Of a stretch of DNA of 20,000 nucleotides, positions 1 through 20,000 are shown one piece after another. A program made the position numbers and the translations under genes. The notes below the pieces were generated by a model that was not told the DNA's origin, ran no database searches, and was given only the letters and a program-made list of their open reading frames with translations. Every line of letters starts with the position of its first letter. The stretch's first letter is position 1. The stretch comes from an uncultured virus (IMG/VR IMGVR_UViG_3300005201_000009) (taxonomy: Duplodnaviria > Heunggongvirae > Uroviricota > Caudoviricetes): the IMG/VR virus record IMGVR_UViG_3300005201_000009; one strand, 5' to 3'.

Positions 1-587
1 CTGCCGCCGTATAAAAGGCTTTGTACCAGCCCTTCGGCGTTCCTGCCGGCCAACCCGTTCTGCAACATATCGTCACGTATAATATCAAGCTGTTTCGGCT
101 CCAGCCGGGGATTGCGTATGCGCATCCCGTTCAGCAGAGGAGATTTGCCTTTTTTATTGATAATGGTTTCAGAAAGCCCTTTTTGGCTGTAAATGGCCGC
201 CGCTTCCCACGGGCTGATGTACAGGTTGGGCGTTACCACGTTCATTGTTGACGGATCTTGCCCCGTCACACCGCTCATGGTCGGCAGGTTAGCCATTGCG
301 TCGCGCACGGTTGCGGTAACCGGTTGCGATGTTTTCCAGTTATTAATTACGAGCGGGACGAGCTCGGCGCTTCGTTCTTGCGCGTCTTTAAGGCTGCACA
401 GCTTTATCCCGTGCCGCTGCCGCGCCGCTTTTTCCTCTGCTTCGATCAAGATATTGATTTCTTCGTGTTTGGTGTACGGCAGCGCCTTAAAATGCACGCT
501 GTCCCTAACAGATATCTCCGTGCCTTGATAGCGCGTGGACGTGTTCGCCCGATTGATAATCCGCCAAATATTCTGCCAGAGAGACAT
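1..587 (-). CDS. Phage portal protein, DUF1073/HI1409-like (5' part; runs off the window)
   Basis: Not in the ORF track because it has no stop in the window. ATG at 587 overlaps the upstream stop (TAATG). Hand translation gives MSLWQNIWRII...AAIYSQKGLSETIINKKAK...EGLVQSLLYGG, resembling DUF1073 portal motifs. Lies downstream of terL. Confidence 0.7.
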   Translation of the reverse strand, partial: MSLWQNIWRIINRANTSTRYQGTEISVRDSVHFKALPYTKHEEINILIEAEEKAARQRHGIKLCSLKDAQERSAELVPLVINNWKTSQPVTATVRDAMANLPTMSGVTGQDPSTMNVVTPNLYISPWEAAAIYSQKGLSETIINKKGKSPLLNGMRIRNPRLEPKQLDIIRDDMLQNGLAGRNAEGLVQSLLYGG

Positions 588-1300
588 TACCGTTCCTCCC
601 GCAGCCGCGTTGCCAATACCACAATGTAACGCTCATTTTTTGCAATGCACTGTTTAACCACACCGATGCGCCACTCGTCCTTGGCTTCTGTGAATATCCC
701 TAAATACTTCTCATAGACCGATTTTTTCCGTTCGCACGTCATTTTTACTTCACGCCCAACACGATTCAACCACGCGTCAATACAAGCTATTATTTTCCCG
801 TTAATGTCATCCCACGCAGGCAGCGTACCTTCCTTGCAGTTGGTATCGTCAGAAGCATATGAAAGCGATATATATTCGTCTTTCATTGCACAAATAATAC
901 GGCTACGATAAGCATCGTAATTCTCCGGCATAAGCTCAGTCGTAAAGTGATTATTAGATACACTCTCGAAAAGCGGAAACTGTATCACCGACGAAAGCGC
1001 TACACGCGCCATCGTACATATCCTGTACTCACGAAAAATGCCGTTCATGCTTTTTCTAATGCTACCGGTAATATTACGCATATTTTTCCGGCATAAATCA
1101 TCCAAATCGCGTATTTTCTCATTCATATCGTGCATAGTGCCTTGATTATGCTGCTCTAACTTGATAGGCCCGATAGACACAATGCCCAGCCTCTTCACCA
1201 GCAGGGTGACAATTAGCGACACCGTCACCAGAATAATCACCGCCGCGCCCGACAGCGCTGCAATATTCGGCACTGTCGTCAAATCTATCTCTACCTGCAC
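587..1300 (-). CDS. Hypothetical protein with N-terminal transmembrane segment
   Basis: 237-aa ORF; GTG start directly after the upstream TAG with AGGAGG RBS; hydrophobic stretch AALSGAAVIILVTVSLIVTLLV. Confidence 0.8.
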   Translation of the reverse strand: MQVEIDLTTVPNIAALSGAAVIILVTVSLIVTLLVKRLGIVSIGPIKLEQHNQGTMHDMNEKIRDLDDLCRKNMRNITGSIRKSMNGIFREYRICTMARVALSSVIQFPLFESVSNNHFTTELMPENYDAYRSRIICAMKDEYISLSYASDDTNCKEGTLPAWDDINGKIIACIDAWLNRVGREVKMTCERKKSVYEKYLGIFTEAKDEWRIGVVKQCIAKNERYIVVLATRLREER

Positions 1301-1585
1301 CTACGGTTCCTCCTGAAACGTTCGCCGCCTACGCCCCACCATCGGCACGTCTTTACGAACGCGCGATATCTGCACCCGCTCAACGTCGGGCCGGTCTATG
1401 CCTGCAATATAGATAGCCTGCGCGTCATTGGGCGCAGCATACTCCTTCGATATACCATCCTCAAAATCAATGCGGTATATATTGCGCATAAGTACTACGC
1501 GCTCCATATGCCCAGAATCGCCCGGCTCGTCGTCAGGGCCGGAGATAATAATATCGTCGCCAGTATTGGTGTCGTTATCAGCCAT
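1301..1585 (-). CDS. Hypothetical protein (94 aa, acidic N-terminus)
   Basis: ATG at 1585 lies 5 nt after a predicted -10 box; abuts the next gene. Confidence 0.7.
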   Translation of the reverse strand: MADNDTNTGDDIIISGPDDEPGDSGHMERVVLMRNIYRIDFEDGISKEYAAPNDAQAIYIAGIDRPDVERVQISRVRKDVPMVGRRRRTFQEEP

Positions 1586-1590
1586 GCCGC

Positions 1591-1618
1591 ACCGTACCAC
1601 GGATTTTCAGAATGTCAA
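1591..1618 (-). promoter_or_regulatory. Sigma70-like promoter, copy 1 of a repeated packaging-gene promoter
   Basis: Minus strand TTGACA-ttctgaaaatccgtgg(16)-TACGGT with TGn extension; near-identical to 4978..5005. Confidence 0.6.
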
Positions 1619-1658
1619 GTGTTTTGGGAACGAATTATTTATTTTTAGACAGAAGAAG

Positions 1659-4247
1659 TCAGGGTGCCCTCTTAATGAAGGCGCCGGGGTCGATTTCAAC
1701 ATAGCCGCCGTCAAGGCGTTTAACCGATGGCGTTTTAGCCGCGTCGTCACGCAAAGACGCCCTTTTATCCGCGATGAGCTTACGTATATCGGCAAAGTCG
1801 GGGTGCGTGGCCACAATATGTACTGCGGCGTAGCGCGCACCGTCCAAGGTGTGAATAGGACTGCTTTTACCTACTCCTTTTGGGATTTTGTTGTCCTTGT
1901 CCCGCATAGCAAGATTAAGTGCCTCGGCAACGTCTTTGGCAATTTTACAAACTATGAACCGACTCAGATAGCATAACTTGCTGACCAAGAAACACGAATC
2001 CTCTACCAGCGGGCTTTTTTTCTTGTAAATAATCTTAATATTGTACCGACGCAACTCTTGCGCCATAGACGGGAATGTGTCCTTTATAGTCACATCCGGC
2101 AGCCATTTGATTTCCTGCTCGGGAAAGTCGTGCCGCACAACACTCGCCGCGTCGTCGAGACTGGGGAAGTCATAGTGTTTTATGCAGTATATCACACCGC
2201 CGCGCACGACGTACGCAGAGCCGCGATTATAGCCGGTATTCACATCCTGCGCCCAATAAACTACCTCATCAGGCCTTAATTTAATATCCAAATCATAACC
2301 GACGTAATTGCGCGCCCAATCAAACCCCGGGATAACCCGCCCCTTGGCAATCGATAGAAACTCGCCGTGCATGAACACCTCGCGCTCCTCGGGGGTGTAC
2401 ATTTTGTACATGTCTTCGATGAGACTTTTTGGTAAAAACGGGTTGTGCTCAGTCCACCCTCTAATAAGAACGAACGCGATACCCGTCTTCTTAAAATGAC
2501 AGTATACCGCGTATAGCCCCTTCTGGCCTTGTGATGTGCTCGCAAAACAATTATGGACTAGAAACTTGTTTGTAAAAAACTCGTGCTCGTCTTCAACAGT
2601 TATATCATACACGGACTCTAATTTTCGCAGCGCGTGTAGGGGAACAAGTTTTTGCATGCCTTCTTTTACGTGTCCTAAAAGCTTTTCCACAAATGATGCA
2701 CGCTCTATCCTCAAAAAACTTTCTTCCAAACCCAGGTTTATCAATTGTTCTAATCTTATCACGGCATCTCTGAGAGCAGAAGTGAGACGGCAATTTTGAT
2801 ATATATTTTGTTTTACAAACAAAGCACTCACATTCGTAGTGTCCCGCACCTCTTTCTCTGCTTTTTTCACGAGCGGCTTCTTTAGCCTGCCTGTTCCTAC
2901 GAAGCCTTCTACAAGTTTCACACCTAACACGCTGCTCCGCGCCTGTCGTAAAAACAGCCCTACAATCGACACAAACCTTCCTAATCGAGACTTTGTTCCA
3001 AACACCTGTATAGGTTCCTTGACTTCGCTTTTTGTCGCGTTCTTTACACTGGTTTTTACGTCTGACTGTCTGGCATCTATCACACCTAATCTTGTTTTTT
3101 CCGTCTGTGATAACCATTTCTCCACAATCAACACAAGGTCTATAGTAAAAGCTCTGTTTATTTCCTCCGTGATATACGTTGTGTTGGTGCTCTGTAACGC
3201 AGTCCAAGTTTTCAATAGTGTTATTAGCTGTGTTAAAATCTTTATGGTGTATAACCATTCCTGCTGAAACCGCCCCGTGAACGCTTTCCCATACAGCCAC
3301 ATGCAGTGCCTTAGATCTTTCACCCTTAGACGCAATAGACCTGTAATATCCTTGAGGCTTTTTAGGGTTGTGTTGCCAATAGTATCTAACCCCATTAAAA
3401 GCAACAGAGCTTCGTTTGTCTTTTTCAAACAATTTTGTATCTTTTGCCACTGCTTTACTCTCCGTAATGAAATTGATAATAAATGCTCATTGTTCTTTAT
3501 CGTTCCAACTTCTTGCCAATCTTTTATGCTCTCATTCCACACTGTGTGATCTGGTGTTAAGGGAACGCCGTGAACACGAACTATCTCTCGATACCCTGTG
3601 TTGTACTTACCGATAATCCTTCGCCATCCGCGTCGAGTAAGCACAAAATCCCCAACACTAATGTCTACTATGCGGCATAAAAAAGGATCGGTCAACCCGT
3701 ATATACGTTTTACATCTACTTTTCTACATATAATCTTTGCATTCCCTCCCAGGCAAGTGCACGGCCCCCGCTCACCAGGTATCACCTGCCGGCAGCGCTC
3801 GTTTAGCGCTTTGGTCGCTTCCAGCATTTTATCCGTCGTAAGCTCGTCCGCTTCCTCGACGTAAATCTTATGCACATCCAGCCCGAATATCTCGCCGGGG
3901 TTCTCCAACGGCTGCAACAGCACCGTCACCGTGCCGATAGTGAAGTAGTTGAATTTCTTATTCTCGATATACGGAGTCTTGCTGTCGTCCAAATACTGCC
4001 GGAAATATATTAAAAACGTCTTTTCCAAGTGGCTGAGCGTGATGCCGCAAACCATGAGACGCACGTAGTCACCGGCACGGTCTTTCTTTCCTTGAAGCCT
4101 TTTTACATCGTACAGCACATGTAAGACGTTGGCGCGCGTTTTACCTGCCCCATAACCGCAACAAAGGAAGAACCACTTTACTTTATGAAATAAAGACGGC
4201 GCTTGCATATAATAACTTTGGTGTGGTAAAACGATCGCTCTTTTCAC
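1659..4247 (-). CDS. terL: Terminase large subunit, intein-containing
   Basis: Walker A CGYGAGKT, Walker B IYVEEAD, coupling-motif region FASTSQG, nuclease motifs WAQDVN and HTLDGARYA. GTG at 4247 is 6 nt from AAGGAGG, whereas the track's TTG at 4253 abuts the RBS. Confidence 0.92.
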   Translation of the reverse strand: MKRAIVLPHQSYYMQAPSLFHKVKWFFLCCGYGAGKTRANVLHVLYDVKRLQGKKDRAGDYVRLMVCGITLSHLEKTFLIYFRQYLDDSKTPYIENKKFNYFTIGTVTVLLQPLENPGEIFGLDVHKIYVEEADELTTDKMLEATKALNERCRQVIPGERGPCTCLGGNAKIICRKVDVKRIYGLTDPFLCRIVDISVGDFVLTRRGWRRIIGKYNTGYREIVRVHGVPLTPDHTVWNESIKDWQEVGTIKNNEHLLSISLRRVKQWQKIQNCLKKTNEALLLLMGLDTIGNTTLKSLKDITGLLRLRVKDLRHCMWLYGKAFTGRFQQEWLYTIKILTQLITLLKTWTALQSTNTTYITEEINRAFTIDLVLIVEKWLSQTEKTRLGVIDARQSDVKTSVKNATKSEVKEPIQVFGTKSRLGRFVSIVGLFLRQARSSVLGVKLVEGFVGTGRLKKPLVKKAEKEVRDTTNVSALFVKQNIYQNCRLTSALRDAVIRLEQLINLGLEESFLRIERASFVEKLLGHVKEGMQKLVPLHALRKLESVYDITVEDEHEFFTNKFLVHNCFASTSQGQKGLYAVYCHFKKTGIAFVLIRGWTEHNPFLPKSLIEDMYKMYTPEEREVFMHGEFLSIAKGRVIPGFDWARNYVGYDLDIKLRPDEVVYWAQDVNTGYNRGSAYVVRGGVIYCIKHYDFPSLDDAASVVRHDFPEQEIKWLPDVTIKDTFPSMAQELRRYNIKIIYKKKSPLVEDSCFLVSKLCYLSRFIVCKIAKDVAEALNLAMRDKDNKIPKGVGKSSPIHTLDGARYAAVHIVATHPDFADIRKLIADKRASLRDDAAKTPSVKRLDGGYVEIDPGAFIKRAP
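2550..3755 (-). mobile_element. Intein (402 aa) in terL
   Basis: N-terminal block A CLGGNAKI after extein GPCT; block B LTPDHTVW; block F VYDITVEDEHEFF; block G LVHN followed by Cys+1 (CFAS). Removal restores GPCT|CFASTSQG. Confidence 0.93.
2605..3450 (-). CDS. HNH homing endonuclease with C-terminal Cys-x2-Cys zinc-finger repeats, in an alternative frame inside the intein
   Basis: 281-aa ORF with LHVAVWESVHG...IHHKDFNTANNTIENLDCVTEHQHNVYH (HNH_3-type) and several CxxC pairs; own GGAG RBS before GTG at 3450; frame differs from terL. Confidence 0.88.
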   Translation of the reverse strand: MAKDTKLFEKDKRSSVAFNGVRYYWQHNPKKPQGYYRSIASKGERSKALHVAVWESVHGAVSAGMVIHHKDFNTANNTIENLDCVTEHQHNVYHGGNKQSFYYRPCVDCGEMVITDGKNKIRCDRCQTVRRKNQCKERDKKRSQGTYTGVWNKVSIRKVCVDCRAVFTTGAEQRVRCETCRRLRRNRQAKEAAREKSRERGAGHYECECFVCKTKYISKLPSHFCSQRCRDKIRTIDKPGFGRKFFEDRACIICGKAFRTRKRRHAKTCSPTRAAKIRVRV

Positions 4248-4278
4248 GATCAACCTCCTTTGCGCTTAGGCACTGGAA

Positions 4279-4968
4279 TCACCTCTCCACTATCTCGCCA
4301 TTCTCAAGCACGTCAAAAGCCGGCTCATCGTCATTGTCTCTATCGCGGCCCTTAGTGCGCAACTTCCCGCTCAAACCTTCCGGCAAGTCTTCTTTAGTCC
4401 CGATAAGAGCGTCGAAACCCTCGTCGCTCGTGTCGCCACCGCTTATCTCTATCAAAGGCAATTTCTCAAACTCCTCCCGCGTCACCGGCACAAACGTCAA
4501 GTACACAGAGTCCTTCTCGACATCCCCTACCACCTCAGCCATTTCCTTGCGCAAATCGCGCCGCGCCTGTGCAGCCTTGAAGCGCATGGTGAGCATGTCT
4601 TTATCAATCGGACTTTTGCCATCGCGCTCGCTGGGGTGTCTGTAATCGCTGCCTGAGATGCCTTTGCCTGCCGCAATGCCTGCCAGAGTCTCCAACTCTT
4701 CCATCTCCGCAAGGCATTGCTCGGCATAAATGCTTTTCGTCTCTCTCTGGTACTCATCGTCAGCAAGCACCATAGCGCGCAAGCGCTTATCCGCTACTTT
4801 GTTGTAGTCGAGCGCAAGAGAGTCGTTATTTATTTTGCGGTAGGATTCGATGCAGCGGCGCACCAATGCCCGGAACGGATCGTCAGGCTCTTCCGGCGGG
4901 GCAGAAAAATCGACAAATTCTTCTTCGGGGGGCTTTAGTATCTCGAGTTTCTTTTCTCTCCTTGCCAC
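4279..4968 (-). CDS. Probable terminase small subunit
   Basis: 229-aa helical, acidic ORF immediately upstream of terL; function assigned from position only. Confidence 0.55.
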   Translation of the reverse strand: MARREKKLEILKPPEEEFVDFSAPPEEPDDPFRALVRRCIESYRKINNDSLALDYNKVADKRLRAMVLADDEYQRETKSIYAEQCLAEMEELETLAGIAAGKGISGSDYRHPSERDGKSPIDKDMLTMRFKAAQARRDLRKEMAEVVGDVEKDSVYLTFVPVTREEFEKLPLIEISGGDTSDEGFDALIGTKEDLPEGLSGKLRTKGRDRDNDDEPAFDVLENGEIVER

Positions 4969-4977
4969 AGTGCGGAC

Positions 4978-5005
4978 ACCGTAGCACGGATTTTCAAAAA
5001 GTCAA
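4978..5005 (-). promoter_or_regulatory. Sigma70-like promoter, copy 2 of the repeated packaging-gene promoter
   Basis: Minus strand TTGACT-ttttgaaaatccgtgc(16)-TACGGT, 9 nt upstream of the GTG at 4968. Confidence 0.6.
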
Positions 5006-5164
5006 GAGTTTTGAGATCAAATTATTATTCCGCACAACACGCGCTATTTAGCACAGAATGTTAACAACGCGCCGCAAAAAATACACAAAAGGCCGCCGGA
5101 ACTCCGCAGATACTACCAAGAACAGAGGCTGCCATAAAGGCAGCTTTTCCGGCGGCCAGCACAA

Positions 5165-6682
5165 TCACGAAGCCTTCTCCTCCGGCTTAACGTACGGCCC
5201 GAAGTCCCAGCGCTCGCACCCAATAAATAGGTCCTCGTCGTTTTTGAGTGCTGTAATCGTACGCATTATACCGTAAATCCTTATCTGCTCATAGACTCGG
5301 TGTATCGCGGGACTGCTAAACGGCCAGTGCGCCGGCTCCGGCGGAAACGGATCTTCGTATTCGGGATCGTCGAACAGGCTACCGTTATACGGATTTCCAT
5401 CGTACGGCAAAGTGGGCAGCAAGCGCCACTCGTCGCGCCCCCTGGTCGGGCACGTGGTGGTAGGCGCGTTTGCCGGACCGAAAGGCGGCCTGCCTTCATA
5501 CATCTCCAAAATTTCCTCTTGTATCCTGTCGAGATCTTTTTCACTCAAACTGCCGTCCTCGTTTTCACGCGCCTTATACAGCACGTCAAGGTTCTCCGAC
5601 CATTGCATGTACTCCTCCCGCACAAATTTAAGCGCGTCAAGCGAGTCTTTTACCGGGCGTCCAAGCTCTGCGGCAAACTCCTTTACGTAGTCGATAAACT
5701 CCCATATCTCCTTCTTCTCCTCGTACTTCGCGCGATCCGCCAAAGCCTTCTCGCGCTTCGCCTGCTGCGCCCGCTCCTTCGCCTCGGCGCGCACCTTTGC
5801 TTTCTCCGCGTTTCTCCGCAGCAACACTGCCGCCGTGTCCGTCTCGTCGTCGTCCGACGGCACTTGCGGCTTAGCGGGGCTCCTGTCCTCAATCATGCCG
5901 GTCTTAGGGCCTTCCAAGAATTTCTGGTTGGCGTTCGCCATTATCATCGACGATTTCCACTTGCGGTAGTCGTCGAACCTTATTTTTTCGCGGCGTCCGA
6001 ATCTGCCTAACAGCGGCATAAACTCCTTTTCCAGCGAATCCGTTATGTACGGCGACAGCACGTTATATTTATCCAAACTCGCCGGCGCGATGCGCAGGAA
6101 CTCGCCGTTGGCGTCGTAAATGACCAGAAACCGTTTGCGCCCGTTTACGCGATCCCACAGCGCGTACACCCTCCCACCGTCCTCCTTTTCAGTGTAAATC
6201 CTCTCCGTAATTTTCGGTATGCCAATAATACCCGACTCAGGGAACGCCTCGTGCATGCCGCTGATGCCCAGGTTTTCGATATTCTGCACGTCTTCCTTGC
6301 TCATTATCACATAGCCTTCCTGCTGCAAGCGCTCGGCGAACATCTGGCGGTAACGGGCGTCGATGAGCTCAGGGGTGTTCCACGCCTTTTCGATTTTTAG
6401 CAGGTACTGTGTTATTTGCCTGCCTTTCTCATTCCGTTCACTTGCAGCCAGTAACTTAGCCCTGTCCACTGCGAGCAAGTAGTCTTTTTCTGGCCTTCCT
6501 ACCTCACCGGTACTTTCCGTAGACGCTTCAAAGAAATCGTCTCCCTCAACAAATTCGTACTCCTCTACGCGAATACTAAACCACTTCCTAAACTCCGTCT
6601 TAACCCCAAGCGCTTCATGCAGTCCACGGGCGCTCACTAGCTGTTTATTGTCCTGTGCAACAACCTTAATCAATGCATCCAT
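5165..6682 (-). CDS. AntA/AntB-family antirepressor with long C-terminal extension
   Basis: N-terminus VSARGLHEALGVKTEFRKWF...FVEGDDF...KDYLLAVDRAK...NEKGRQITQYLLKIEKAWNTPE is typical of AntA/AntB. ATG at 6682 has an AGGGAG RBS; coiled-coil region further on. Confidence 0.85.
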   Translation of the reverse strand: MDALIKVVAQDNKQLVSARGLHEALGVKTEFRKWFSIRVEEYEFVEGDDFFEASTESTGEVGRPEKDYLLAVDRAKLLAASERNEKGRQITQYLLKIEKAWNTPELIDARYRQMFAERLQQEGYVIMSKEDVQNIENLGISGMHEAFPESGIIGIPKITERIYTEKEDGGRVYALWDRVNGRKRFLVIYDANGEFLRIAPASLDKYNVLSPYITDSLEKEFMPLLGRFGRREKIRFDDYRKWKSSMIMANANQKFLEGPKTGMIEDRSPAKPQVPSDDDETDTAAVLLRRNAEKAKVRAEAKERAQQAKREKALADRAKYEEKKEIWEFIDYVKEFAAELGRPVKDSLDALKFVREEYMQWSENLDVLYKARENEDGSLSEKDLDRIQEEILEMYEGRPPFGPANAPTTTCPTRGRDEWRLLPTLPYDGNPYNGSLFDDPEYEDPFPPEPAHWPFSSPAIHRVYEQIRIYGIMRTITALKNDEDLFIGCERWDFGPYVKPEEKAS

Positions 6683-6749
6683 AATTCTTCTCCCTAATTG
6701 TTTGTAATTTTGCGGCACAACGTACCGCAGTGAAATCGTGCGGGCATAG

Positions 6750-6826
6750 AAAAGCCCTGGTGAACCTGTAAGCCTAGCAGTTTAACAGGAGGCTACCTTG
6801 AAAAGGTGGGCCGATCACCAGGGCAA
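6750..6826 (-). ncRNA. Putative c4/CI-like cloverleaf antisense RNA
   Basis: Closing stem GCCCTGGTGA/TCACCAGGGC (6754-6763, 6815-6824), two inner stem-loops, then a U-tract on the minus strand; located upstream of the antirepressor; one arm is complementary to the 7901-7916 leader segment. Confidence 0.6.
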
Positions 6827-6921
6827 CTTACCCCAATTATATTGTTCCCGGCAAACTGCCGGGGCCGGTTGTTCTATTGCGGCGCATGACGCACTGCAAT
6901 ACCGAGGAGCAGGGTTATATT

Positions 6922-6940
6922 TATTACTATTATAGTAATA
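6922..6940. promoter_or_regulatory. Operator-like palindrome
   Basis: TATTACTAT-T-ATAGTAATA: perfect 9-bp arms with a 1-nt centre. Confidence 0.4.
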
Positions 6941-7081
6941 TATCCCAAATCGCCCAAATCGCGCGCGGTTAACGGTTTGAGCGAGCGCTCCCACAATTCC
7001 GGGTAACTTTTTGAGCAGGAGAATCGCCGGGGGCTTATGGCGTCCCTAAACCCCTAGCGACTCTCCTTTCTTAAAAACTTC

Positions 7082-7873
7082 CTAGCCTACATACTCCCTC
7101 AACAACTCTACAAACTCCTTACAAGTCAACGATTCGGCATGGGGGAATTCGCGGAATAGGTTAGCCGCGAACCATGCGATTTTCTTTGTCGCCGGGTCTT
7201 CACGCCCGGCGCGGCTGGTTATGTAACCCACCGATACATTGGCGGCGCATAGTTCTTTGATCCTCCTTTGTACCGTGGGGGATAACCGCGCGGTATAATC
7301 CGCGAAAAACAAGCGCAAGTTTTGCCTTACCTGGTCGCGGGCGTTCTGTAGCTCTTTATCCATCATCAACTGCGCCGGGTCTTCTTCTGTCTCCCGTGAC
7401 TCCCATGCTGTATACAATGTCCCTAGCACCTTCCCCATTGACCGTGTCGATCGGGTTGCCTTGTCTACCATTTGCGGATAGTGCAGCGTCAACATATCAT
7501 TGTTGACATTGCCGATCATATAATCCGGCGTTGATTCATTGCCTGCGTTGATCCGGTTGATCCGCGCTACCTCACGCGCTGTATTATCCGCGCTTATCGA
7601 TCGGGTGATGCGACAACCGCGATCGCCCACTTGCTCAGCCTCTAGCGCGTCCAGTGCCTGGGCGTAACTGTAGGCCGTGCCCCTGCGCTTTGCGGCCTTG
7701 AGCGCGCCGATAGTATACATAATTGCGGCGTCCTGGGGATCGATACCCCTTGATTCCGCGATCGCCTCAATCTTCCCCCGCCGGGAAGAATCCAAAAACA
7801 ACAATGCACACGCTGTCACACGTGCCATGATCCGGGGCGGCAATTGCCGCATTTGGTTGGTACTGCTACTCAT
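7082..7873 (-). CDS. Hypothetical protein, candidate divergent sigma70-family factor
   Basis: 263 aa with GGAGG RBS. RGIDPQDAAIMYTIGALKAAKR resembles sigma region 2.2 (GlxxeDLiqeGxiGLxkA); DPAQLMMDKE...LSPTVQRRI resembles the entry to region 4. The ORF is well supported; the function is inferred. Confidence 0.5.
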   Translation of the reverse strand: MSSSTNQMRQLPPRIMARVTACALLFLDSSRRGKIEAIAESRGIDPQDAAIMYTIGALKAAKRRGTAYSYAQALDALEAEQVGDRGCRITRSISADNTAREVARINRINAGNESTPDYMIGNVNNDMLTLHYPQMVDKATRSTRSMGKVLGTLYTAWESRETEEDPAQLMMDKELQNARDQVRQNLRLFFADYTARLSPTVQRRIKELCAANVSVGYITSRAGREDPATKKIAWFAANLFREFPHAESLTCKEFVELLREYVG

Positions 7874-7926
7874 AATAGTAACCTCCGATTTAGAATTCGA
7901 TAAACTGCTAGGCTTATCTATCTATC

Positions 7927-7955
7927 ATTATTGCAAATTTTTAATTATTTGTCAA
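7927..7955 (-). promoter_or_regulatory. Sigma70 promoter for the 7873 gene
   Basis: Minus strand TTGACA-N17-AATAAT with TGc extension and AT-rich upstream sequence. Confidence 0.7.
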
Positions 7956-8090
7956 GCGCAAAAACACAAAAAAGTGAAAATTTTTAAATTATTTTTAAAT
8001 GGGTAAATTGGAGAAATTGGGGGCCGCCGGGGACATGGGCCGCCTATGTCTCTTGTGTTACAAACTCTATCATAAACAGCCTTGAGCCTA

Positions 8091-8188
8091 GGGGGTTTCG
8101 GTTTTTTCCCGAAACCCCCCTCATTCTGCCAAACCCTACCGGGGGTTTCGGTTTTTTTCCCGAAACCCCCCTCATTCTGCCAAACCCT
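8091..8188. repeat. Tandem duplication of a ~50-bp hairpin unit
   Basis: Two copies (8091-8140, 8141-8188) of GGGGGTTTCGG-T6/7C-CCGAAACCCCC-CTCATTCTGCCAAACCCT, each with an 11-bp perfect stem. Confidence 0.95.
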
Positions 8189-8251
8189 GCTACACCTTAA
8201 ATAATTTCGTCTTTTTTTTTTCCCGTAATTACCCATTTTCATCAAACCCTG

Positions 8252-8392
8252 TTACCCCTTGAATCCGTTGATCACACCGTGCTTTTTAACGTATTCAACC
8301 CTCCGTAAATAGGCCGCCGCTATCTTTGGGTTACGGGCTTTGTGGCTTTTATGGAGCCATAAATACTTGAAAATCACTTGATCCGCGCTCAT
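8252..8392 (-). CDS. Small basic hypothetical protein (46 aa)
   Basis: MSADQVIFKYL..., AGGAGG RBS, preceded by the repeated motif at 8412-8441. Confidence 0.7.
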   Translation of the reverse strand: MSADQVIFKYLWLHKSHKARNPKIAAAYLRRVEYVKKHGVINGFKG

Positions 8393-8411
8393 TTTGTACC
8401 TCCTATGCTTA

Positions 8412-8441
8412 ATACGCGCCGAAACAGCGCGGTGTGTAAAA
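8412..8441 (-). promoter_or_regulatory. Repeated bipartite promoter-like motif, copy A
   Basis: Minus strand TTTTACACAC-cgcgctgtttcggcg-CGTAT. Confidence 0.75.
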
Positions 8442-8530
8442 ATAATTGCAAAAAAAGACCGTGGCAAAAAAAGCGCGGAATCCGGCAAAAAAACAAAAAA
8501 GATGCGGTTTTTCGGGGTTTTTGAGTTGAT

Positions 8531-8585
8531 TTTAACTCTATTAAATTATGTTATGGGTAACAATCACGATTATGCTTTTTTTAAA
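8531..8585 (+). repeat. Inverted repeat, left arm
   Basis: TTTAACTCTATTAAATTATGTTATGGGTAACAATCACG (8531-8568) is the exact reverse complement of 9076-9113; similarity extends to about 55 bp. Confidence 0.95.
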
Positions 8586-8615
8586 TAACTAGTTTTTCAT
8601 TTTTTGGGTGTGGTG

Positions 8616-8883
8616 GGTGACTTTTCCACAAGTTTTTAAAAATTTCTGTAAATTTCCCTCCGTGCTACACACTACACTATAGATACTACTACTACACACT
8701 ACACTATAGATACTACTACTACACACTGCTACTACGGAAATAAAGCCAATATTTTGTTATGCGACACGCACAAAAAAATAGTTAATTTTGGTAGCTTGTA
8801 TAGTATTCCTGACATTTTGTTAAGTAGTTTTTTGTCAAGAAAATGATAATCTTTAAAAACGGTGACTTTTCCACAAGTTTTTA
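8616..8883 (+). repeat. 23-bp direct repeat pair containing DnaA-box-like TTTTCCACA
   Basis: GGTGACTTTTCCACAAGTTTTTA at 8616-8638 and 8861-8883; TTTTCCACA fits TTWTNCACA. Confidence 0.85.
8665..8727 (+). repeat. 27-bp tandem repeat (2.3 copies)
   Basis: CTACACACTACACTATAGATACTACTA at 8665-8691 and 8692-8718, plus a partial third copy. Confidence 0.95.
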
Positions 8884-8896
8884 TATTTTTAGGTGA

Positions 8897-8926
8897 TTTT
8901 ACACACCTTGAGTATTTTACGCGTAA
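8897..8926 (+). promoter_or_regulatory. Repeated motif, copy B
   Basis: TTTTACACAC-cttgagtattttacg-CGTAA. Confidence 0.6.
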
Positions 8927-8967
8927 AGGGTGTGACAATAAAAAATAAAATATTTTCGCTAAAGGGG

Positions 8968-8996
8968 TTGACACAATAAAATATTTATGATACCAT
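8968..8996 (+). promoter_or_regulatory. Sigma70 promoter inside the IR-flanked segment
   Basis: TTGACA-N17-TACCAT with TGa extension. Confidence 0.6.
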
Positions 8997-9059
8997 AATA
9001 GCGGAAAGTTACATTTTCCAGTTTTTGAACCCCCAAAATAGAGCAAAAAAAGAGACATT

Positions 9060-9113
9060 TTTAAAAAAACATAACCGTGATTGTTACCCATAACATAATT
9101 TAATAGAGTTAAA
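9060..9113 (-). repeat. Inverted repeat, right arm
   Basis: Reverse complement of 8531-8585 with one mismatch and one indel. Confidence 0.95.
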
Positions 9114-9145
9114 TTATGTCACGAATATATAAAACCAATGATAAT

Positions 9146-9175
9146 TTTTACACACGGCGCGTATTTAAAGCGTTA
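9146..9175 (+). promoter_or_regulatory. Repeated motif, copy C
   Basis: TTTTACACAC-ggcgcgtatttaaag-CGTTA. Confidence 0.7.
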
Positions 9176-9205
9176 AAGGCATAAGCAACAAAAACAGTAA
9201 TAATT

Positions 9206-9235
9206 TTTTACACACCGCGCTATTTTGGCGCGTTA
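9206..9235 (+). promoter_or_regulatory. Repeated motif, copy D
   Basis: TTTTACACAC-cgcgctattttggcg-CGTTA, followed by AAGGAG RBS and ATG 9262. Confidence 0.8.
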
Positions 9236-9261
9236 GGTATATCAAGATTAAGGAGTAGATT

Positions 9262-9501
9262 ATGGCAAAAGAAACAAAAAAAGGCGGCTTTAGGGATAAT
9301 AAAGCCCCTACCAGCTTATCGGTTATTATCACCGATAGTAACGGCAATGAATGGGGTCGGCTTTATGCGTCGCCTAAAGACTTCTCTACCGGGTCGGTAG
9401 GGTTTTATGCGACGGGCAAGGCGGTCAATCCGGCCAATCCTGAGGCGAAATATCAGGCGGGGCTTACGTTTACCTTGTGTGGTAGCAAGCCGGCGGCGTA
9501 G
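9262..9501 (+). CDS. Small hypothetical protein (PKDFSTGSVGFY...GSK motif)
   Basis: 79-aa ORF with AAGGAG RBS; first gene of the right arm. Confidence 0.85.
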   Translation: MAKETKKGGFRDNKAPTSLSVIITDSNGNEWGRLYASPKDFSTGSVGFYATGKAVNPANPEAKYQAGLTFTLCGSKPAA

Positions 9502-9676
9502 CAGTATAGGGGCGCGTCTATGCGTGACAGTGTAGCGACGTGATTGTGTAGCGGCGTAATAGGTTAAGTAACGAAAAATCAAGGCAGAATAACTACTCAA
9601 CGATTTTACATGGCAGGGGTCGGACTCTGCGCTGCCTATGCCGGAGGGGAAACACGGTTTTAATGCCTTCCCCCAG

Positions 9677-9725
9677 GCCGCCCCCGGGGTGTGATTAAAG
9701 AGACACCGCCGGGGGCGGCTTTTTC
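9677..9725 (+). terminator. Rho-independent terminator
   Basis: GCCGCCCCCGG (9677-9687) / CCGGGGGCGGC (9709-9719) stem followed by TTTTT. Confidence 0.75.
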
Positions 9726-9751
9726 TTCTGTTTTTAATTTTTAAGAAATAT

Positions 9752-9781
9752 TTTTACACACGGCGCGTTTTTCCAGCGGTA
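9752..9781 (+). promoter_or_regulatory. Repeated motif, copy E
   Basis: TTTTACACAC-ggcgcgtttttccag-CGGTA. Confidence 0.7.
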
Positions 9782-9819
9782 TGTATGTATCGCGGATCAA
9801 AATAGGCAGGAGGTATGGT

Positions 9820-10092
9820 ATGCGGAAGGTTCACAAAGAGGCGGTTGAACGGTTTATGGCCGGGGAGCCCGGCGTGGTCGGGCCGCGCGACAGAATTGTT
9901 GCGACGCGGAATAAGGACATAGCGGCGTGGGAGTATCACGGTAGCGCTATCGTTAAGAGGGATACCGGCGGAGTCTACGTAAGCTATTGCGGCTGGTTTA
10001 CGCCGAGTACACGGGATCGCCTATACGCGATTTGCGATTATCTGGGTGTTCCACGGCCCGTTAAGACAGACGGCTATATAAAGGTGGCGTGA
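9820..10092 (+). CDS. Phage hypothetical protein (YHGSAI...GWFTPSTRDRL motif)
   Basis: AGGAGG RBS before ATG 9820; motif resembles a common phage early-protein family. Confidence 0.8.
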   Translation: MRKVHKEAVERFMAGEPGVVGPRDRIVATRNKDIAAWEYHGSAIVKRDTGGVYVSYCGWFTPSTRDRLYAICDYLGVPRPVKTDGYIKVA

Positions 10093-10115
10093 AGTAATTA
10101 CTACGGAGGGAGTCT

Positions 10116-10331
10116 ATGAGCAGAAAATATCCATCCAGCGAAATGCTGGGCATAGCGACGGAAATTGCCAGAAGGGAAATTCACTGCCGGCTACGGTGCA
10201 ATATGCCCGGTTGCGGCAGGGCGTGCTACTGGTCGGGCAAGGCGTATTTAGAGCGCCTGCCCTTGATCCAGCAGGTGGAATATAACGCGTACATGAGAGC
10301 AAAGCCCATGATCGACGCGGCGACGGCGTAG
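10116..10331 (+). CDS. Hypothetical protein
   Basis: 71 aa, GGAGGGAG RBS. Confidence 0.75.
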   Translation: MSRKYPSSEMLGIATEIARREIHCRLRCNMPGCGRACYWSGKAYLERLPLIQQVEYNAYMRAKPMIDAATA

Positions 10332-10370
10332 CGTAGCTATGCGCGGAATAATGCAAGGCGTAGGAGAAAA

Positions 10371-10400
10371 TTTTACACACCGCGTGATTTTCGCGCGTTA
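10371..10400 (+). promoter_or_regulatory. Repeated motif, copy F
   Basis: TTTTACACAC-cgcgtgattttcgcg-CGTTA. Confidence 0.8.
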
Positions 10401-10419
10401 AAGGTATAGGAGGTTTGCG

Positions 10420-10563
10420 ATGTACAAAATAAGCATTAAAGCGGAGAAAGGCAGGAAGAAATACCGCAAAGCGTTGCGGTTTATGAGCTGGGCAAGCGCA
10501 TGCGACTTTTGCGCCCGCGTGGGGATTAGGCCAAAGGCGATTAAGGTAGGAGGTACGGCATGA
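10420..10563 (+). CDS. Small basic hypothetical protein (47 aa)
   Basis: Below the ORF-track cutoff; MYKISIKAEKGRKK...; AGGAGG RBS; ATGA overlap with the next gene. Confidence 0.7.
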   Translation: MYKISIKAEKGRKKYRKALRFMSWASACDFCARVGIRPKAIKVGGTA

Positions 10564-10739
10564 GGTGCGCAAAGTATGACGGCAAATACTACGATTTATG
10601 TACTCATATGTACTGCATTGTAGCGTATGACAAGGCAAAGGGCAGGTATCGCTTTACATGGAGCAACAAACAAGATCGATTTGTACGTGTTCGGGAGGCG
10701 GGCAAATTCTTGAGGTGCTATTTTAAGGAGGCAGTATGA
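10560..10739 (+). CDS. Small hypothetical protein (59 aa)
   Basis: MRCAKYDGKYY...; AGGAGG RBS; ATGA overlaps on both sides. Confidence 0.7.
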   Translation: MRCAKYDGKYYDLCTHMYCIVAYDKAKGRYRFTWSNKQDRFVRVREAGKFLRCYFKEAV

Positions 10740-10900
10740 AGTACGAAGTATCGGTTATTTACACGGGGAGCGTGAGTTGCGGCGTCGAGGCGGATTCGCG
10801 GTCTGAGGCGCTGGTCAAGGCGGTCCAGGAAGCGGTGAAAAATATCCCGCAGGAGATACGCGACCAGGTGGATTTGCGGCCTTATTTTGTTTCGGGTTGA
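10736..10900 (+). CDS. Small hypothetical protein (54 aa, VEADSRSEA motif)
   Basis: MKYEVSVIYTGSV...; AAGGAGG RBS. Confidence 0.75.
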   Translation: MKYEVSVIYTGSVSCGVEADSRSEALVKAVQEAVKNIPQEIRDQVDLRPYFVSG

Positions 10901-10910
10901 GGGGGATGAT

Positions 10911-11084
10911 ATGACAGACAAGCAAAAAAGAATATATGACGCTTTGGTCGCTATGGATTCCGACAACGTGCTCAATTTTATACTGGATTATCATGGCCGG
11001 CAGATATTTAGCAATGACTTTTATGAGCACCTTGTCGATGAGGGTGTCATTGAGATGGAGGGCGATGAAGATGACGGCGAGTGA
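10911..11084 (+). CDS. Small acidic hypothetical protein
   Basis: MTDKQKRIYD...; GAGGGGG RBS. Confidence 0.7.
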   Translation: MTDKQKRIYDALVAMDSDNVLNFILDYHGRQIFSNDFYEHLVDEGVIEMEGDEDDGE

Positions 11085-11343
11085 ACTAAAAGCGCTCTAC
11101 TGCCGGCACTGCCCCGGCGGGCATTTTTTCGACCGTAAAACCATGAAGTTTTTCGGCGACACGATGGCGAATTTCGCCGTTCGCGATGTGGGCAGGGTAA
11201 AGAGCGGCTATGGCAAGGGCGCAAAGAAGGTAGAGGCGGTCGTACTGTATCGCAAAAGGCCGAATAGAGGCGGGCTGCACGGGGATGTGGCGCATTTTCG
11301 CAAAGACACCGGGCAGGTGATATACCATGCCGGGGAGATATAG
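11071..11343 (+). CDS. Phage hypothetical protein (HFFDRKTMKFFG motif)
   Basis: GGAGG RBS before the ATGs at 11065/11071. Confidence 0.75.
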   Translation: MTASELKALYCRHCPGGHFFDRKTMKFFGDTMANFAVRDVGRVKSGYGKGAKKVEAVVLYRKRPNRGGLHGDVAHFRKDTGQVIYHAGEI

Positions 11344-11377
11344 GGGGCGGCTATGAAAAACGGGTTGTTGGAATAAT

Positions 11378-11407
11378 TTTTACGCACGGCGTGCATTTTG
11401 CGCGTTG
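11378..11407 (+). promoter_or_regulatory. Repeated motif, copy G
   Basis: TTTTACGCAC-ggcgtgcattttgcg-CGTTG. Confidence 0.7.
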
Positions 11408-11425
11408 TAAGCATAGGAGGCGCGT

Positions 11426-11653
11426 ATGGAGGACGATGTACTTGAGCCGCAAGAAGAGGACTATATAATCTATGACACCGGGCCGCTGGGCAGTATGTGT
11501 GGCGTCGGCGTGTACGGAGGCAAGCAGTTAGGCACTTTTCTTTCTGCTGAATCCGCCGAGGCGTTTATTAAAGAGACGATGGAGACAGACGACTATTATC
11601 CGAATACGTGGCGTATGGACGATCACGGCGGATACATGCTCGTCACAGCTTAA
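11426..11653 (+). CDS. Acidic hypothetical protein
   Basis: 75 aa, AGGAGG RBS. Confidence 0.8.
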   Translation: MEDDVLEPQEEDYIIYDTGPLGSMCGVGVYGGKQLGTFLSAESAEAFIKETMETDDYYPNTWRMDDHGGYMLVTA

Positions 11654-11654
11654 T

Positions 11655-11684
11655 TTTTACACACCGCGCTTATTTAGCGCGTAA
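11655..11684 (+). promoter_or_regulatory. Repeated motif, copy H
   Basis: TTTTACACAC-cgcgcttatttagcg-CGTAA. Confidence 0.8.
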
Positions 11685-11701
11685 GAAGTAAGGAGTAAAA
11701 C

Positions 11702-12247
11702 ATGGCACATTTTGAGAAGAGGGTAAACACGCGGAGCCGCAAGGCGATGGTTGAGTTTTTAACTGGGCATTTTCGGTATGACACGATGAATTCGTGTAAT
11801 GACAGCACGTCATATGCGCATAACATGAAGATACACAACCTGCCTTTGAGTAAAGAGGAAAAGGACAGGCTGTACGATCTCTTTGATTGCGAGGGCGTGT
11901 ATGACGATATCAACGAGCTTATGCGCGACTTTGACAGGGAGCATAGGTACGGGTGGCAGGTCGGCTTTAACGGGCGCAACGGCGGATATTTGGTTCTGTA
12001 TCAGGGCGGTTTGAGAGATGGGCAACCTTACTGTACGCCCGGCAAGAGCACGGATCAAGGCGAGGATTTTGTGGAATGGACGATGTACGACCTGCGCGAG
12101 CGGGTGCGGCTGGTGTGTGAATTCGACCGTTTGGCAGACTGCGTTGTAGAGCAGGCGCGGTATCTGGCGAATACCTACGAGGCAGTGGACGCGGAGGTCA
12201 TGGTTCCCAAGAAGGTACGGGTGCTTGTCGGCAGGGAGGTAGCATGA
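11702..12247 (+). CDS. Hypothetical protein (FNGRNGGYLVLY motif)
   Basis: 181 aa, AAGGAG RBS. Confidence 0.85.
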   Translation: MAHFEKRVNTRSRKAMVEFLTGHFRYDTMNSCNDSTSYAHNMKIHNLPLSKEEKDRLYDLFDCEGVYDDINELMRDFDREHRYGWQVGFNGRNGGYLVLYQGGLRDGQPYCTPGKSTDQGEDFVEWTMYDLRERVRLVCEFDRLADCVVEQARYLANTYEAVDAEVMVPKKVRVLVGREVA

Positions 12248-12504
12248 TGGGTAATGCGTTAAGCGCGATGCTGGCGATAGGAAGTTATGCCAAGCGCAGT
12301 ATGGGCGGCGGGATTATAGCGGACACATTCGAGTGGTGCAAGACGTGCGCCAATGTCAGCCTGCGCGGCGGCGCGAAGTTATCAAATTATGGCGGGGAAT
12401 GTTGCGGGTTAAAGAAAAAGCGCGCCGCCGGCAAAGAGTGCGAGTCCTGGGTGCGTATGGGGGACGAATTGGAAAAACTTTACAAAGAGTACGGGTTCAT
12501 ATAA
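12244..12504 (+). CDS. Cys-rich hypothetical protein
   Basis: 86 aa, GGGAGG RBS, ATGA overlap. Confidence 0.7.
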   Translation: MMGNALSAMLAIGSYAKRSMGGGIIADTFEWCKTCANVSLRGGAKLSNYGGECCGLKKKRAAGKECESWVRMGDELEKLYKEYGFI

Positions 12505-12513
12505 ATCAGATAT

Positions 12514-12543
12514 TTTTACACACCGCGCGGTTTTTGCGCGTTA
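12514..12543 (+). promoter_or_regulatory. Repeated motif, copy I
   Basis: TTTTACACAC-cgcgcggtttttgcg-CGTTA. Confidence 0.8.
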
Positions 12544-12583
12544 TAAATGACAACAAAAATCAAGAAAATTAAGGAGACTCATT

Positions 12584-13405
12584 ATGGACTTTAACATGAA
12601 TAGCGGATTGCTAAACGTGCCACAGCCGTGCTGTTATTGGGAGTTTGACGACTACCTATACGGCCTTGAGCAGCGGGAAGATGAGTGGCGCAAAGAATGT
12701 GCAGAGGAAGTAGTCGACGCGATGGTAGATGGCAAGCCGGTGTTGCAAACGCGTCGTATGGACTTGCCGTCGTGGCATGAGGAGTACGACTGCCCGCAGG
12801 AGTGCATTCTTGATTGGGACGGGGCGCAGAAGGTGATAGCAAAATGCTGGCTGGATACGCTGGAAGACTGGATAGCCGAGCGGTTCAGTGACGAGGGCTT
12901 TGAGGGGGATATAAAGCTGGCGTTCAAGGGCGTCGACTCGCCGAGGGAGTATAATTTCAGAGGCGACGAGTGCGACTTTACCATGTCCATATCGCTGGGG
13001 ACGCTGGCGCATATCGTAGGCCAGTGCCTGGTGACGTACCGGGCGGGCTTTAGCGATTATCTGGCGAGGGCGCATTCGAGCCGCGACGGGTATATGTCGT
13101 ATATATCCAATAGCGTGTACGACTACGACGACATGTGGGCGCTGCTGGCGCAGGACGGCGGCGAGTGCGACGCGGATGACATTAAACATCTGGTATGGGT
13201 ATGCCTTGACTACTGGCTGTTCGGCATTGAAGACATGGAGAACGGCGATAAAAACGAACTGGACGGCGACGGCATGGAGAAGCGGTTCGGGAAGAATCAG
13301 GACAAGTTTAGAAGCTGGCTATGGGACAAGGTGATGGACGCCGAAGGCAACGGGGCATTTAACATGCTGATGGAATACCGGCCAAAGGAGGTAGTGGGGG
13401 CATGA
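12584..13405 (+). CDS. Highly acidic phage protein (SPREYNF...SRDGY motif)
   Basis: 273 aa, AAGGAG RBS. Confidence 0.85.
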   Translation: MDFNMNSGLLNVPQPCCYWEFDDYLYGLEQREDEWRKECAEEVVDAMVDGKPVLQTRRMDLPSWHEEYDCPQECILDWDGAQKVIAKCWLDTLEDWIAERFSDEGFEGDIKLAFKGVDSPREYNFRGDECDFTMSISLGTLAHIVGQCLVTYRAGFSDYLARAHSSRDGYMSYISNSVYDYDDMWALLAQDGGECDADDIKHLVWVCLDYWLFGIEDMENGDKNELDGDGMEKRFGKNQDKFRSWLWDKVMDAEGNGAFNMLMEYRPKEVVGA

Positions 13406-13722
13406 CGGTAGAAATAAGCGTTAATAGGGTTATTGATGAGCTGGTGCCAAGGTTCGACGATATTGAGGCGTATCACCGCATACCGCGCAGGCAGTACAGG
13501 GATGAAAATCCGGCGCACTACCGGCTGTACCAGGCGTGCGAGCGGGCGCACGGCGAATTGAGGCTTGCAGCATGGATGTTAAATGTGCCCTGCAACGTGA
13601 TATACAGCGTAGTGCTGACGGCGCGGCGGTGGTATAACCGGACGAAGTGGGAGCGCTATCTTCCCGAGGCAGACGCGGAGCGGTTGTGGAAGCTGGCAGT
13701 TGTGAATAATAAAACGGCGTAG
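13402..13722 (+). CDS. Hypothetical protein
   Basis: 106 aa, AGGAGG RBS, ATGA overlap. Confidence 0.75.
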   Translation: MTVEISVNRVIDELVPRFDDIEAYHRIPRRQYRDENPAHYRLYQACERAHGELRLAAWMLNVPCNVIYSVVLTARRWYNRTKWERYLPEADAERLWKLAVVNNKTA

Positions 13723-13759
13723 ATTCTTTTCTTCTGTTTATTGAAAATCTTTAATTTAT

Positions 13760-13789
13760 TTTTACACACCGCGCTATTTTGGCGCGTTA
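13760..13789 (+). promoter_or_regulatory. Repeated motif, copy J (identical to copy D)
   Basis: TTTTACACAC-cgcgctattttggcg-CGTTA. Confidence 0.8.
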
Positions 13790-13809
13790 AGTATGTAAGG
13801 AGGGTAACA

Positions 13810-14355
13810 ATGCGTGAACTAAACTGTCCGAACTGCAAACGCGATTTGGAAGCGTGGAACAACCGTCCCGATTTGTGGATTAACTACTGTCCGGCGTGCG
13901 GCGAAAAACTGCCGCAAATGGAAGTAGACGCACTGCGTCGGTTAAGCACGGGCCAAGAGATAGTCGACAAGATACGCGGGAATGTGCTGGACATGCTGGA
14001 CAACTACAGCGACGGCATAAATGCCGACGAGCTGGCGCAAAGGGCGTGGGAGTCCGAAAATTGCGACGGGGTTGTATTTTACTCGAACTATGGAGCAGAC
14101 AACTTTGTATGCCGGCATATGCAGTGGGTCGACGGCGCGATGGAGTATTGCTGTGACAATTTCGGGTCGGATCATTACGTAAAGATGAGGGCGGAATGTA
14201 ACGACCGGTTCTTGGTTGCTGCGTTTATCACGGCGACAGAGATTTATCTGTATAACCAGCTAGGCATTGATCAGAACGAGGGCGTGCTGTCCGAGGAGCG
14301 TATTCAGGAGATCAGGCGAATGGTTGAAGAAAAAGATTATAAGGAGGAATGGTGA
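13810..14355 (+). CDS. Zinc-ribbon hypothetical protein
   Basis: MRELNCPNC...YCPACGEKL; AAGGAGG RBS before ATG 13810. Confidence 0.85.
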   Translation: MRELNCPNCKRDLEAWNNRPDLWINYCPACGEKLPQMEVDALRRLSTGQEIVDKIRGNVLDMLDNYSDGINADELAQRAWESENCDGVVFYSNYGADNFVCRHMQWVDGAMEYCCDNFGSDHYVKMRAECNDRFLVAAFITATEIYLYNQLGIDQNEGVLSEERIQEIRRMVEEKDYKEEW

Positions 14356-14579
14356 TGGGGAACAGTATGGCATTGTCTTTTGAGAAGATAAAAATGCTGG
14401 AAAAGCACGCGGCGGTAATGGGACCGCTCACAAAATTGTTTAACGATCGGTACACGTCTCTAATGCCGGATGTTGAGCGCAATGATCATCCGCAACACTA
14501 CATGATGGTAAGTACAATTAACAAAATGACTGAAATAGCAGATACGCTGTTGCGGATGTTGCAGGAGGGGTATTTATGA
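14355..14579 (+). CDS. Hypothetical protein
   Basis: AGGAGG RBS; start at 14349 or 14355. Confidence 0.7.
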   Translation: MGNSMALSFEKIKMLEKHAAVMGPLTKLFNDRYTSLMPDVERNDHPQHYMMVSTINKMTEIADTLLRMLQEGYL

Positions 14580-14785
14580 AAGAATCGCAGGTTATTATTG
14601 CCGTCGAGGGCGGCGTGGTTGTCGAGGTGTTATCCAATGTGCACGATCTTGACGCGATCATTGTCGACTATGACGCAATGGAAGACTGGGGCAAGGCAGA
14701 AAAAGAAGCGGACGGGATCAGAGGTTTTGTTCACACACAAAGGGAAGAAGGCAATACGGCGACAGAGTTCGTCGAGATTTGTTAA
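14576..14785 (+). CDS. Hypothetical protein (IIAVEGGVV...IVDYD motif)
   Basis: 69 aa, AGGAGG RBS, ATGA overlap. Confidence 0.8.
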   Translation: MKESQVIIAVEGGVVVEVLSNVHDLDAIIVDYDAMEDWGKAEKEADGIRGFVHTQREEGNTATEFVEIC

Positions 14786-14795
14786 GGAGGCACGT

Positions 14796-14969
14796 ATGGA
14801 AGCCGTATTGGACGAACGGAACAAGGTTTACGGTGAGGTCGCGGCATTGCTAACGGATATGTGCGTGGTGACACGTCCTTGTAGTGACTGTCAATGGAAT
14901 GAAGGTAATGGCCAGTGCAGGGCGGTAAGGGTACGGGACATGTTACACAGGCTATTGTTTGGCCGTTAA
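14796..14969 (+). CDS. Small Cys-containing hypothetical protein
   Basis: MEAVLDERNK...; AAGGAGG RBS. Confidence 0.7.
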   Translation: MEAVLDERNKVYGEVAALLTDMCVVTRPCSDCQWNEGNGQCRAVRVRDMLHRLLFGR

Positions 14970-14978
14970 GGAGGCATT

Positions 14979-15209
14979 ATGGCAAATATAATCAAGTGCG
15001 CCGATTGCGGCGCGGAATTGGACGAAGAAGAAGTGAAAGAGAATTGTGGCTACTGCGCCGCGCCGCTTTGCCAAAAGCCGCTATGCCCTGTGTGCATAGA
15101 CCGGTATCTTTTGGTATCAGCAGGGCAGCATATATGCAAGGAATGCGCGGAAGAGTACGCGGCAGAAGGGTTTGTTGTCGAGACGAGTACGGAGGCGGTA
15201 TGTGCATAG
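14979..15209 (+). CDS. Cys-rich zinc-finger protein
   Basis: Four CxxC pairs; AAGGAGG RBS. Confidence 0.8.
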   Translation: MANIIKCADCGAELDEEEVKENCGYCAAPLCQKPLCPVCIDRYLLVSAGQHICKECAEEYAAEGFVVETSTEAVCA

Positions 15210-15583
15210 ATGAGCTTGTTGATTGTGTAGACTGCGAAAGCTACAGAGTATGCCCCGGGCATATCAGAGGCGATCCTGACGACTGCTACCCTACGGAGGC
15301 AACGTGTACCGAAGGTGCGCCGGAGAACGGTCCGTGCGCGCGAATGCTGGACGCGATACGCGACAAGATTGACGGCGACCATGTTTGGCAAACAGCAGTA
15401 GGTCGGTTCTCTACAAGGGAGCAGTTGCAATACGAGCAGGGCGATAAAGACGATATTATCCCGGACAGTTTTCGGCGTTTTGATTTTTCTTCTGCCCCTT
15501 ATTGGTGGCTGTCGGGATTTGACGTGAGTACCGTAAAGCCGTACCAAAGCGAGTTGGAGGTTTTTAATGCGGTATTTATCTGA
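15200..15583 (+). CDS. Hypothetical protein
   Basis: MCIDELVDCVDC...; GGAGG RBS before ATG 15200. Confidence 0.7.
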   Translation: MCIDELVDCVDCESYRVCPGHIRGDPDDCYPTEATCTEGAPENGPCARMLDAIRDKIDGDHVWQTAVGRFSTREQLQYEQGDKDDIIPDSFRRFDFSSAPYWWLSGFDVSTVKPYQSELEVFNAVFI

Positions 15584-15588
15584 AATAT

Positions 15589-15618
15589 TTTTACACACAG
15601 AGGTTATTTTGGGCGTTA
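15589..15618 (+). promoter_or_regulatory. Repeated motif, copy K
   Basis: TTTTACACAC-agaggttattttggg-CGTTA, then AGGAGG RBS. Confidence 0.75.
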
Positions 15619-15634
15619 TGTACAGGAGGAGCAG

Positions 15635-16087
15635 ATGAAGACAGTTACTACTCCGCCGGGTACGTGCTGCGAGTGCGGCAAGCCTTTAAGCGAGTTTCAC
15701 CAGTACCTACCAGACGGCACACCTATTTGTTATGTATGCCACACGCGGTTAGGTAGCATCCCTACCGGGCGCAAAGACGACGCCGGCAAGCCGCGTATGG
15801 GGCTGGTTCCGTTCGACGCGCTGGTTGAGGTTGCGAAGGTGCTGACCTATGGCACGCAGAAATATGCTCCAGACAACTGGAAGAAAGTGCCGGACGCGGC
15901 AGGTAGATATACCGACGCGCTGTTGCGGCATTTTGCGGCGTGGCAGGGCGGTGAGGTGTTTGACCCCGAGGCGGGGGACGTGAAAATACGGCATATCGCG
16001 CAGGTTGCGTGCAATGCTTTATTTTTAATCTGGTTTGAACTACAGAAGGAGAAAGAAAATGGCAGTAAGCATGGAAACGACAACTAA
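15635..16087 (+). CDS. dATP/dGTP diphosphohydrolase domain protein (DUF5664) with N-terminal zinc finger
   Basis: GRKDDAGKPRMGLVP...VLTYGTQKYAPDNWKKV...RYTDALLRH...GE..DPE...HIAQVACNALFL. Confidence 0.85.
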   Translation: MKTVTTPPGTCCECGKPLSEFHQYLPDGTPICYVCHTRLGSIPTGRKDDAGKPRMGLVPFDALVEVAKVLTYGTQKYAPDNWKKVPDAAGRYTDALLRHFAAWQGGEVFDPEAGDVKIRHIAQVACNALFLIWFELQKEKENGSKHGNDN

Positions 16088-16256
16088 GTGTACGTACAAG
16101 GCGACGATGGGGCGCATTGAGATGTGGGAAGAGGGCAATAGTGTACAGGTCGACATTAGCGGCTACCGGACGACAAAGCCCGAGCTTTTGCGCGAGTTCG
16201 CGGCGCTGCTTAACGACGTGGCGACGAAGATGGAAGCGGGAGGGTCGTTGGGATGA
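16059..16256 (+). CDS. Hypothetical protein
   Basis: MAVSMETT...; AAGGAG RBS. Confidence 0.7.
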   Translation: MAVSMETTTKCTYKATMGRIEMWEEGNSVQVDISGYRTTKPELLREFAALLNDVATKMEAGGSLG

Positions 16257-16615
16257 ATAATCTAAATAGCAATCTCATCGAGGGCACAATTAAGGGAAAG
16301 CCGATAAAGCATACCGATGCGGACGGCGCTGTCACCTGTACATTCGACATTATATCGAAGCGGGAAGGCTTCCGCTACAACGGAAAGCCTTATCGGGAAG
16401 ATTCGCGTTTTTCGGTTCTTGCCGAAGGCAAGCTGGCTGACGCTGTTTTTGACAAGGGCAAAAACGGCAGAGGCGTTCGGGTAGTAGGCAGGCTGCGCTC
16501 TGAGGACTGCCCCGATGACGACGAACGCTTGCCGTCGAGAGTGGTTACCGTCGCCGAGCACATCGAGATAAGGCCGGAGTTTAAAAAGCGGCTATCGACC
16601 AAGAAGGAGGAGTAA
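16253..16615 (+). CDS. ssb: Single-stranded DNA-binding protein
   Basis: MNNLNSNLIEG...GKLAD...GRGVRVVGRL...VAEHIEIRPE, resembling short spirochaete-type SSBs. Confidence 0.85.
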   Translation: MNNLNSNLIEGTIKGKPIKHTDADGAVTCTFDIISKREGFRYNGKPYREDSRFSVLAEGKLADAVFDKGKNGRGVRVVGRLRSEDCPDDDERLPSRVVTVAEHIEIRPEFKKRLSTKKEE

Positions 16616-16641
16616 GGTTATAATGGCAAAAGGAGACCGTA

Positions 16642-16827
16642 ATGACAAAAGCAAAAATTGAAGAGCTCGACAAGGCATACAAGGCTAAAATGGATGCACT
16701 TGATGATAGTGGCGACCTTGAAGAGTGTCACGGGGAAGCAGATAAATATCTTTGTGAACTGCTAAGCCAGTTAGGATTTAAAGGTACTGTTGAGTCCTTT
16801 TTAGCGCTCGACAAGTGGTATGCCTAG
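16642..16827 (+). CDS. Small phage protein (DLEECHGEADKYLCELL motif)
   Basis: 61 aa, AAGGAG RBS. Confidence 0.75.
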   Translation: MTKAKIEELDKAYKAKMDALDDSGDLEECHGEADKYLCELLSQLGFKGTVESFLALDKWYA

Positions 16828-17544
16828 ATGACAAAAGGAGAAACTATGGGAGAAAAGAGAGCATGGACGGCGCGCGGGACGATGCTGGACGCCGACGCGG
16901 ACGTTATTCGCGGGATAGCCGAGGCAAACCCCGTCGCGGCGCGGATATTCGTGACCGGCGAGGCGCATGAAAGCAGTTTAGGAGACGCCGCCGTGCGGCT
17001 GTTAGTGAACGTCAATGACACACTATACAAAAATGGCGCGGGACAGGAGCCACTGTTCGCGCAGACAAGGGAAGACACGGTGCGTATGACGCGCTTTGAC
17101 CCGGAGTTTGTGTGGAAGTGCTTCCACCCCGAGACGCTGGTAAAACTGGTTGAAGATGAGGCGGCGCGGCTAAAAGTGGATATAAACCCTTGGGAGATGG
17201 AGTGCTTCGATTTCTATGAGGAGATGGTGCGCGTTATCCGCAAAAAAGCCGGGCGCGAGGTTCCGATCGCGTGGAAAGATAGCGAGCTTGACGATTACTA
17301 CAGCGCGGTGTATCTTTCCGCTCTTCTTCTGTTTGAGAAGCCCGGCTATCTTGACATCCCGGTCGCGCAGTATTTCGCGCAGCCGAAAGTCGCGCAGTGG
17401 ATGGCGTCGGTGGATTACCGGGAATTGACGGCGGCGGAGTTTGGAAAGCTGGAAGTGTTGCGCGGGGAGTACGGGAAAGTGCAGGCGCTGACAAACCCAG
17501 AGCTTAATTTTATTGTCGACTTATATGACAAGAGGAGGCAATAA
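16828..17544 (+). CDS. Hypothetical protein
   Basis: 238-aa ORF; alternative start at 16846 with AAGGAG RBS. Confidence 0.8.
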   Translation: MTKGETMGEKRAWTARGTMLDADADVIRGIAEANPVAARIFVTGEAHESSLGDAAVRLLVNVNDTLYKNGAGQEPLFAQTREDTVRMTRFDPEFVWKCFHPETLVKLVEDEAARLKVDINPWEMECFDFYEEMVRVIRKKAGREVPIAWKDSELDDYYSAVYLSALLLFEKPGYLDIPVAQYFAQPKVAQWMASVDYRELTAAEFGKLEVLRGEYGKVQALTNPELNFIVDLYDKRRQ

Positions 17545-17801
17545 TGGTTGCTAAGCTTAGGCACGCTTCTTTTGAGGGGATGGGTGAAATGGATGTGGCG
17601 AAAGCGTTACGCCTTACGGATTTCGACATCGTACCACGCATTTTTAGGCTGCCTGGGATGGGGACGGCATCTTTATCACAACTTAGATCTGCGATTAAAG
17701 CAGAGGAATTGACAGATGAAGAGTTTCTGGAAGGAAGGATAACTATTGGCGATGTGGTATATGTTTTACGTGATCTAGAGGTTAAGGAACATAAAGTATG
17801 A
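17544..17801 (+). CDS. Hypothetical protein with helix-hairpin-helix / RNAP alpha-CTD-like motif
   Basis: 85 aa; IFRLPGMGTASLSQLR; AGGAGG RBS. Confidence 0.6.
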   Translation: MVAKLRHASFEGMGEMDVAKALRLTDFDIVPRIFRLPGMGTASLSQLRSAIKAEELTDEEFLEGRITIGDVVYVLRDLEVKEHKV

Positions 17802-18343
17802 CACTATCGCCCGGCGTCGAGTTCGACGAACAAAAACACGAGTATTGGTACAATGGCAAGCAGCTCTCCGGCATCACCGGGCTGATAAATAAAAAACTCC
17901 GGCTGAAAATGCCGCAGGAGTTTCTCGAGGAGCATCAGGAAGAAGGCATCCACGTCCACAAGGCGATACAGAAGTGGATTGAGACCGGCGACTCAGGGAG
18001 CGTGCATCCGGGGGTGCGGTGGCTGACGGGGGAGTTCCGGGGGCACTACCCCAACGGGCAGATATATTCCGAGGTTTTGGTGTCTGATTTTGACCGGTAC
18101 GCGTCGGCGATAGACATCGTGCTGGCGATGGGCGACGGACTGACTATTTTTGACATTAAAAAAGGCGTCTTCAAAAGGGATTACGTAACGTGGCAACTTT
18201 CGATTTATAAGTATTTTGCAGAAAAGGTCGGGAAGCGCGTGGTTGACTGTGTGTGCCTCTGCCTGCGGGACAAGGAGTTCTACCCGATATTCCCGAAACC
18301 GGCAGAAGACGTGGAGAAACTGCTGTATGGGGCTACTGTTTAA
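17798..18343 (+). CDS. PD-(D/E)XK nuclease (phage exonuclease, Cas4-like fold)
   Basis: FDEQKHEY...SGIT...GIHVHKAI...SE...AIDIV...IFDIK...WQLSIY. Confidence 0.85.
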   Translation: MTLSPGVEFDEQKHEYWYNGKQLSGITGLINKKLRLKMPQEFLEEHQEEGIHVHKAIQKWIETGDSGSVHPGVRWLTGEFRGHYPNGQIYSEVLVSDFDRYASAIDIVLAMGDGLTIFDIKKGVFKRDYVTWQLSIYKYFAEKVGKRVVDCVCLCLRDKEFYPIFPKPAEDVEKLLYGATV

Positions 18344-19805
18344 ACACCCACTTATCCAATATCCTGTAAACTTCGCGGGCCTTCTTGAGCAGTAGCGCCT
18401 GGCCTACTTTGTCTTTGCGGTTGTAGCGTTTTGCTACGTCTGACGAAACCTTGTGGCCCATGAAGTATTCTTCAACGTCGCCTAAGCCGTTCGCGTTCAT
18501 CAATGTCTTCCAAAAGTGGCGGCCGGAGTAGAAGGTTATGTTTTCTTTTTTGATGTATGCGTCCACTTCATCCAGCCTAATGCCGAGCTTCGTGTGCAGC
18601 TTTTCGCACAATACGCGCTTTGCGCTCAAGTATACACGGGAATGTTTAACCGTAAATAAACAGTCGTCCTCGCGGGCGCCTGTTTTTCTGATGTACGCCA
18701 TTATTTTTTCATATGCAAACGGGTGCAGCGGTACAATACGGATGCCATTCTCGCTCTTGCTTGCCGGTATATCGATGAAGTAACAATCCTTTATCTTGAT
18801 AATGTCCTTTGTCTGCACGCGTTCAATTTCGCTGTTGCGCATATCGGTAGTGTAGATAAGCATATCGAGGAAGTACTCAAGTTCTTCGCGCCATTTACGG
18901 TTGAAGACGCCGTTTAATTTATCCAGCTCATAACAGCCGCGCGGTTTGCAATCAACTACTTTTAGTCTGGTTATCTTATCAAAGACGTTTTCGCTAATGA
19001 TACCGTTCATTACCATGTGATCGAAAATAGTGCTTACGCCGCTGAAATGCTGGTTTACCGTTTGAGCCTTGCTGCCGCTGCCGAGTTCGTGGGTTTGTAG
19101 CTTGGCGAGGAGCGGCGGGGTGATGCCGTCAAAATCGAATATGCCGTTTTTGCGCAGGAATGGTATAAAAACTTTACAAATCCATCTATGTGACGCCGCC
19201 CGCGCGCGCGGGTTAACATTTCTCCCGCGTTTTTGAGCTTCGTCAAAGTATGCGGATCCTTCCTTGTAGTAATTGCTCAGAATAGAGAACATTTTTTGAT
19301 CGGTGCTGTATAATTGTTTTTTCGCATAATAATCGTGCAGTATTCTTTCTCTGTTCTCTACGGCAAACTGTTCGGCAGCTTCGCGGTTGTTGGTGTGCGT
19401 ATTCCATCGAGAGTGTATAAGTTTTCCCTTTTCAATATAGCGGACGTAGTATAGAAAGCCGTATTTTTTACTGGAGACTTTGGCAAGGTTGTAGCCTTTT
19501 GCTTTTCGTTTCTCTGCGAACTGACCGTTGAGCGCTTTTAGTGATTGAATGGTGTCAGAGAATGTTGATTTATAGTACGAGCGCAGACTGTCAAGGTATT
19601 TATTGCTTTCAAGATTAATTTGCGGTCTTGTTTGTAACCACTCAGAAATAAGGTAGGCGTTAAAGCGAATCTCGTCGCCGTGTTGACCATGTACGTAAGT
19701 ATGTGGTATTATGCCGTTACGCACTAATACGTCAAGCGTTTGTTGATCTATACTGAGAGCGTATGCGGCTTGGCTAGGCGTTAAAAAAGGCGACAATGTA
19801 CTCAT
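18333..19805 (-). CDS. Tyrosine recombinase/integrase with N-terminal excisionase-like HTH
   Basis: Catalytic motifs TTDMRNSE, SKSENG, FYSGRH, MGH, AKRYN; N-terminal LTPSQAAYALSIDQQTL...GIIP...IRF. Confidence 0.9.
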   Translation of the reverse strand: MSTLSPFLTPSQAAYALSIDQQTLDVLVRNGIIPHTYVHGQHGDEIRFNAYLISEWLQTRPQINLESNKYLDSLRSYYKSTFSDTIQSLKALNGQFAEKRKAKGYNLAKVSSKKYGFLYYVRYIEKGKLIHSRWNTHTNNREAAEQFAVENRERILHDYYAKKQLYSTDQKMFSILSNYYKEGSAYFDEAQKRGRNVNPRARAASHRWICKVFIPFLRKNGIFDFDGITPPLLAKLQTHELGSGSKAQTVNQHFSGVSTIFDHMVMNGIISENVFDKITRLKVVDCKPRGCYELDKLNGVFNRKWREELEYFLDMLIYTTDMRNSEIERVQTKDIIKIKDCYFIDIPASKSENGIRIVPLHPFAYEKIMAYIRKTGAREDDCLFTVKHSRVYLSAKRVLCEKLHTKLGIRLDEVDAYIKKENITFYSGRHFWKTLMNANGLGDVEEYFMGHKVSSDVAKRYNRKDKVGQALLLKKAREVYRILDKWVFKQ

Positions 19806-19814
19806 AGCGAATTA

Positions 19815-19842
19815 TTATCGGCAGGCAACGGTGGAATCTTGA
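19815..19842 (-). promoter_or_regulatory. Sigma28 (FliA/WhiG)-type promoter
   Basis: Minus strand TCAA-N16-GCCGATAA, 9 nt upstream of the integrase ATG. Confidence 0.65.
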
Positions 19843-19912
19843 GCCAGTTTCGAGCCGGTTTTTATCTATTTCAAAGAAATCGAAAAATATTTGCTTTTTT
19901 TACAAAAAGTGC

Positions 19913-19941
19913 TTGACAAAGTTTAAATTCTGTGATATTGT
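19913..19941 (+). promoter_or_regulatory. Sigma70 promoter pointing out of the window
   Basis: TTGACA-N17-TATTGT with TGa extension. Confidence 0.65.
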
Positions 19942-20000
19942 GGTATTAAGATAAAGAATAGGTTTGTTTGGCCGCCACTTCATATATATACACCATTTTT

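Follow-up and report, generated by a model that had tools for sequence, protein, structure and literature searches.

The large terminase gene (terL) of an uncultured phage carries a 402-aa intein whose central part is coded twice, once as an in-frame linker between the splicing blocks and once, in frame +2, as a complete HNH endonuclease gene on the same strand. This double coding of the intein centre is real, and over the HNH overlap stop codons have been purged from the intein frame. The arrangement is quite probably that of a mobile terL intein whose homing nuclease is an independent gene lying over the central linker. The host is a temperate phage, represented by metagenomic DNA only; the window, by which we mean the whole stretch of 20,000 nucleotides that was analysed, comes from IMG/VR record IMGVR_UViG_3300005201_000009.

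The interrupted terL gene

The terL product matches phrog_2 'terminase large subunit' (E 4.2e-16), and its extein parts display 62-76% identity to TerL proteins without an intein (476-483 aa) and to the TerL of loci L005-L007. The insert is in frame and located at a conserved TerL site, at which intein-less alleles read ...ER(S/A)(P/G)C(L/I)↓CF(A/G)STSQG in the alignment (arrow, insertion point). Insert-free alleles exist (L005, L006, L007, P0003 and P0006), and the +1 Cys is native in all five of these close alleles, which together with P0004 are the closest TerL relatives, all of them lacking the insert. The G+C content of the insert (0.42) is below that of the remainder of terL (0.49). A blastn search of 50,697 phage records with the region as query gave zero matches. 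The features of the region are listed in Table 1.

Table 1. Coordinates of terL, its intein and the overprinted HNH gene in the window.
Feature	Coordinates	Strand	Description	Basis
terL, large terminase subunit precursor	1659..4253	-	864 aa from TTG start, stop codon included	ORF list
N-extein	3756..4253	-	166 aa, end ...ERGPCT	alignment to intein-less alleles
C-extein	1659..2549	-	296 aa and stop codon; first residue is the +1 Cys of CFASTSQG	
Intein	2550..3755	-	402 aa from Cys1 to His-Asn, in the terL frame	
N-terminal splicing part	3453..3755	-	blocks A and B (CLGGN..., ...LTPDH...)	conserved columns of alignment A4
C-terminal splicing part	2550..2612	-	blocks F and G: VYDITVEDEHEFFTNKFLVHN	alignment A4
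Shadow of the HNH gene in the intein frame	2607..3449	-	281 codons, stop-free	
HNH endonuclease gene	2605..3450	-	281 aa, GTG start, TGA stop	frame +2 relative to terL/intein
Shine-Dalgarno-like site GGAGAG	3458..3463	-	7 nt 5' of the HNH GTG	sequence reading
HNH_3 catalytic motif	3178..3312	-	HNH residues 47-91	Pfam and alignment
Four CxxC zinc-ribbon modules	2644..3135	-	part of the HNH protein	sequence, alignments

Splicing ends and an empty centre

The insert is bounded by in-frame intein blocks: it opens with Cys at position 3755 and closes with ...FLVHN at 2550, after which the exteins resume with Cys-Phe-Ala-Ser. In the N-terminal part Cys1 and LTPDH are present, with C1, T67 and H70 invariant in alignment A4, and at the C-terminal end, VYDITVEDEHEF...FLVHN↓C, residues D384, H391 and N402 are invariant in the same alignment. 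An earlier note, made from the sequence alone, had described a 402-aa intein frame with intact blocks A, B, F and G, and this description holds. Intein_splicing is the sole Pfam match of the intein frame at E<=0.1 (27.4 bits, under the 35.8 cut-off, E 3.4e-6), endonuclease families being absent, in agreement with the earlier statement that the centre of the intein has no endonuclease motif.

In the predicted structure of the intein, residues 1-70 have a pLDDT of 67-90 and residues 379-402 of 78-85. When the modelled ends were compared with solved structures, the top 27 rows of VIA-align were all inteins or Hint domains (Z 11.4 to 7.9), the best being 6riz (Z 11.4, rmsd 3.3, 99 aligned), so that the ends are predicted to form a Hint fold. 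The centre, which is the intein-frame shadow of the HNH gene, is modelled with a pLDDT of 22-50; neither a family match nor a confident fold was detected for it with Pfam or in the predicted model, and its alignment (A3) holds 1 invariant column only. At locus L019 a 137-aa mini-intein, inserted at the Walker B site, is missing exactly this shadow centre.

The HNH gene in the shifted frame

The terL and HNH ORFs are offset by 803 nt, which places the latter in frame +2. The shifted frame matches the Pfam family HNH_3 with 47.6 bits (cut-off 24.8, E 1.2e-12), Endonuclease_7 was not found by the same Pfam search, and the protein matches phrog_15471 'HNH endonuclease' (E 3.6e-20). The conserved His, Asn and His expected of a beta-beta-alpha-metal motif are present, residues H68, H69, N77 and H90 being invariant in alignment A2 (7 sequences). 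The zinc-ribbon cysteines are found at 106/109/123/126, 160/163/177/180, 209/212/225/229 and 251/254/269, the fourth ribbon being without its fourth Cys, which relatives have. The TGA stop (2607..2605) sits within the codons GTG TAT GAT (2612..2604), which specify Val-Tyr-Asp of block F. An HNH protein with CxxC zinc fingers, its own GTG start and a ribosome-binding-like site, terminating inside these very block F codons, was what the earlier note had read from the sequence, and each of these points is confirmed.

The core of the HNH model is confident (pLDDT 85-94). Its best local Foldseek match is the homing enzyme I-HmuI (1u3e; probability 0.96, 87 columns, rmsd 4.7), with a weak E of 0.097, and the profile match to the same structure is also weak (hmmsearch E 0.015). 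Foldseek with the whole protein returned mostly eukaryotic zinc-finger arrays (E > 0.03); these matches were attributed to a general resemblance among bead-like zinc-ribbon proteins and set aside. The nearest relatives of the HNH share 31-41% identity only, and a single-protein metagenome scan with it returned three distant free-standing HNH genes only.

The loss of the fourth Cys of the fourth zinc ribbon, together with the failure to find close relatives indicating recent spread (the best HNH identity being that given above), would fit an ORF that is a decaying relic, its nuclease inactive or unexpressed and the intein frame being open merely for TerL; decay is also predicted by a homing-cycle model (bioRxiv 10.1101/2025.01.02.630785, as far as its accessible text shows). 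We consider this unlikely, given that the window HNH has every invariant catalytic residue, that the start codon and GGAGAG are retained, and that the 281-codon ORF is intact where the third frame is full of stops.

Double coding beyond chance

Over the overlap the intein and HNH frames are both open, as the earlier note had claimed, while the third frame contains 40-41 stops. The openness of the intein frame was assessed by holding the HNH protein fixed, redrawing its synonymous codons 5000 times and counting the stops arising in the intein frame. With TerL codon usage a stop-free intein frame was obtained in 0/5000 redraws (mean expected stops 9.9); the fraction was 0.0002 with uniform usage (mean 7.5) and 0.0068 with the usage of the ORF itself (mean 4.6). 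Four free-standing HNH_3-type genes, taken as controls, contain 13, 4, 8 and 4 stops in the matching relative frame.

Constraint was evaluated by codon-position mismatch profiles on frame-neutral nucleotide alignments of related pairs, dN/dS being unsuitable for this set (L020-L022 differ at 0-3 nt, L025-L028 are identical, and all other copies are too diverged). In the N-terminal Hint part mismatches were highest at the third codon position of the intein (0.19 vs 0.03-0.07; 0.71 vs 0.29), as they were in the C-terminal Hint part (0.50 vs 0.00-0.16), whereas in the overlap they were highest at the third codon position of the HNH (0.44 vs 0.33/0.37; 0.53 vs 0.41/0.44). Identity in the HNH frame exceeded that in the intein frame in 28/28 locus pairs, which are non-independent and were aligned in the HNH frame. 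As read from these alignments, constraint among related pairs acts on the intein frame where the splicing ends are encoded and shifts to the HNH frame within the overlap; close relatives of the window copy itself were not found.

The case provides quantitative evidence that selection keeps 281 codons of a 'nonsense' frame free of stops, by which an essential protein would still be made and spliced, and that the amino-acid constraint shifts to the overprinted nuclease. The ability of the splicing ends to accommodate an unrelated linker of ~280 residues may also be of interest to protein engineers.

Recurrence at other loci

This layout was found again in 8 further phage loci, in frame +2 every time and at four other terL insertion sites, and the composite was also found in an unrelated TerL. 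Two of these 8 loci come from finished genomes, those of phiCDHM19 and TJE1, which are cultured phages; in both genomes the HNH gene is unannotated. HNH_3 scored above the Pfam cut-off in 7/7 alternative-frame ORFs of the other loci, and the HNH_3 form is found in Clostridium phages, Tetrasphaera phages and many metagenomic phages. A profile search with the shadow frame gave 180 cluster representatives; the same profile also matches 7 N6_N4 methylases among 77 proteins scanned. Gene callers give terL alone, and this number of representatives means that many hidden nuclease genes are probably being missed.

An ordinary in-frame HNH intein, masked by two compensating frameshift errors of assembly or sequencing, was named in the earlier note as what would refute the layout. 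The chance of such an artefact is negligible: a hidden in-frame HNH would give ~5-10 stops in the terL frame, where 0 are observed, and the HNH reading frame opens with a start codon of its own and terminates within block F. Recurrence of the +2 offset in 8 other loci of independent sources, two finished phage genomes among them, together with the stop-purged intein frame, excludes it. The view of the earlier note that the nuclease is a separate gene, overprinted in another frame, is supported.

The junctions between the two genes are also shared. The HNH gene starts within the codons of an intein-frame Lys-x-Trp in 4/6 aligned loci, and in 6/8 loci it terminates within the block F codons for Tyr-Asp or Tyr-Asn; such junctions persist between copies of only 30-50% identity. 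Hint and HNH parts were compared for co-descent by a Mantel test over 9 loci (r 0.37; 77/5000 permutations reach r). A Shine-Dalgarno-like 5/6 match to AGGAGG is present at 6/8 start contexts, the window having 4/6 on this crude score.

These start contexts bear on a further possibility, namely that programmed -1 frameshifting from terL, instead of initiation at the internal GTG, yields a fusion of N-extein, Hint-N and HNH. The HNH frame is indeed -1 relative to terL. In the window it is open for 12 codons 5' of the GTG; in TJE1, in which a Shine-Dalgarno-like site is absent upstream of the start codon, it is open for ~90 codons upstream. Nevertheless, in the aligned loci the start codon lies at the conserved HNH N-terminus (MAKDK or MGKDK) and is mostly preceded by a Shine-Dalgarno-like site; the open stretch 5' of the start ranges from 1 to 25 codons in 7/8 loci; and a canonical X XXY YYZ heptamer was not found by eye in the 36 nt preceding the window GTG. 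Frameshifting is therefore very improbable, and internal initiation is the preferred reading.

The location of the HNH inside terL could alternatively reflect a packaging accessory that aids DNA cutting by TerL rather than a homing nuclease. Such a role has been proposed for the HNH gene of Brucella phages in a 2015 paper, the accessible part of which also describes terminase-adjacent HNH proteins as common in phages (PMC4422536), and relatives of the window HNH are located between terL and the portal gene of phages CL2 and PAE1. The closest TerL relatives, however, have neither intein nor HNH, so that packaging in that TerL family presumably does not need an HNH. Moreover, among the terL loci examined the overprinted HNH is always intein-borne and occupies five terL sites, the pattern of a mobile element, and it belongs to the HNH_3 family, with the homing enzyme I-HmuI as nearest, albeit weakly matching, solved structure. 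We regard the accessory role as improbable and retain the homing nuclease.

Proposed mechanism and origin

For this homing nuclease we propose the following cycle. Translation of terL would continue through the whole 402-aa intein, whose 281 central codons give a shadow that is probably unfolded. The insert would then be excised by the Hint ends, with Cys1, TPDH, block F, His-Asn and the +1 Cys, and TerL restored at CFASTSQG. From the same mRNA, internal initiation at GGAGAG-N7-GTG would produce the 281-aa HNH_3 nuclease with its four zinc ribbons. During mixed infection the HNH may cut or nick intein-less terL near ...PC(L/I)↓CFAS, and recombinational repair would leave a copy of the intein, together with the HNH, in the allele that was cut. 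These steps, from splicing and internal initiation to the specificity of cleavage and homing, are all inferred from sequence, homing being in line with the sporadic distribution of the insert among close TerL relatives. The start codon and the Shine-Dalgarno-like site are what suggest that expression of the HNH may be uncoupled from splicing.

The earlier note had further supposed that a free-standing HNH gene invaded a mini-intein. As an origin of the layout this is plausible and corresponds to a published model; as an event in the lineage of the window it does not stand, since the junctions are common to diverged copies at different terL sites and the composite was consequently inherited or acquired as a unit. 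Conserved junctions and spread over several sites argue that such composites can be long-lived. A bolder and tentative extension, to which we give slightly less than an even chance, is that the Hint ends, together with the frame-3 HNH_3/zinc-ribbon gene, constitute a single mobile unit that is old and stable, rather than a short-lived intermediate of invasion. If so, the unit would have moved among five or more insertion sites in a single TerL family, and also into unrelated terminases, and relatives without Hint ends may be what is found in DNA methylases as 'ShiLan-type' insertions. In that case the universal +2 offset would be explained by the HNH +1 frame being the cheapest to keep open, with 2-12 expected stops vs 10-40 in the other frame.

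Comparison with known systems

Within the TerL host family, the inteins of L012, L016 and L018 and the first intein of L025 have similar Hint-type splicing ends; they differ in carrying an in-frame LAGLIDADG_3 (4/4) and in being inserted at the Walker A site, and a long HNH ORF was not found in their other frames. The first intein of L025 is GC-rich and contains an open +2 stretch of 244 codons. I-HmuI (PDB 1U3E), an HNH homing nuclease from a Bacillus phage, is encoded by a group I intron, and its DNA-binding tail differs from the window HNH in the absence of zinc ribbons.

In fractured genes (Dassa et al. 2009, PMC2677866, accessible part), a separate nuclease gene likewise occupies the endonuclease slot of an intein, with the difference that host gene and intein are divided over two ORFs that are joined by trans-splicing. 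The window has one uninterrupted 864-codon ORF, and a reading as fractured gene or split intein was rejected on the ground that this single ORF runs through. The ShiLan domain, described by Arsenault et al. (Genes 2025, PMC11855218) as a hidden frame-3 HNH in a mycobacteriophage DNA methylase, resembles the window HNH in its frame, its GTG start and its stop-free host frame. According to the available portion of that article it involves no intein, and the insert is presumed to be retained in the methylase, whereas the window insert is flanked by Hint ends and, in contrast to the methylase host, lies in an essential gene, terL.

The out-of-frame architecture in actinobacteriophage inteins, which the earlier note had mentioned, is in print: in the inteins described by Gosselin, Arsenault and Gogarten (bioRxiv 10.1101/2025.01.02.630785, 2025) the homing nuclease is endonuclease VII-like and is encoded out of frame, in frame 3. 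As far as the accessible text of the preprint goes, these agree with the window in having the nuclease in frame 3 between the splicing blocks and an in-frame centre without recognisable structure, and a free-standing nuclease gene is the proposed origin; the four types of host protein listed for their non-canonical inteins, taken as a group, include the large terminase subunit. Their nuclease belongs to IPR004211, whereas that of the window is an HNH_3 with zinc ribbons, and in the same text an out-of-frame HNH in an intein is never mentioned. The window therefore falls outside the endonuclease VII-like out-of-frame class and belongs to the wider kind of inteins with an out-of-frame nuclease. 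The forms of the preprint are stated there to be rare, in contrast to the host range of the HNH_3 form given above.

A further close precedent in layout is that of Brucella phages. In Brucella phage Tb (NC_019446) gp07 is annotated 'intein present' and gp08 is an out-of-frame HNH in the terL intein, and the accessible part of PMC4422536 mentions such an HNH in the brucellaphage terL intein. Phages Tb and Pr share with the window a complete same-strand HNH with zinc ribbons in another frame, with the terL frame open. Their HNH is, however, of the classical PF01844 type with N-terminal zinc ribbons and shows no significant similarity to that of the window (best BLASTP E 0.032); its offset is +1 instead of +2, and it resides in a different host phage, probably at a different insertion site. 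A terL intein with an out-of-frame HNH is thus not new in kind, and the window provides a well-documented case, outside the actinobacteriophages, of a layout that has only recently been described.

Gene context

The minus strand of the window carries a phage packaging module, including terL, its intein and the overlapping HNH gene. The phage is probably temperate, since an Ant-like anti-repressor and an integrase are present, and blastn against 50,697 phage records returned nothing similar to the region. The interval between terL and the portal gene (587..1600, minus strand) contains two ORFs, of 237 aa and 99 aa, without a PHROG match; in the related viral contig L007, 64 nt separate terL from the start of the portal gene. 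At 8000..9500, where minus-strand and plus-strand gene blocks adjoin, the GC content falls to 0.36-0.38 and the GC skew changes sign; a divergent control region probably lies here.

Features of the packaging module, the terL intein and its overprinted gene
Feature	Position	Strand	Remarks
Portal-like gene	3..587	-	start only; packaging module
terL	1659..4253	-	864 aa; phrog_2 'terminase large subunit', E 4.2e-16
Intein	2550..3755	-	402 residues; inserted in TerL at the C(L/I)|CF(A/G)STSQG point of insert-free relatives
HNH ORF	2605..3450	-	803 nt offset from terL start (frame +2)
HNH TGA	2607..2605	-	within block F codons GTG TAT GAT
GGAGAG	3463..3458	-	7 nt upstream of HNH GTG
Ant-like anti-repressor	5165..6718
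Integrase	18333..19805

The terL intein and its nested HNH gene

The close intein-less TerL relatives (456-483 aa; viral contigs L005-L007 and database proteins P0003, P0004 and P0006) read without interruption ...ER(S/A)(P/G)C(L/I)|CF(A/G)STSQG. The window intein begins with Cys, has LTPDH as block B and VYDITVEDEHEF as block F, and ends in His-Asn, followed by the native Cys. Aligned with five related inteins and a mini-intein, it has invariant columns only within residues 1-70 and the last 21, except for an isolated L215. The alignment-based structure model has pLDDT values of 67-90 for residues 1-70, 78-85 for residues 379-402 and 22-50 between them, and, when the two ends together were compared with 48,161 chains, the 27 highest-ranked rows were solved inteins or Hint domains (best match the gp41-1 intein 6riz, Z 11.4, rmsd 3.3, 99 residues aligned). 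The profile search proposed in the earlier note did find Pfam Intein_splicing in this frame, yet at 27.4 bits, under the cut-off of 35.8.

For the other frame, the HNH gene that the earlier note had placed within the terminase intein was confirmed: it scores 47.6 bits against HNH_3 (Pfam cut-off 24.8), matches phrog_15471 ('HNH endonuclease', E 3.6e-20), and has the spacing GGAGAG-7 nt-GTG and a TGA inside the block F codons. The HNH core is modelled with pLDDT 85-94, and locally it comes closest in structure to the homing nuclease I-HmuI, with a probability of 0.96 over 87 columns and an overall E of only 0.097; I-HmuI was also found in a profile search against PDB sequences (E 0.015). Four CxxC...CxxC zinc ribbons follow the core. 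The last (2644..2700, minus strand) reads C..C...H...C-S-P-T-R and lacks the fourth Cys, which is kept (CSxxC or similar) in the six aligned relatives (viral loci L010, L011, L020, L025 and L029, and protein P0001); judged from the residues, it may be a CCHC variant or a sign of early decay.

Double coding and the constrained frame

The HNH protein was kept constant while synonymous codons were redrawn 5000 times and intein-frame stops were counted. On average 9.9 stops were expected with TerL codon usage (stop-free in 0 of 5000 draws), 7.5 with uniform usage (stop-free share 0.0002) and 4.6 with the ORF's own usage (0.0068). Across the overlap the intein frame holds none and the third frame 41, so the earlier claim that both frames stay open stands against an expectation of 4.6-9.9. 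In four free-standing HNH_3-type genes the same relative frame contains 13 (L004), 4 (phage LL2), 8 (phage CL2) and 4 (phage PAE1) stops. The double coding at the terL intein is real and selected.

The two closest pairs of loci, L010/L011 and L025/L029, were aligned as nucleotides so that neither frame was favoured. In the N-terminal Hint part mismatches concentrate at intein codon position 3 (0.19 versus 0.07 and 0.03 at the other positions for L010/L011; 0.71 versus 0.29 and 0.29 for L025/L029), as they do in the C-terminal part (0.50 versus 0.11 and 0.16; 0.50 versus 0.05 and 0.00). Within the overlap the maximum moves to intein position 2, the third position of the HNH codons (0.44 versus 0.33 and 0.37; 0.53 versus 0.41 and 0.44). 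HNH-frame identity exceeded intein-frame identity, and HNH position 3 was the most variable, in 28/28 pairs of eight loci, the pairs being non-independent and the alignment built in the HNH frame. Sixteen columns are invariant in the HNH alignment, against one in that of the shadow frame, the stop-free intein-frame reading of the overlapped DNA.

Overprinted inteins in other terminases

A tblastn search with the HNH protein gave 12 phage records at E <= 1e-5, four of which, from two phages, match within an annotated terL, again at offset +2. GenBank annotates terL only, without intein or HNH, in both Clostridium phage phiCDHM19 (NC_028996; 2056..2721) and Tetrasphaera phage TJE1 (NC_019930; HNH inside terL 1607..3793).

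Scanning viral contigs with a TerL alignment yielded 24 loci, nine insert-free and 15 with one or two inserts. Thirteen insertions in 12 loci were examined, the window included, with one representative per near-identical set (L020-L022, L025-L028). The +2 frame is open over 675-915 nt in eight of them, including the window, and HNH_3 scores above cut-off in all seven +2 ORFs outside it (29.3-71.7 bits); four, at the Walker A site, have a conventional in-frame LAGLIDADG_3 domain, and one (L019) is a 137-aa mini-intein without a centre. A ninth overprinted case, L003, lies in an unrelated terminase. In terL, overprinted inteins are found at five sites (the Walker B region, CFASTSQG in the window, DIN|xGYNR, the C-terminal SPIH| and the L003 site), at offset +2 in 9/9, a rule that would be explained by the +1 frame of the HNH gene having fewer expected stops in synonymous redraws (2-12 versus 10-40 in the other frame).

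The TerL family (L010-L029, P0005-P0017) is an intein hotspot, in which insertions occur at five or more sites, single genes hold as many as two inteins (L025-L028, P0011, P0015), and LAGLIDADG inteins, overprinted-HNH inteins and the 137-aa mini-intein coexist. A 244-codon open +2 stretch over a GC-rich (0.63) LAGLIDADG intein (L025:3871-4603) is probably explained by the high GC content.

The junctions of the two genes are shared among loci. The HNH stop is made from the block F Tyr-Asp or Tyr-Asn codons in 6/8 loci, the start codon is an xxR-TGG junction (Lys-x-Trp in the intein frame) in four of six aligned loci, and 15-28 intein codons lie downstream of the stop in all nine. Identity matrices of the N-terminal Hint part and the HNH protein are weakly correlated (Spearman 0.37, equalled in 77 of 5000 permutations). 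Together with the shared junctions, this fits joint movement of Hint ends and HNH as one composite. L010:4895-5959 and L011:4876-5931 are 93% identical over the first 75 Hint residues and only 51% in the HNH protein, which also allows a nuclease part that changes faster or has been exchanged.

Searching 1.84 billion cluster representatives with the shadow-frame profile returned 180 proteins at E <= 0.001, the window's own included. Pfam (E <= 1e-5), run on 77 of the best 149, found an intein or Hint family in 46, a terminase domain alone in two, an N6_N4 DNA methylase without intein family in seven (P0022, P0023, P0026, P0031, P0041, P0082, P0083) and no family in 22; terminase domains, from several families, occur in 17 overall. 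We infer from these profile matches that the proteins carry HNH frames, and the seven methylases may conceal ShiLan-type HNH insertions in frame 3.

Comparison with known systems

Most likely, TerL would be restored by splicing through a structureless linker, while a separately translated HNH_3 homing nuclease would spread the whole insert; both the anatomy and the comparisons support this predicted mechanism well. The annotation of Brucella phage Tb (NC_019446) marks terL as 'intein present' and, as in the window, lists a nested HNH gene, but that gene is of the PF01844 type, at offset +1, and has no significant similarity to the window's HNH_3 protein at +2. The phrase 'out of frame' is absent from Kelley et al. 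2016 (PMC5050341). According to the available text of Gosselin et al. (bioRxiv 10.1101/2025.01.02.630785), there are actinobacteriophage inteins whose frame 3 encodes an endonuclease VII-like protein, and a free-standing nuclease invading an intein is proposed as their origin; an out-of-frame HNH in an intein is absent from that text, and the supplements may list further cases. The accessible part of Arsenault et al. (PMC11855218) describes an HNH that lies in frame 3 of an intein-free methylase and starts with GTG, whereas the window insert is an intein, and a 2026 preprint, as far as available, an out-of-frame nuclease in a cyanobacterial dnaX intein. An out-of-frame nuclease within an intein is therefore a known kind, of which the window adds another member, and with it the HNH_3/zinc-ribbon form within inteins, a new terL insertion site, conserved HNH/intein junctions and a simple account of the constant +2 offset.

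Follow-up and report, generated by a model that had tools for sequence, protein, structure and literature searches.

A conserved RNA of an uncultured phage as a candidate c4-like repressor of an upstream phage gene

An RNA fold encoded on the minus strand of an uncultured viral sequence (IMG/VR IMGVR_UViG_3300005201_000009; the window, i.e. the whole stretch of 20,000 nt that was analysed) is conserved among related metagenomic phages, carries a hairpin loop that co-varies with its complementary target in the mRNA leader of a 263-aa gene, and contains a second segment that is complementary to the Shine-Dalgarno (SD) sequence of the same mRNA. We propose that positions 6750–6824 of the minus strand encode a regulatory RNA of ~75 nt of an uncultured temperate phage, and that this RNA is probably a trans-acting repressor working like c4 of phage P1, which would block translation of the 263-aa gene. 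Its action in trans, its repressive effect and its part in immunity are inferred.

The region had first been described in a reading of the DNA made from the sequence alone (the sequence-only reading), which pointed to a three-way junction with a 10-bp closing stem, an ACCUU-UUC-AAGGU hairpin and a U-tract. Refolding and covariation analysis bore this description out. The minus-strand RNA of positions 6750–6824 folds into a three-way junction and then runs into a U-tract, its elements being, in order, the closing stem, hairpin 1, hairpin 2 with a 16-nt address loop, and UUUU. Folding of minus-strand positions 6735–6835 gave the 10-bp closing stem (GCCCUGGUGA/UCACCAGGGC), hairpin 1 (GGC..ACCUU-UUC-AAGGU.GCC, with ACCUU-UUC-AAGGU inside a GGC/GCC base) and hairpin 2 (CCUGU/ACAGG), whose loop holds the 16-mer (6769–6784, minus strand) that is unpaired in the centroid structure; CUUUUC follows. 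This stretch had a minimum free energy of −39.7 kcal/mol; its z-score was −2.76, with 2 of 200 shuffled sequences folding equally well. Four sequences (the window and the related loci L001, L003 and L004) analysed with RNAalifold shared 23 base pairs, 9 of them with compensatory double changes. In an alignment of seven sequences, 92.9% of the cells paired and 12 of the 23 pairs had changed on both sides; none of 500 shuffles matched any of five measures, and controls with slid partners reached at most 52% pairing. Taken together, the shuffles, the slid-partner controls and the double changes indicate that the RNA structure is real and conserved.

Relatives were collected by profile scans, which returned six metagenome and four viral loci and gave the DNA of eight distinct relatives; the sole further find of a second profile was a weak fragment (L170). 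Relatives of the 263-aa protein were found neither by a single-sequence scan of viral contigs nor in genome contigs, and among cultured phages there was no blastn match for the 4.5-kb region and no tblastn match for the 263-aa protein. The terminase encoded in the same block matched a single cultured phage, Tetrasphaera phage TJE1 (29% identity, 32% of its length covered). A covariance model (R1) was built from four seeds (window, L001, L003 and L004), which it scored at 90–95 bits (window RNA 90.7 bits, E 2.9e-27), and in five other metagenomic phage contigs it detects the RNA next to a homologue of the 263-aa gene. Among these copies, the L007 RNA, which lay outside the seed, scored 71.4 bits, and L005 carries a diverged copy at 25.0 bits. 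A strict RNA pattern scan matched only the contig of L004. A looser pattern matched 37 viral and at least 120 genome stretches, of which 35 of the 37 viral ones and 80 listed genome loci were scored with R1; all scores fell between 19.6 and 24.6 bits, which we regard as the contribution of the pattern itself, and these stretches were rejected as members of the family.

The 16-mer in the loop of hairpin 2 (6769–6784, TAAGCCTAGCAGTTTA) and a second 16-mer at 7901–7916 (TAAACTGCTAGGCTTA) are exact reverse complements (16 nt, 100%, 1116 nt apart), and a direct sequence check confirmed the inverted-repeat pair from which the sequence-only reading had started. On the minus strand, the second 16-mer (target T1, 7901–7916) is the best same-strand duplex site for the loop in the 20-kb window, with −26.5 kcal/mol (−25.7 kcal/mol for a shorter loop string). 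Its placement in the first ~20 nt after a start site near 7920 also held: a near-consensus, TG-extended promoter of the 263-aa gene (7927–7955, minus strand; TTGACA-17-AATAAT, 11/12 matches) has its predicted start near 7920, so that the 16-mer would cover roughly +5 to +20 of the mRNA. L001, L003, L004 and L007 have an equivalent promoter immediately ahead of the target; the target follows a TTGAC(A/T)-17/18 promoter in all five loci and begins no more than a few nucleotides away from the predicted start. Folding of the leaders predicted that T1 is presented by a 5′-terminal mRNA hairpin (7899–7918, minus strand; 7-pair stem and 6-nt loop), and a 5′-terminal hairpin containing the target, which forms its 5′ arm and loop, was predicted in each of the five leaders. 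A loop-loop (“kissing”) start of pairing would fit this predicted hairpin geometry.

Similar complementarity between leader and downstream sequence recurs in the relatives, with different letters each time. Exact complements span 12 nt in L001, 13 nt in L003 and 15 nt in L004, the sequences are all different, and in these three loci the downstream complement sits in the same RNA scaffold as that of the window. To compare loci, the loop of hairpin 2 was scored against the 110 nt before the start codon in the five loci that have both a leader and an RNA; this covariation sample consists of complete loci (L002 and L005 are without a leader, and L002 is also without an RNA). The longest loop-leader helices measured 16, 12, 13, 15 and 16 bp in the window, L001, L003, L004 and L007, respectively, the last being a helix of 12 Watson-Crick pairs extended through a G-U pair. 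Cognate duplexes had energies of −22.1 to −26.1 kcal/mol, compared to −3.8 to −13.9 kcal/mol for the 20 non-cognate combinations, and the observed helix length was reached by 0, 3, 1, 2 and 0 of 2000 shuffled loops, in the same order of loci. Scans of whole loci ranked the leader as the best same-strand site in four loci and as the second-best in L001, where the only better site was the RNA’s own hairpin. In all five testable loci, the recognition loop is therefore complementary to the controlled mRNA and co-varies with it between phages, which is the arm-target covariation that the first description had suggested looking for. The loop-leader match lies far beyond chance, and we regard a real RNA-RNA interaction between loop and leader as very likely. 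Two more distant loci with homologues of the 263-aa protein (L006 and L009, 32–35% identity) had no R1 match and no convincing helix between leader and downstream sequence.

The same data bear on an explanation that the sequence-only reading had named as a possible refutation, namely that the 16-mers act as DNA, either as recombinase sites that invert the 1.1-kb segment or as twin protein-binding sites. An exact inverted repeat flanking a single gene would be in keeping with such a role, which we nevertheless consider barely credible: one arm is always found in the loop of a covarying RNA fold and the other always at +1 to +20 of a transcript, the letters of the repeat differ in every relative and its length ranges from 12 to 16 nt, the pairing in L007 is kept through a G-U pair, which is RNA-only, and no recombinase gene adjoins.

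A single antisense arm, as originally described, accounts for the address contact and misses a putative second, constant one, which emerged from cofolding and helix scans. Just 5′ of the address loop lies the almost invariant segment GGYARCCUCC(UGU), of which CCUCCUG is identical in the six phage copies. In the window, this constant anti-SD segment (GGUAGCCUCC, 6788–6797, minus strand) comprises the junction together with the 3′ arm of hairpin 1, and its complement, target T2 (GGAGGUUACU, 7877–7886, minus strand), consists of the SD and spacer of the 263-aa gene. The resulting helix of 10 bp (8 Watson-Crick and 2 G-U pairs) is the top same-strand site in the window, and the corresponding helices of 10, 11, 9, 9 and 11 bp (window, L001, L003, L004 and L007) are each the top or tied-top same-strand match. 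L007 shows a double change, from UUACU to UUGCU in the mRNA and from GGUAG to GGCAG in the RNA. RNAcofold predicted the address and SD helices together in 5/5 pairs, and the order of the elements suits antiparallel pairing, the mRNA reading 5′-address site…SD-3′ and the small RNA 5′-anti-SD, address loop-3′. The extra 40–80 nt that separate address site and SD in L003 and L004 are predicted to form self-contained hairpins, which would keep the two sites spatially close. The SD contact is less secure than the address contact, because its sequence is mostly conserved by descent with one compensatory event, because CCUCC matches any strong SD, and because the segment is partly base-paired in the free RNA.

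An alternative explanation to repression is that the RNA is an activator or stabiliser, in which case a helix with the 5′ end would shield the mRNA against 5′-end-dependent decay or open a start-codon hairpin, raising expression of the 263-aa gene. The address target is indeed the extreme 5′ end of the mRNA, a known site of decay control, and a small hairpin enclosing the AUG was predicted in the window, L001 and L004. However, complementarity between the constant segment and the SD predicts occlusion, and the closest working analogues, P1 c4 and P4 CI, are repressors according to the passages on them in PMC8546580 and PMC4825925, respectively, so that we consider activation quite improbable.

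The transcription signals around the RNA were compared between loci. In L001, L003, L004 and L007, a TTGACA/TTGATT-17-TATGTT/TATATT/TATGGT sequence ends 6–7 nt before the closing stem. In the window, a TATAAT (6836–6841, minus strand) lies 11 nt before the closing stem as a possible −10 of the RNA gene, with no good −35. This putative promoter of the RNA gene was picked by the promoter scan in two of the five loci (L001 and L004; not in the window, L003 or L007). All copies of the RNA have a G+C-rich closing stem followed by U4–6, and this stem plus U-tract would double as an intrinsic terminator. The release of c4 from its operon transcript is an RNase P step. In the 1992 work of Citron and Schuster, c4 is said to be processed and to have a CCACC-type 3′ end. 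The first description had cited c4 and CI as RNAs processed from their own operon; here the promoter-like site in 4/5 loci and the U-tract in all of them point to an independent gene with a terminator rather than to a piece processed by RNase P. The simplest reading of these motifs would be an independent gene for an RNA of ~75 nt, whose terminator also ends the upstream operon and which appears to have its own promoter, weak in the window.

The main rival to a diffusible RNA is pairing in cis within the operon’s own transcript, in which the loop of the terminator and the 5′ hairpin of the same mRNA would pair and circularise it, altering its stability or translation, with no free small RNA being made. 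It would be consistent with the location of the RNA, which in every locus lies at the 3′ end of a transcription unit and ends in a stem plus U-tract, and with the window, which is without a good −35 for a separate promoter. On the other hand, four of the five loci have the TTGACA/TTGATT-17-TATNNT site 6–7 nt before the closing stem, two of them listed by the promoter scan, and target and RNA are separated by unrelated cargo and by 1.1 to 2.1 kb, depending on the locus, which suits a diffusible RNA more easily. We therefore consider pairing in cis unlikely, although less so than activation, and repression in trans likely.

The gene under the proposed control (7082–7873, minus strand) encodes 263 aa in two helical domains and belongs to no named family. 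Its protein has 86 metagenomic homologues (E ≤ 0.001) and matched no Pfam, PHROG or NCBIfam family; in the protein collection it is assigned to a single contig of 68,382 bases. AlphaFold2 (40-sequence alignment) returned a confident two-domain helical model (pLDDT 81). A Foldseek search with this protein against the PDB gave no match at E ≤ 0.001 (best E 1.1), with sigma chains appearing only at E 3.5–5 and TM 0.13–0.16; a wide structural search reached a best Z of 6.0, mostly through long-helix matches, and had no sigma chain among the 50 matches listed; a sequence profile run against the PDB had a best E of 0.4; and the ESM Atlas gave no usable match. A Pfam search of 40 family members found no sigma domain among 25 listed of the 36 families matched. 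The description of this gene as sigma-like is thus unsupported, no sigma similarity being detectable by Pfam, PHROG, NCBIfam, Foldseek or the wide structural search. Conjecturally, the gene might encode a late regulator, which its place at the head of a block running into terminase genes would suit.

The presence of an antirepressor gene downstream in the same block was corroborated by its AntA domain. The gene (ant; 5165–6682, minus strand) follows directly after the U-tract of the RNA, its match to AntA (PF08346) scored 71.9 bits against a Pfam gathering score of 27 (E 6.7e-20), and PHROG anti-repressor families matched it down to E 3.1e-24. Downstream of ant lie a 229-aa gene and then the large terminase, and an integrase is encoded at 18333–19805. 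The layout differs between loci: the order is gene-RNA-ant in the window, gene-ant-RNA in L001 and L007, gene-RNA in L004 and gene-orf-RNA in L003. Where ant is co-transcribed with the 263-aa gene (L001 and L007), repression of the operon would be expected to lower ant expression too. In the window, the terminator of the RNA stands between the target gene and ant, and control of ant would need read-through.

The window also contains a second, diverged copy of the RNA fold (5077–5163, minus strand; R1 25.7 bits, E 8.9e-6). It lies right after the stop codon of ant and occupies the post-ant slot seen in L001 and L007, and its closing stem is shared with the L007 RNA. The anti-SD of this copy is altered to CCUCU, and complementarity scans found no partner for its loop in the 20-kb window or in the leaders of the other loci. 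It may be a decaying copy that now serves as the terminator of ant.

Compared to known phage RNAs, the resemblance to c4 is one of topology rather than of sequence family. The label c4/CI-like, given to the RNA at the outset, holds in so far as its topology resembles the Rfam C4 consensus, and does not extend to a match with Rfam C4, c4-a1b1 or isrK at E ≤ 10. Rfam C4 (RF01695, clan CL00128) had no match at its gathering score (45 bits) in the window, and nothing in Rfam matched at the RNA at E ≤ 10 in positions 6500–8300 of the window or in L001, L003, L004 and L007. As a positive control, P1 c4 scored 68.8 bits, and c4-a1b1 (RF03163) 51 bits, in the same type of Rfam search, while R1 found nothing at c4 when run on the P1 region. 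Membership of Rfam C4 was rejected, since no covariance-model similarity was seen in either direction and the control was positive.

The immI region of P1 is annotated in its record as promoters, a1 b1, c4 (77 nt), a2 b2, icd and ant1/2, with b2 11 nt before icd. According to our own reading against this annotation, b2, at the ribosome-binding site of icd, is the complement of the hairpin-2 loop of c4, and a2 is that of the single-stranded stretch following hairpin 2. Like c4 of P1 and P7, the RNA described here is a phage RNA of ~75–77 nt with a three-way junction, a short hairpin and a recognition hairpin with a large loop; it would make a bipartite antisense contact, one part of which is at a ribosome-binding site; and it shares a block with an antirepressor and differs in its recognition letters between related phages. 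The address in our phages, however, comprises 12–16 nt at the very 5′ end of the 263-aa gene, which lies upstream, whereas the sites in P1 are 7–8 nt long and just downstream of the RNA. P1 has the targets a2 and b2 before icd-ant and the decoys a1 and b1 upstream, whereas here only an upstream site was found, and none comparable after the RNA. Contact with the SD would involve the junction and the 3′ arm of hairpin 1 here, and involves the loop of hairpin 2 in P1. The RNA here ends in a U-tract terminator and is probably transcribed from a promoter of its own, whereas c4 is processed, and the operon contains no small gene resembling icd. In P1, c4 represses Ant synthesis in trans, as stated in the part of PMC8546580 that deals with it.

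The second precedent, CI of P4, pairs both upstream (seqA) and downstream (seqC) of itself and causes premature termination, as outlined in the section of PMC4825925 concerned with it. Like CI as that section presents it, the RNA described here shares a transcription unit with its target, lies downstream of it and would pair with a complementary sequence upstream of itself. A duplex scan of the window found no downstream site of the CI type, no terminator was found in the 43-nt leader of the window and no terminator-like site in 7874–7920, and, as a further difference, the phage RNA has no Rfam match to related models. A termination system of the P4 CI type was rejected, as there was neither a downstream site nor a leader terminator. 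A third comparison is with MicL and DapZ, sRNAs that lie at the 3′ end of an mRNA, have an internal promoter and share the terminator of the mRNA. The arrangement is similar here, with the RNA gene at the 3′ end of the operon, a shared terminator and a putative promoter within the last gene or after it. However, sRNAs of the MicL/DapZ type target other genes via Hfq-dependent seed pairing, whereas the phage RNA would act on the 5′ end of the operon to which it belongs.

The mechanism that we favour, a trans-acting repressor RNA, would proceed through two contacts. The variable loop of hairpin 2 (14–16 nt) would pair with the 5′-terminal mRNA hairpin (+5 to +20) and serve as the phage-specific address, and the constant GGYARCCUCC(UGU) segment would pair with the SD region 13–77 nt further down the mRNA. 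Translation of the 263-aa gene would probably be blocked as a result, and the RNA would be a phage-specific immunity factor, like c4 in P1. The RNA-based lysis/lysogeny switch that the sequence-only reading envisaged may be its role.

More broadly, the loci may represent an uncatalogued modular family of immunity RNAs, a generalisation that we hold with about equal belief and doubt. Such a family would combine a self-terminating junction, a constant anti-SD effector and a swappable address loop that reads the 5′-terminal hairpin of one operon. A coordinated change of ~15 letters at two places would then make two phages mutually non-immune, and recombination at the RNA gene would move antirepressor cargo and leave decayed copies behind, such as that at 5077–5163. 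The family appears uncatalogued as judged against Rfam.

So far, RNA immunity of the c4/CI type has been documented almost only in enterobacterial elements like P1, P7 and P4 and in their Rfam relatives. The present RNA would extend the same logic to an unrelated lineage of uncultured phages with a different RNA scaffold, and would add two distinctive design features, an address loop that reads the first nucleotides of the mRNA and a fixed anti-SD segment. At least 86 unnamed phage proteins would gain a role as proteins controlled by an immunity RNA, and the five cognate RNA-target pairs, with little predicted cross-talk, would form a natural orthogonal set. The covariance model R1 can be used for annotating metagenomic phages.

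In the 263-aa gene (7082-7873, minus strand), whose mRNA leader is the predicted pairing target of the three-way-junction RNA (6750-6824, minus strand), the start codon was predicted to lie within the loop of a small hairpin at 7860-7885 on the same strand. This hairpin is GUUACU-AUUAUG-AGUAGC in the window, with a 5' arm that shares positions with the stretch complementary to the constant, anti-Shine-Dalgarno segment of the RNA. Equivalent hairpins with other stem letters were predicted in L001 and L004, two related metagenomic phage loci that carry a homologue of the 263-aa gene together with the RNA. Additional stable hairpins were found between the address site, the leader stretch complementary to the loop of hairpin 2 of the RNA, and the Shine-Dalgarno sequence in the leaders of two such loci, L003 (1717-1790) and L004 (2457-2480). 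The two L003 hairpins hold loops or arms that are complementary to each other, AACCAUUGG and CCAAUGGUU, so that an alternative fold is possible.

The 250-nt spacer that leads from the 263-aa gene to the RNA (6830-7081, minus strand) is strongly structured, the fold of 6690-7090 having a z-score of -5.67 with none of 100 shuffled sequences equally stable. It contains a long hairpin immediately 3' of the stop codon of the 263-aa gene and, at 6919-6943, a 12-nt palindrome centred on TATAAT; the corresponding spacer is shorter in relatives that share the gene order of the window.

A diverged second copy of the RNA fold (5077-5163, minus strand) lies directly 3' of the stop codon of the antirepressor gene ant. 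Its closing stem is nearly identical to that of the RNA of L007, another of the related loci, and its anti-Shine-Dalgarno sequence is altered to CCUCU. No complementary site for its 16-nt loop was found within the window. The same strand encodes the large terminase (1659-4253; 864 aa), whose terminase-family matches are split in two (residues 195-376 and 597-817) and which also gave a sub-threshold match to an intein splicing domain (24.5 bits vs a cut-off of 35.8). Together, these matches suggest that the protein carries an intein or another insertion.

Upstream of the promoter of the 263-aa gene, two tandem 47-nt repeats (8091-8188) each hold one perfect GGGGGTTTCGG/CCGAAACCCCC hairpin between T and A runs, and these are probably bidirectional terminators. 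A repeated A/T-tract element (minus-strand sequence TTTAAAAATTTTCACTTTTTTG) occurs at 7967-7988, 8836-8857, 9044-9065, 9131-9152 and 9190-9211, with the copies at 7967 and 8836 located immediately upstream of TTGACA. It is also kept upstream of the gene's promoter in L001, L003, L004 and L007, and is a possible UP element or activator site.

A 55-nt inverted repeat (8531-8585 and 9059-9113; 95% complementary) encloses 473 nt containing an exact 27-nt tandem duplication (8665-8718) and a 119-aa ORF that matched no family. The segment could be invertible or mobile, or could form a very long hairpin. Finally, the motif TTTTTACACAC(C/G)GCGCG is repeated at 8895-8926, 9144-9175, 9204-9235 and 9750-9781, with an inverted copy at 8414-8442. 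These repeats lie in the A+T-rich region separating the divergent gene blocks and resemble a group of operators bound by a phage regulator.
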